A stretch of 64,000 nt of DNA from an uncultured Chthonomonadaceae bacterium (GTDB lineage Bacteria > Armatimonadota > Chthonomonadetes > Chthonomonadales > Chthonomonadaceae): assembly GCA_963817895.1 (NCBI GenBank), contig CAWFQB010000014.1, positions 384,001 to 448,000 of the forward strand, given 5' to 3'. The position numbers and the translations under genes were made by a program. The notes under the pieces are model-generated. The model was not told the DNA's origin and did not search any database. It saw only the letters and a list, made by a program, of their open reading frames with translations. Of the stretch, positions 1 to 64,000 are shown one piece after another. How positions within the stretch are numbered: position 1 is the stretch's first letter; every line of letters starts with the position of its first letter.

Positions 1-593
1 GCATCGCAAACAAATGGCTTACTGCTGCGATGCTCTGGAATACCACTTTGCTTCCCGTCCTGACGTATGCGTGGCGGGCAACGACTTTGTGTACTACGAA
101 CAAGACAACCCGCAGGCGCGGGTTTCTCCCGACTGCTACGTGGCGTTCGGCGTCGAGCCAAAAGACGAGCGGCATTTCTACAAAATATGGGAGGAGAACG
201 GTATCGCCCCCGCTGTGGTAATTGAAATCACGTCTAAAAAAACAAAAAAGGATGACGTGACCATCAAAAAGCCGTTGTACGAGCAGGTGTTGCGAGTACA
301 GGAGTATTTCCAGTTTGATCCCACCGGCGATTACCTGAAGCCGCGCTTGCAAGGGCAACGGCTGCATGAAGGAGTGTATCAGCCGATTGCGCTGGTGGAC
401 AACCGCATGGTGAGCGAGCAATTGAGATTAGAACTCGTTATTGAAAGAAACCCTACGCTTCTATGATCCGCTTCGCCAGAGGTGGCTGCGCACGTATGAA
501 GAGGCCGAAACCGATGCGGTGCGCGTTGAGGCTGTGGAAGCGGAATTGGCGCGGATGCGCGCCGAGATCGAGGGGATACGGCAGCAGAAGTAA
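1..593 (+). CDS. Uma2 (DUF820) family endonuclease; 5' end probably outside the window, frameshift near 445
   Basis: Motifs VSPDCYV, VVIEITSKKT, EYFQFDPTG. The shifted frame continues LRFYDP..WLRTYEE plus a coiled-coil tail to TAA at 591-593. Confidence 0.85.
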
Positions 594-679
594 AAACGTC
601 CTTCCACAGATACCCGTAACAGATACCCGGATGACTTCCCCGCTGCCGGTGGCATCACGGCCTGTAACCATCCGGCGCA

Positions 680-1822
680 TTACGCGCCCTGATGCTGCAC
701 ATCGAAGAGTTTGATGTGGCCGAAGTCGGGGCATTGGCCGTTTTTCTTGCGCTCCTGCGAGGTTGCGCCGGACAGGGCGAGTTGAGCGCCGCTGTTCAGC
801 CAGGCGGCGTCCGTAATCCGCATTTTGGTGTCCAGCGTGTACAGCAAATGTCCTGAAGCGGCGTCAAACAGGGCAGCGTTCCATTTGCCCTGCGCCAATC
901 GTCCGGCCATCAGAAACGTTTTGTTGTCCGGGTGAAACCGTACCACTTCCATCAGGCCACGCCCCGTATCCGACTCGCGTATCTCTGAAACTTTGCGCGG
1001 CGGGGATTCGGTCCAGGCGAAACGCTGCCACGTTTGCTTGCCGTTCCCGGCCATCGGGTCCACCATTGGTCCCATACCGCACACGAGGAGTTCCTTTCCA
1101 TCCGGGCTGAAAGTGAGATCGAAAATGCCGCCGACATAATGGTGGCTCTTAATGATGCCCCGTCAGGTAAAATCGGGCGTTGTCCAGACGGCCTCCTGCT
1201 TGCCGGTCTGCAAATCCCACACGCGCACTTCGCCCATCATGTTCGCGGCGGCGATGTGGCGGCTGTCCGGGCTGAAGGCGACCGAAAGCGTTGGCGGGAC
1301 GTGCGGAAACGACCAGCGCAGTTTGCCCGTTTCCGCCTCGAAAACCTTGACGCTCGGTTCGCGTTCCGCAGCGGGTTCGTACTTGTAACCCCCCGCCATG
1401 TACTGCCCGGTCACGGTTCCCACCCATTTCTCATCGGGGGACACCCGCATTTTCCACGACCAGAATTTATGCGCGTCAACGGTACGAATGGCTTTTGTTT
1501 GGGCGGGATCGAACCAGCAGAGTTTGCCGTCGTACCCGGCGGAAACCAGCCTGTTTGCTTTGGGCAGATACTGGACGCCGCTGGCATAACTATCGTGTTT
1601 GCCTAATAGCTTGCGTTCGCCCGATCCGGCAGCCACTTCGTAAACGCCGCCATCGAAACACGCGGCAAACAGACGCTTGTTATCAGGATGCGCGGCAAGC
1701 GCGTAAACCGCTGTCGGCAGTTTCAGCTCTTTCGCGGGAACCAGTTTGATGCCGACATCTTCCTGACTCTTCACCCCTGACTCCTGCCCCTTGCTTGTTG
1801 TTTGTGCTTGTAGAGCGGTCAC
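680..1822 (-). CDS. WD40-repeat beta-propeller protein (frameshift near 1160)
   Basis: LVSAGYDGKLCWFD and SVAFSPDSRHIAAANMMGEVRVWD repeats. Joins ORFs 1163-1822 and 680-1084; start overlaps the DUF1501 stop. Confidence 0.8.
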
Positions 1823-3165
1823 GCGAGTATCTCCCGAATTGGTTCCGCATGGTCTTCCACGCGGTAAAATGTCGCAATGTCTTTCTCGTCGTATTCGGCG
1901 TAGGGATCAATGCCGAGCGCGGTGAAGATCGTGGCGAACAGATTCTTTTCGTTGTACGGCTTTTCGATCACGTCCACGCCGTCGCTGTCCGTCGCGCCGA
2001 CGACGACGCCGCGCTTGATTCCCGCCCCGGCCATCGCCAGGCTCCAGGCGTCCGGGTAGTGGTCGCGCCCGCGCGCCGCATTGAGCCAGGGCGTTCGCCC
2101 GAACTCGCCCATCATCACGATCAGCGTTTTGTCGAGCAGGCCGCGCTCTTCAAGGTCGGTAATCAGATTATAAATAATCCGATCCACTTCCGGCACGAGC
2201 ATCTGGTAGATTTCGTGCTGAAACACATGGCAGTCCCAGGGCATACCATTAGCAACCATCACAAAGGGCGCGCCATTTTCCACCAGATTTCGCGCCAGCA
2301 GGGTATGCAGTCCGAACGTTCCCGGCCCGTAGCGTTCGCGGTCTTTCGGCTTCACTTTGTTCAGGTCGAACAGATCGGCGCAACTCATCAGCCCCTTCAC
2401 CCGCGAAAATACGGCGTTTTCCGAAGCCGCCGCCGCGCTGGAACGGTCGTTCTCATATTTACGGGTGAGGAACCGGCGCAGGCTTTCGCGCTGTTCGGCG
2501 TCTTGCGTGGTGATATCGGCAACCCGGTTCACGTTCGCCAGTTTATACTCGCCACCGGCGCGAACCGGGCCATACTGCGCCCCAAGCCATCCGGCCCAGT
2601 TGCCCGCCTTGAACTCCTTGAATTCGTTGCCTTCGGGACACGGATCGAGCAGAATGAAATTGGGAATGGGGTTGTCCAGTTGCCCTAATTGCTGCGACAG
2701 CACGGAGCCGAGCGTTGGCCGGACAAACGGTTCACGGGGCGGCGCGCCGCGCTGAAGCAGATTTATCGCCTGCAAATGTTCGCCCTGATTGGTTTTCATC
2801 GAGCGCACAATGGCGAGTTTGTCCGCAATCGTGGCGCATTGCGGCATCAGTTCGCCGAAATGGACGCCCGGAATCTTGGTAGGAATATGTCCGAACGGGC
2901 CGCTGTAAACGCTGTTTGGCTTCGGGTCCCACGTTTCAAACTGGCTCGGCGCGCCGCACAACCACAGCAGAATACAGTGTTTCTGCTGCTTTTTCGCCTC
3001 GGCGGCAAAGGCGGGGAGGGAAAACAGCCCGTTCCAGCTCAACATGGAAGCCGCGCCCGCGCCCATCATTCCCTGTAGGAAAAGGCGGCGGTGCATCGTA
3101 TGTTCCGGCGGCGTACAGGCTCCCATGCCGTCCGGCAGGTCATCATTTTTGGTGTTGTGGCTCAT
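1819..3165 (-). CDS. DUF1501 family protein, Tat-exported
   Basis: Twin-arginine signal HRRLFLQG; GAPSQFETWDPKP; MGEFGRTP..N..GRDHY; GATD. Confidence 0.92.
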   Translation of the reverse strand: MSHNTKNDDLPDGMGACTPPEHTMHRRLFLQGMMGAGAASMLSWNGLFSLPAFAAEAKKQQKHCILLWLCGAPSQFETWDPKPNSVYSGPFGHIPTKIPGVHFGELMPQCATIADKLAIVRSMKTNQGEHLQAINLLQRGAPPREPFVRPTLGSVLSQQLGQLDNPIPNFILLDPCPEGNEFKEFKAGNWAGWLGAQYGPVRAGGEYKLANVNRVADITTQDAEQRESLRRFLTRKYENDRSSAAAASENAVFSRVKGLMSCADLFDLNKVKPKDRERYGPGTFGLHTLLARNLVENGAPFVMVANGMPWDCHVFQHEIYQMLVPEVDRIIYNLITDLEERGLLDKTLIVMMGEFGRTPWLNAARGRDHYPDAWSLAMAGAGIKRGVVVGATDSDGVDVIEKPYNEKNLFATIFTALGIDPYAEYDEKDIATFYRVEDHAEPIREILA

Positions 3166-3171
3166 AGGTGA

Positions 3172-3285
3172 TTAGGTTGTTAGGTTGTTAGTTGTTAGGT
3201 TGTTAGTTTTCAGGAGAACACATGGACATCGCATCACCTTCAGTATGGAAGCCTGATAGCCTGACAACTAACAACCTAACAACCT
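3172..3285. repeat. Intergenic 7/8-mer tandem repeats (TAGGTTGT/TAGTTGT) arranged as inverted arms (STRR-like)
   Basis: 3172-3212 aggttgttaggttgttagttgttagg faces 3260-3285 cctgacaactaacaacctaacaacct. Confidence 0.8.
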
Positions 3286-3288
3286 TCC

Positions 3289-5304
3289 TTAATGATTTAC
3301 TTGAAATTCGGCGCAGGTCAGCAACGCCCACAGCAGATTACGAACCCCTTTTTCCGGCGTTTGTCCGGCCAGAATGGACTGGCACTGCTTTAATTCTACC
3401 ACGTCCGGCGCGCGGCCAAGCACGGAATTGAAGGCTTCTCGGACTCGCGCCTCATTGGAGGTCAGCGCGATCAGTTTCGCGGTCGCGCTGAGGGGCGCGG
3501 GTTTCAACAACTCCTCTAAAATCGGCGAATTGGAAAGGAACAGCGCTTGTTGCAGGGATGGGCTGTACGTGTCCGGCATCACATCGGGGAACGCGGCGGT
3601 AAAGGCGCGTTCGGTTGCCACAGGGGGCGGAACGGTCGGCTTGTTTCCACTGGCGATCCAAAGCGAGTGTAACAACTGCTCGGCGGACAGGGGTTTTTCC
3701 AGAGCGCGGGCAAAGGATTCGGGGCGCGGCGTTGTTTTGCCCGCCGGTTTGGTGTCCAGTTGGTAAGCATGGGAAAGGACAATGCCGCGCGTCAGCCGCT
3801 TGATGTTGTAGCCGCTCTGCTCAAAATCTCGCGCCAGCCATTCCAGCAATTCAGGGTGCGAGGGACGATGCCGCGAATCAATCTGATCTACCGGCTGCAC
3901 AATGCCCTGCCCCATCAAATTCGCCCACATTCGGTTGACAAAGGCTTTCGCAAGCTGCGGGTTATCATGCGTTACCGAGTCGGCAAACACTTCGCGCCGG
4001 GAGAATTTCGGCACGGCAGGCGTATGCGTTTTCTGGCCGTCTTTCGCGGGGGGAACTACATACAAATCCGCGTTGTCCAATTCTTTTTCGTTCGCGCCGG
4101 GGATGCGTTCAGGTACGCTTTTCCCGTTGAGAAACACGAGGGACGCGGGCTGCGATTCTTTTTTCAAATTGGCGAAATTGATGAACCCGCCAATCGCGCT
4201 TTCGGCCACGCCCTGCCCGGTTTCCGTATCCACGTTTTTGCTGCGATTGAAGACCGCGACCAGCCCCCAGTAGTGACGCTGCTCAATTTCCCACGCCAGA
4301 GGATGGTTGTGGCACTGAGCGCATTTAATCTGTACCCCGAACACAACAGGCGCAACCGCTTCGGCAATCGCCTGATGGCTGTTTCTGCGCTCCGCGATAA
4401 AGCGAACCGCGCCCCGCATCGCGCCGGTTGTGGGACGCGCTACCAGCATGTCGCGCACCATTTCGTTCCAGGGACGATTGGCGCGAAACGATTCTTCCAG
4501 AAACGTGTTCCAGCCGCTATCAGCGCGTTCGCGGGCCGTATTGTCCCCTGCCCTGCCCATTAGAACCGTATCGAACACCTCCCGCAAATGGCGCGGGTAC
4601 TCGTCGGAGGCGATCAGGCGGTCAATAAGCTGCGTTCGCTTGTCGCTGTGGGCGTCGGCAAGAAAGAGTTTGCGTTCCTCCTGCGTGGGAATTCTGCCCG
4701 CAATGTCGAGATAGATACGCCGCGCAAATGTGGAATCATCGCAGGCGCGCGCCGGTTCGATTTTATTCTGCCGCCAGTCCGCTTGCAAAAACCAGTCAAT
4801 AGCCGCGCTTGTGGCGATTTGCGCGGGCGGAATCTTCTTCGACTGATACAGACGCCGATAGTCCGCAAGGTATTCGGGCGTCCACGCATTGCTTGTGGCT
4901 AAAGCGGTAGTTAATTTGGATTTCGGCGGAGGAAGCAGCGTGATCCAGGTTTTGAGGACGGCAATCTCTTCCGCGCTCAACTGCTTTTTCGTGTCCGCGG
5001 GCGGCATGTGCGAGTCGGATTTCGGCAGAATATATTGCAGCATACGGCTCTCGTTCGGTTTGCCCGGAATAATCGCCGGCCCGCTGTCGCCGCCGCGCAG
5101 TATGGTATCCAGTGAGCGCAAATCCAGCCCGCCCCGCTGCCGCACACCCGCATGGCACTTGAGGCACTGTTTGTCCAGCAACGGTTCCACCCTGCTCGTC
5201 CAAAACTCGTCCGGCGTTACCGTTCGCGCCGTTTCAACGGCATACGAAGAGATGGGTAACAGCAGGAACGCTAAAAGCGCAATAGTACGAAATATCACAG
5301 TCAT
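3289..5304 (-). CDS. Planctomycete cytochrome c + DUF1549/DUF1553 (PSCyt/PSD1) protein
   Basis: Signal peptide; CLKCH and CAQCH heme motifs; FARRIYLDIAGRIPT; FVNRMWANLMGQG; PSHPELLEWLA; C-terminal EFQVNH. Confidence 0.92.
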   Translation of the reverse strand: MTVIFRTIALLAFLLLPISSYAVETARTVTPDEFWTSRVEPLLDKQCLKCHAGVRQRGGLDLRSLDTILRGGDSGPAIIPGKPNESRMLQYILPKSDSHMPPADTKKQLSAEEIAVLKTWITLLPPPKSKLTTALATSNAWTPEYLADYRRLYQSKKIPPAQIATSAAIDWFLQADWRQNKIEPARACDDSTFARRIYLDIAGRIPTQEERKLFLADAHSDKRTQLIDRLIASDEYPRHLREVFDTVLMGRAGDNTARERADSGWNTFLEESFRANRPWNEMVRDMLVARPTTGAMRGAVRFIAERRNSHQAIAEAVAPVVFGVQIKCAQCHNHPLAWEIEQRHYWGLVAVFNRSKNVDTETGQGVAESAIGGFINFANLKKESQPASLVFLNGKSVPERIPGANEKELDNADLYVVPPAKDGQKTHTPAVPKFSRREVFADSVTHDNPQLAKAFVNRMWANLMGQGIVQPVDQIDSRHRPSHPELLEWLARDFEQSGYNIKRLTRGIVLSHAYQLDTKPAGKTTPRPESFARALEKPLSAEQLLHSLWIASGNKPTVPPPVATERAFTAAFPDVMPDTYSPSLQQALFLSNSPILEELLKPAPLSATAKLIALTSNEARVREAFNSVLGRAPDVVELKQCQSILAGQTPEKGVRNLLWALLTCAEFQVNH

Positions 5305-5513
5305 ACAAAATATGACCCTCTTTACAGGCGAAGGTTACGTGTTTTCTCCGAATAATCTTCTCATCACTAGCCCGACAAAAAAAGGTGTAAAATATTTGCC
5401 TATTTTTGCTCATCAAGGCAGGATACCAATATTGTTTTATAGAATGAAGCGAGGAAACTAATTGTTGTCGGCAGGCGCTTGCTTTTCAACCTGCCGCTTA
5501 CGGGAGGAACTTC

Positions 5514-6038
5514 ATGGACACAATAAACACGTTGCCCAATGTCAATGCCGGACGCTCTCATGCGCAGCGACTTCGCGGCGACCTGGTGGAAATTCGCGCC
5601 GAACTGCTGCAAACCGTTCAAACGCTCACGCCGGAGGAACTTAACTGGTCCCCGCGCCCTGACCTGAACATGAAGTCGTACAAGCAGGTTCTTCAGGAAA
5701 TCGGCGCAATGGAGAGCGTCACCCGCCATATAGCCCAATACCATGAGGAAACGGACTGGAATGTGGCCTGGCAATTGCTGGACAAAAATGACGTGGCAGA
5801 ACTGCTTTCGGCGCTGGCGGCAATCCGGGCGGAAACTGTGGCGTTTTTGGAATCATGCTCCGAAGCGCAAATGCAAACGCCGGTTCCTCTCACTCCTGAG
5901 TGGCAGGGGTACTTTCATGCGCCTGCTGTCGAGACGGAGGAACTGCTGCGCTGGATTGTCCGCCATGAATATTACCATCTGGGCCAACTCGTCACCTATC
6001 AATGGCAGCGCGAAAACACATCTACCCCAAACGACTAA
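5514..6038 (+). CDS. DinB family protein
   Basis: All-helical protein with C-terminal HEYYHLGQL motif; RBS ggagg. Confidence 0.8.
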   Translation: MDTINTLPNVNAGRSHAQRLRGDLVEIRAELLQTVQTLTPEELNWSPRPDLNMKSYKQVLQEIGAMESVTRHIAQYHEETDWNVAWQLLDKNDVAELLSALAAIRAETVAFLESCSEAQMQTPVPLTPEWQGYFHAPAVETEELLRWIVRHEYYHLGQLVTYQWQRENTSTPND

Positions 6039-6204
6039 CTTCCATCCGGCTGACATCCGCTCTGAACAACGTTCCGGTATTCGCTGGCGAATGTGAGTGT
6101 AGCCGTTAAGCGCGATACGAACCAGCCGCGCCTACCGGAACTGTCACTGCCGGGAAATACGGTTCCTTAATAACTCAGACTTGTAAGATAAGAAAGGTAT
6201 TAAA

Positions 6205-7495
6205 GTGGCGATAGGCCAGATTACGCAGGAACAGGTATGCAGCCGGGTAGATAGTGTTTATCGCTCCGAGTTCGCGTCGAATCCTTGCCACGCTCATTGG
6301 CGTTTTGGGTGACTTCGACCTTGCAGAAGACGCGCTGCACGATGCCTTTACTTCAGCCCTGCAACAGTGGCCGCGCGACGGCGTTCCCGCTAATCCCCGC
6401 GCGTGGCTTGTTTCTACAGGCCGTTACAAAGCGATTGACGCTCTGCGCCGCCGCGCCCGCTTTCATGCGTCCCTGCCCTATCTCGCGGAACAAATAGATG
6501 CCATGACACAGGCGGCGGAAGAGCAGACGACCGGCATTGAGGATGACCGGCTGCGGCTGATTTTCACCTGCTGCCATCCTGACCTGTCGCCGGACGCCCG
6601 CGTCGCCCTCACGCTGCGGGAGGTATGCGGCCTTACAACCGAAGAGATTGCCCGCGCCTTTCTCATCGCGCCTGCTGCCCTCGCGCAGCGCATCACGCGC
6701 GCCAAACGCAAAATCCGTGACGCAGGCATCTCTTATCAGATTCCGTCCTCGGACGCCCTGCCGCCCCGTCTCGAATCGGTTCTTCATGTCATCTACCTGA
6801 TCTTCAACGAGGGCTACGCCGCGTCATCCGGGCCGTTTCTGACCCGCGTTGATCTTTCCGGCGAAGCGATCCGTCTGGCGCGGCTACTTCTCGTTTTGCT
6901 GCCGGAACCTGAAGTGGAGGGACTGCTCGCATTGATGCTGCTGCACGAATCGCGGCGGTTAGCCCGCGCTTCAGCGCAGGGAGAATTAATTCTACTGGAA
7001 GACCAGAACCGTTCGCTGTGGAACCGGGATCAAATCGCGGAGGGAACCGCGCTGGCAGAACGGGCATTACAATCGCGCCGGTTCGGCCCCTATTCCGTTC
7101 AGGCCGCGATTGCGGCGGTACACGCTGAAGCGAACAGCCCTGCCGCGACGGATTGGGCGCAGATAGTCGCCCTGTACGATGTGCTGGCATGGCTGACTCC
7201 CTCCCCTGTTGTCGAATTGAACCGCGCGGTGGCGGTAGCGATGCGCGACGAGCCACTCGCCGGATTGACGCTCATTGACGCTATTCTCGCGCGCGGCGAT
7301 CTTTCCGATTACCACCTGGCGCATGCGGCGCGGGCGGATTTATGCCGTCGCCTGGGAAAAAGAGAGGAAGCCCGTGTTTCTTATGAACGCGCAATCAGCC
7401 TGGCGCGGCAGGAGCCGGAACGCCGGTTTCTCCAGAGACGATTGTGTGACCTTCTGTATGGCAGGAACGAAAAAGTTTTTCAACACGGCAGCTAA
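6205..7495 (+). CDS. ECF sigma factor with C-terminal TPR extension (ECF42-type); frameshift near 6270
   Basis: DLAEDALHDAF, DDRLRLIFTCCHP, IYLIFNEGY, SPVVELNRAVA. GTG at 6205 follows an RBS; YciI/DGPF gene adjacent. Confidence 0.9.
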
Positions 7496-7497
7496 AA

Positions 7498-7525
7498 TGT
7501 CGTTTTGGGGGCTTTGCCAAACGAC
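7498..7525 (+). promoter_or_regulatory. Candidate ECF42-type promoter for the VOC-YciI-DUF899 genes
   Basis: TGTCGT-N18-CGAC resembles the ECF42 consensus (-35 TGTCGA, -10 CGA/TC). Confidence 0.55.
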
Positions 7526-7622
7526 TATTCTATGTCACACCGACAGTACATAACAATCGAGCCGGTATTCCCGATTAAATCTTTCGGGCAGACTGGCTCA
7601 CACTGAACAAAGGAGAGAGGTT

Positions 7623-7997
7623 ATGATTTCTCGCATTCACTCGACATCCATTGTTGTCGCCGATCAGGACGCGGCGCTTGATTTCTACGTGAACACGCTG
7701 GGATGGGAAAAAGCGATTGACCACCAGTTGGGGCCGGACATGCGCTTTCTGACGGTGGTTCCTCCCGGCGCGGAAACGCAACTGGTTCTCGCGCTGGCAA
7801 GCTGGTACGGCGAGGGCAAGAATCCGGGCAAGTGTCACGGCATCACGTTTGTCACCCCGGACATTGAGGCCACTTACCAGACCCTCCAGGCGCGTGGCGT
7901 GAAGTTCAAGACCCCTATCGAAGATATGCCCTGGGGAAGCAAGGCCACCTGGTTTTACGATCTTGATGGCAATGAGTTCTTCCTGACTACCCAGTGA
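7623..7997 (+). CDS. VOC/glyoxalase family protein
   Basis: VADQDAALDFYVNTLG, DMPWG, FYDLDGNEF. Confidence 0.9.
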   Translation: MISRIHSTSIVVADQDAALDFYVNTLGWEKAIDHQLGPDMRFLTVVPPGAETQLVLALASWYGEGKNPGKCHGITFVTPDIEATYQTLQARGVKFKTPIEDMPWGSKATWFYDLDGNEFFLTTQ

Positions 7998-8042
7998 CAG
8001 GCCAGCGGAGGAAGCGCTCCAAGCCTGTCGGAAAGAGTTTAT

Positions 8043-8399
8043 ATGAAATACCTGCTGTTGATTTACAACAACGAACACGCCTGGGACGATGCCGAGCGGG
8101 AAAAATGTTACGTGGAGTCGGCGCAACTCGCGCAGGACATCAAGGCGAGCGGACACTATCTGGCTGCCGCCCCGCTGCAATCCACAGCAACAGCGAAAAG
8201 CGTCCGTGTTCGCGACGGCAAACGAATTGTGACCGATGGCCCGTTCGCCGAAACCCGCGAACAGCTTGGGGGCTATTTCCTGATTGACGCTAACGATATG
8301 GAAGAGGCGTTCCATATCGCCGAGCGTATTCCGAGCGCCCGCCTGGGCACGGTTGAGATCCGCCCGGTCAAAGAGATACCGGGCCTGCCCACGCAGTAG
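8043..8399 (+). CDS. YciI-like DGPF-domain protein
   Basis: [24 protein letters not shown]. Confidence 0.92.
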
Positions 8400-8431
8400 C
8401 CCACACGGGGCTAAAGAAAGGAGTAGAAGTT

Positions 8432-9175
8432 ATGCCTGAGATAGAGACAGACGTAACTGTCACCGCCATTCCAAAAGTTGTATCGCGGGACGAATGGCTT
8501 GCCGAACGCAAACAACTTCTTATGCGCGAAAAGGAACTCACCCGGCAACATGACAGGGTGAACGCCGAACGGCGCAGGCTGCCGATGGTGAAACTTGAAA
8601 AGGAGTACGTTTTCGATACTCCTACGGGTAAGCAGAGTCTCGCGGACTTGTTCGAGGGGCGCAAGCAACTGGTCGTCTACCATTTCATGTTCGATCCCGC
8701 GTGGGACAAGGGCTGTCCGGGCTGCACGGGGTTTGTAGACGCCATCGGCGATTTGTCCACGCTCAACGAACGCGACACGACGTTTGCGGTCATTTCCCGC
8801 GCCCCGCTTTCCAAGTTGGAAACGTACCGGGAAAGCAAGGGATGGAATGTCCTCTGGGTATCCTCCTTCGGAAGCGATTTCAACTACGACTTTCATGTCA
8901 CGCTTGATGAGAAGGTCGCGCCCATTGAGTACAATTTTTTGGACAGCGCGGGGTTGGAAGCGAAGGGGGATTTGTGCCACATCGGGGGCGAATCTCCCGG
9001 CGTAAGCGTCTTCTTCCGCGTAGATGATGCTGTTTACCATACCTACTCGGCCTATGCGCGCGGCGTGGAAGCCCTGACGAACTCCTACAGCCTGCTTGAT
9101 GTGACGCCTTACGGACGGCAGGAGGATTTCGAGGACTCTCCTCCCGGCTGGCCGCAACGTCCCACCTACGGATAA
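8432..9175 (+). CDS. DUF899 thioredoxin-like protein
   Basis: [40 protein letters not shown]. Confidence 0.92.
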
Positions 9176-9212
9176 AATCGCGCTTTTAAAGCCAATACCG
9201 TTCAATAAAGTT

Positions 9213-9251
9213 CGGAGGGTACAAATGGAATTTGTTGTACCCTCCGTTTTT
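9213..9251 (+). terminator. Rho-independent terminator between convergent genes
   Basis: 12 bp stem cggagggtacaa/ttgtaccctccg followed by ttttt. Confidence 0.8.
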
Positions 9252-9303
9252 GTTCCTGACACAGCAGTAATTTAGAGGCGTCTTAATGATGAAACCATCA
9301 TCT

Positions 9304-11467
9304 CTACTCGAGTTCCACAACAAAGCCGCGCGGTCTGTCTACTGCGTTCGGAGGGATGTTGGACGTATCGTTCCAGCATCCCGGCCCCCAAAACTGCGCA
9401 TAATTTGAGTTCGGTGTGCCGTGATCGCCATTGGGTTCCTGAGGATTCCAGTTGGTATAGTTCCACGCTTCTCCTGTAACCCATGCCCAACCGGTTGCCG
9501 CGTTGCCGGGGTCCGCTCTCGCCAGGTCTTTGAACGCGCCTATCCAGTAAACCCCTTTTACCGCGTCAGGAAAATGTTGCGTGACAAACTGGCTCTCCTC
9601 GGCGGATGTGAGCGTCACCAGATGCCCGCGCCGACCACGATACGTCATTTTCTCCGCGAGCTTCTGCGTCTTGCCAGGTAATGTCTGCACTCAGTGTCAC
9701 TTGAGCGTACCAATGACCGTTCGCCGGAAACTGAACATAGGACGCCGCCGGCAGCGCAACTGTGCCGGTGGGTGTCGCCGCGTTAAGCGCCACAGTTGGC
9801 TGTGGCGCGGCCGGGTTCAGGTAAAAACCGAGACGCAACTCGTGTACAACGTCGCCGAAATACTCCTCCCAGGCGTCGCGCTTCAGGCGTCCCCCCGCCG
9901 TTATTAGTGGCCCCAGCAGGGCGCCCAACCGCGCATTCTCCTGCAATCGCCGCTGAAAAGTTTCCGTTGACAGTCCCGCCTCCGCCGCCGCCTGCGTAAT
10001 GTCCATTGTCGAATCGTAGCGGCCCTGCAAGGCATAGATTGGTTCGCGGGTAGTGACAGTCGCGCCCGTTTGGCGTACCGCGCCGGCAAACCGTTTTAGG
10101 TCCTCGTCCAGCGCGGCCTCCATCTTCGGCTTTTCGACGTAGAGGGCCAATGCATGGTCGTGGACGAGGTCGTTTTGTCCTCTCGGCATCGCGGTGAGCA
10201 CCGCCCGCATCGTATCTGCGAACCGCTTCATGCCCTGCGCGTGGCAGCTCATACAGGTCAGGCCATTGCGTACTACCGGGTCATTGGCATTCTCTTTGTT
10301 GCTCACAATGTCAATGGGGCCAGTGTCTATACGTTCACCGTTGGCATTCACCAACAGATAGGCTTGCAGGCCGTTCGGCAAATTGAAGATGATCTCGCCG
10401 CCTGCGGCCTCAAAGTCGAGAGGATGTTTGAAAATATTCTCTTTGCCCGCATTGTTCTTGAAATCGTAGGAACGCCAGTAGGCTCCATACGGCGACTCGT
10501 GCCGTTCCACCACGCGGTTATTGCGCGAAACGCCGCTTTCCTGCAACCCGGCGCGTAGCGCAGTCTCCCTTTTCTGATTTTTCTTGACGTCCACGCCGAG
10601 TTTCGCTTCCAGTTTTTGCGCCGTGTCGGGCAGGTCCAGCAATTCGTGATACAGCGGCGGCAACGCGGCCCGCGACACAAACCAGTCAGCGCGCACATAA
10701 GGCAACGGACAGTTCGTGGCGGCGTAGATGGCTTTTGCGGTCTGCGTTTCGGAGACAACAGCGTAGGGATAGGCCGCCAGCAGTTTCTTCCAGGTCTGCT
10801 CTGTCCACCAATACTTTCTCATATCAATTCGCAGGATGGTCTTGCCGGGGTCAATCGGCTGCGGCGCAGAAATCGTCTTCTGCCACGAGAGGCTGTTCAG
10901 CAGTTTCGACAGCCCAACGCGAAACGCCTGAACGTCGTCCTCGTTCACGCCTTCGTTGGCGAGATGCGTTAGCGTAAAGTAGCGCAGGTAGGGGCGATCA
11001 CGAACGCTTGCGCGGATCAGGTCCGCCTTGATTTCAAAAAGAATGTCGGCTTCGCTCAAATGCTTGTGCGCCGCGTCAGACTGTTCGGTCATAAGTTGAG
11101 GCGCGCCCGCCTCGATCCAGGCTTTGAGCGTCTTCTGTTCATCTTCGTTTAGCGGATTATTTTCACTGCGGGGCGGCATCGGATCGTTGAGGGAATTGAC
11201 GGCGCGAACAAACAGGCGTGATGCAGTGGGTTTTCCCGGTACGAGATACCCGTTGTCCACCATTGCCTTGTAGTCATGGAAGGTGAATCCCGCCATTTTG
11301 TCCTTGCCATGACATTTCGCGCAGTGCTTTTCAAGGATTGCGTAGGCTTTGGTCGCCAGGTCGGTGTTTTGCCGGGGCGCGGCAAGGCTATGCGATACCG
11401 CAACCGACATTAGCAGGCTTATCGCGGCGAGCGAGAGTAGAAAAGGCGCGGCAAGAATTTTGTTCAT
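9304..11467 (-). CDS. Exported diheme c-type cytochrome protein with C-terminal C-type lectin domain (frameshift near 9665)
   Basis: Signal peptide; CAKCH and CMSCH. The shifted frame gives GHLVTLTSAEE..YWIG..WVTGE..YTNW..EPN..WND, the C-type lectin motifs. Confidence 0.75.
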
Positions 11468-11596
11468 GGCGAGAAGAACCTTCGTATTGCAAGACAACAG
11501 GTTAATACGGACGGATACAGCAGATTGTTCGCGCTTGCTTTTCCATTGTGACATGAACGACTTGCTTTTCAGGCGATTTTGATTTGCAGTCACATA

Positions 11597-11745
11597 CTTG
11601 TAATATGTTGTGTCACAACATTACAGGGAGAAGGGTTCCGTCCGTACCGTAGACGATCTCTGCAAACTTGACGCAACGCAAATGGCTTTTGCCCCCGGAA
11701 AACGAAGCGTCGTGGTAGAACAGATACCACTTTCCCTGAAACTCC
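11597..11745 (-). pseudogene. Orphan duplicate of the last ~43 codons of the GH43 gene at 17776-18736
   Basis: Translates EFQGKWYLFYHDASFSGGKSHLRCVKFAEIVYGTDGTLLPVML*; 11703-11745 is identical to 17866-17908. Confidence 0.9.
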
Positions 11746-11814
11746 TGTTTTTGGGCTTGGTCTTGCTTTGTCGTACCCGCTGAAACCAATGCGCGTTAAG
11801 GTTCATCGCAGAGA

Positions 11815-12771
11815 TCAAATGGGAGTGTTCGTGTCCGTTGCGGCGTCTTCATAGTGCTTCCAATCTACGCGCAGAATTTCATAGTGCAGGTCTGTCTTTT
11901 TTTTGGGTCTCGCCTGGGGCAATATCCCCTGCGTGAGCCATTCCTCCAGCCCGCTCCACGACTGATATTTGTGGTTACACTTCTCGGAGGCAATCTCTTC
12001 CAATGTGTCGGGACGTTCCCTGAGTCTTTGCTTGAATTCTGGATAAGCATTGCTGCTGTCGCCCAAATCTCGGTTCAAGTAAACAAGGAACGTGTCCTCT
12101 GCGCGGGCTTGAAGAGAAATACGCTTGACGCAATCCACCCATTTGCCCACTTCTTCCGTGACCCCTCCTTGCTCCCAGAAGTAGGAAAAATAAAAAACGA
12201 GTGTTCCTCCGTCTTTGACCGGGCAATCCACTTGCTCAATCCAGCGCGGATTTTTGATGTCGGGGTAGCATCCTCGAAAATGATCGCCAAAGAGATCCTT
12301 TTGGTTTTGCTTTGTGTGGAACTTCAAGGCGATGTCCGTCATAAAAGCCTGGAGGTCACACCCCACATAATCAAGCTCAAGCCGCTTTTTTGCAGGTAAA
12401 CTTTGCTGGAAATCCGCGAGAGCCAGACACGCGGTCATCGGACCACAGCCGACATCAATCATCCAAACATTCGCGGGCTTTTGATAGATGTAGGGCTTGA
12501 AAAATGTCTCATATTCGCGCTCAATCACCTTTTTGTTTCCGTCCACGTGCATCGGCATATAGGTATAACTGTATAACAACGCAAGCGCATGGGTTTGGCA
12601 AGGAGTTCGCGCGTACCCCAGTATTTTCATGCGGATATAATGATCAAACGACGAAAATTCGGTTCTGCTTTGCTGGTAGGCGACAAGATACTGATGGACT
12701 TCTTGATTGATTTCTTCGTCCTCACGCAACGGCTTCAACACAATATCGCGGAACGCTTCCTGATATCCCAT
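11815..12771 (-). CDS. Hypothetical protein with class I SAM-dependent methyltransferase-like motif
   Basis: WMIDVGCGP motif I and YVGCD; RBS aggag before ATG at 12771. Confidence 0.6.
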   Translation of the reverse strand: MGYQEAFRDIVLKPLREDEEINQEVHQYLVAYQQSRTEFSSFDHYIRMKILGYARTPCQTHALALLYSYTYMPMHVDGNKKVIEREYETFFKPYIYQKPANVWMIDVGCGPMTACLALADFQQSLPAKKRLELDYVGCDLQAFMTDIALKFHTKQNQKDLFGDHFRGCYPDIKNPRWIEQVDCPVKDGGTLVFYFSYFWEQGGVTEEVGKWVDCVKRISLQARAEDTFLVYLNRDLGDSSNAYPEFKQRLRERPDTLEEIASEKCNHKYQSWSGLEEWLTQGILPQARPKKKTDLHYEILRVDWKHYEDAATDTNTPI

Positions 12772-13002
12772 TTTATTCTCCTGCTGCCCATCCTCCGAGA
12801 TGTCGAGCAGCCCATACACCTTTGCCTGAATGTTGGGCAGCGGCAAGGATTCGTGTAAAAAACCCACACTTTGGCAAATCGCTGCCCTGATGTCCGAAAA
12901 AAACGTCGCAGGATGGAACTGCGCTCAAGTGAGAAGAAAATGACAGAGGCGACTTTAGCATGGAGGCCATTGCGCCCCTTGTACCCCAACTGAACCCCAA
13001 TA

Positions 13003-15952
13003 CTATTCTTCGACCAGGGCGTATTGGATGGCCTCCTCCAGCGTCATCGCGCTGCCTGCATCCCAGGCTGCCGTAAATGCTTTCTCCCCTAGCAAGTCCC
13101 GCGCAATTGTCATCTCAAGCTCCTCTTCCTCGTGGGTATTTTGCTGTGAGGACGCCCCGATGGCTTCCCGCAACGCAGACACCGCGGATATTAGTCGAAC
13201 CGCGCGCTCGGCGCGCGGTTCTTTGACGGCAAGGGAGGCGAACCCATTGAGGCATGAGAGGACGCTGCTCTTGTCCCCCATTTCTCTCATAATCACCAGA
13301 CATTCTCCATACAGCGTCCGAGCAGCAGCGTAATCTTCCTGTAGGAGAGCCGTTGTGCCCAGACCGTGGAGGTTGGCGGCAGCGCTCCACTGGTCGCCGA
13401 ACTCCCGATTTAATACCAATCCTTCTTCAAACAGCCTCTGAGCCGCAGCGTAATCCCCCAACTGGATAACCACATTGCCCAGATTGCCCAGGGTGGTTGC
13501 AATGCCGCGTTTATGTCCCAACTCGCGACAGATCGCCAGACACTCTTCCTGCAGTGTTCGGGCCGCCGCATAATCCCCTTGCTCGAGGACAACGATACCT
13601 AGGTTTCCAAGCGCGTTGGCGATGCCGCGTTTATGTCCCAATCCCCGGCTTACGGTCAAACATTCTTCATGCGGCATCCGGGCGTTAGGATAGTCTCCCT
13701 GACGGAGGGCTAAAACGCCCGCTCCATTCAGCGCCTTAGTCCGCGCTGCGCTATAAGCGTCTTTTGCTGTGGCTTCCAACGCCGCCCTCAGCCGCCTCCG
13801 TCCCTCACTGAAATGGCTATGTATATCCCAAAACCGCCAGAGCGCTCCCGCAATGCGCAAGCTCGTCTCTTTGTCCTCTCCCTCCATTGCCACGCGCAGG
13901 TTGTCATGATCCGCTTCCAGTTTGTTCAGCCACAGTCCCTGATCCGCCTCCAGTAGTTTTGGTTCTGCCGCTTCTGCAAAAGCCAGGAAGTAAGCGGCAT
14001 GGCTCTGCCGCGCCGCTTCCCAACGCTGCGTCGCCTGTAACTGCTCCACCGCAAATTCTCGCAAAGGCTCCAGCAGACGGTAGCGCGTTTCCCCCTCTCG
14101 CTCCTCCATCAGCACCAACGAACGCTCCTGGAGTTCCAAAAGCGCTTCCAGCGCCTCCGGGTCACAAATCGCCTCCGCAGCCTCCAGGGGCCATCCTCCC
14201 CGAAACACGCCTAGACACGCAAAGAAATCACGCAGTTCAGGTCTGAGAAGGTCGAAACTCCACTCAATCGTTGCCCGTAAGCTTCGATGCCGCGCCGGCA
14301 GATCCCGCTGACGGCTTACCAACAGGTTCAACCGCTTATCCAGCCGTTCCATCAGGCTCTGCGGCGACAGCGTTCTGATCCATGCCGCCGCCATCTCAAT
14401 CGCAAGCGGAACCCCCTCCAGCATCCGGCATATCGTAGCGACAGGCGCGCAATTGCCATCCGAGAGATTGAAGTCAGGCTTCACCGCTCTGGCGCGCTCC
14501 GTGAAGAGGGCAACGCTTGCATTGTCCAGTAGAACCTCTGCCGAGAGTATATCCGCGGCGGGCACGGGCAGGGGCGAGAGCGCAAACTCCTGCTCGCCGG
14601 CAAGGCGCAATGCCTGCCGGGAAGTTGTTAGAATGACAAGTCCCGGTACCCTCGCGAGAAGCAGACGCACCAGAGCCGGTCCACTCCCCGCAAATACCTG
14701 GTCGCTTTTGTCCGGCCCCGGCGCTTCCCGCAGCAGATGCTCGAAGTTGTCCAGAACCAGCAGGCAGGGGCGTGTACCCAGCGCCTCCACCACCCGCTCA
14801 AAGGGATCGGAGACGGTATTGGAAGGCGGCAGCCTCAACGCGTTCAGCAGCATATAGGAGATAAAGCTGGGATGGGGCGCCTCCGCCAGCGAGACAAACC
14901 AGACCCGACCGGCGAACGCGGGCAGCACCTGCTCTGCTACGGCCACGGAGAGGCGCGTTTTGCCTACCCCGCCTGTGCCAAGCAGGGTCACCAGACGGAT
15001 TTCCGGGGACAGGAGCCGTTGGCACAGGTCTTCCCGCTCCCCTTCTCTGCCGACGAGGCGCGTTAGTTGCAGCGGCAGAGGGGGAGCGAGCAGGTCGGGC
15101 GTGGGGGAGGAAACGGCTTCCGCAGGGACCGCAGCAACGGGAGTTCTGGGGGGCGGAGCGGCAGGGCGGGGCTTCGCTCCTGAGATAGGCGGCCTCGCGC
15201 GAGGATCGTTTCGGATATGCTCGGCAAGGGCACGGGTCTCCGGCGAGGGCTGAGCGCCCATCTCCTTCTGGTAGAGCCGTTCCAGGTGACGATACACTTC
15301 CAGCGCGGCAGCAGGGCGATCCAGAAGCCGGTGCAGGCGCATCTGCGCGCGATAGGCCGCCTCTTCATAGGGATCGGCCTCCGTCATGCGTTGCGCCGCC
15401 GCCAGCGCCGCCGCGAGATCGCCACTCTCCTCTAAAGCCTCGGTCAGCAGTGCCAAAGCCTCCCGATAGGCTGTACGGCAGCGGTTCTGCTCTCCTATCG
15501 CCCAATCCTCATAGTTGCCAGACAGCAGATCGCCTTTATAAAACTCTACGATCCGCTGTAGCAGCGGCAGACGCGAAGCCGCTTCCTTAGTACGCTTCAC
15601 CTGTTTGATGAGGCGATCGAAATCAGCCAGATCCGTGGAGACGGCATTGGGATTGAGACGCTACCTGCTGGTGGTCGGAAATCAGCACGCTTTTGGCGGG
15701 CACTCCCGTCGGCTCCAGTTGACGCCGGAGTTGGGAGAGAGTGGTGCTGAGGTTATCACGCCCAACGGCGCTCTCCTTGTCGGACCAGAAGAGTTCGATG
15801 AGATGTTCTCGCGAACGCGCGTTGGGCAGGGAGAGCGCCAGGTAACTCAAGAGTGCGGCAGCCTTATGGCTGCGAAAGCGGGTGTGTACGATATTGTTTT
15901 GAGTGACGCGGAGCGCACCGAACAACTCAACATGACAGCGCGCATCCATCAA
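13003..15952 (-). CDS. SARP/AfsR-type regulator: wHTH-BTAD + NB-ARC ATPase + TPR (frameshift near 15655)
   Basis: SREHLIELFW; DPYEEAAY; GTGGVGKT; LLVLDNFEH; GVPLAIEMAA; 40 aa TPR repeats. Confidence 0.9.
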
Positions 15953-16050
15953 GGGACTTCTCCTGGCGACAAAGCGATTTAGAACTTTATTTTCGATAAA
16001 CTGACAGAAAATTCCTGCCAGAGCCAGTTAGTCGGCAAAAGAGGCCATTT

Positions 16051-16084
16051 TGTTCGGAAAGTGTTCGGAATTGGTTAGTATACT
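16051..16084 (+). promoter_or_regulatory. Direct repeats TGTTCGGAA at 11 bp period plus TATACT -10; candidate SARP-activated promoter
   Basis: Copies at 16051 and 16062, -10 at 16079-16084, between the divergent regulator and PEP-CTERM genes. Confidence 0.6.
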
Positions 16085-16315
16085 ACGCTCGTCACAGAAG
16101 CCCGCAAGGGTTTCTAACCTGGAGGGAAGACCCAATATTTGTTCAGTTTACCCTGAGAAATGTTGCGCTTTTGTGCAACAGCCCCTGCCGCGTTCTCTTC
16201 TGCCGCTATAGTGACCACAACGGTTTGCGCGTATTGGGCTGTTCCGCCGCATTCGCGTTTCGCATTCGGTTTGCTTTCGGTTCATCGCCTCATGTTTTGA
16301 AAGGATCTTTGCCCT

Positions 16316-17245
16316 ATGTCGCGTTTTTCTCTGCGCGCCGCCCTGACCGGCAGCTTCGCCTGTGCCGCCGCCCTTGCGCTTTCCCTTCTCTCCCCCGCCG
16401 CCCACGCGCAAACGCTTTACGTGACGGATTTCACGAGTTCCAGCAGCGGCGCCGTGTACGCCTTCGCCCTGGACGGAACGCGGTCTACGGTTGCAACAAA
16501 CCTCGCGCCGACTGGCATTGCCGTTGACCGCAGCGGCAACGTGTTTGTCAACGACCGCAACACCAACAGCATTGTCGAGATCACGCCCGGAGGAACGCAG
16601 TCCACCTTTACATTGCCTGGATCGTCCTACGTCCTCGACGGCCTCCACTTTGACAGCAGCGGCAATCTGTTCGCTGCCAACGTGGGCAACGGCACCGTGG
16701 ACGTCTTCGCCCCGGACGGAACGGCGTCCACGTTTGTATCGGGGCTGAACAACCCTGTTGACGTGGCTTTTGACCGCAGCGGCAACGTGTATGTGACTGA
16801 TAGCTTTCCTGGCAATGTCTATGAGTATTCGCCCGCCGGAACGCTGCTGTTCACGTTTGTAACCGGGGCCTTTTTTACTGCTGGCCTTGCCATTGACGGA
16901 AACGACAATCTGTTCGTGGCCGATATATTCAACAACAACATTCTCAAGTTCACGCCCGACGGAACGCTGACCACGTTTGCAACCGGATTGGGCTTTCCCT
17001 TCGGCCTTGCCTTTGCCCCGAATGGCGATTTGTTCGAGGCCGACTCTGTTACTGGCAACATCTTCCAGTTCACGCCGGGGGGAACGCAGTCTACGTTTGC
17101 ATCGGGACTGAGCAACCCAAGTTACCTCGCCTTCAGCCCTGCTGCCGTTCCCGAACCGGGCAGCCTCGGCCTGCTCGCCGGTGTCGGCGCAACCGGCGCG
17201 GGCCTGCTCCTGCGGCGGCGCAAACGTGCCGGACGCGCGGCCTGA
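16316..17245 (+). CDS. PEP-CTERM surface protein with NHL-like beta-propeller repeats
   Basis: Signal peptide ending AHA; repeats VAFDRSGNVYV; C-terminal VPEPGS-TM-RRRKR. Confidence 0.92.
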   Translation: MSRFSLRAALTGSFACAAALALSLLSPAAHAQTLYVTDFTSSSSGAVYAFALDGTRSTVATNLAPTGIAVDRSGNVFVNDRNTNSIVEITPGGTQSTFTLPGSSYVLDGLHFDSSGNLFAANVGNGTVDVFAPDGTASTFVSGLNNPVDVAFDRSGNVYVTDSFPGNVYEYSPAGTLLFTFVTGAFFTAGLAIDGNDNLFVADIFNNNILKFTPDGTLTTFATGLGFPFGLAFAPNGDLFEADSVTGNIFQFTPGGTQSTFASGLSNPSYLAFSPAAVPEPGSLGLLAGVGATGAGLLLRRRKRAGRAA

Positions 17246-17285
17246 CCTGCTCGCGCCCCCTGAACAGTCGGAGCACAATCGAAAG

Positions 17286-17335
17286 CCACACAAAGCCGCG
17301 CCGCAGGGACAAACCTGCGGCGCGGTAGCGTGTGG
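17286..17335 (+). terminator. GC-rich stem-loop after the PEP-CTERM gene
   Basis: 12 bp stem ccgcgccgcagg/cctgcggcgcgg with outer ccacac/gtgtgg pairing; no clear U-tract. Confidence 0.55.
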
Positions 17336-17775
17336 ATTGGCGCAGGTTCCACAGCAAAGCGGGCAATTCCTGCGCATACGTAGTCCTTATCGGCAAAGTG
17401 CAAGTATGAATGGTGCTGCGCTCGAATATCTGCCGACGCGTGTACAGTTGGATCGTGCCTTGATGTAGGGTCATAGGAGCCAGGAAGCGGCCACACTGCT
17501 TTCGCGTATTTTCGCCTCTCAACGCGATAACAAAATGCGGTCGTAGAAGCTTTTTGATATTTGTTTGCCCGTCTCACAAACCCTCGTTTGTGAGTCAGAT
17601 GAGCAGCACACCGATAAATCTCCCGTTTGGGCGTTTGCCCTGTTTCTTTACTCATCTCAAAATCATTGTCTCATTGCAGAGGCAGGCAAGCGTTTGTGAC
17701 AGTCTAGAGGGAGAGCAGACAGATCAATTGCTTGATGACGCCAGGTAGGTAACCCCCGGCTTGTAAACTGTTGTG

Positions 17776-18736
17776 TCACAGCGTTACAGGGAACAGCGTT
17801 CCGTCCTCTCTATGGACGATCTCTGCAACATTGACGCAGCGCAAATGGCTTTTGCCTCCGGAAAGCGAAGCGTCGTGGTAGAACAGATACCACTTTCCCT
17901 GAAACTCCACAATGGAATGGTGGGTTGTCCAGCCGATTACCGGTTCCAGAATCCGCCCCCGGTAGGTGAACGGGCCGAACGGGTTATCGCCGGTCGCATA
18001 AACCAGATAGTGCGTGTCTCCCGTGGAATAAGAAAAGTAGTAGATGCCCTCTCGTTTGTGAACCCAGGCGGCCTCGAAGAAGCGGCGTTCGTGATCGTCC
18101 GCGCGCAGAGGCTGTCCTGCTGCATCCAGAATCGAAAGCGTCTTTACCTCGCCTGCAAAGGAGCGCATATCCGCAATTGAGTCGGGCAACGCGGGGCATC
18201 AGCGCCGGAACATCGCCGGACGGTTCCTGCCCTGCCGCATCGAAATCGCCTGAAGTCCAGCATTGCAGTTGTCCGCCCCATATTCCGCCGAAGTACAAAT
18301 ACGCCTGCCCGTCCTCGTCAACGAAGCAGCAGGGGTCAATACTGTAGCTTCCGGCAATCGGCTCCGGTTCTGCCGTGAACGGACCCTCCGGGGCCGAACT
18401 AACCGCGACTCCGATACGAAACAGGCCGTTCTTATCGCGAGCCGGAAAATACAGATAGTAGGTTTCCCCTTTCTTTGCCGCATCGGGCGCCCAGAGCTGC
18501 CGGGAAGCCCAGGGAATATCTTCCAGCGCCAGCGCGACGCCATGATCCGTCACCGGCCCGCCGATAGCGTCAAGGGAAAAGACGTGGTAATCGGCCATGT
18601 CGTACTGATCGCCGTTGTCATTTGCAGGTATGAGTGTCTCCCTGTCATGGGAGGGATAAATATACAGCCGTCCGTTGAAAACGTGGGCCGATGGGTCGGC
18701 GGTGAAAAGATGCGTTATCAGGGGTTGGTCAGGCAT
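17776..18736 (-). CDS. GH43 beta-xylosidase/arabinofuranosidase (frameshift near 18175)
   Basis: TADPSAHVF..YPSHD, LWAPDAA, SIDP, RRFFEAAW, GWTTHHSIVEF. Confidence 0.92.
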
Positions 18737-18807
18737 AGTTTGTACATAGTTTCCCTTGTTCTGTTCAGTAACCTGGATTGAAAATCCCTGGCAATGCTTG
18801 CGCGAGT

Positions 18808-21312
18808 TTACGGTGACGCGGCCTGTTCGACGGCGAAAAACGCGGGCTTGGGCTTCCCCTCCCGGTCGAACAGAAGGGGATACTCTATGCGGCCTCGAAC
18901 GGGAAAGTTGTTGAGCCAGGAGTCGCCATCCTGCGTACCCCACAGCGTGACACGGCTTATAACGTCTTTGTGGCGCAGGAACATCGTGAACGCCTGCCGG
19001 TAACGCTCGGCAAGCTGCTGCGCCACTGTATCCGGCAACCCTTTTGTGTAAGGATTCATTACAGCTTGCTGTTCCGGCGTCATGGTTTCGCGTATGGCGA
19101 TGTTCGCGCCCTGATATTGCGTCGGCAGAACGCCAATATCCAGTTCGGTAATCATCACCTTCAGCCCCATCGCCCCAAATTGCTGAACGGCTTTTTCCAC
19201 TTCGGCCAGATCGGGAGTATTCAGCCGCCAGTGACTCTGGATGCCGACCGCGTTGATTGGAACTTTCTGATCTAACAGCGATTGCAGCAGTTGCAGCGCT
19301 TTGGGCCGTTTATAACCGAGTTCAATATTGTAATCGTTGTAAATAAGAATCGCGTCAGGGTCGGCTTCATGGGCAGCGCGGAAGGCTTCGGCAATGTAAT
19401 CCGGGCCGATGGCTTTGAGCCAGGGCGTTGGGCGCAGCGACTCTCCCGGTGTGTCGCTGATGGCTTCGTTCACCACATCCCACTGCTTCACGCGGCCTTT
19501 ATAGTGGCCCACGACCGTTGAGATATGCTTGCGCAATCGCGTCAATGCCAGATCGCGAGTGACCGGCTGACCATCCGCCCCCTGAAAAAACCAGGCGGGC
19601 GTCTGCTCGTGCCAGACTAGCACATGTCCGACGGGAGACGCGCCACACTTTTCAGCGATCTCTACGAGTCTGTCTCCATCCGCAAACGTAAACTGGCCCT
19701 CGACGCGCTGAAGAGCATCCGGCTTCATGCTGTTTGCAGGCGTCAGAGCGCTGAAGTGCGTCGAGGCGATGTCTACATCCATAGGCGACTTGCCTTGCAG
19801 CGCGGGATAATTCAGCGCGGTTCCTATCAGAAACTTGCCTTTGTAAGCGTTCTTGAGGGTCGGCGCGATTCCCGACGGGTTGTTCTGCGTGGCGTTTGCA
19901 GGGGTTGACGCAACCTTGCCCTGCGGGGAGGCTTGTTCAGGCAATGGAGGCGCTTTAATGTACTGCTGCACCCAATCAAAAAATGCGGGCCAGTTCGGCG
20001 TCACATCATGCCCGCCTTCGTGCTGCCGCCAGGCGAGTTCACCGCCAATCAGGGTCTTCACCGGAGGCATAGGGGCTGTCAGGTACTCGCCCGGTGTGCC
20101 GAGGTCTTTTTTGCCAAGCAGCCTGTAGACCGGGCCGGCAAGCACAGCGGCCATGAAACTGCCATGCGCGTCTACCCATTTGGCATCGCCGCGCTCTACG
20201 ACTCCGTAGCTGATGAAACAGGGGCGCGGAGCGCACAGGGCAATCAGTTCATGCGAGTCTACCGGCAGGTCCGCGGCGGTCATGGGTGGGTCCGAAGCCC
20301 CGTACTTGATGAAGTTTCCCGCCATCCAGTAGTATTCTCCCCCGGCAAGGTTTTCGACCGCTTCCCCGAAGATATGGCGATGCAGTTTCGCGCCCCCTTC
20401 TCCCGAAGAGCCTATCAATCCAACGGCAACCCGTGGATCGAACGCCTCCGTCACGAGAGCCGCTTTGCCATAGCGTGAAAGCCCCTCGATGCCTACTCTT
20501 TTCGCATCCACCATCGAATCGCGGTTCGTCTCAAAATAATCTATGAGGCGGCTGACGCCCCATTGCCAGGCGCGCAGCGCGCCCCAATCGTCCGGCTTCC
20601 GGGGTTGGCCTTTGTTGGTCAGGCCGATGATGCCGCTTCGCAACTGGTTGTTGTCGGGCTGAATACTTGTCGGGATAATTTCGCCATACCCCCACCCCTT
20701 TGAAATCGCGAGAGATTTCCAGGCGGGTACAAAGCCGGGTCGCCCAAAGCCGAAGCCGAACTCGATCATCATGGGAACGGACTTTTTCACGTTTGCCGGA
20801 ACGGTGAAGTTCGCCTGAATGTTGACGGAAATTTGCGGATACGCGCTGTTATCCACATGGCCTACCAGTTTTTTGGTAACGGTTGGGATACCGCAGGTTT
20901 CGCCGGGAGTGGTAGCTGTTACCTCCCAGGTCACTTTCGGCGCGTTTTTGGGGATGCGCCCATACACTTCGCGCTCAAAATCTTCCGCTATCTCCACCCG
21001 ACGCTTAGGCCACTCTCTTGCCTGAGTCACCTTTTTGCCGTTCTTCATTTGAAGCGCGTCCGGCATGGTGTCCTTATAGGGGTTGGCCTTCGCTTCATCG
21101 AAGGTAGACTGGTTGTTGGGATCGGGGCCGCGCCGGATAGCTTTGATCCCCAACTGATCCATCATATTCTGATGGTCGTCGTAACCCGTTTGCGCGGCAA
21201 CATTCTGACTTGAACCGATTATCAGCAATACAGCGATAACGAGCGCCTTTACTGTATCTGGAGGCGTGGCATGTACGCGACGGAAGCAAGGCATTTGATC
21301 AACTCTGAACAT
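18808..21312 (-). CDS. CE15 glucuronoyl esterase fused to GH10 endo-xylanase
   Basis: CE15: WQWGVSRLIDY, GLSRYGK, SSGEGG, QHEGGH. GH10: NSMKP, GHVLVWH, WDVVNE, ITELD. Confidence 0.9.
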   Translation of the reverse strand: MFRVDQMPCFRRVHATPPDTVKALVIAVLLIIGSSQNVAAQTGYDDHQNMMDQLGIKAIRRGPDPNNQSTFDEAKANPYKDTMPDALQMKNGKKVTQAREWPKRRVEIAEDFEREVYGRIPKNAPKVTWEVTATTPGETCGIPTVTKKLVGHVDNSAYPQISVNIQANFTVPANVKKSVPMMIEFGFGFGRPGFVPAWKSLAISKGWGYGEIIPTSIQPDNNQLRSGIIGLTNKGQPRKPDDWGALRAWQWGVSRLIDYFETNRDSMVDAKRVGIEGLSRYGKAALVTEAFDPRVAVGLIGSSGEGGAKLHRHIFGEAVENLAGGEYYWMAGNFIKYGASDPPMTAADLPVDSHELIALCAPRPCFISYGVVERGDAKWVDAHGSFMAAVLAGPVYRLLGKKDLGTPGEYLTAPMPPVKTLIGGELAWRQHEGGHDVTPNWPAFFDWVQQYIKAPPLPEQASPQGKVASTPANATQNNPSGIAPTLKNAYKGKFLIGTALNYPALQGKSPMDVDIASTHFSALTPANSMKPDALQRVEGQFTFADGDRLVEIAEKCGASPVGHVLVWHEQTPAWFFQGADGQPVTRDLALTRLRKHISTVVGHYKGRVKQWDVVNEAISDTPGESLRPTPWLKAIGPDYIAEAFRAAHEADPDAILIYNDYNIELGYKRPKALQLLQSLLDQKVPINAVGIQSHWRLNTPDLAEVEKAVQQFGAMGLKVMITELDIGVLPTQYQGANIAIRETMTPEQQAVMNPYTKGLPDTVAQQLAERYRQAFTMFLRHKDVISRVTLWGTQDGDSWLNNFPVRGRIEYPLLFDREGKPKPAFFAVEQAASP

Positions 21313-21441
21313 TTTCCCCTCCTCAATAGCATCCTTGTCCGCAGCGATTCGCGTGTCCGCCCAATCAGGAACCAGTCTCTGCCGCTTCACTGAGACATGT
21401 ACACATTGCTTTCGCGAACATCACACAGGTGGCAAGCGTCG

Positions 21442-23685
21442 CTAGAGTTTAGACCCATTTACGGGCATCCAGGGAGTAAACGCGCCCATAGCATGGACTT
21501 TCACCCTGCGCTTCCATATCTTGTTTCCGGCAAAAGCGTACAGCGTGTCCCCTTCGCGCCCGCCCAGGCATACGCTAATGACGCGGCTGTGGTCAGGCAG
21601 GGGCAGGATTACCTGTGTGGGGCCGTCGTCCGCGCAGACCTGAACGCCCCAGCGCGTCGCCACCAACATCTGACCCTCTCTTGCGTAACATACGGACGCT
21701 ACGCCCGCGTCGTCTTCCCAATCCGAGACATGCAGCCAGAAGTAACGCTCTTTGTTGGTAAGCGTACCATCGGCGTTGATCTGGTAACTGCATACCCACT
21801 TTGATTGTCCTTCCGCCACAGACAGCAGCCACCGGTCAGGACGATAAGCAAGCCCGGCAGCGTTTTTCAGTCCCGAAGCCACCCGCGTTTTCTTGCCATC
21901 TTTGACAAACCAAACTTCACCTGCGCTCTTCGGCTTATCCTCGTTGACGCTGACGTAAAGCCCGCCGTCAGGGGTAGCGAGAACATAATCTCCGCGCATG
22001 CCCTCCGCGACAAGACGGCTTTTACCGGACAAGTCATAGCTCATGATTTTTCCTGTGACGTTTGAAACCGCGTAGAGTTGACCATCGGGTCCAAAAGTGA
22101 GACTATTGGCGTGTCCCGCATCGGACAAGAACTCTCTGACCTGTCCATCGAGATCCATACGATAGATTCTGTTGGCTGTTGTGTCCACAAAAAACACGTC
22201 GCCATTCGCATTACTTGACGCCCCCTGGAAGTTATGCTGCCCTGGGGAAACCCCTTTTGCACTTCTGTTCTTGCCAGGCTTCGCCGGGGAGGAGGATATC
22301 ACGAACGCGCGGCGCGCTCGGTCCGGCTTGCACCGGCTGCGGCCAGCCTTTCCACAGAAAACTCATGGCTTCTTGAAAATACTCATAGTAGCCCGCAACG
22401 TGTCCCCCATTGATGATGCGGAAAAAGTAATCGTAGCCCGAAAAGCGCAAAGCTTTGTCCATCTCTTGATCCAACAGGAACCAGTCACCCGCCGCGTTTT
22501 CCATATCCCCGTGCCTGTCGTGAGATAGGCGCGGATCGGTTTGGCCTCGAACTTACGCACAAAGGTCGGAAACTCATGGCCGCCGCGAAACGCGGTAAAA
22601 CTGCCGCTGTTGGCATACACGCGACTGAACGTTTCGGGACGTTCCCAGGCGGCATTGAAAGCGGCAATGCCCCCACTGCTGCCTCCGGCGATACAGCGAT
22701 CATTGCCGTTGGTGGAAAGTTTCAGACCGAACTCCTTTGTCACAAAAGGCAGCAATTCCTCCACCAGAAAACGGACATTGTTATCCCCAACGCCATCGTA
22801 TTCAAAATCCCGATTGCGCCGCCCCATTGTGCCTTTCATCGGGGCCGGCACGTCGCCGGGTCCGACAAAGATACCGATTGTCACCGGCATTTCGCCGGTC
22901 GCGATCAGCCTTTCCAGCAGGGGCTTTTCTCCGGGGTTGTAGCCATCGGTTTTGACATAGACACAGGCGGGCCTGGAGCCGTCGTATTGCGCCGGAATGA
23001 AGACCGCCAGGGGGCGAACGGTTCCCGGAAAAATTGTGCTGCGGGCAAAAGAAGCGTACTTGATCTCGCCCTTGAGAATTTTCTCCGGCGCGATGTCGGG
23101 AGCGACATAGGGGGCCGCGTCCGCAACGGAACCGGCGTTCGTCCCTGCGCCCAACGTACCCGCCAGCGGTTTGATGATCCACTGTAGATGCGCGTCACCG
23201 GGCGTATTGGTCCACAAGTCCTGCCTGGCGCCGGGATTTTGTTTCCCGCCAAAGTCGTCCAGCCCCTTTTCAGGCGCGTGTCCGGGCGTAAGGGTGTAGG
23301 TTCCGTTCTCGTTTTTGTGAAGTGACCACTCCTGCCAGGGCTGCCCTCTGTCGGTTTCCAACACAATCGCCGTGCCGTTCTCCGTTCCACCCTTTGCCGC
23401 CGACAGCGCCAGAGGGGAATTGGAAGCAGGCTTGATCGCAAAGAAGTTATTGCCTTTAGGCACAATAACCCATTTCTGATTTGCCGTGCCGGTTGGCCTG
23501 CCGAGGGATACCACCGTCCCCTCGTTTGTCCCCGCGCCCACGGCTTCCAGAACCAGTCCCGGTGCGCTGACTGGAATCAGGGCATACGCGCCCCAATCCT
23601 CTGCATAGGCGCGATTTGTCAGTATGCAGGCCAAAAGAACCGCGAGGAGGGGCAGTGTCCATCGGATGCTAAATTTCATCGGCAA
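21442..23685 (-). CDS. Ricin-B lectin + putative esterase + SMP-30/gluconolactonase fusion (several frameshifts at 22240-22510)
   Basis: NQKW/QEW/QW ricin repeats; GGSSGG nucleophile; NRDFEYD; propeller C-terminus ATRWGVQVC. Confidence 0.75.
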
Positions 23686-23797
23686 AATAGTCCTCCATCG
23701 TCATCTTATTCATTTGACCTCTTTCATAAGTCTACTCATTGAGATAGGCGCGGCATCGTCCACGAGGACTTATGAAAGAGGTCTATTGCTGTTGCTA

Positions 23798-26338
23798 TTA
23801 CGGCGTATTTCCCCTTACGGTATATCTTCCAGCGCGTTCAATGGCAACTGTTCGCCCCGGCAACTTTACCTGAGCGTGAATGTTGTCTGGCAGGCTTAGA
23901 GTGCAGACCATTCCATTCGCAGACTTTTCCACATGAATGTGGATATTGCCCTGCGGGGTTGGAACTGTGCCTTCTGCCCACGTCAGGTCTCCAAGTTCGG
24001 GCGCAATTATTACGTTTTTGAATCCGCCTGTTGTTGGCTGGACGCCAAGTATGGTCTCCGTCAGGTACGAAGTAGGGCCGCTTGACCAGCCATGACAGAG
24101 GCTGACATAGGGCATCTTAGTCAACGCCCGGTTCATATCTTGTGAGAAGGACGGATCAAAGACTTCCCACCAGGTCGTCGCCCCTCTCAAGAGCATCGCG
24201 CCCCAGTAGCGGCGCAGCAGATCAATTCCGGCCTGGTATTGCCCCATCTTCCCGTATGCGCTCAAGACATAATTTCCGTAGAACGGTGACATCACCTCGG
24301 ATCCCGCGAGATCGGGGCCGAGAGGCGCTTTCCATGCCGTAGCGCCTGCACGGAGCACTTCATTGTAGATGCGCGCCTGCTGTTGCAGAGTCGCAACGTC
24401 TGCATACACCGCCATCGAATTCTCCTGGACGCTGCTGCCATACGTTTGTGTTTGCGGGTTGATAAGCAGGCTGCGCGCGGCCTGAGTTAGCGTGTCGGCC
24501 CAGGCGCTGTATTTCTCGGCATTGGCCGTATCGCCAAGCGCCCTGAGAAGAAACACGGCCTGACGGACACCGTAAGTAGCGAACAAATGGGTGGTGGCGA
24601 GCGTTTGCGGCGTGTCTCTCACATAATTGGGCACCCAGTCGCAAAAATCCCACGCGTGTTTGGGATTCGAAAACAGGTTTCGGTTGTCGAACTCGGTCTG
24701 CTGATAGGCAAGCAGAGAAAGGATGTTCTGGCGCTGGCTTCGCAGGAACGCGAGGTCTCCGTCATGCCGGTAGAAGTCAGCGAGAACGCCGAACCAGGAT
24801 GCGGTATATCCGGGAATATCGTTGATGTCCCCAACCGGCATCTGTGTGTCGGGCCGACCACCCTGGGCGCTGGCTCGCCCTCCGGCGATGCTTTTTTCCA
24901 TGAGGAAACGATCCGCAAAAACGTTGTTAATGGTTTCTCCGGTGACGTGCATGTCGCCAATCCACAGGCCCCGATCCCGCTTGGGCGCGTCCCAGATGTC
25001 TTCCTGCATACACAGATGCGCGGTATAAGCGCCGGTGTACCATATACGGGTGAGGAGCGGGTCAGAGCAGGCGAAAGCCCCCTTATATTCCACAGGATAG
25101 TACTTGAAGTCGCAGTCGGCTTTCGTGAGCGTGACGGGTTGCTCGCCCGGGAAGGTCAGAAGCGCGTAACGGAAGGCCGTGTAAGGCGTTGTTTGGACCT
25201 CTGCGCCGTTTAGCGTGAGGAGCCAGGGTCCGCTGTTGTCAATGGTAAGCAATCGCGCATCCTTTAAAAGATGCAGGCAAGCTTCCCGCGATTCGCCCGT
25301 ATGGACCTCTACTCTGGCGCCGGACGTGCCCGCGATATCAAGACGACCCGACAACTCCCTGCCGAAGTCCAGCAGGATTTGTCTGGGGCCGGTAGAGGTG
25401 ACGGATACCGGTTTACCGATTAAGAGCCTATCCCAATAGGCCATTGCATTTGCGTCCGAAGGACGCTTGGCCGCAGACCACTCAGACGGGTACGTTCTTT
25501 GTACCCGGCTTATTGGGATAAGCTCTAAGGCTGCCGAATGGCCGCGCATCAGGCTATGGAGGTTTTGCATCCTCTCTACGTCGGATAGAGCCTCAACTGC
25601 AATTGGCCGCATGGTCATGTGCGCCATGTACCAGGCGGCGGCATTGGCATGCGGCCAATTCTTCACGCCACTTCCCCATACGCCCGTGCCAATGGAGCCT
25701 TCATCGGTCGCATTCTGCCAGGCGGAATCGTTAAAGGAAGCATCCAGCCAGTCACTCGGAGGTGTTGTCAGCACTGCCTTCCAGTAGCTGCCGCTGACAA
25801 CGGCTGTCACGCCGTTGACGTCAAGCTTCACCACAATCCCTGCCGCGCCACCGCCCTTATTGATCCCTTTTACGGCGAGGACGTTCTTGCCGACGCGCAG
25901 GTACTCTGTGACAGCCACCTTGTGTACATGCGACCACCCTTGCTCGATTGGTTGGGTTTCCTCTATCTGATGACCGTTCAGGTACAGCATGAACGCATCG
26001 TCGCCCGTGATCCAAACCTGGGCAGCGCGAGGCTTGGAGCGGAGGGTAAATACCGAACGCGCATGGAACTGTTGATCGCCGACAACAGGACCGAGCCATA
26101 TCCAATGTGCCGTCTCGGTAGCTTTCGGCGGCGTGAGAGGCGGCGTTAGCCTATTGTACGTGGGATCGGGGATCCAAATCGTCTTCCCCGTGTCAGATGG
26201 GGAAGACGCAATATGCGCGCTACCAGACAGCGTCGGCACATTGTCGTCGGCTACGGTCATTCCTGCTAAGGCCAGAGATAGAACTGCCAACACGAGCATC
26301 GCAAGCAGAGGCGACGTTCTCACTTTCGCAGGAATCAC
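23798..26338 (-). CDS. GH78 alpha-L-rhamnosidase
   Basis: DFGRE, WDAPKRDRGLWIGD, GATTWWE, SLCHGWSSGP, VPTPQG. Confidence 0.9.
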   Translation of the reverse strand: MIPAKVRTSPLLAMLVLAVLSLALAGMTVADDNVPTLSGSAHIASSPSDTGKTIWIPDPTYNRLTPPLTPPKATETAHWIWLGPVVGDQQFHARSVFTLRSKPRAAQVWITGDDAFMLYLNGHQIEETQPIEQGWSHVHKVAVTEYLRVGKNVLAVKGINKGGGAAGIVVKLDVNGVTAVVSGSYWKAVLTTPPSDWLDASFNDSAWQNATDEGSIGTGVWGSGVKNWPHANAAAWYMAHMTMRPIAVEALSDVERMQNLHSLMRGHSAALELIPISRVQRTYPSEWSAAKRPSDANAMAYWDRLLIGKPVSVTSTGPRQILLDFGRELSGRLDIAGTSGARVEVHTGESREACLHLLKDARLLTIDNSGPWLLTLNGAEVQTTPYTAFRYALLTFPGEQPVTLTKADCDFKYYPVEYKGAFACSDPLLTRIWYTGAYTAHLCMQEDIWDAPKRDRGLWIGDMHVTGETINNVFADRFLMEKSIAGGRASAQGGRPDTQMPVGDINDIPGYTASWFGVLADFYRHDGDLAFLRSQRQNILSLLAYQQTEFDNRNLFSNPKHAWDFCDWVPNYVRDTPQTLATTHLFATYGVRQAVFLLRALGDTANAEKYSAWADTLTQAARSLLINPQTQTYGSSVQENSMAVYADVATLQQQARIYNEVLRAGATAWKAPLGPDLAGSEVMSPFYGNYVLSAYGKMGQYQAGIDLLRRYWGAMLLRGATTWWEVFDPSFSQDMNRALTKMPYVSLCHGWSSGPTSYLTETILGVQPTTGGFKNVIIAPELGDLTWAEGTVPTPQGNIHIHVEKSANGMVCTLSLPDNIHAQVKLPGRTVAIERAGRYTVRGNTP

Positions 26339-26470
26339 TTCTTATGCCTCCGTGTGTCAATGCTACAGCAAGGACTGTGCCTGTATGCCCATCTGTAGCG
26401 CTTGCCCCAATACTTTACAGAAGGAACGCGCCAGATAGACCGCTGTTCGTCTTTTTGATGGGTTCGTTCT

Positions 26471-28072
26471 TCACAGCGGCAAGTTGTTGGCCTGTGTGAT
26501 AGGCGCACTGCCCCGTTCGACGCTTACGCCACCCGCGCCGAAATTGCCGATAGCGAGGAACTGCCGGGTCTTCGAGGTGGAATACAAGTCCGGGCGACCA
26601 TCGAGGCGAAAGTCACAGCCCATTACCCGCACATCTCCCCCGTTTGCCTGAATACAGGCGTCATTGGCGCTGATCCCCCACGTCTGGAACTGACAACTCG
26701 TAAACGTCACTTCGGGACTGGAAACGTTGGGCGCGCCATAAGGAGCGGCGTTAATCATTACCGCCGAGCCATAAGCGTTCCAGAAATTGCAGTTCACGAA
26801 CGACAGGCGTCCGGTGAAGGTAGGAGCGGTATAAACGTTGTAGTGGGTCCTGGAATCATTCAACGCGACGAAATCACAGTCTGTAAAAGTGATACCCGGT
26901 ATGGCGACATCGTCCACATAGACGGGCTGCGCTGTCAAATCCGCCCCGCAGCCGATCAGGCGACCGTAAGAACGGTTATCGGCATTGGGCGTATGGCTGG
27001 GATTCACGGCGAAATGGTAGCCGATATGGTACCCCAGGCAGAACGTATCAATCAGGCGGAACTGGTCGTTACGGCCAATCTCGAAGGCCGTGCCATGTTC
27101 CATTTGCCACTGCCAGATGCCCGGTCTTCCCTTCGGCGGCCCAAGAAGCGAGGTGTTGTTATTGAACTGGGGAACAAAATGGACGGACTCGACGCGGTCT
27201 ACGTCGGCGCTGTTGTCGAAGCTGATGCCTTTAAAAGTGGGCTGGCCCGTAATATGGTCAATCCAGACACGCACAGAACCCCAGGCTTTGATCCCCTGAT
27301 ACATGTTGACGATGGCGACGTTGGAGACGCGACTTGCATCCCCGACAATGCTGATCGCCCATGGCGCGGGCGTGGGGGCTGTGGCGTCTTCGGCATTCGT
27401 TTGCAGCGGGTTGTAGATGGCGACACCCTCGACTACCGAATTGGTGTTCACGGTAAGGAAGGGCGGCGCGTCCGCATGGCCGAAGCCTTCGACCATGCCC
27501 AGCGTGGTTCCGCCCGCCAGCGGACTTTGCTCGGGAGACTGCCCGCCCGGCAACGCGCCTGCGAGACTGGCCGGCAGCATCAAGTCGCCGCGCAGGCGCA
27601 CGAAGCGCGGGATGTTGAGTGTGCCGAGCAGCAGATAGGCGCCACTCGGCACTTCAACCTTGCCGCCGCGCGCCTTGAACTGCGCGTCCAGAGCGTTCTG
27701 AAAAGCGGCGGTATTGTCGGTGCCGTAGGCAGCCCGCCCATTCGTGACGCTTGTGGTCGCCTCTGCTTGCAGGGTCGCAGAGTGCAGACCAGGAACCGCC
27801 ATGATTTTGGTTGTCAACACTCCCCCGGATACGCCCGCGCCGCCGATAGCAATGGACTTGCCGATATCGGCGTGGGTGAACGTGGCAGAAACGGAGGAAA
27901 GCGTCTTTGAGTTGCCACGGATTGCCGCGTCGCTCACCAATTTCATATCGGCTCTGGCGGCATAGGGAGCGTCCGTGACGCTTCGATTCGACGCCATGGC
28001 GCGGATACCAGCCTGGCAAGTGAGAAGGGCGCAAGCGACAAGAACAAGGAGAGAAAGGGAGCGTATTTTCAT
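26471..28072 (-). CDS. Exported right-handed beta-helix (pectate lyase 3/GH28-related) protein
   Basis: Signal peptide; GTDNTAAFQNALD..GGKVEVPSGAY; repeated FxxCxF beta-helix motifs. Confidence 0.75.
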   Translation of the reverse strand: MKIRSLSLLVLVACALLTCQAGIRAMASNRSVTDAPYAARADMKLVSDAAIRGNSKTLSSVSATFTHADIGKSIAIGGAGVSGGVLTTKIMAVPGLHSATLQAEATTSVTNGRAAYGTDNTAAFQNALDAQFKARGGKVEVPSGAYLLLGTLNIPRFVRLRGDLMLPASLAGALPGGQSPEQSPLAGGTTLGMVEGFGHADAPPFLTVNTNSVVEGVAIYNPLQTNAEDATAPTPAPWAISIVGDASRVSNVAIVNMYQGIKAWGSVRVWIDHITGQPTFKGISFDNSADVDRVESVHFVPQFNNNTSLLGPPKGRPGIWQWQMEHGTAFEIGRNDQFRLIDTFCLGYHIGYHFAVNPSHTPNADNRSYGRLIGCGADLTAQPVYVDDVAIPGITFTDCDFVALNDSRTHYNVYTAPTFTGRLSFVNCNFWNAYGSAVMINAAPYGAPNVSSPEVTFTSCQFQTWGISANDACIQANGGDVRVMGCDFRLDGRPDLYSTSKTRQFLAIGNFGAGGVSVERGSAPITQANNLPL

Positions 28073-28477
28073 GTCTGCTAATTCGTCATCTCACGCCTGA
28101 ATCCTTCTCGCCTTTTCCAACGCTCCTCATTTTCGATAGGTTTGCCGTATAACGCATAGTCGTCGTAATCTGTGGCTGCAACGACGACGCAAAGGACGGG
28201 ATAGTAGAGTTGCTGATTTTCGTCCAGTTCGTTGCGGCGCGTATTGCCTGTGATATGAATCTGTGGAAATATTAAAGTTTAATTTTGCCAGGCAGTTTTA
28301 GCAGGATTTCGTCCGCGAATGTTGAAATATAACCTGAAAGTAGTTATTTTTTATGAATAACGGTATCGTTCTTGCATAGAGCGAAAAACCGCAACCGCAA
28401 ATCACTACCAGCGTCTATTGCCTTATACCCGGTAAAATCTATCAGGTAAAAGGCAACTCTTAGAAGTGAGGAATCCT

Positions 28478-29062
28478 ATGCCCGTCACACTTACCCCTGA
28501 CCTGATGAAAGAATATGTGGACTTGTTCCACGCCTGCGTGATTGTGCCAGCCAAAAAGCCGGAGGTGATAGCGATTGCGAAGCAAATTATTGCCAACCAG
28601 TCTCGCTATGAAATCGTGGCGCAGGCGACGCATGTGCCCTGGTATGTGATTGGCGCCATCCATAATCTGGAAAGCAGCCTGGACTTTCACACGCACCTGC
28701 ACAATGGCGATCCGCTTACGGCGCGAACAGTCCATGTGCCGGCGCATCGGCCTGTCGCGGGACAGCCGCCATTTACATGGGAATTCAGCGCGGAGGACGC
28801 CCTGCGCTACGACAGTCTGGCCGACAAACCGACATGGACGCTTGCCGAAACGCTGTACCGCATTGAGGGTTATAACGGATTCGGTTATCGCCATCGTCAG
28901 CCGCCCGTGCCGTCACCCTATCTGTGGTGTTGGTCGAACCAATACAGCAAGGGCAAATATGTGGAGGATGGAAAATTCGACCCGAATGCGGTTTCCAACC
29001 AGTGCGGGGCGGCCACCCTGCTGCATTATCTGGCGTTCACAGGCGTAATTACGCCGGCGTGA
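28478..29062 (+). CDS. Lysozyme-family protein (COG5526-like), no signal peptide
   Basis: IHNLES, LHNGDPL, HVPAHRP, EGYNGFGY, SPYLW, GKYVEDG. Confidence 0.85.
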   Translation: MPVTLTPDLMKEYVDLFHACVIVPAKKPEVIAIAKQIIANQSRYEIVAQATHVPWYVIGAIHNLESSLDFHTHLHNGDPLTARTVHVPAHRPVAGQPPFTWEFSAEDALRYDSLADKPTWTLAETLYRIEGYNGFGYRHRQPPVPSPYLWCWSNQYSKGKYVEDGKFDPNAVSNQCGAATLLHYLAFTGVITPA

Positions 29063-29084
29063 GACAGTGCAGGGCCGTTCCAAT

Positions 29085-30113
29085 TCAGGAAGCGTAAACT
29101 TTACTGCTCACGACCGCTTCCACTTCCTGACTCTGGGTCGCGAGGTTGGCGGCAGTCGGGGTTGCTGTTATGTCGGGCGTCGGGGGCGCGGCCATTTTCG
29201 CCATCGCTTCGCTGAGTTTTTGCGTCCAGCTTGTCAGTTCCGCGGACAGAATATCTTCGGTAAAGCTGACCAGTTTATCCCGGTTGTCCGGCAGCGCGCG
29301 CTCGGCCTCGCTCAACTCGTTGCGCCACCAGCGATCCACGCGCGCCAGGCTGTTGCCGCTTTGATTGTACTGCGCCAGCGTGACCTCGATTTGCCGCTGC
29401 TGTAGATAGCTGACGGCGGCGGTCGTCACCGCCGCTGTCAGCGGAATCCACAGGGGCTGTTTGAGCAGCGCGAGTACGGTTCCCGCCGTACCCGCCGCAA
29501 TGCTGATTCCATGCAGCCATTGCGCGTGACGGTTCAGTTTCTGAACCCGGCGATGGTAGTACGCGGCCTGATCCGTCAGGCGCAGGGAAACGTAACGATC
29601 CGGCGTCATGGGAAAGGCTTCCGCGTTCGTATTTTCTAAACTCTCTTCTGTTCCGGCCTGCGCTGCGCTTGCGGGCGGCGGCGCTTGCAGGATAGCGTCG
29701 CCCAATCCCGCAGAAATCGCGTTCAGGCGATGGTAGAGCAGGGAGGGTTCGGCATGGCCCCGGTATTCGCCCGCCTGCATCAGATAGCCGTAAATTTCCC
29801 GCTGCGTGGCCTGCGCGCCCGCGCGTAACGCGAGCCACTTTTCACCCGGTTTGAAGTGACTCAACGCGCTCAACAGCCCGGACGTGGTGGCCGTCACCAG
29901 CACAATCGCAGCGGTGAAAACCGCGTCCGGCACAAACGTCATTTTCCAGAGGGCATTGGTTGGCGGCGTTTGTCGCCATGCCATCAGCGTCGCCAGCAGC
30001 GTGGCCCCAAGGCCGAGCAGCAGCAGCGCGCCCTGATAGCGCCGAAAATTCCTTTGCTGCCGCCCCGCGTTGTAGTCATAGCTTGCATATAACTTCCAAG
30101 CATCCGTTAGCAT
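29085..30113 (-). CDS. Double SLATT (DUF4231-like) four-TM membrane protein
   Basis: Two TM hairpins; KWLALRAGAQATQREIYGY; YVSLRLTDQAAYY; YNQS. Confidence 0.8.
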   Translation of the reverse strand: MLTDAWKLYASYDYNAGRQQRNFRRYQGALLLLGLGATLLATLMAWRQTPPTNALWKMTFVPDAVFTAAIVLVTATTSGLLSALSHFKPGEKWLALRAGAQATQREIYGYLMQAGEYRGHAEPSLLYHRLNAISAGLGDAILQAPPPASAAQAGTEESLENTNAEAFPMTPDRYVSLRLTDQAAYYHRRVQKLNRHAQWLHGISIAAGTAGTVLALLKQPLWIPLTAAVTTAAVSYLQQRQIEVTLAQYNQSGNSLARVDRWWRNELSEAERALPDNRDKLVSFTEDILSAELTSWTQKLSEAMAKMAAPPTPDITATPTAANLATQSQEVEAVVSSKVYAS

Positions 30114-30146
30114 TGTCGTGGTCTACTCCTTCAGGCATTGGGAGAT

Positions 30147-30971
30147 TCAGGCGTTGCCGATCAGGGCGCGCGTCAAAGCATCCGCGGCATCGGCAAGCGT
30201 ACTCACAGTCAAATGTTCGCCGGCAGCGATTTCCGCAAGTTCGGCATCGGCTGGCGTGAGCAATGGCTGTTGTTTAGTTGGGGTGAGCGCAGGCTGTAGT
30301 TTGGCCTGCGCGATCTGATCGGCCAGCCGTCCGGTTCCTTGCAGCGCGATCAGCGGCCAGCCGCGCCGAACGCAGGACAGGGCTTCCTGTCTGGCAATGT
30401 TTCCGCCATTGAACAGCAGCGCGGCCACCGGGCGCAATCCGGCTTTTTGCCCCGCCAGCGCGGCAGCCAATCGGAACATGGTTTCGGTTTCGCTCCCCCA
30501 CTCCCCGGTTGGCGTCAGCGCGAAATGCGAATGGTTGGGGTCGAGACGGGCAAGTCCGGCGGTTTCCGCTTCCGGCACATCGTTAAAACCACAAATTTCC
30601 GCCATTTGCGCCTTGCCGGTAAACGTCACCGCGCCGAATGGAGCCACGCCAAGCATAATCGGGCGTGGCGTTTCTTCCGCCCCCAATCTGCCCACGATCT
30701 CCATAATGCCCGACTGTGTGCCGCCGTCTATAATCAGAACACCCCTGTCCGCCACTATGGGCAGAATGGCATTGCGAAAACAGGCGGCGATTTCGGTTTT
30801 CAGCCCCGATTCCATCCCGGCAGCCCCGCCAAAAATCATCAACACGGCCTGCGGCGCGGCGATTTCAAGCGCATCCAGAATGTCCCCGGCTTCGGCATCG
30901 TCGAGAGTAACCACCATACGCGCCCGCCACTCCCCGCCGAAACTAATTTCCTGTGCCGCCATCAACGCCAT
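30147..30971 (-). CDS. SLOG superfamily protein, LSDAT/TRPM-like clade (start approximate)
   Basis: FGGA, IIDGGTQSGIM, LGVAP, LDPNHSHF, WGSET, NGG, GTGRLAD. Confidence 0.85.
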   Translation of the reverse strand: MALMAAQEISFGGEWRARMVVTLDDAEAGDILDALEIAAPQAVLMIFGGAAGMESGLKTEIAACFRNAILPIVADRGVLIIDGGTQSGIMEIVGRLGAEETPRPIMLGVAPFGAVTFTGKAQMAEICGFNDVPEAETAGLARLDPNHSHFALTPTGEWGSETETMFRLAAALAGQKAGLRPVAALLFNGGNIARQEALSCVRRGWPLIALQGTGRLADQIAQAKLQPALTPTKQQPLLTPADAELAEIAAGEHLTVSTLADAADALTRALIGNA

Positions 30972-31004
30972 TCGGTTTGTCTTCCATTCCCTGTAATGAA
31001 AATA

Positions 31005-31072
31005 GCCCTCAACCCCCGCCCCTTCTCTCAAAAAAGCCTGGGAGAAGGGGAGTCACTTGTTTGGGAGAGGGG
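31005..31072. repeat. REP-like palindromic element (CCCTCAACCCC..CCCCTTCTC../..GGGAGAAGGGG)
   Basis: Near-identical copies at 37218-37264, 37271-37317 and 44868-44931. Confidence 0.85.
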
Positions 31073-31108
31073 TGTCCTTCCCTGCGGGTGGACGCCATCC
31101 AGCGCGGG

Positions 31109-33728
31109 CTACCGTACCGCCACGTTTGCCCGTTCGTGAACGACTATTTGCGGGTTCTGCGTCAGGGCGTCCGCCTCATCCTCGCGTCCAAGCGCGCGCA
31201 GCAGGGAGGCGTATTTGTCGCGGCAGTCCGCGGTTTGTTTGTGTTCGCCTCCCAGAGCGGTGGTTAAAATGGAAAGGGCGCGGCAATAGTGGCCTTCGGC
31301 CTCCTCATATTTCCCCTGCTCGTCATACATGGAAGCCAGAACTCATATTCACCTCGGCGACAAAAGGATGCTCCGCGCCACAGACTTTCTCCAGAATGGC
31401 AAGCGATTTGCGGTACAGGGTTCCCGCTTCCACATAGCGCTGAAGCTGCTCGCACACTTCGGCCAGATTGTTCAGCATCATAGCAGTCAGGGGATCATCG
31501 GGGCCAAGTGTTTTGTTAAAGATGTCATACGCGCGGCGATAAAGTGGCTCCGCTTCCTCTATGCGCCCCTGTTTATGAAGCAACATCGCCAGATTGTTGA
31601 CGCTTCCAGCAGTCAATTCATTGTCCGGGCCGAGCGCAGTTTCGTAGATATGCACAGCGCGTTGGCACAACGGTTCCGCTTCCACGTACCGCTTCTGATC
31701 CGTGTACAGCGCGGCAAGGGTACTCAAGCACTCTGCGACATGGGGATGGTCGGGGCCGGAATGTTCCTCCTCTATATGCAATGCGCGAGTGTACAACGAT
31801 TCCGCTTCCGCATAACGCTGCTGACGGTAATACAGCGAGGCCAGACTGAGGCAACGCGCGGCAACGGCGGGGGCGTTGGCACCTAATGATTTTTCCCGCA
31901 AGGCCAGCGCCTTCGCCATCAGCGGTTCGGCAAGCGCGTAGTACGCCCGGTCATACAGATAATCGCCGAGTTAAATCAACAATTCTACGGCTTCTTCAAA
32001 CTCGTAATTCTCCGCCGCAACATGGTCGGCGCAAACCAGCGCGTGGGACAGCAGGCGCTCACAGACAGGCCAATTTTCAACCGTCACTTCGGGAAACGCC
32101 AGACTGACCGCCCTCACCGCCCGCTCCGTCCACAATTCGCGCTGCGTGTCGTCGAGATTCTGGCGCGTCACGGCCTGCACCAGACGGTGAACGTCGTAGC
32201 TGTTGGACTGCCGTTGCCGATGCGCCAGCGAGTAGCGCGTCAGGGGCAGCAGCAGATCATCCAGAACCAGTTCGTCTTCGTCGGCTCCGTCCAGCGCGTC
32301 TGCCAATTTCGCGCCAAGCCGCGAACCGGCTTTGATGAGTAGTTCCAGCGGAATACGTTCCGGGGCCAGAAACGCGCTCAGATTAAGCAGTTCTACGGAA
32401 GCCGGGGATTTGCGCTGTATCAACTGGAAGTTGATGTCCCACGTCGTGGCGACCGAATGGGCGTAATCGCCCTGTACCGGGTCCTGCGCGTTGAGCAGGG
32501 CCAGACGCCGCTTCTTAAAGGATTTCAGGTAGCTTTGAAACGGCGTATCGTTTTGCCCGACATACGCGGCGGCCTGCTCCAGCGCGAGGGGCAGTCCGCC
32601 CAGTTCCACGCCTAACTGTTTCGCCGCCGCGCACTCCTCCGGCTCGGCGTTTTCGCGCCCCGTGCTTTTCAGCAGAAACGCCTGCGCTTCGTTCGGCGAC
32701 AGTTCCGGCAAGGTCAGCGGCATGGCGATCCCCAGTGCGCGCACATCCTGCGAGCGCGTCGTCAGCAATACGCAGCCACTGTGAATTACAGGCAGAAACG
32801 GCTTCACGGCAGCCGGCGCGTCCACATTATCCAGTATCAGCAGCCATTTTTCGTTGCAACTGAGCCACTGCTTCACCGCCTCCCGCGTTTCGTCCTGATT
32901 CGACGAGTCCTGTTCCGGCAAATTCAGCAATTTGGCAATGGCAACGAAATCAGTTTTTAATTCCTGCTCGTTTTCCGCCCGCGCCCACAAAACCGCGCTG
33001 TATTCTTCCCGGTACTGGTACGCATATTCGACCGCCATTTGCGTCTTGCCGATGCCGCCTAATCCGGTCAGCGCCTGTATCGCCGTTGTGCGCCCGCCGC
33101 CGATAAGCGCCTGATGCAGCGCGGCCAGTTGATCTTCGCGCCCCGTGAAAAAGGCGAGGCGCGGATGCGGCACCTGAAACGGCGCATTGGCGGTTGGGAA
33201 ATCGGGACGGGAACTCTCCGCGCTGAGAGAGGATGGGGGCGCGGCAACAACCGCCTGCGCTTCCGGCTTGCGACTGCCCAGGAACGAGGGGCGCGAGGTC
33301 GGCTTGGCGCGCTCCGTAACCTTGATCTGCGCCAGCAGGATTTCGCGGGCATCCTGCTCCTCCTTTCCAACAAGATCAATGTACACGATCTGCCGCAGCA
33401 GGCCGGTCAGTTCACACTCTTCCACCCTAATCGGTATCAGCTTGCGCCCCACGCTGGTCGGGTCGTCCGCAAACGCCGCCGCCCATTCCGGGCGCGTGAA
33501 AATAGAAGCGATATACGTGGGCGACAAGAGCGCCAGTGTCCGCTCGGCGTTTTTCGCAGCCTCATCCATTTCCACGACGAAGTTGCTGCCCGCCCCAAAG
33601 TCCCACGCCTGCACAATCGCCGTATAGCCCGCTTCTTCCAGTTCCCAGGCAACCCACTCAGCCCAGTGCCGATCTTTCTGGTTGTAACTGATAAAAAAAT
33701 CTTTAGTCGCTTTGCCCGGAAATGCCAT
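31109..33728 (-). CDS. TIR + NB-ARC (STAND) + TPR NLR-like protein (frameshifts near 31975 and 31335)
   Basis: TIR DFFISY..LLSPTY..RPEW; Walker A GLGGIGKT; Walker B LLILDN; GLPLAL; VHRLVQ; 42 aa TPRs (GPDHP, NNLA). Confidence 0.9.
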
Positions 33729-33802
33729 TGGTACTCCTTTGGGGAGGCACGAGATACCAGATATTAGAACTACGATGCAACCTCTTTACTCGTATCTCAT
33801 AT

Positions 33803-36800
33803 CTAGCGCCTTATGACTGGCAGCGGAACGTTTTTGTCGGCATCCGACAGGCCGAAAAGATTGGGATGCTGTCCGGCATACTTCGCGCTCACTTGCTGCG
33901 GAACCCAGTAGTCCAGCGCGCGCAGCAGAACGGTATCGTTTGTGTACAAATCCGGGGTCATGCCGCCGTTCAGCGCTTTTAGAATGTAGTAGGTGAACAC
34001 GCCGTGCTTGAGGTCGTCGGCTTCGTAACTGACTTCAGTGGACGCGGAAGCCGCGAAAACCAGAATGTTGTTTTTCCAGGCCGAGCGCATCGTATCGGTT
34101 TGCATTTGAAAGCGCGTGTTGGGCGCAGCATCCAGAGTCTTGCTGACGCCGCCTGCAAAGCAGTGGTCTACCATCAAAATGATATGCTTCGCGTCCACCT
34201 TCGCCAGTTGGTCCAGAATTTCCTGCCAGGAATAGCCGTTTTCAACCGTGTTCCCGCCCGCGCCATTGTCATGCGTGATAACGTTGACGGGAGCCAGGTA
34301 AAAGGTCTTGCGGCCCGCGTCATCGTTCCCGGTAAAGCCGTGACAGGAGAAATACAGCAGCACGGTGTCGGACGACTTCACGTTGACGAGCAACTCCTTC
34401 AATTTAGTTTGGATGTTTGCCTTTGTGGCCTTCTGGTCGTCCAGCAACTCGGTATGCACTTCGCTGAACAGCTTATTGCCGTTCATCCGAAAGAATCCCT
34501 CCATGTCCTTCGCGTCGGCGGCGGCATAATTTAGATGCAGATCCTGGTTGATGTAATCACTGATGCCCACCGAAAGCATATACAGATGCGGTGGTTTGGA
34601 ACTGCCGCTCCCGTCCACCACCACGTCCACAGCATCATCGCTCATGCCGCTGTCATTTGTGGCGAAGATGTGAATGGTATTCTTGCCCGAATTCAGATTG
34701 TCAACTACGCGCAGCCGTTCCCCGGTATTCCGGTCGTATGTTTTCGATGTTTTCGTTTCCAATGCTCTTCCTCTGCCGGTTGCAATAACGGCGAAGGTTT
34801 TGGAATGGTTGAGGGCGGTCTGCACGTTGAGCAGCGGGTCGGGCGTCTGGTAGCGGAGATGCAGGGCGATCTTTGAGGCATCGGTGTGATACGCGCCATC
34901 CGCGTCGAGCGGCAACACTTTTCCGTTTACCGTCACGCTCAGATTACTTTTGTCCAGTTTGGGAACGACGGCGATTTGCCGGGACAGAGGCGTGTCCAGA
35001 TCGGGCGCTTCTTTGCCATTGTACACGGCAGCGAGAGCAGATTTCAGGACGCCTGTTTTGCCCACCTGCGCAATCACATCCGGCTGGTAAAATTGCGGAG
35101 ACTGAAACAACTCGCGGAATTCGGCGGGCCTGTCCAAGCCCCGGTTGATGTGCCAGCCCAAAACGTAATCGCCTGCCGGGGACGCGGCATAACAGCCGTT
35201 TTGCGCCCACGCCGCCCACACGCCCCCCTCGCCCGCGAAAATGCCGAGCAGAGCGGCAACGGAGGGAGAGGGCTTTTGCGGACTCACGATTGCGAACGTG
35301 GAAGTATCCAACTGCTGATAGGCGCGTCGTTGCGCGTTCAGGCGCGGGGGTTCCGCGCTCGTCGCGCCCATGTCTTCGGGGCTGGCGGAACCGGCGCGCG
35401 CGGCGGATTTCAAACTCCACAGACGGACGGTTTGATCCACGCCGCCGGACGCGACATACCGGCCCTGCGGGTCTACAGCCAGCGCGAGTACCGGCCCCTC
35501 ATGCCCCTCGAAATCCACCATTTTGTGGGCGCGTTGGCCGCTGATGTCGTACACGCTCAAATACAGGTCGGAACCGACTACCACTCTCTTGCCATCGGGC
35601 GTGAAACTGAAACAGCGCAGGCGGTCCGTTTCGCTCAATGTAATGCGGTGCGTGGCCCGCCCGCTTGCGTCGCGCACAATCACCCCGCTATGATCGGGCA
35701 TCTCCTGCAACGAAAATGGCTCGGTACCGCGTTTGCCGCCACCTGCAAGCGTATGCTGCGCTTCCGTCCACTCGTACTTTGCCGCGTCGAATTCCGGGTC
35801 GGGAATACCGGCGTCCAACTCAAACGCATGTTCCACACTGGCATGTTCCAGTTTCGCGCTGCCGAACGAGTTGCCCCACGCCACGCGCCTGCCGTCGGCT
35901 GACCACGCGACGGTGAACACCGGTTCGCCCGGCCCCTGGAACGAGCGCAGCTTTGCCCCGGTTTTCGCGTTCCACAGATACACCATGCCGTAGGCGTCGC
36001 CACTGGCGGCGGTTTCGCCGTCCGACGCAAATGCCACGCTGTAAATCGTCGTGTTGTGCCATTTGAAAATCTGAATCTGGCGATTGTTTTCCAGCGACCA
36101 GACGCGGGCGGACACATCCGCGCCCCGACTGCCGCTGCCGCTGATCAGGCGCGTGCCTTTGCTGTTGAAAGCCAGACAGGTGACGCTGTCGTTTTGCACC
36201 GTGAACGGCGACTGCTCCACAAACTTCTGCGCGGGGTTTCGCAGGTGAATAATGCCGTCTTCCGCGCCGTAGGCCAGCAGCCCCTGCGGATACTGCTGCG
36301 AGACAGGGGCCACCGCCAGGCACAAAATGTCGCTGCCACAGGTGAATGTGCGTTTTGATTTCGCGTGATGGGCGGCATCCAGCTGCCAGATGCGCAACAC
36401 GCCCTGATGCTCTTCGTCATTCACGCGCCAGCTTGTGGCCGCGACCCAACTGCCGTTCGCGCCGAACGCCACGCCCGTCATATACTCGTCTTCGTCCACC
36501 GTCAGCGTTTGCGATACGCGCGCGCCGGTGTTCCTGCCGCCGAATATACTGCCCCGGTTATCAACCGCGCTGTCGGCTGTGTTCGCGCCGGTATTCGCGC
36601 TTGCATTCTTAGTTTTCGATCTGGCGGACTTGCCGCCCCGCGAGGCTGCTGTCGAGGCTCCACAATACTACTTTGTGGTCGGTTCCGCAGGAGGCGAGCA
36701 GGCGGGCGTCCGGGGAATAGGCCAGGCTCGTAATCGTGCCTTTGTGTCCCTTCAGCCGCTGCGTCAGCGCGCCCGTAACCACATCGGTGAGCAGAATATC

Positions 36801-37181
36801 GCTGTCGGCTTTCGCGTCCCTGCCGCTGGAACCCAGCGCCAGTTGGCGCGGCTGTTTGGGATTCAGCGCGGCGGCGTGAAATAGTCCCTCAAACCCGTCG
36901 CCGATCTGGTAGCGCCACGCATCGGCATGGCCATCCGTCAGCGGATGGACGCGCGCCACTTTGTCCGAGCCGCAGGAGATCAGCCGGACGCTGTTCAGGT
37001 TGGCAGGGTCGGCGGGAGTGAAAATCAGGCTATGTACCGCGCCGATATGCCCGCCCGTTTCCATACGGAATCGAACGTCCGGCTTGTCCGTAAGTTCCAC
37101 CTGCGCGCCGCTGCGGATGCCGGCAAGCGGCAGCGCAACCAGCGCCAGAAGCGCCCACCGATTTTTGTCAGCTAACAACAT
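33803..37181 (-). CDS. Exported WD40-repeat + caspase-family (peptidase C14) protein (frameshift near 36655)
   Basis: RBS aaggag and signal peptide; many GH..WD repeats; LSVGISDY, YFSCHG, VDHCFAG dyad, HGVFTY, QHP. Confidence 0.88.
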
Positions 37182-37217
37182 CCTGACCTCTCCTTTACTT
37201 TTCAACAAAGCACTACA

Positions 37218-37317
37218 GGCCCTCAACCCCTGACCCCTTCTCCCAAGTTTGGGAGAAGGGGAATCTATTAGCCTCAAGCCCTGGCCTCTTCTGCCAAATT
37301 GGGAGAAGGGGAACCTG
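37218..37317. repeat. Tandem pair of REP-like palindromes
   Basis: ccccttctcccaa..ttgggagaagggg hairpin plus a degenerate second copy. Confidence 0.85.
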
Positions 37318-37329
37318 ATGGAAAAGGCT

Positions 37330-38001
37330 CTAAAACGAGAACCCTAATCCAAGCGCGAAACGGTTCAGGTCGGCGGAACGGTCGCGCAGATACCATTGAC
37401 TGGCGTTGATGCTGATGCGCGGCGCGATTTCTATCGATCCCGATACAAAGAAAGAAAAATCCGATGTGTCCTGCCCTGCGCTGACATCGCGCAGCAGACC
37501 CAGTCCAAACTCCACCGACCAGCGTGGACGCGCCCGACGCGCAAACTGCTGCGAAGTCAGGTCGTACACCACAAAACCGCTGTACGTATGGCCGGAGGCC
37601 AGCTTGTTCGTGGAACTGATGTAGCTTAACTGAACGCCGATTTGCGGCGTGAAGAAGGCGCGGCCCTGAATCTGGTACAGATCGCTGCTGCCCTTGTTCC
37701 AGTACCAGCCGCCGATTTCCAGCGCGCTGCGTGTGCGTGGCAATTTTACGCCCACGTCGCCCGCAACCAACAGGCCCGAGTCCGAAACCGCGCCCGCAAC
37801 CGTGTCGGTGATGCGTCCGCCCGTCGCGAAAATCGCTACCGGGTACAGGGATAAGGAGCCATAGGGAACCGCTTTCTGGCTGGCAGTGGCTTCGTAACGC
37901 GCATTGCCGGTGAAGCCCGCGAATTGCGCCCGCGCGGGAGAAATCGAAGCCGCCCCCGCCATCAGCGCGAGCAGGGGCGCGGTTCCATGCGAAAACTTCA
38001 C
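37330..38001 (-). CDS. Putative outer-membrane beta-barrel protein
   Basis: Signal peptide ending ARA; alternating amphipathic strands; C-terminal LGLGFSF Bam-type signal. Confidence 0.7.
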   Translation of the reverse strand: MKFSHGTAPLLALMAGAASISPARAQFAGFTGNARYEATASQKAVPYGSLSLYPVAIFATGGRITDTVAGAVSDSGLLVAGDVGVKLPRTRSALEIGGWYWNKGSSDLYQIQGRAFFTPQIGVQLSYISSTNKLASGHTYSGFVVYDLTSQQFARRARPRWSVEFGLGLLRDVSAGQDTSDFSFFVSGSIEIAPRISINASQWYLRDRSADLNRFALGLGFSF

Positions 38002-38056
38002 GTGTCGCTCCTTCCGGTTGTTCAAACAGATTGTTCATACAGGCGGCGTGAAGCCG

Positions 38057-38270
38057 TTAATTCACGTTAATCGCGCCTGTCCCGACCGCGACCTGAATGG
38101 TTAATTCATAGGACTGCGTAGGGCGCGGTAGCAATGGAAGCAGGCGGATTTTCCGTGTCAATGATGGTGGCATTCGTTCCGGGCGGCGCGATATTTCCCG
38201 TTGTCTCAGGGTTCCGATAGAGTAACCGGGACAAAAGCAATTGATTAGCGTCAAATCGTTGTGTGAGCAT
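38057..38270 (-). CDS. Possible ~70 aa small protein or gene remnant (needs one frameshift near 38122)
   Basis: MLTQRF..ATAP joined to TQSYELTIQVAVGTGAINVN*; TATAAT at 38325-38330 upstream; no clear RBS. Confidence 0.3.
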
Positions 38271-38490
38271 GAATGCATATTCGTTGTAAAACCGGAGGAT
38301 TGCAAGCGGTCGGTAATTTTTTCTATTATAGCGTAAAAAGGAGAAAAACAGTATAAAACACAGGTAAATGAGCTTCGCCTCACTAATTTTCTTCGGCATG
38401 CTTTTTTCAGAACCGTTGTGCGGTATGTAAATGGGGAAAGGTACTCTCCCCGCCATGAAGCTCCACAACTTTGTTTCGTTTGAACGGCGG

Positions 38491-38699
38491 CGCGTACGCT
38501 CTTCCCCGGTTTTCGGCGCGGGCAGAACCGTTTACGTCGGATCAGAAGACAGAACGCTGTACGCGCTGGATGGAACCTCGGGTACGATGAAATGGCCGAC
38601 TAACGGGCTTAGTACCTTTCTTTTTGCCTCCCGACTATCGGTAAGAACGGCACAATTTACATCGGCTCCACTTCGGGATATGCCCTAGCCATCAAGTGA
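38491..38699 (+). pseudogene. C-terminal remnant of a PQQ-like beta-propeller gene
   Basis: VRSSPVF..TVYVGSEDRTLYALDGTSGTMKW, then shifted PTIGKNGTIYIGS..AIK*. Confidence 0.7.
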
Positions 38700-38820
38700 C
38701 AAGTAGGTTGTCAAGTTGTCAGGCGTTTTCATGGCAGCCTTTACGCGCCTTCCATACGCTTGATTCAGGCGAAGGCGTAACCGGACAACCTGACAACTAA
38801 CAACCTGACAACCTACTTGT
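38699..38820. repeat. STRR-like inverted repeat array, same family as 3172-3285
   Basis: acaagtaggttgtca pairs with tgacaacctacttgt; the 18-mer cctgacaactaacaacct is shared with 3260-3277. Confidence 0.8.
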
Positions 38821-39382
38821 TCACGCTGATGCTGCCCAGAACCACGCTTGCGCTGCGTTCGCGCACAAAGCAGCCCTGGCCGTCGGCCTGACTGCCTGCC
38901 GCGCCCGCGCCTGTATTGAATTCCACGCACACCACATCACCGTCCTGCGCATGGTCGAAAATGCCGACATGCTGCGGGCGCGGGCCCCCATTGAACGAAA
39001 ACAGCACCGGATCGCCGGGATGAATGGCCGATGCCGTCGTGAATGGTTTCCAGACGCCTTTCTCCTTCGCGGCATCCATGATAGAGCCGCAGGAGGGTGA
39101 CGGATCGAAGTAGTGGGGAATGTCGTCGGCCAGAATGGACTGAAGCGTGGCGTTGTCCGTCGCCTGCCCGCTCAGAAACGCGTAGGCTTTCATGTAGCAG
39201 AACGCCACGCCCATCGCGCAGTAGGGTTCCCCCTGCAAATCGAAGAAATGCTCGATCTTGTCAATCTCCGTGCCGTCATTGTGTCCGGTCGCTTCGTGCA
39301 GGTGGCTGGCGGCAAAGGCATGCGCGATTTCCAGAGCTTTCGGCGCAAGCTGCGCGCCGGTAATGTGAGTGGTAGCGGTCAT
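38813..39382 (-). CDS. CHAP-like amidase/peptidase, no signal peptide
   Basis: PYCAMGV, PGD.VLF, HVGI, VEFNT; RBS aggagg. Confidence 0.8.
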   Translation of the reverse strand: MTATTHITGAQLAPKALEIAHAFAASHLHEATGHNDGTEIDKIEHFFDLQGEPYCAMGVAFCYMKAYAFLSGQATDNATLQSILADDIPHYFDPSPSCGSIMDAAKEKGVWKPFTTASAIHPGDPVLFSFNGGPRPQHVGIFDHAQDGDVVCVEFNTGAGAAGSQADGQGCFVRERSASVVLGSISVNK

Positions 39383-39627
39383 AGAGTCCTCCTGTTCAAG
39401 CAGAATATTCTTCATCAATATTCGCGTCTTTACAGAAAACTCCTGCACTTCTTTCAATTCTATAGAAATATTTCTATGAACATACGCGCCATAAGGCTAA
39501 CCCCTGCTGACTTTTAAATGACTCTCGTTTATTTACATGATGTTGGATGATGTCGCGCAGGGTATTCGGTGGAGGCAATTGACGTGGTTTGGCATGGCAG
39601 CGCAACGGGTTTCGCGTGTCGCGGGGT

Positions 39628-41033
39628 TCATTTTAGTTTTCCGATTTTCAGCAGCGTGAACGGATAGATCGTCGTGGCATAGATCGTGCCGTCATGGGCG
39701 ACGATCAGGGCCATGATGACGTGGAGCGGCGTGAGCGTTCCGTCCGGCAGGGTGTGGAAGCCATGACGCGGGCGCAGCGAACCGTCCGGGTTTTTCGCCT
39801 GAACGCCCGTGAAATCGAAGAAGTCCGGGTTCTTGACGGCAAACACGCCCAGGTCGTCCATCGCGCGCGTCTTCGGGGTGTAGCGAACCAGATGGTGCAG
39901 GTAGCCGGTCCCGAAGCCGGTTTTGTTGTCCACGCGAACCGCCGAGTAGACGCGCCCGTCGGGGCCGATGCTGATGGAACCGCGCGAGTCGGGGTTCTCG
40001 CCCTCGATCCGGTTGCCCAGGTTCGTGGCGATCACGGGCTGCCCCGCCGCGCCCGTCAGGTCCACCCGAAACATGCGCAGGTCATTCAGCAGCTGCAGGT
40101 ACGCGGTTTTGCCGTCGCGGGTTATCCGCCAGTCGGGATGGACGCGATCGGCGCCGATATAATCTCCGAAACGGCTTGCCCTCCACCAGCAGGGGATCAA
40201 CGCTCACCTTGTCCGTCGCGGGATCGTAACGGGCGATTTTGAAATCCGCAGTGATGGCCGTGCCGCGCCCCTGCGCGTCGATCAGGGTGTTGGGCTGGTC
40301 GCGCAGGATCGGACCGAGTTCGCGGTACTGCTTGGTCTTCGTGTCGTAGAGCATCCAGTGCTGTTCTTCGCAGGTGATGACATAGATCAGCCCGCGCGCT
40401 TCGTCGGCGGTCACGTCAATGACGCCCTGCCCCTCCTTCTTGCCCGCTGCGATCTGCGCGTCATCGAGCGGCATGGGCATGCCGAGGTTTTCGGCGGTAT
40501 CCGTTGCCGGGTCGTACACCATCACGTAGCCGCCGCGATAGGTGGGGATGTTTTCGCCCCGCGCAAGCGCCGCTTTCTCGGCGGGCGAGGGATAGCCCTG
40601 CTTGGAGCCGACATAGATTTTGCCGGACGCGCCGACAAAATTGCGCGTATGAATTTTGGACTGCGCGGCGTAGCCCGTGGGCGTCAGCGGCAGGCCGACG
40701 AGTTTATGCATATCCAGAACGACCCGCATCTGCTCGGTTTTGGGATCGAACTCGACCAGATAGGCATCCCTCCCGTACGCCGCCGCGCCGATATAGATTT
40801 TGCCGTTGCGCCCTTCGCACAGGGAAAAGTAGCCGGACTCTTCCGTCGTGGTTTCCGGCGGGATGTGGTAGGCTTTCGCCCGCACATACCGAAACGGCGC
40901 AGTCGGAGCCGGTTTCGTATCGTCGGCGCTGAATTGGGCCGCGAAGTCCGAAAAGCAGACAACAGGCCACGCAGATCGGAAATGCCGCGCGGCGATATGG
41001 GAACCGGGTTTTCAGGAAGGAGAGGGAAACCAT
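39628..41033 (-). CDS. Exported beta-propeller-like hypothetical protein (frameshifts near 40930 and 40170)
   Basis: Repeats NGKIYIG, SGKIYVG, YDPAT, DGRVY, DGTIY. Confidence 0.6.
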
Positions 41034-41466
41034 GTGTACCTCACAAAGATTAGTGAGGCCAGTATTCGCCTTTGCGCCCCGGGTTTCCTGTTAGCGTACA
41101 GAGTAAAAGAAATATGTAGAGACAGCGTCGAAATCTTGGCAATGCAGCGCTTCCAGCCCGGTGTCTCGTTATGTCAAGTTTTTATGAAGAGGCATCGTGA
41201 CCTCATGAGGGTCACGGCGACCGCGTATTTACAGGCATCTTTATTGCACCTCCCTTCCAGGTTAGATTGTTGAGAGGGCAGAGGAACTCCGAACTCTCAG
41301 CGTCCCGCCACCTGGCTGATTAGTAGATTTATGTCTGTATTCATAGACAGGAGGAGTGAGGCGATGGTTTCGGTCTTTTCTGGTTGCTGAACTCTTTTTT
41401 GCGATCTTTTTTGTGAGATGGTTGCGGTTGGCGGTGGGGGAGGAGCGGGGAGGGTGTTGCTGAGTT

Positions 41467-41493
41467 AGGGCAAACACGGGGCTTTGCCCCTAC
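41467..41493 (-). repeat. GTAG-type REP-like hairpin, single copy
   Basis: Minus strand reads gtaggggcaaagccccgtgtttgccct. Confidence 0.4.
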
Positions 41494-41680
41494 GTCGAAT
41501 TGGGAACGTAACCTTTCGGATGAGAACACGATGCGCGGGAGGGGTAACAGGAAGAAGGCCGATACAACCGGAGAAGACGCAAATGCGCCGAGCCAAGCGG
41601 GCTGGAAAAACGCAGATGCTCGGCCTCGATCTGAATGTTGATTTCCGCCGGGGCGACTAGTTTTTGAAGTTGTGCCACTC

Positions 41681-41739
41681 TGTTCACTGAATTGGGTTAT
41701 ATATACCTCTGTGGTAAATATAACCCAATTCAGTGAACA
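41681..41739. repeat. 59 bp palindrome with 22 bp perfect arms and TGT..ACA ends
   Basis: tgttcactgaattgggttatat (41681-41702) pairs with atataacccaattcagtgaaca (41718-41739). Confidence 0.9.
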
Positions 41740-41765
41740 TCTGGCAAGGGGCTGTTGTAAAGAAT

Positions 41766-41939
41766 ACAGGACAGGGCGAGGTTGTCCGGTTCCGTTGCGC
41801 CGCCGCGTGAAACCGGAAGGATGTGTTCGGCGGCAAACGATTCCGTCGTGAAGGACAGCGAAGAGCTGCAGTATTCACATCGCCGATTGGCTCGCTGCTC
41901 GACGGCGTGGCGCAGGCTTTTGGGGATGTACTCAGACAA
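41766..41939 (-). pseudogene. 3'-truncated HNH endonuclease
   Basis: RANRRCEYC..EHILPVSRGG..DNLALSC, then loses the second CxxCN. Confidence 0.8.
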
Positions 41940-42333
41940 CGGGAGGAGCCTTCAAGCCGAGTTGCTTCATCAGGCGCGGCACGGAAATCTGCCGAAGTTG
42001 GGCGAGTTCCGACAAGGCTTTCAGGCGTTCGACATCGAGGGCTTCGGCTTCATCGCTGAGAGCAATCAGTTCGTTCTGCTCGTCAGGCGTGAGAGTGAAG
42101 GCGCGGCGTTTGGCTTGCAGTTCGGCGAACCGCTCCGCGAACCCTGCCCGCTTTTCCCGCGCAATGAACTGGAGCAGTTCCGCCTCCCGCGGCGGCACAG
42201 ACGGCGCTTTGCGCTGCGCTAACAGCTGCTGCCATTGCCGCAAAAGGTGTTCGGCTTCGCGCGTATCGAGCTGCGCCAAAGCGTTCAGCAAATCCTCGCT
42301 CGTCAGTTTTGCCTGTACGGAAATCGTCGCCAT
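41932..42333 (-). CDS. Small helical protein of the type found upstream of HNH nucleases (antitoxin-like)
   Basis: EAELL, LTPDEQNELIALSD, RLKALSELAQLR; overlaps the HNH start. Confidence 0.65.
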   Translation of the reverse strand: MATISVQAKLTSEDLLNALAQLDTREAEHLLRQWQQLLAQRKAPSVPPREAELLQFIAREKRAGFAERFAELQAKRRAFTLTPDEQNELIALSDEAEALDVERLKALSELAQLRQISVPRLMKQLGLKAPPVV

Positions 42334-42436
42334 TGTTTCAAATGTCCTTCTGCTTCATGGGGCGCGTTTCCTCACATTATACCACAGCGGCTACATACAG
42401 AAAGCGACTGCGCGGCGCTTCTTCTGTCCTGTCACG

Positions 42437-44824
42437 CTATGGGGAGTAGAGGAACATGCGGCCTTGCAGTCCTCCTCCAGCGGCGGCGCGGTTGAGACTG
42501 GTGTTGACGCGCAGGGCGATGACGTTGGTCTTGCCGGGAATCAGCGCGTCGCCGACTTCGAGGCTCAGTTCATTGGGACGCTCGTAGGCTTCTTTGTAGG
42601 GACGGTGGCCGACAAACTTGCCGTTCACCCATGCCCACGCTTCGGTTTCCACGACGGGCGTATACAGGAGGACGGACTTGCCTTTTGCGCTTGCGGGAAC
42701 GTTGACTTTGAAGCGATACCAGACCGTGCCGGTATACGGATAGCCTTCCCCGCTCATATACCCCTGCGCGTAGAACGGTTTGGTGGTTTGTACCGAACGC
42801 CACTCCTTTGTGTCCCATTGCGACTGATACCAGCCTGCGAAGCGGCCTTCATCGTAGGGGTCGGTTCGGAAGTCCGCCTGCTCCGGCAGCAGGGCGACCA
42901 GATGCCCGGATTTGGCGGAAAGCAGATTTGCCATTTTCTCATAGTAGGCTTTGCGATCCAACACGCCCCAGTACCAGACGCCGGAGTCGTAACGGCGCTC
43001 ATCGGGCAGGCAGAAAAACGGATTGATGGCGTTTAGCTGCTTACGCAACTGCATCATCCGGTCGGCATGTTGGGCGGCAGCCGCAAAATTCCCCGCCGAA
43101 CTCCGCGCCGTTCATGTCCATGTAGGCTTTGAGGTGTTCGTAGATGAGGCGGTCTACGTGTACGTGAAGTTTATCCCGTTCCGAAACCGCCAGCCGCTCC
43201 GCTGATTCTACATTGGTTTGTAACTTCGCCAGCAATTGGGGCGTGTACACGTAGGGCAGGATGCGCTCCTCGTGCCCCTGTAGCGGCGTGGTTTCTATGG
43301 CGTCTTCCAGCGCGTCCCAGAACGCCTGTGCGGGCGCGGCGGCAGGCCCGTACCAGCGCGCGAAGTAGTCCGACAGCAGGCTTTTCACATCGGCGTTGGC
43401 GTTCCATTCCAACCGGGCCTGCGCGTACTTGGTCGTGATGCCGCACTCCATCCACACATTGCGGGTTTCATCCGCGAAGCCCGCCACGCCCCACTTTTTG
43501 AGCAGGGGCATATTGCGGGCCAGCCGGCGCGTGGTTGGAACCGGGGTCAGGGCCGTGACGAGCATCGTGTAATCGTAGCCGTATATCCATACTTTATCGC
43601 TCAGTTCGGCCCAACGCCGCAATGCCTGCCCCTGCCGCTTCATCTGCCAGCTTTTGGGATCGTCGTAGGCGTGAAGCGTATCCGACCAAATGGCGGCGAA
43701 CATCACGCCGACATTGGGGTCAATGGCAACGCCCTGCGGCGGAAGATCGCGATTCGCGTAGCCGTTCGTGGTGATTATTCGGTCGGGAAATTCCGTCTTG
43801 ACCTGCCGGGTAACGGCGTTGACAAACTCAATCCACTCTTCGCTCACGCTAACTTCCGTCGGTTCGCCCTCGCGCCCGCCCATTTCGGACAGGTTCAGAT
43901 TGCGCTTTACGGTGGCGGGGTTGAAATCGCGGGGAAGGCCGTCATCGGGCGCAATGCCAATGGAACCGGCCTGCGGATTCTTGCGGAAATACGCCTTCAT
44001 GTTATCGGCGGCGATCTCTACGGCTTTCGGGATTGGTCAGATTGGGCAGAAACGGATTGATTGTGCCGTCCAGATTTTTGGCAAAGTATTCCGGGTGGGT
44101 TGTCACCAGTTTGGCATCCGCGACAAACTGGCGCACGGACGAATCCCCCGGAGGGGCAAAAATCTCGTCGGGGTTCATCTTGTTGCGGATTTTCCACCGC
44201 CGTTCCTGTTCGGCCATTTCGGGCGTGGTATGCAGCCACCAGTTGCGCATGATGAAATCCGGCTTCTGGCGAATGGACAGGTCGGCAACCGTGATTGTGG
44301 TTTGATGCGGCAGAACTTCCCCGAATTCGCCGGGCATGTACCAGCGCGCGCCGAGCCGTTCGAGGAAATCATACACGGCGTATTCCGTGCCATGATACGG
44401 CCCCATGTCGTTGCCCGCCAGAACCAGACGCTCCCCTTTGGCTGAGCTCGACAAAGCCCTCTTCCCTCTTCTGCGGCGTCAGGCCGTCGGGAATGTTCGT
44501 TTTCTGCGCGGCAGTCAGGCGACTCTTTCCGACGAGAACGAGGACGCCTTTGACGGGCTGATCGTCCCCGACAATCGGCAGTTTCGCGCCGCTGATTTTG
44601 ACCAGATACGCCTGCAAATCCTGCGCGGCAATCGCCACCTTTTGCCCGACAGCATCGTCTTTGGCCGGAGCCAGCGCCGTCTTCGCTATGACAATGCTCG
44701 CCTGCGCGACACCGTCCCGAACAAGCGTCAGGGCGTCGGCAGGCTGAACCTGTAACATGCAGAATCCTGCGCCCAGGCTCCACGTCAGGCAATGCGCGGT
44801 TGTTTTCAACTTCTTCTGAGCCAT
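42437..44824 (-). CDS. DUF4838 glycoside-hydrolase-like exported protein (3-4 frameshifts)
   Basis: AAQDLQAYLVKISGAKLPI, GTEYAVYDFLE.LGARWY, HPEYFA, YFARWYGPAA; C-terminal sugar-binding domain. Confidence 0.75.
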
Positions 44825-44867
44825 AGGGTTCTCCTTGCCGCGATTGGGCGTATAGCTGTTATCAATT

Positions 44868-44931
44868 GGCCCTCAACCCCTAACCCCTTCTCCCAAAAAA
44901 GCCTGGGAGAAGGGGAACCTGTTGGGAGAGG
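44868..44931. repeat. REP-like palindromic element
   Basis: Same family as 31005-31072. Confidence 0.85.
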
Positions 44932-44952
44932 CTTTTAGCCGTTACCAGGTTG

Positions 44953-47142
44953 TCAGTATTTCAGCGCAAGCACTTCGTGAATGTCGTTAATGGTGGCCTC
45001 AATGCGGTTTCCAATCCGGCGCGTTTGGGTAGCCGGGTTCCATGCCGTCACGCTTTTTACCGGAAAGCGAACGGCAATGGCGGCGCGGAACAGGGGGGCC
45101 TCTTCGGTCAGTCCGGGCAGCACATAGGGCCTGCCGGTTGGGGGCGTTGTCTGCGGCAGCGCGTTGTAGGCCAGAAAATGGACGCGCAGCAGCCGCGTTT
45201 TCGGGTCGTCGGTGACAACAGCCTCCACGTTCGCCGGAGCCGTGATTTCCATGCGCCGGGCTCGGATGCAGAAAGCGAATGGCGTTGGTAAAGAGTTTAC
45301 GCGCTTCGGTGATGTGGTGTTCCGAAGCGGTCGCGAAATCCGGCGAACCGGCGAATGTCAATACCATGCCTTTACCTGCCGGGTGAACCAGAATTGCCGG
45401 GCCAACGGGCGCGTCCGCGCTCATCGGCCAATCCGTTCCCTCCGCGCCCACTTTCTGCCGGGTTGTTCGCGCCGGTTCGCTCAACACGCCAAACGGGATT
45501 GCGGTTGTCGCGACGATACGCGGTTGCCGGTCCGGGAACCAGAAAATTCCAGTCTGAGGGGATGGAAGCGCCCAGCCCGGAGAATTGCTGCGGACGATGT
45601 GATTCAAGGCGTACCCAGTTGTCCTGTAACGCGAGGGGACGGATGGACTGCGCTCCGATCAGTTTTTCCAGCAGGGAATGGGCAAGAGGCAAGCCATACG
45701 CATCAAAAAGGCCGCTCTGCCCTGTGATGAGCAGCTTGCCCCCGGCTTCCACATAGGATTGAAACAGGCCGATTTCCCGCGTGGAGAGGATTGCCACATT
45801 CGGCAGGCACACAACCGGAAAGGACTGCAAGCGCGCAATCGTGAGGTTTTCGTCCAGCAGGACGCCATACATCAGATGCTCATAGACGCAGGCTTTTTGC
45901 GCGCCCTGAAACGCCTGAAAATAGCGCGCGGCATTCTCGCGCCCATACCAATCCCGCGTCCGCGCGCTGAAATACAGGCCGACATCGTATACCGGCTGCT
46001 GTCCAAAATGGGCGCTTTTGGCCTGCGCTTCCTTAAACGCCGTTCCAATCCGCTGATAGGCAACGGGGTCGAGCCGCCCGTCGAAGCCGGTCTTATCTAC
46101 CATCGTGACGAACGCGCCATGCGCCAGAAGTGTGAACAATTCCCATCGCATGTCGGCAAGCGGGCGGGTTGTCTGGTCATGGTACATGCGAACGCCCCGC
46201 TGCATGGCGACCTGCGCGCGCTTTCCCGGCGTGGCGGCGCGGTAAAATTCGGCGTTCAGCCCGACGCCAAGCGCGCTGAAACCCCACTGCCCGGTTTCGC
46301 CGGTCACAAAGTCGCCATTGCCCGCGTGCTGAACCGGACGCTGCCCCACTTCCCACGAGAAGGGAGGATTGCCATGATAATTGAAGTCTACCGTGGCGCG
46401 GGGGTTCAGGGACTTTATATAGTCCCGAAGCGCCTGTTCAAATCTGCGCGCTGCCGCGATAGCGAAATTCAAGCATCTCCTCCCAGTTCGCGTCCCAGCT
46501 TACCGATGTGGGCATTTTGTGGCCGAACATAGCGGCGAACTGCTGTTGACAATGCTCACACCAGCAGCCATAAGGCGGTCCAAAGCCCTGATCCAGCATG
46601 TCAATATGAAAACCGGCGATTGGGTACGCCAACTGCTCGGCCACGATCTGCTTCATCGCGTCCAGATAGCCGGAATTCAGGCAGAAGCGCCCCAACGCTT
46701 TGCCATCCATGCCGCGCATCTCGAACTCCGGGTGCGCTTTGAGATAGTGGCCGCCCTGCTGTACAACACAATAGGCAAGAACCGGCAGGCGGGTTGCCTT
46801 TGCTTCCTCGATAGCCTCGCGTAACGGATCGCGCCGGCCCAAACCGGGCGCTTTGGGCAGCAGTTTGGAGTTGTAGTAGGCGAAATCGCCATCGCGCGCC
46901 CACAGCACCACATACTGCGCGTGAGCGGCCACACAGCGCCGGACGATTTCACGCCCATTGAAGCGAGCGGCGTAGCGGGTATCGTTTGGATCGCTATTGC
47001 CGAACTGCGCCCCGGTCGGTCCCACTTCCATACCGATGAGCGCGTGTTGATACCACGCGCTTTGCGGGGCTTGCCGCGCCTGACTGAAGCCACACAGGCA
47101 GGCGAACGTCAGGCCGAACAACCAGCCAGTGAAAGTCGCCAT
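44953..47142 (-). CDS. Putative glycoside hydrolase (GHL6/fucosidase-like TIM barrel + beta-galactosidase trimerisation-like domain); ~3 frameshifts
   Basis: Signal peptide; HPEFEM..CLNSGY; GFHIDM; CWCEHC; GGKLLITG. Confidence 0.65.
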
Positions 47143-47277
47143 AGTCTCTGCCTCCTGATTCCCTCATGTCGCGAGATTGATCTTTACAGGATCAACTGGC
47201 AGTTCACTCTTTGACTTCTTCTGCAAGAGATGAGATACGAGATATGAGAAATGCCCGAACTTGTTGTACAAACACGC

Positions 47278-48061
47278 TTAATCTTTCAGAGCGGCGCGCA
47301 GTTCGGCGGCGAATTGCGCTACTGCCGCTTCGGGTGGTTCGGCCTCTTCGTATTCGATAGCCAGAAAACCACGATACCCAGCTTGCTCCAGAATACTTCG
47401 CGACGCGTTTGTAGTCTATACGCTCACGCGATAGCGGCGGTCCCGGCGTAATTGTCGCAAGCGGCTTGGCATGGGTTGCTACCGCAAAGGGTGCGCATGC
47501 TTCAAACTGTTCGTAGATGTCGCCATGAAAATTGCCGAAGTCGAGGTTGAGGCGCAGCGCGGGGCGGTCTACGGCCTGTAATAATCGCAGCGTTCCGGCT
47601 GCCGTTTGTGTCAGGCCGCCGTGATTTTCCAGAGCCAGCATGATGCCCCGCTCCCACGCGGTTTCGGCGCAGGATTGCAGGCACGACACGACTTCCTGAA
47701 AGGTTTGTTCCGGGTCTGAGTCCGGGCGGACCGCGCCTGCAAAAACGCGCAGGGTCGGCGCGCCCAAAATCTCCGAATGTTCAATCCACGCCTTTGTCAT
47801 GGCAACGTGTTCCTGCCGCTTGCCCGCCTCCGGGTGGGCGAAATCGCTGCCGATAGCCGTGCCGGAGATCAACATTCCTTCCCGATGCGCCAGACGCTTC
47901 AAGTCGTTGAGGTAAGCGCGTTCCGTCGAGGCAAAGTAGTAAGAGGTCAGTTCCACGCCGTCAAAACCTGTCTGTCGGCACAGTTGAATGAAATCCGGCA
48001 AAGTGATTTGCCCGGCTTGCAGGGCGTGACGATAGGAGTAGGCGCAGCAGCTCAGTCGCAT
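47278..48061 (-). CDS. Sugar phosphate isomerase/epimerase (xylose-isomerase-like TIM barrel); frameshift near 47395
   Basis: GFDGVEL, LALENHGG, LNLDFGNF, THAK; shifted GYRGFLAIEYE. Confidence 0.85.
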
Positions 48062-48153
48062 CGGTTCTCTCCTTCACAATGGGAATCAACCCGACAACGC
48101 ATCAGGCCAGAGTGGTTTGCTCTGGCCTGATTCAAGGTAACAACGCGATCACA

Positions 48154-50888
<2,735 letters not shown>

Positions 50889-50894
50889 AAACCT

Positions 50895-50926
50895 ATTGTA
50901 GCCTCATAATCTGGAATAAGTCAATA
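50895..50926 (-). promoter_or_regulatory. Sigma70 promoter with overlapping FurA-type operator
   Basis: TTGACT-N18-TACAAT; TTGACTTATTCCAGA resembles the mycobacterial furA box. Confidence 0.7.
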
Positions 50927-51005
50927 GTACGACAAATTCGATTTTGGCGCGCGTCTATCCCTGGGCGCGGGATATGATCGCTTACCTCCAAACAAATGGG
51001 GGCGA

Positions 51006-51359
51006 TTGGAAACCGACGCATTTCAAATGAGCTTCAGCGGCGATCCTGACGAACTGGGACGATGGCGTGGTTATGCGTCGAACGGCATGGGTTGTTCTAT
51101 TGTGACGGATGCGGTAGCAGTGAAAAATGTGGCTGACCTGGCGGGATGGGTTCTTTACGAGCGCGGGCAGCAAGAGGTTTTCGCCTCCAGGGTTCTGAGC
51201 AGATTGCAGAGCGAGAAGGATAACGCTGTCATAGAAAAGGCGCTTGTTGCGGCGGCAAGCTGTATGAAGCATGAGGGCTTCAAGCCGGAGAAGGAATTCC
51301 GTCTGTTGAAGTTTCCCGGCGTGTCGGACACCTGGGCGTCCGTCTCCACAACTTATTAG
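51006..51359 (+). pseudogene. DUF2971-like fragment
   Basis: SFS..D.L..WRGYA..G.G.SI and KHEGFKPEKEFRL; both termini missing. Confidence 0.65.
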
Positions 51360-52439
51360 AGACAGCGGCAGCAACCCAGAGTATCCGAGGTTGCCATCTG
51401 CTCCGCCGTCAGCTTCTGTAGATCCGTCAGGACGACGCGGGTTCCCGCTGCGCGCGCCTTTTGCAAGCCTCGCGCCAGCAGGGATGTCTTGCCCATCTGT
51501 CGCGCCCCTTTGACCAGGACAATGCTGTCCTGCCGGGCCACGGCATGGCTGAAAAGACCATCGCTTTCGCGTTCAATGTAAAAAGCGGATTCCAGAGGCA
51601 CGCCTCCTCCTTCCGGCTCCAAGTCCGGTTGTACTCCCAATGGTTGGGAGGCGGCTTCTCCCGGCAGAGGCGCTTCGGAACCAGACGGAAGCGTGGGGCG
51701 CTGTAAATGCGTCAGCAGGGCGCGCGTTTCCGCCGAGGGGCGCAGTCCCATTTCGCCCCGGAGAACGCGTTCCAGTTCCTGATACTGGCGGATGGCGTCT
51801 ACATTCCGTCCGGCCTGACCAAACAGGCGTATCAGAGCGGCATGCGCCTCTTCATCGAGAGCGTCTGCGGTGATGGCGCGTCTGGCATAGGTGATGGCGT
51901 ACAGGCAGATCGCCCATCTGCGCAAAGGCGTGGGCTGACTGACTCAGCGCGTGACGATATGCGATGGCAAGCCGTTCACGCTCTGCAAGTACCCAGTTCT
52001 CATAGCGTCCCGGCAAAAGCTCGCCCGTGTAAAGAGCGATGGCGCGGCAAAGACAGTCCGCGCGCTCCGACTCATCATTGGCCTGCCTGACATCCTGTAG
52101 GGCGCGTTCAAACTCCTGTATGTCCGTTGTGAAAGAATGGGCGTCCAGGCGTATTTCGGCCCGGTCGGAGATTAAGACGCTGCCGGTTGGGGTGGCCTCC
52201 GGTTCCAGAATACGCCGCAAGGCCCACAGCGTTGTACGAAGTCGGCTGCGCGTCGCTTCCGGGTCTTCTTCGGGCCAAAGTTGCTCGGCAAGCGCCTTGC
52301 GAGAGTGCGCGCGATCCGGGAAGAACGCCAGACAGGTGAGCAGAGCCGCCGTTTGCCGGGTCTCAAAATGAGCGGGCGCTTCCTCACCGCGCTGCGCGCA
52401 AAAATCTCCCAAAAGCCTGATTCGCCAGGAAGTTTTCAT
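51356..52439 (-). pseudogene. wHTH-BTAD + AAA-like regulator truncated inside the ATPase domain
   Basis: [33 protein letters not shown], then an abrupt end. Confidence 0.8.
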
Positions 52440-52491
52440 GATGTTTTCCGTTCGCGAAATGTCCCTCACTGGCTATTTTACACATCTATCA

Positions 52492-52519
52492 TCAAATCTG
52501 CGTCAAATTGAAGTCAAAC
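52492..52519. promoter_or_regulatory. Three TCAAA(T/C) direct repeats at 11 bp period; candidate SARP operator
   Basis: Copies at 52492, 52503 and 52514, upstream of the BTAD gene. Confidence 0.5.
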
Positions 52520-52551
52520 TTGTTGGAGGGGGCGTGTGGATACTGTACATG

Positions 52552-53773
52552 TTATTTAGCAGTTGATTGGTCTTGGAAGAGCAAGGGGACGAATTCAATC
52601 AGGTAGTCGCGCCAGTTGAGCCAGGTATGCCCGCCGGAAGACTCGGCGTAGGTGACATTAAAGTCATGCTTTTTCAACAGGTCTACCGTAGAGCGCGTGG
52701 TTTGCAGCAGAAAGTCGTCTTTCCCAGTTCTGAACCAGAGGAGTTTCAGCCCCTTTTTCCAGGCCGCATTGTCCAATTCAGCCAGATGCTGTTCTTCCCA
52801 GGGCGAGCGCGCGTTGGCAGGGGGCGCCGCGGAGTTCGCCTGCACGCCGAACGGGGAAGGCGCCGAACAAGCCGGAACTGAACACGCCGACATAGGCAAA
52901 CTTCTCCTGATGGGGAATGGCGAGGTTGAGTGTCTGCCCACCGCCCATGGAAAGTCCTGCGATAGCGCGATGCTGCCGGTCATTGATGGTACGGTAGTTT
53001 TTCTCCACAGCAGGCATAATGTCGTTGAGAAAGTCCTGCTCGAACTCGTCTGCGGGCGGACGCGCGCCGGACGAGGGCGGCGGGCCGCCGACCCCGCCGC
53101 CCCGGGTATGCCCGGCAGGCATGACGACGATCATCGGCTTTGCCTTGCCCGCCGCAATCAGGTTGTCCAGGATAAACCCGGCGCGGCCTACCGTACTCCA
53201 CGAGGCGTCACTATCGCCCGACCCGTGCAGCAGGTAAAAGACCGGATATTTGCCTTTGCCCTGTTCATAACCGGGCGGGGTGTAGATGTGCATCCGGCGA
53301 AATCCTACTGAGTGTCGTGGAATAGTAGGAAACAGAAGCGACCGCGCCATGCGGCACGTTTTTGGTGTCCATGAACTCCGAGCCGGGAACAGTGACCAGG
53401 CTCCAGACGCTGCCGAGCGATTCGCTGACGGCAGGACTGCGCGGGTCTATAGTGGAAACGCCATCCACAACGAAGGTGTAGCGGTACGCGCCGGAAGGAA
53501 CAGGCTCCGTGGTGAATGTCCAGACGCCATTCTCTGCTTTCGTCAACGCCGCGCCTGCCCCGAGACCGGGAATGTCCCCGCCATTCAGCCGCACCGATTC
53601 CGAGCGCGGGGCGTAGATGCGGAACGTCAGACGCCGGTCCGCCTGCACTTCCGGGGATTGGACGGCAGGAGGCGGTTGTGGGCGGCGGCGGGCGCTTGAG
53701 AGTAGGCGGAAATGGAGCCTGACAGCGCGACTGCCACGCTTGCAAACTTAAACCAATGAGTAATGGGTTTCAT
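52552..53773 (-). CDS. CE1-type esterase with N-terminal Ig/E-set domain (several frameshifts)
   Basis: [26 protein letters not shown]. Confidence 0.85.
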
Positions 53774-53927
53774 CTTAGTCTCCCTGGTGAAGATGAGAGG
53801 GCTCATCCTGCCGCTTGATTCAGCGCGAGGCAGCTGGAACAGTTTTGCGCGCACTGATAGACAATCGTTCTTCCACCAGCCACTCAGTCGCCCCGAGCGT
53901 CGAACCCGACAGGAGCGGCAGGCAGGT

Positions 53928-54921
53928 TCACGGCCCTGCTGTGGGATCGCCGGGGAACATGATCTGCGCGGTCTGGTACAGGTAGCGCCGCCAGTTCTTC
54001 CACTCGTGTCCTCCGGTACTCAGTGTCCAGAACGTGCGAACGGCATACTTATTCAAGACCGAGAGGGTTTTCTGGCTGTTGACAAGCGCAATGTCCGTTT
54101 CCCCGGCAGCCATATAGAACGGGACGCGCAGCAGATTGGCATTGGTCTTTGGATCTGTAAATACGGACTTGAAGTTATCTTCAAACGTCTGTACCTGATC
54201 GGGGAAGTAGCCGGAACTATAGACATACAGTTCGCTGAAGGTATCCAGATGGGAAAGTCCGGTGTTCATCACCACGAACCCGCCCATCGAGAGACCGGCC
54301 AGCGCGCGGTTCTCACGCCCCGTTTTGGCGCGGTAGTGGCTTTCCACGTAAGGAATGATGTTCTTCAGATACTCCCTGGTACAGGCATCGTCTTTCCCCG
54401 GAACCGGCGCGACGGGCGAGGCAAGACCGCGCGTGTTGGGCATGACTACAATCATCGGTTTGGCCTTGCCCGCCGCAATGAGATTGTCCAGAATGTACTG
54501 GGCGTTGCCGCCGTTGGCCGGACCCGTGTCCGTCCAACGGGAATCGTCCTCGCCCCCGCCATGATTGAGGTAGAGCGTGGGATACCGGATCGTCGAGTTT
54601 TGCGCATAGCCTGGCGGTAAATAAACGTGCATCCGCTTGTCGCGGCCCGCTTCATTGCGATACGTAGCCTGCTCGACTGTGCCATGCGGCACATCTGCCC
54701 CGGGCATAAAACGCGGTGTCATTGTCGCGTGGAAGCGCCGGGAGAATGGGTAGCGGAACCGGGCCAGAGGCTGGCCGGGGTGGAAACCCGCCCGGTCGCG
54801 GTTGCCCCTGCCCCGGCGCAGGAGGCTGGGCGCGAACGCCTGCGACGATGCAGGTCATCAAGGCTACGATAAGTAAACCCGCCGGAAAGCCCGGTCGTTT
54901 ACGCAGCGGCTGTGAGTTCAT
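53928..54921 (-). CDS. CE1-type esterase (frameshift near 54705)
   Basis: YLPPGY, GLSMGG, GGHEWKNWRRYL. Confidence 0.85.
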
Positions 54922-54974
54922 GTGTCTCCTCAAAGGCGTTTTTCCTGTCGGTCTGACGGCTCGGATGAATCCTT

Positions 54975-56624
54975 TCATTGGGACTGCGCCGTCGCCACAT
55001 GGAAATAGTCGAAGTCCACGGAGCCGCCTGTGGACTTTGTCGCATAGTTGAACAGGGCAAAGCGATATCCCATGAAATGGGGAAGCGTGTAGGTCATTTT
55101 CAGAGGTGAACCGACCGCGTTCCAGTTCGCGCCATCCATACTATAATAGAAAGTAGCTCTATCGGCCCTATTCTCGAAATCGGCCTGAACTTTTAGAAAT
55201 ACGGTTTTCTGATTTAGCGGAACCGCTGCTACCTCGATGGGTGTCCCGGATTCGGCGCTTATCATAACGATTGTTTTAGAGTTCTCCGCCGCCTTGACAG
55301 CAACATATCCATAGTTCTTCTGGAACGCGGCAAGACCGGCAACGTCGCCGTCTTTCATGCCGCTCACATCCATGGAGATAATCCCGGTACAGCGCGGGCC
55401 AAACATCCTTTGCGTCAGCGTGTTTCTCGCCTCCGCCAGCGTGGAGTCCACTCGTCCCGTCGTCAAGCGCAGCCATCCCGGACGGTCCGTAAGCGACCAG
55501 AAGCGATTGTCCGGGTTGTGGTTCCATTGCCATGCGAGCGGAAAAGCGCCCCGCATGTAATCATTTTCGCCGCGTTGGGACTTTTTCAGTTCTGCCAGCA
55601 AACGTGGCGACCGGTCAAACTCATCAGATGCCGTGATACCTCCGATTGTCCCCCTACCGGCAGGAATATCCAGCGTATGCGGCGCTTTGCCGTCTATTCC
55701 GAGTACCGGCCAGCCCTCTTCCCACTTCACGGGTACCAAAAATGGGGTACGGCCAACGGCCCCATGATCCTGAAAGAGGTAGGCGACCCATTTGCCGTCC
55801 GGCGTATCTATGAGTCCTCCCTGCGCAACGCCCTGATCGCTGAGAGCGACTCGCCCCTCATACGGCCCGGTGAGGTTGTCTGAACGAAAGACGAGTTCGG
55901 TACGCATCCCCCGTCTCGGCCAGGTGATACAGAAGAGGTAGTATTTCCCATTAATCTTAAAAAGCTGCGAACCTTCCGCCTGTAGGCCGATGTTTGGGCC
56001 TGCCACAAGGCTGGCATTGGGAATGATAACTTTATTCACGCCGTCCGGCTTGATCCCCGACGCATCTGCGGTGAGTTCAATCAGCCGGATGTTGCCGCTT
56101 CCCGTCGCCATGTAGACGCGGCCATCGTCGTCGAAGAACAGCGAATGGTCGTGCAGCGCAGGCTCGAATGAAGATAGGGCCCACGACCCCTTTTCGATGT
56201 TGTTGGTTTTGAAGATGTATGTCTTGTGGGTGACGCTGCTAAAGGTCGTGACGTAGTAGACGCCCTGATGGTATCGCAGGCTGCTCGCCCACGAACCTCG
56301 GCCATAGTTGTTCTTGCCGTTCCTCAGAGCCAGCTCGTCCGTATCGCCGAGAGTGTCATAAGCGTAGTTTACCAACTGCCAGTTTACAAGATCACGGGAC
56401 TTCATAATGGGAAGACCCGGATTCATGTGCATGGTGGTGCTGCTCATATAGTAGGTGTTGCCGACGCGGATTATGGAAGGGTCCGGCACATCGGCCCAGA
56501 CAATGGGGTTTTGCGCAACATCCTCCGGCGCTGCGGCACACGCCGGCAGAACGCCGAACACAGTCACAGCGCTGAGGAACATTAAAAGCAGACGGCCAAT
56601 CTGTACAATGGTCTTCGCGTCCAT
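54975..56624 (-). CDS. GH43 with C-terminal ConA-like domain
   Basis: NPIVWADVPDPSII, WASSLRY, AEGS, WQWNHNP. Confidence 0.92.
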   Translation of the reverse strand: MDAKTIVQIGRLLLMFLSAVTVFGVLPACAAAPEDVAQNPIVWADVPDPSIIRVGNTYYMSSTTMHMNPGLPIMKSRDLVNWQLVNYAYDTLGDTDELALRNGKNNYGRGSWASSLRYHQGVYYVTTFSSVTHKTYIFKTNNIEKGSWALSSFEPALHDHSLFFDDDGRVYMATGSGNIRLIELTADASGIKPDGVNKVIIPNASLVAGPNIGLQAEGSQLFKINGKYYLFCITWPRRGMRTELVFRSDNLTGPYEGRVALSDQGVAQGGLIDTPDGKWVAYLFQDHGAVGRTPFLVPVKWEEGWPVLGIDGKAPHTLDIPAGRGTIGGITASDEFDRSPRLLAELKKSQRGENDYMRGAFPLAWQWNHNPDNRFWSLTDRPGWLRLTTGRVDSTLAEARNTLTQRMFGPRCTGIISMDVSGMKDGDVAGLAAFQKNYGYVAVKAAENSKTIVMISAESGTPIEVAAVPLNQKTVFLKVQADFENRADRATFYYSMDGANWNAVGSPLKMTYTLPHFMGYRFALFNYATKSTGGSVDFDYFHVATAQSQ

Positions 56625-56691
56625 CGGTTTCTACATTCTCCTGATCGAGGGAACCCAATCCTCCAGTTCCCGTCCGAAGCGCGATGAACGG

Positions 56692-59217
56692 TTACGGTTT
56701 AACACTGAGCCGCAGGAGCGTGAGCGAGTGAGGCAGGAATGTTCTGCGGAACGATGCCGAAGCGTTGGTAATCGATTCCTGCTTCGGCGCAATGTTCATC
56801 GGCTGTTCGACGGTATTCATCGCTCCCGGTTCGCCGGTAAGAACGACGGCTGTGCCTTTCGACTCTACTTTGCCGACTCCCCGAAGGCGAATATCCATGT
56901 CTACCGGATCGCTGCCGGGGTTAACGACCTTGACAAAGACCGTGTGATTGGAAGCGGTATACGTTGCCGAGGTGATGACCGGAGGCGGGGCGGAAGCGAC
57001 AGCTTCGTTTGTCTCCGACACGAGTTTGCCGTCCACGAAGCCGCGAATATGATGGCCTGTCACCTCCAGTTTGAGGTCGTACCAGCGGCCCGTTTCCACC
57101 ATAAACGGGACGCCCTCCCCATAGGGCACACGATCCCCGTTATCAGCAGCTTCAAATCGCGCCAGCGTGTTGCCCCACCCTCCAACATTCCACCAGCGGT
57201 AACTGTCACGGTCTTTCGCATGGAAGAGAACAATGAAACCTTCGCGGCCTGCCATTTTGCGCGCCCGGAGCTGAATCGTGTAGTTGGTCCAGTTTGCATC
57301 GCCTGTTATAGCCCACGATTCGGAATCGCCGTTGACGGGCAGGATCGTATTATTTCGCCCATCCCATCTGCCGCCCGCAGTTTGCCAGCCGGCGAGGTTT
57401 GCCGTAGGCGCAACTGTCAGAAGAGCATGACCGTCCGGGGCTGTCACCTTGATGTCAGTGTATTCCACTTGCGTATGCCACGTTCCGACTCCGATACCGC
57501 CATGCGGCGAGGGTTCCGGCGTTGGCTGATACGGCTCCACTTTGAGGCCGGATGAGAGAGCGGTCTCGCCGCGATTTTTGGCAAGCATAGACTGGGCATA
57601 GTAGCTTGGCGAACCGAAACTGTTGAGCGCGTTGTAGCCAATCAGGTTTGTTCCCCACTGCGACGCGCCGGGATTCACGTTGACCAGCAGGGGCGCGTAG
57701 CATTCGATGGGAATCACGTCCGCATTCTGTTCCAGTTCCATAACGAATGCGGCGTCGGCAAGAGCGGCATTCAGGTTCGGCGTGGGGCGCCCCTCCTGCG
57801 TGGCCCACTCGCCCACAAATGTCTGGATACCGTCCGGCTGCCGCCCGTTCCATGCGCCGCCGTTGAACCGCAGCGGTTTCGCCTCGCCTGCCTGCGGGTC
57901 GTACTGACGCCCCTGCATCATCAACTGGCGCGCGCTGCGATAGAAGTGGTCATCAACCATATCGGGCTTGAAACTCTTGACCGGAGCGGTCGCGATAATT
58001 TTGAGATAGGGATATTTCGCGCGGATCGCTTTCGCCATTTGCGTGAACCGGCCATCGTAACTTCCCGATCTGTCGAACCAGTCTTCGTTGCCGATTTCCA
58101 CATAGCGCAGAGTGAATGGTTCGGGTAAGCCGTCGGCCGCGCGCTGTTTCCCCCATTTACTGGTCGCCGGCCCGCTGACATATTCGATCTCTTCGAGAGC
58201 TTCCTGAGTATACTGCTCCATCTCCGGGCTGCCCGCATCGACATGGTTCCCGTTTAGAACATAGCCCGCAAAAACGGCCAGAATCGGTTCGGCTTTGAGC
58301 TGCTTACACCACAGCAGATATTCCGGCATACCAAACCCATCGGAGGAACGATACCCCCAGCAACCCATGTGACCCGGACGCAGTTCGGCGGGACCGATCA
58401 TTTGTTTCCAGTTGAAGCGGGTTGGGAACGTGCTGCCCTCCACATAGTTGCCTCCGGGCAGGCGGATAAATGCCGGACGCAGATCCTCCATCAGCTTCAT
58501 CAAGTCCGGGCGCAACCCGTTGGGCGTATTTTTGTACGTCGGTGGGAAGAGCGACACAAGGCTGAAGGACACGCTGCCGGTTCCCGCAGCGGAAAGGACG
58601 AAACGGGCTTTCGTCGTAGTCGGCGCATCGTGGCCGGTCGTGAGTGTGACGGTATATTTTCCCCACGCGCCGGAGATCGGCTTCGTGGTCGCTTTCGCAA
58701 CGGTGGCGTTGCCCTCATCCGCGACGAGCGATGCCGTTATGGAACCCGTAAAGCCCTGTCCGCTTTTGGCGTAGAAACTGGCGGTGTATTTGGTGTTGGG
58801 CCGAACGGGAATGCCCCAGTAGCCGTCGTTCGCCACGCCCGCCGAACCACCGGAGAGGTCGAGACGCAGGCTGATCGGCAGGGCGCTGTTCACCGGATCG
58901 TTGCGCTCAATACTCGCCTTGCCGCCCCCAATCAGCGACCAGTGGACGGGCAAATCCTGCTGCTGCGCCTGCTGGCGACGGGGAGGCGGGTCCTGAAAGG
59001 TACGGTTCTGAATCAATTCGGCAAAGAGTCCGCCGTCGTAGCTGTGGTTGATCTCCTCGGTCATAAGACCGCCAAAGGTGGGCGGTATCGCCGGACCTTT
59101 CTTGCTCAGGTCAATGTCAAGCGTCGCCTTTACATCTGCGCGCGCTGCCTGTATCGGCAGGGAGCAGAAGGCTGATAGAAGCGCGGTATACGCGGCTGCG
59201 GGTCGCAAAGTTTTCAT
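56692..59217 (-). CDS. GH51 alpha-L-arabinofuranosidase with inserted lectin-like domain
   Basis: EEINHSYDGG, RLPGGNYVEG, VEIGNED, FVGEWA, YAPLL. Confidence 0.92.
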   Translation of the reverse strand: MKTLRPAAAYTALLSAFCSLPIQAARADVKATLDIDLSKKGPAIPPTFGGLMTEEINHSYDGGLFAELIQNRTFQDPPPRRQQAQQQDLPVHWSLIGGGKASIERNDPVNSALPISLRLDLSGGSAGVANDGYWGIPVRPNTKYTASFYAKSGQGFTGSITASLVADEGNATVAKATTKPISGAWGKYTVTLTTGHDAPTTTKARFVLSAAGTGSVSFSLVSLFPPTYKNTPNGLRPDLMKLMEDLRPAFIRLPGGNYVEGSTFPTRFNWKQMIGPAELRPGHMGCWGYRSSDGFGMPEYLLWCKQLKAEPILAVFAGYVLNGNHVDAGSPEMEQYTQEALEEIEYVSGPATSKWGKQRAADGLPEPFTLRYVEIGNEDWFDRSGSYDGRFTQMAKAIRAKYPYLKIIATAPVKSFKPDMVDDHFYRSARQLMMQGRQYDPQAGEAKPLRFNGGAWNGRQPDGIQTFVGEWATQEGRPTPNLNAALADAAFVMELEQNADVIPIECYAPLLVNVNPGASQWGTNLIGYNALNSFGSPSYYAQSMLAKNRGETALSSGLKVEPYQPTPEPSPHGGIGVGTWHTQVEYTDIKVTAPDGHALLTVAPTANLAGWQTAGGRWDGRNNTILPVNGDSESWAITGDANWTNYTIQLRARKMAGREGFIVLFHAKDRDSYRWWNVGGWGNTLARFEAADNGDRVPYGEGVPFMVETGRWYDLKLEVTGHHIRGFVDGKLVSETNEAVASAPPPVITSATYTASNHTVFVKVVNPGSDPVDMDIRLRGVGKVESKGTAVVLTGEPGAMNTVEQPMNIAPKQESITNASASFRRTFLPHSLTLLRLSVKP

Positions 59218-59323
59218 ATTTCATCTCAACTCACCGGGTTAGAATTGTTTGTAACAGGATTTGGAAGCGCTGTCGGGTATGCGGCACTCATGGCGTGTTT
59301 GTGCCGCATACTGCCGCATCGCG

Positions 59324-61402
<2,079 letters not shown>

Positions 61403-62482
61403 TCAGGTAGGAGGAGACATGCAGGTCGCCCCCTCCAGCATGGTTACCGGAATGCTTCTCTCCGGCAAAGGCGTTTCAGGATTTTGGATTTTCTCAAGCA
61501 ACATATCCACGGCGGATATGCCTACCTGTTCCATGGCGTTGCTCACCGTTTGAATGGGAATGAAGAAGCGGTCATCAATCCCGTGATGAAACTGAAGCAG
61601 AGAAAGGTCTTCGGGGATGCGCAAACGCAGTATATACGCCGCGCGAACCACCGCCATTGCCTCCGCGAGTTCGTACGCGATCACGGCGGTGGGCCGGTCT
61701 TGACGCGCCAGCAAATGCAGCGCCGATTCCACCCGTTGATCCACACCGGATTGTCCGGCTGCCTGCCAGTCTTTCGGGAGCAGCCAAACACGGACGTTTC
61801 TCCCCGTCCCTGTCATGGTTTGTTCATAGCCCAGGCGACGATCCTGCTTGCTGTAATGCCGATTTCCTGGTTCGTGGGTATCTACATAAACAATGCGCTC
61901 ATGTCTGAGACGGAGCATAAAATCGGTCGCCATCCGTCCACCCATAAGGTCGTCTGGATGAACGCAGTCGAATTCTTGCCGAACGTTCAGGAAGACTGCG
62001 GGTATGCGAAGCCGGTGAATTCGTTCCAGATAAGGCAGCGTAGATTCTACGTGACGGTTAATCAAAACGCCATCTGCGGACAGGTCACGCAGGGTATGGG
62101 GAAGATAGGATTCCTCATCAAAGACATGCTCACGCGCCTGTGTCAATGTCAGGTGTAAATCTTTATCCGCAATCGCCCGTGTCAACCCATTGAGCAGTTC
62201 GTTGGGAAGATACTGTCCACATGTTGACTGAATCAGGGCAATATTTCCAAATCGCCCATCCCGAATAGCGCGCGCGGAGGCGTTCGCCCGGTATCCCAAC
62301 TCCTGAGCGGCTTCCAGAACCCGACGCTGCGTGTCGGGCCGAATGCGTAATTCCGCCGCCTTGCCGTTTAGAACATGCGTCACAGTCGCCCGCGAGAGAC
62401 CTATATGCGCGGCTATGGTCGCAATGGTCGGATGAGAAGTGCGCGTTGGCGGCGTTGATTGCAATTTGGGGTCTGTTGACAA
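61403..62482 (-). CDS. LacI family transcriptional regulator
   Basis: TIATIAAHIGLSRATVTHVLNG, ELGYRAN, IPEDLSL. Confidence 0.92.
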   Translation of the reverse strand: MSTDPKLQSTPPTRTSHPTIATIAAHIGLSRATVTHVLNGKAAELRIRPDTQRRVLEAAQELGYRANASARAIRDGRFGNIALIQSTCGQYLPNELLNGLTRAIADKDLHLTLTQAREHVFDEESYLPHTLRDLSADGVLINRHVESTLPYLERIHRLRIPAVFLNVRQEFDCVHPDDLMGGRMATDFMLRLRHERIVYVDTHEPGNRHYSKQDRRLGYEQTMTGTGRNVRVWLLPKDWQAAGQSGVDQRVESALHLLARQDRPTAVIAYELAEAMAVVRAAYILRLRIPEDLSLLQFHHGIDDRFFIPIQTVSNAMEQVGISAVDMLLEKIQNPETPLPERSIPVTMLEGATCMSPPT

Positions 62483-62683
62483 CTAGCATCCTCTCAATTC
62501 CGTGCCATCCCGAACATGCTAATTCGTGATAGCAGAGTATAACGCAGATCAACCATCGTGTCAAGCAATAATTTTCGAGTTTTCGATTTTATCCAATCCG
62601 TCCATAGTTCTGTTTCTCTTCTTCTGCCGGCGAGCGTAAACACGTGCGGGGCTAGCGCGAAAGAGGACCCGCATTTCGCCCGC

Positions 62684-63949
62684 TCATTTTATCGGAAGTG
62701 GAGGCAACACGGGAGCAAGCGGCGTGTTTTTGTGGAAAGCCTGTGTGATCTCCCCGGCGAGGCGCAGGTACCAGTCGCCTGGCAGGTCAAAGCCATCGGC
62801 GTCCAGGGTCAGCCAGTAGCCCTGATCCGGCGCGTCTGCGCGGTGAGAGGCCGCTTTGAACATAGCGGTTCCCTCGTTTACCTCGTCGAACATGGCGATC
62901 TTGAGCATATGCGCGCCCGCCGCGCGGGCATTGACCGCCTGACGCCACAGAAATTCGCCCTTCAGACGCGGGATCTGGTTTTGGGGTGAGCGGGATTGAG
63001 ATTGTGCCAGGAGAAACCGGGGAAGATGACCGGCATATAAAGCTGGTTATGCGCAGCCGTGGCCGCCAGGTCGGGGACGAGTTGCTCCGTTTTCCAGCGA
63101 TCGACTCCGGCAAGATCGCCATAGCGTCCCACTGTCCAGGGCTGAACTACGTCCATCGCCTGATACACGCCCGTCCAGCGCCGGATCGGGGTTCGCATCG
63201 CGTGTTCGGGAGCGCCAGTAGGCGGGCGTTCCGCCGATATAGGTCGTGCCCGCCGTATTCTGAAACCAGCGGATGATAGCGAGGGCTGCCGCGGTATCGG
63301 AGGGAGGATGGCTTTGATCGCTCAGTCCCATGCCCCACACGGAGACAACCGGCTTGCCCTTATGGTGCAGATAGCGCGGGCTTGCGGTGATATGCAGATC
63401 ATTGACCAGGTAGTTCCAGTCCTTCTGCAGAATGTCCGCCATCGTGTCGGCATGCGCGCCGCTGATATCGTACTCGATGGCGAAGGTTCGGCCCGTCTTC
63501 TCCGCGGCGGCCATGATGTTCTTCAGCACGCCATCGCCCTGCGCCCGGCTGCCGGGTATATCGCTGAGGAAGCGCTGCACCAGCACGCCGTCAAGCCCAT
63601 ACTGCTTCATCCACTCGAAGTGCTTCATCACGACGTTCTTGTTGAAGGAAGAGAACAGGTAGGCGGGCTTGGCGCCGATCGTCTCGCCGGGGATAGGGCA
63701 GAGATCCTTCGTATCAAACTCGCTCAGATCGGGGTAGAGGTCGACGGTCATGGAATCGGCGGACGGAACGCCGCGCGACCAGTGGCTCCAGCCGACATTC
63801 GAGCCGTCGCCGGGCGTGCGGAACCAGCCCTGATAGCCGAACAGCACCTTGCCGTCCAGCGTGGAGGCATCGACGGTCTTCTGCGCGCCGGCGACGTTCA
63901 CAGCGGCAAGCAGGAATATCACGAGAAGAGCGGGAACGGAAATGTTCAT
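62684..63949 (-). CDS. GH71/99-like glycoside hydrolase (2-3 frameshifts)
   Basis: GYQGWF..GD..WSHW, HFEWMKQYGLDG, PWTVGRY, FPGFSWHNL, AMFDEVNEGTA. Confidence 0.8.
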
Positions 63950-64000
63950 GGAATCTCCTGTCAGTTTAAGATTAAGGCCCGTTTAAGACCCGAAATGTGT

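Follow-up and report, generated by a model that had tools for sequence, protein, structure and literature searches.

A TIR-NB-ARC-TPR gene beside TRPM-type SLOG and double SLATT genes in an uncultured Chthonomonadaceae bacterium: a candidate NLR-triggered variant of Thoeris-like signalling

At the level of gene organization, the locus consists of three adjacent genes on the minus strand of the window, a stretch of 64,000 nucleotides from an uncultured Chthonomonadaceae bacterium (contig CAWFQB010000014.1). The first gene encodes a STAND/NLR-like TIR-NB-ARC-TPR sensor (31109..33728; 872 aa when whole), the second a 274-aa LSDAT_prok protein, a SLOG of the TRPM type (30147..30971), and the third a 342-aa double SLATT membrane protein (DUF4231/SLATT_3-like plus SLATT_1; 29085..30113). 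The co-orientation and the gaps of about 137 and 33 bp reported in a preliminary description were confirmed, with 137 bp separating the sensor stop (31109) from the LSDAT ATG (30971) and 33 bp lying between LSDAT and SLATT. The gene order is conserved in a congener at about 80% DNA identity. The larger gap also contains a palindromic repeat (30999..31062, no strand assigned) that occurs in about 109 copies across the genome and had escaped the preliminary description. Neither the congener nor a related strain has this repeat in the corresponding gap, the gap containing it folds as shuffled sequences do (z -0.21), and its presence is probably incidental. Promoter and terminator scans gave results at chance level (2 versus 4.1 and 12 versus 12.7, respectively). 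Upstream, two further co-oriented genes common to the congener's locus had likewise been overlooked: a WD40-caspase (peptidase C14) gene read as two ORFs (33803..37277, minus strand; ORFs 36609-37277 and 33803-36499) and a gene for a small exported protein (37330..38025, minus strand), which language-model features weakly suggest to be beta-barrel-like. The caspase gene is separated from the sensor gene by 74 bp, and its product comprises 1167 aa in the congener, with intact His and Cys motifs. It accompanies the locus within the genus and is at most a candidate member of a signalling relay. A role as a type IV Thoeris-like effector is disfavoured by its signal-peptide-like N-terminus, its WD40 repeats, the existence of paralogues elsewhere in the genome and the presence of a caspase match at one of 79 other LSDAT loci only.

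The domain content of the sensor agrees with the earlier proposal of a TIR fused to STAND and TPR modules, since Pfam identifies TIR_2 (aa 11-130, 33339..33698, minus strand; E 2.2e-34), NB-ARC (aa 198-395, 32544..33137, minus strand; 7.8e-13) and TPR_12 (4e-64). The TIR carries the FTRPEW motif with Glu81 (33486-33488) at the catalytic position, and the NB-ARC domain displays Walker A GLGGIGKT (Lys228), Walker B LLILDN, LLTTR, GLPLA and VHRL. This combination of an NB-ARC domain bearing Walker A/B motifs with a C-terminal repeat sensor, found whole (872 aa) in the congener, marks the protein as STAND/NLR-like, and its NB-ARC domain resembles plant NRC and AfsR structures. The effector-STAND-TPR architecture of this sensor, with its intact nucleotide-binding motifs, is shared by plant TNLs and by bacterial NLR-like STAND proteins such as Avs/AVAST. 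Unlike these proteins, the sensor is followed by a separate putative reader gene pair, and the curated Avs and bacterial NLR models of PADLOC 2.0.0 (library of 2023) yielded weak matches in the TIR region only. The FxSxx_TPR model scores 389.1 bits on the congener's whole sensor, against a cut-off of 300, and 270.6 on the window fragment. Assignment to an FxSxx-COOH RiPP system was nevertheless ruled out by the missing FxsB partner, as no match to this radical SAM protein exceeded the cut-off in the genome (81% complete) and none was present among the scanned flanking genes.

The claim that the STAND ATPase is intact holds for the NB-ARC motifs but not for the gene as assembled, which is divided into three pieces by an in-frame TAA (31971-31973) and a frameshift caused by one extra base near 31340. 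These breaks bear on the possibility that the module is decaying in this lineage, or that it serves not against phages but in envelope-stress, developmental or inter-bacterial signalling, perhaps together with the exported WD40-caspase, an explanation that we consider very improbable. In its favor, in-frame stops are rare among the errors of the source assembly (5 in about 135 kb), the congener's SLATT gene carries a break of its own, and no defence island surrounds the locus, with PADLOC matches in 2 of 27 other window ORFs, mostly to partial generic domains; the neighbours of LSDAT loci elsewhere give a similar picture (11 of 115, again mostly partial generic domains). Moreover, many partner TIRs at those loci combine a membrane helix with WD40, YARHG, PDZ or F5/8 tails. 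On the other hand, the total break rate at the sensor locus equals the assembly background, in which 26 of 102 ordinary orthologs are broken, an intact 872-aa relative exists, and related strains read through the frameshift site, the in-frame stop lying outside the near-identical contig pieces. The presence of the locus in two of three genus genomes also shows the patchiness typical of conflict genes. The sensor gene may be truly broken in the source strain.

Regarding the second gene, its assignment to the LSDAT clade was borne out by LSDAT_prok (E 4.9e-41) and by a structure model (pLDDT 90.8) whose best matches among solved structures are the MHR1/2 domains of TRPM2 (Foldseek E 8.7e-16, TMq up to 0.81). 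Judged from this model, the protein is predicted to fold like the TRPM2 ADP-ribose site and to keep two of three ligand residues. The contacts Y295, R302 and R358 of TRPM2 are represented by Trp, Met and Arg, with Trp158 and Arg215 aligning to human Y295 and R358. Across 80 LSDAT sequences, Trp occupies the Y295 position in 77 and Arg the R358 position in 57, while Arg is never found at the R302 position (0 of 80). The likeness to TRPM2 (PMC6759353), as far as the accessible part of that study describes its site, covers the fold and, putatively, two of the three named ADP-ribose contacts; in contrast, the R302 position is Met/Leu here, SLATT replaces the TRP pore and NUDT9-H is lacking. LSDAT is rare: in three phyla it was detected in 2, 13 and 14 of 401 genomes, respectively, and none of 65 pattern matches in viral contigs proved to be a relative. 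In a tree built by a quick method, the two sequences from the genus share a long branch for which no sister is supported, and no donor is accordingly claimed.

The third gene matches DUF4231 (2.1e-12) and SLATT_1 (2.7e-18) in Pfam, SLATT_1 being over the cut-off in NCBIfam as well. It had been described as a four-TM SLATT; the two SLATT units and the two helical hairpins in the structure model that match them sustain this, but the hydropathy scan shows two strong segments and one weaker. No solved structure matched the model in Foldseek at E 0.001, and the similarities obtained (Z up to 9.2) were to generic helical bundles, none a sequence relative. Two in-frame stops and SLATT's own ribosome-binding site rule out that LSDAT and SLATT are one frameshifted gene, a reading also contradicted by the longer gap in the congener. 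The pairing itself is widespread: among 79 LSDAT genome loci outside the congeners, LSDAT is fused to a SLATT pair within one protein in 46, and the SLATT gene of the window corresponds to the C-terminal half of this usual LSDAT-SLATT-SLATT fusion. Burroughs and colleagues in 2015, and Burroughs and Aravind in 2020, reportedly predicted the LSDAT-SLATT pairing, with SLATT as a nucleotide-responsive pore. The accessible text of PMC7159879 and PMC9503650 restates this pore prediction.

It is also important to define how closely TIR genes are linked to these effector-like genes. A TIR-fold gene lies within 500 bp of 15 of the 46 fused loci, in the same orientation in 14, and the same is true of 8 among another 11 loci from Myxococcota, six of the eight belonging to one orthologous family. 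No such gene was present within 1.5 kb of 29 of the 46 (some flanks being short), and new Chloroflexota loci had one at this distance in 2 of 12 cases only. Around fused loci, TIR-fold domains per 10 kb fall from 1.51 (within 1.5 kb) to 0.17-0.30 (1.5-7.5 kb) and 0.09 (7.5-10 kb); the genome-wide TIR_2 background, obtained with a less sensitive search, is about 0.013 (235 matches in about 180 Mb from 38 genomes). TIR density thus declines about tenfold with distance, and the linkage is real but loose. All 34 neighbouring TIR-fold segments were Pfam-confirmed and retain the catalytic-column Glu, and they separate into 17 groups at 35% identity, which indicates that TIRs were recruited repeatedly. 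Only 5 of the 79 loci have a TIR-STAND fusion within 1.5 kb. TIR(-like)-STAND partners are found in unrelated taxa (L035, L022, L039, L211, L210 and L091), including an archaeon (L035) with DUF4062-NB-ARC plus TPR upstream and TIR-STAND and TIR-NB-ARC-TPR downstream, and at two loci an 8xMP membrane gene replaces SLATT beside such a partner (L013, L083). A NUDIX hydrolase adjoins LSDAT at a single locus (L044) and was ruled out as a regular partner, a second weak match being a TIR-FGE protein. The recurrence of LSDAT-SLATT in many phyla beside TIR genes that look catalytically intact supports the preliminary description, but the data do not support conservation of the NLR-containing trio as a unit; the usual partners are other TIR proteins.

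This loose association leaves room for a doubtful, though serious, explanation in which the sensor works alone, as an Avs-like sensor-effector depleting NAD+, and LSDAT-SLATT is a separate module, at most an amplifier reading ADP-ribose by-product or TIR signals from elsewhere in the genome. The TIR-NB-ARC-TPR family is huge (5279 matches among 8000 candidates) and LSDAT is rare, so most such NLRs function without it, and the host genome itself contains seven TIR_2 matches versus one LSDAT. The neighbouring TIRs include members of the CAP12-type and DUF4062 families, described as NAD+ hydrolases in the accessible portion of 10.64898/2026.05.01.722283, and a systematic Thoeris survey, in the part available, excluded STAND-fused TIRs as likely NAD+-depleting effectors (bioRxiv 10.64898/2025.12.03.692087). 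However, the enrichment of TIRs at operon rather than island distance, the gene order kept by the congener, and the unrelated TIR-STAND genes adjoining LSDAT in other phyla argue against this explanation.

Comparison with characterized systems places the locus close to Thoeris, with which it shares a TIR gene with catalytic-position Glu81 adjoining separate candidate effector genes (LSDAT/SLATT). In type I Thoeris, according to the accessible text, ThsB acts with the SIR2-SLOG protein ThsA (10.1101/2021.01.06.425286; PMC7272460). A SLOG would likewise read the TIR product here, but the SLOG of ThsA belongs to the STALD family and acts through a SIR2 NADase, whereas LSDAT accompanies a membrane effector; no SIR2 was found with LSDAT, nor any ThsA model match in PADLOC or NCBIfam. 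Closer still are type VII Thoeris, in which the ThsB TIR and the ThsH SLATT use canonical cADPR in defence (bioRxiv 10.64898/2025.12.03.692087), and Shaseng, with two TIRs and a SLATT (bioRxiv 10.1101/2024.12.27.630466). As these systems are described in the parts available, a TIR gene adjoins a SLATT membrane effector in them as it does here; they differ from the present locus, where the TIR carries NB-ARC and TPR modules and a TRPM-type SLOG stands beside a double SLATT. ThsH, which is proposed to receive the TIR signal itself, responds to cADPR and has no described SLOG domain, and the Shaseng SLATT lacks a SLOG; both fit an alternative that we regard as unlikely, namely that SLATT is the direct receiver of the TIR signal here too, with LSDAT acting not as a gate but as a modulator (sponge, threshold setter or nucleotide-processing enzyme). 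LSDAT also stands alone at 33 of the 79 loci, 13 of which adjoin TPR-S-type proteins. Its Glu196 belongs to a LOG-like GGxxxxxE motif whose Glu, kept in 79 of 80 sequences, is catalytic in LOG enzymes and missing in TRPM2; in the same motif-based comparison the sensor SLOG of ThsA keeps its pocket Glu too, so that this residue is no proof of catalysis. The covalent fusion of LSDAT just before the first SLATT helix in the 46 fused proteins is, by contrast, what a gating domain would look like.

Taken together, the best reading of the locus, to which we give a probability of about 0.5, is a Thoeris-like relay from TIR to SLOG-SLATT that is here triggered by an NLR. The domains, motifs and predicted fold, the fusion of the effector halves elsewhere and the repeated TIR adjacency are the observations on which it is built, and from them we infer each of its biochemical steps, the identity of the signal, an interaction of the two separately encoded halves and a function against phages. 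According to this relay model, LSDAT and the double SLATT would act as a single effector that the source genus encodes in two genes. The signal would come from a TIR enzyme and the trigger protein would be interchangeable, being here a cytoplasmic TIR-NB-ARC-TPR: its TPRs would recognize a protein of the invader, and its ATPase would bring the TIR heads together as oligomers. A nucleotide derived from NAD+, in the simplest case ADP-ribose or one of its cyclic isomers, would then bind in the SLOG pocket, and the ligand-bound SLOG would open or assemble the SLATT membrane part, leading to cell arrest or death. Weighing against this reading are the many fused loci with no TIR-fold gene nearby, the small number of TIR-STAND partners, the abundance of TIR-NB-ARC-TPR proteins compared with LSDAT, the lack of Arg at the R302 position, the absence of a surrounding defence island and the possible breakage of the sensor gene. 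More tentatively, LSDAT-SLATT might correspond in prokaryotes to TRPM2, as a membrane effector that opens on binding plain ADP-ribose (or one isomer) and can read the product of nearly any TIR-fold NADase, which here would make a bacterial NLR a signalling receptor acting on a separate membrane effector instead of an NAD+-depleting effector, as in plant TIR-NLRs. This possibility would account for the many unrelated TIR partners, the orphan copies and the one NUDIX neighbour.

A literature search, with bioRxiv supplements and the two key prediction papers outside its scope, found no study of a TIR-STAND, LSDAT and SLATT arrangement, as the preliminary description had supposed; the combination of a TIR with a SLATT is already validated in type VII Thoeris and Shaseng, and the NLR-type trigger with a TRPM-type SLOG would be a variant of the known Thoeris systems. 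The TIR signal producers of validated Thoeris systems are not STAND proteins, and TIRs fused to STAND are regarded as NAD+ depleters. The natural split provides a soluble 274-aa putative sensor suited to direct ligand-binding tests. If the relay is true, a TIR-NB-ARC-TPR protein signalling to a separate effector would allow plant TNL signalling to be modelled in a bacterium, and the effector would be the simplest setting for asking whether the ADP-ribose site of TRPM2 has its origin in a prokaryotic immune reader.

At the level of gene content, the window carries on its minus strand three co-oriented genes separated by gaps of 137 and 33 bp, as the preliminary description had it. The first (31109..33728) encodes a sensor in which Pfam recognizes TIR_2 (E 2.2e-34), NB-ARC (7.8e-13) and TPR repeats, and which retains the TIR catalytic-position Glu81 together with the STAND ATPase motifs (Walker A Lys228, Walker B, GLPLA and VHRL). 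The second (30147..30971) is LSDAT_prok (Pfam, 4.9e-41), a SLOG of TRPM type, and the third (29085..30113) contains DUF4231 and SLATT_1 in Pfam, with SLATT_1 above and SLATT_3 below the cut-off in NCBIfam. PADLOC lacks models for LSDAT and SLATT, and at the locus it matched the TIR region weakly and nothing else. Two distinct genome-wide intergenic repeats occupy 30999-31062 (about 109 copies) and about 37219-37270. A 198-aa ORF (28466-29062, plus strand) converging on the SLATT gene has no match in Pfam or NCBIfam; in the Atlas it lies closest to unnamed, mostly viral clusters (0.98-0.99) and, among named clusters, to SLT/GH23 transglycosylases (0.84), and it possibly represents an unnamed lysozyme-like family. 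A 214-aa ORF (38813-39457, minus strand), also present upstream of the locus in a congener, matches no family and by its motifs may resemble a CHAP-type amidase.

The sensor gene is broken in the window by an in-frame TAA (31971-31973) and a frameshift near 31340. In the congener (G002, Chthonomonadaceae), which has identical gene order and about 80% DNA identity, the sensor (872 aa) and the upstream WD40-caspase (1167 aa) are whole and the SLATT gene carries a frameshift. The sensor protein of another relative, likewise of 872 aa, is 85% identical to that of the window across residues 1-793. The extra base near 31340 is absent from short-read contigs of related strains (two studies), and one short-read contig covers 31063-33728 with that single gap. 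The break rate was gauged from 215 ORFs in 400 kb of a further genome of the genus (G001), 102 of which have orthologs in the assembly of the window (G000): 26 of these 102 conserved orthologs are broken, by 36 frameshifts and 5 stops in all (0.30 per kb). At this rate about 2.6 breaks would be expected over the 8.6 kb that the trio and its two upstream co-oriented genes cover, where 3 were observed. The simplest reading of these comparisons is that the sensor breaks are probably assembly errors; since stops are the rarer error type in this assembly, a real nonsense change at the TAA is possible. With about a quarter of conserved genes broken, split genes in this assembly are not to be taken as pseudogenes without reads. 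A search of G001 (97% complete) did not recover the five-gene block, and LSDAT was detected in 2/401 Armatimonadota genomes. PADLOC matches are few, mostly to partial generic domains, both among the other window ORFs of at least 250 aa (2/27, drawn from 43 listed after leaving out locus genes and overlapping opposite-strand frames) and among neighbors at 38 other loci (11/115), and for this reason the surroundings give no argument for phage defense. Non-phage signaling, or decay of the module, is a rival reading and is judged improbable.

LSDAT-bearing loci were collected by scanning species genomes, taking the best 80 of 232 relatives and counting 79, with the congener left out; metagenome loci (best 80 of 526 inspected) were left uncounted as largely redundant. 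Within the best 80 of 232, LSDAT is fused to a double SLATT in 46/79 loci and stands alone in 33/79; a SLATT gene is present elsewhere in the locus at 9 of these 33, and a TPR-S/MAP3K_TRAF_bd gene lies within 1.5 kb at 13. Over its full length the window SLATT aligns with the C-terminal halves of 30 fused proteins (28-40% identity). Judged from these fusions and alignments, LSDAT and the double SLATT appear to form one effector unit, and their split into two genes in the window is genuine. The LSDAT structure model (pLDDT 90.8, pTM 0.90) finds its best solved matches in TRPM2 N-terminal domains (profile E 5.2e-26, fold E 8.7e-16). The ADP-ribose contacts of human TRPM2, Y295, R302 and R358 (PMC6759353), correspond to Trp158, Met165 and Arg215 of LSDAT when it is aligned to the human chain. 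Across the 80 loci (best 80 of 232), Trp holds the Y295 position in 77, Arg the R358 position in 57 and the R302 position in none. Glu196, kept in 79/80 (best 80 of 232), aligns to the Glu that closes the LOG motif PGGXGTXXE (PMC4979012), but the ThsA sensor SLOG likewise has a pocket Glu (PMC7272460). A predicted nucleotide pocket in LSDAT is well supported by model and alignments.

The preliminary description raised the test of whether TIR-STAND genes recur beside LSDAT-SLATT. A TIR linkage holds, whereas TIR-STAND is not the usual partner. Using local profiles, a TIR-fold gene lies within 500 bp of 15/46 fused loci (14 co-oriented) and within 1.5 kb of 17/46, or of 27/79 of all loci (best 80 of 232). 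Around the fused loci of that set, the density per 10 kb is 1.51 TIR domains inside the first 1.5 kb, drops to 0.17-0.30 as far as 7.5 kb and reaches 0.09 at greater distances; the genome background is 0.013, from 235 matches to TIR_2 across 38 genomes (those of L005-L044 minus L035) totalling about 180 Mb, obtained by a less sensitive search that makes the ratio rough. All 34 neighboring TIR segments, the congener's included, are Pfam-confirmed (TIR_2, CAP12-type TIR or DUF4062) and keep the catalytic-position Glu; clustering at 35% identity separates them into 17 groups, and they are spread over Chloroflexota, Verrucomicrobiota, Myxococcota, Acidobacteriota, Bipolaricaulota, Ignavibacteriota, Pseudomonadota, Actinomycetota and Nitrososphaerota. 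The divergent positive L041 and one background genome derive from G096 (unpublished). A Chloroflexota replicate gave LSDAT in 13/401 genomes and a TIR within 1.5 kb in 2/12 new loci, several of which sit in housekeeping surroundings; in Myxococcota LSDAT occurs in 14/401 genomes and a TIR lies within 500 bp in 8/11 loci (three more, already known or probably redundant, were excluded), 6 of these 8 belonging to one family. LSDAT also occurs in two plasmid records: in one, a TIR-NACHT gene lies on the opposite strand at a distance of 1.2 kb, and the other has no TIR. The linkage is given without a p-value because kin loci are not independent.

A membrane helix plus a WD40, YARHG, PDZ or F5/8 tail is common among the partner TIRs, while some partners are TIR-FGE proteins or small TIR fusions. 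A TIR(-like)-STAND fusion sits no farther than 1.5 kb away at 5/79 loci and no farther than 3.5 kb at 6/79 (best 80 of 232), namely L008 (nSTAND1), L013 (NB-ARC-WD40), L035, L039, L083 and L022. Archaeal L035 is the closest parallel among them: its fused effector is preceded by a DUF4062-NB-ARC gene and a TPR gene and followed by genes for TIR-STAND and TIR-NB-ARC-TPR. None of their TIRs exceeds 27% identity to the congener's, which means that the pairing with an NLR has more than one origin. From these partner types, the NLR would be one trigger among many. The sensor family is so numerous (5279 matches among 8000 candidates) that an obligate trio is disfavored. A self-sufficient, Avs-like sensor can be set beside this abundance and against the linkage just described, and seems rather unlikely. 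At L013:2641-3132, L083:7197-7703, L104, L124 and L137 a stand-alone LSDAT is followed by an 8xMP membrane-protein gene, a possible second effector type for this sensor domain; a TIR(-like)-STAND gene comes next in L013, L137 and L083, the 8xMP gene of L013 and L083 thus lying between LSDAT and sensor. Soil Verrucomicrobiota (L006-L027, many of L085-L164) hold a recurrent island in which a TPR-S/MAP3K_TRAF_bd protein is coupled to an LSDAT that stands alone; its other genes encode TIR-WD40, TIR-YARHG, small SLATT, patatin, trypsin-TPR-S and M15 peptidase proteins. L022:3012-15112 is a single co-oriented run of TIR-nSTAND1-WD40, RyR-TPR-S-cyclase, fused LSDAT-SLATT, small TIR fusion and TIR-TM-WD40. 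At L044:11784-16991 a fused LSDAT-SLATT is followed by a NudE-like NUDIX hydrolase (below cut-off), possibly a signal-erasing enzyme, and three TIR genes. An ORF read as peptidase M50B-like precedes LSDAT-SLATT at L074:7030-10104, either truly fused to it or joined to it by the gene call.

Among known systems, type VII Thoeris pairs a TIR with a SLATT and uses cADPR; the survey behind it set aside the TIRs of Avs proteins, which probably deplete NAD+, and its main text names neither LSDAT nor TRPM nor a 4TM-SLOG class (bioRxiv 10.64898/2025.12.03.692087). Shaseng has two TIRs and a SLATT (10.1101/2024.12.27.630466); the window locus shares the SLATT and differs by its SLOG, LSDAT, which Shaseng lacks. 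In type I Thoeris a SLOG reads the signal (10.1101/2021.01.06.425286). That SLATT receives the signal directly, with LSDAT as a modulator, would resemble the TIR and SLATT pairs; this is distinctly unlikely. A literature search, with subscription journals mostly outside its reach, found no study of TIR-STAND with LSDAT-SLATT. The module is real, would work like Thoeris and lies outside every validated type. What sets it apart is a trigger of NLR type and an effector split in two, the LSDAT-SLATT effector class itself having reportedly been predicted already in papers of 2015 and 2020.

The main reading, held at even odds (about 0.5), is that the sensor TPRs would recognize a ligand, NB-ARC would then oligomerize the sensor, the oligomerized TIR would cleave NAD+, and the product would bind LSDAT and lead the SLATT part to breach the membrane; of this chain, what the data establish is anatomy and linkage. 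The signal passing from TIR to LSDAT may be ADP-ribose itself, as suggested by the breadth of the partner TIRs, which include families described as plain NAD+ hydrolases. That LSDAT-SLATT is a TRPM2-like effector which ADP-ribose gates and an NLR drives is a tentative, somewhat doubtful proposal.
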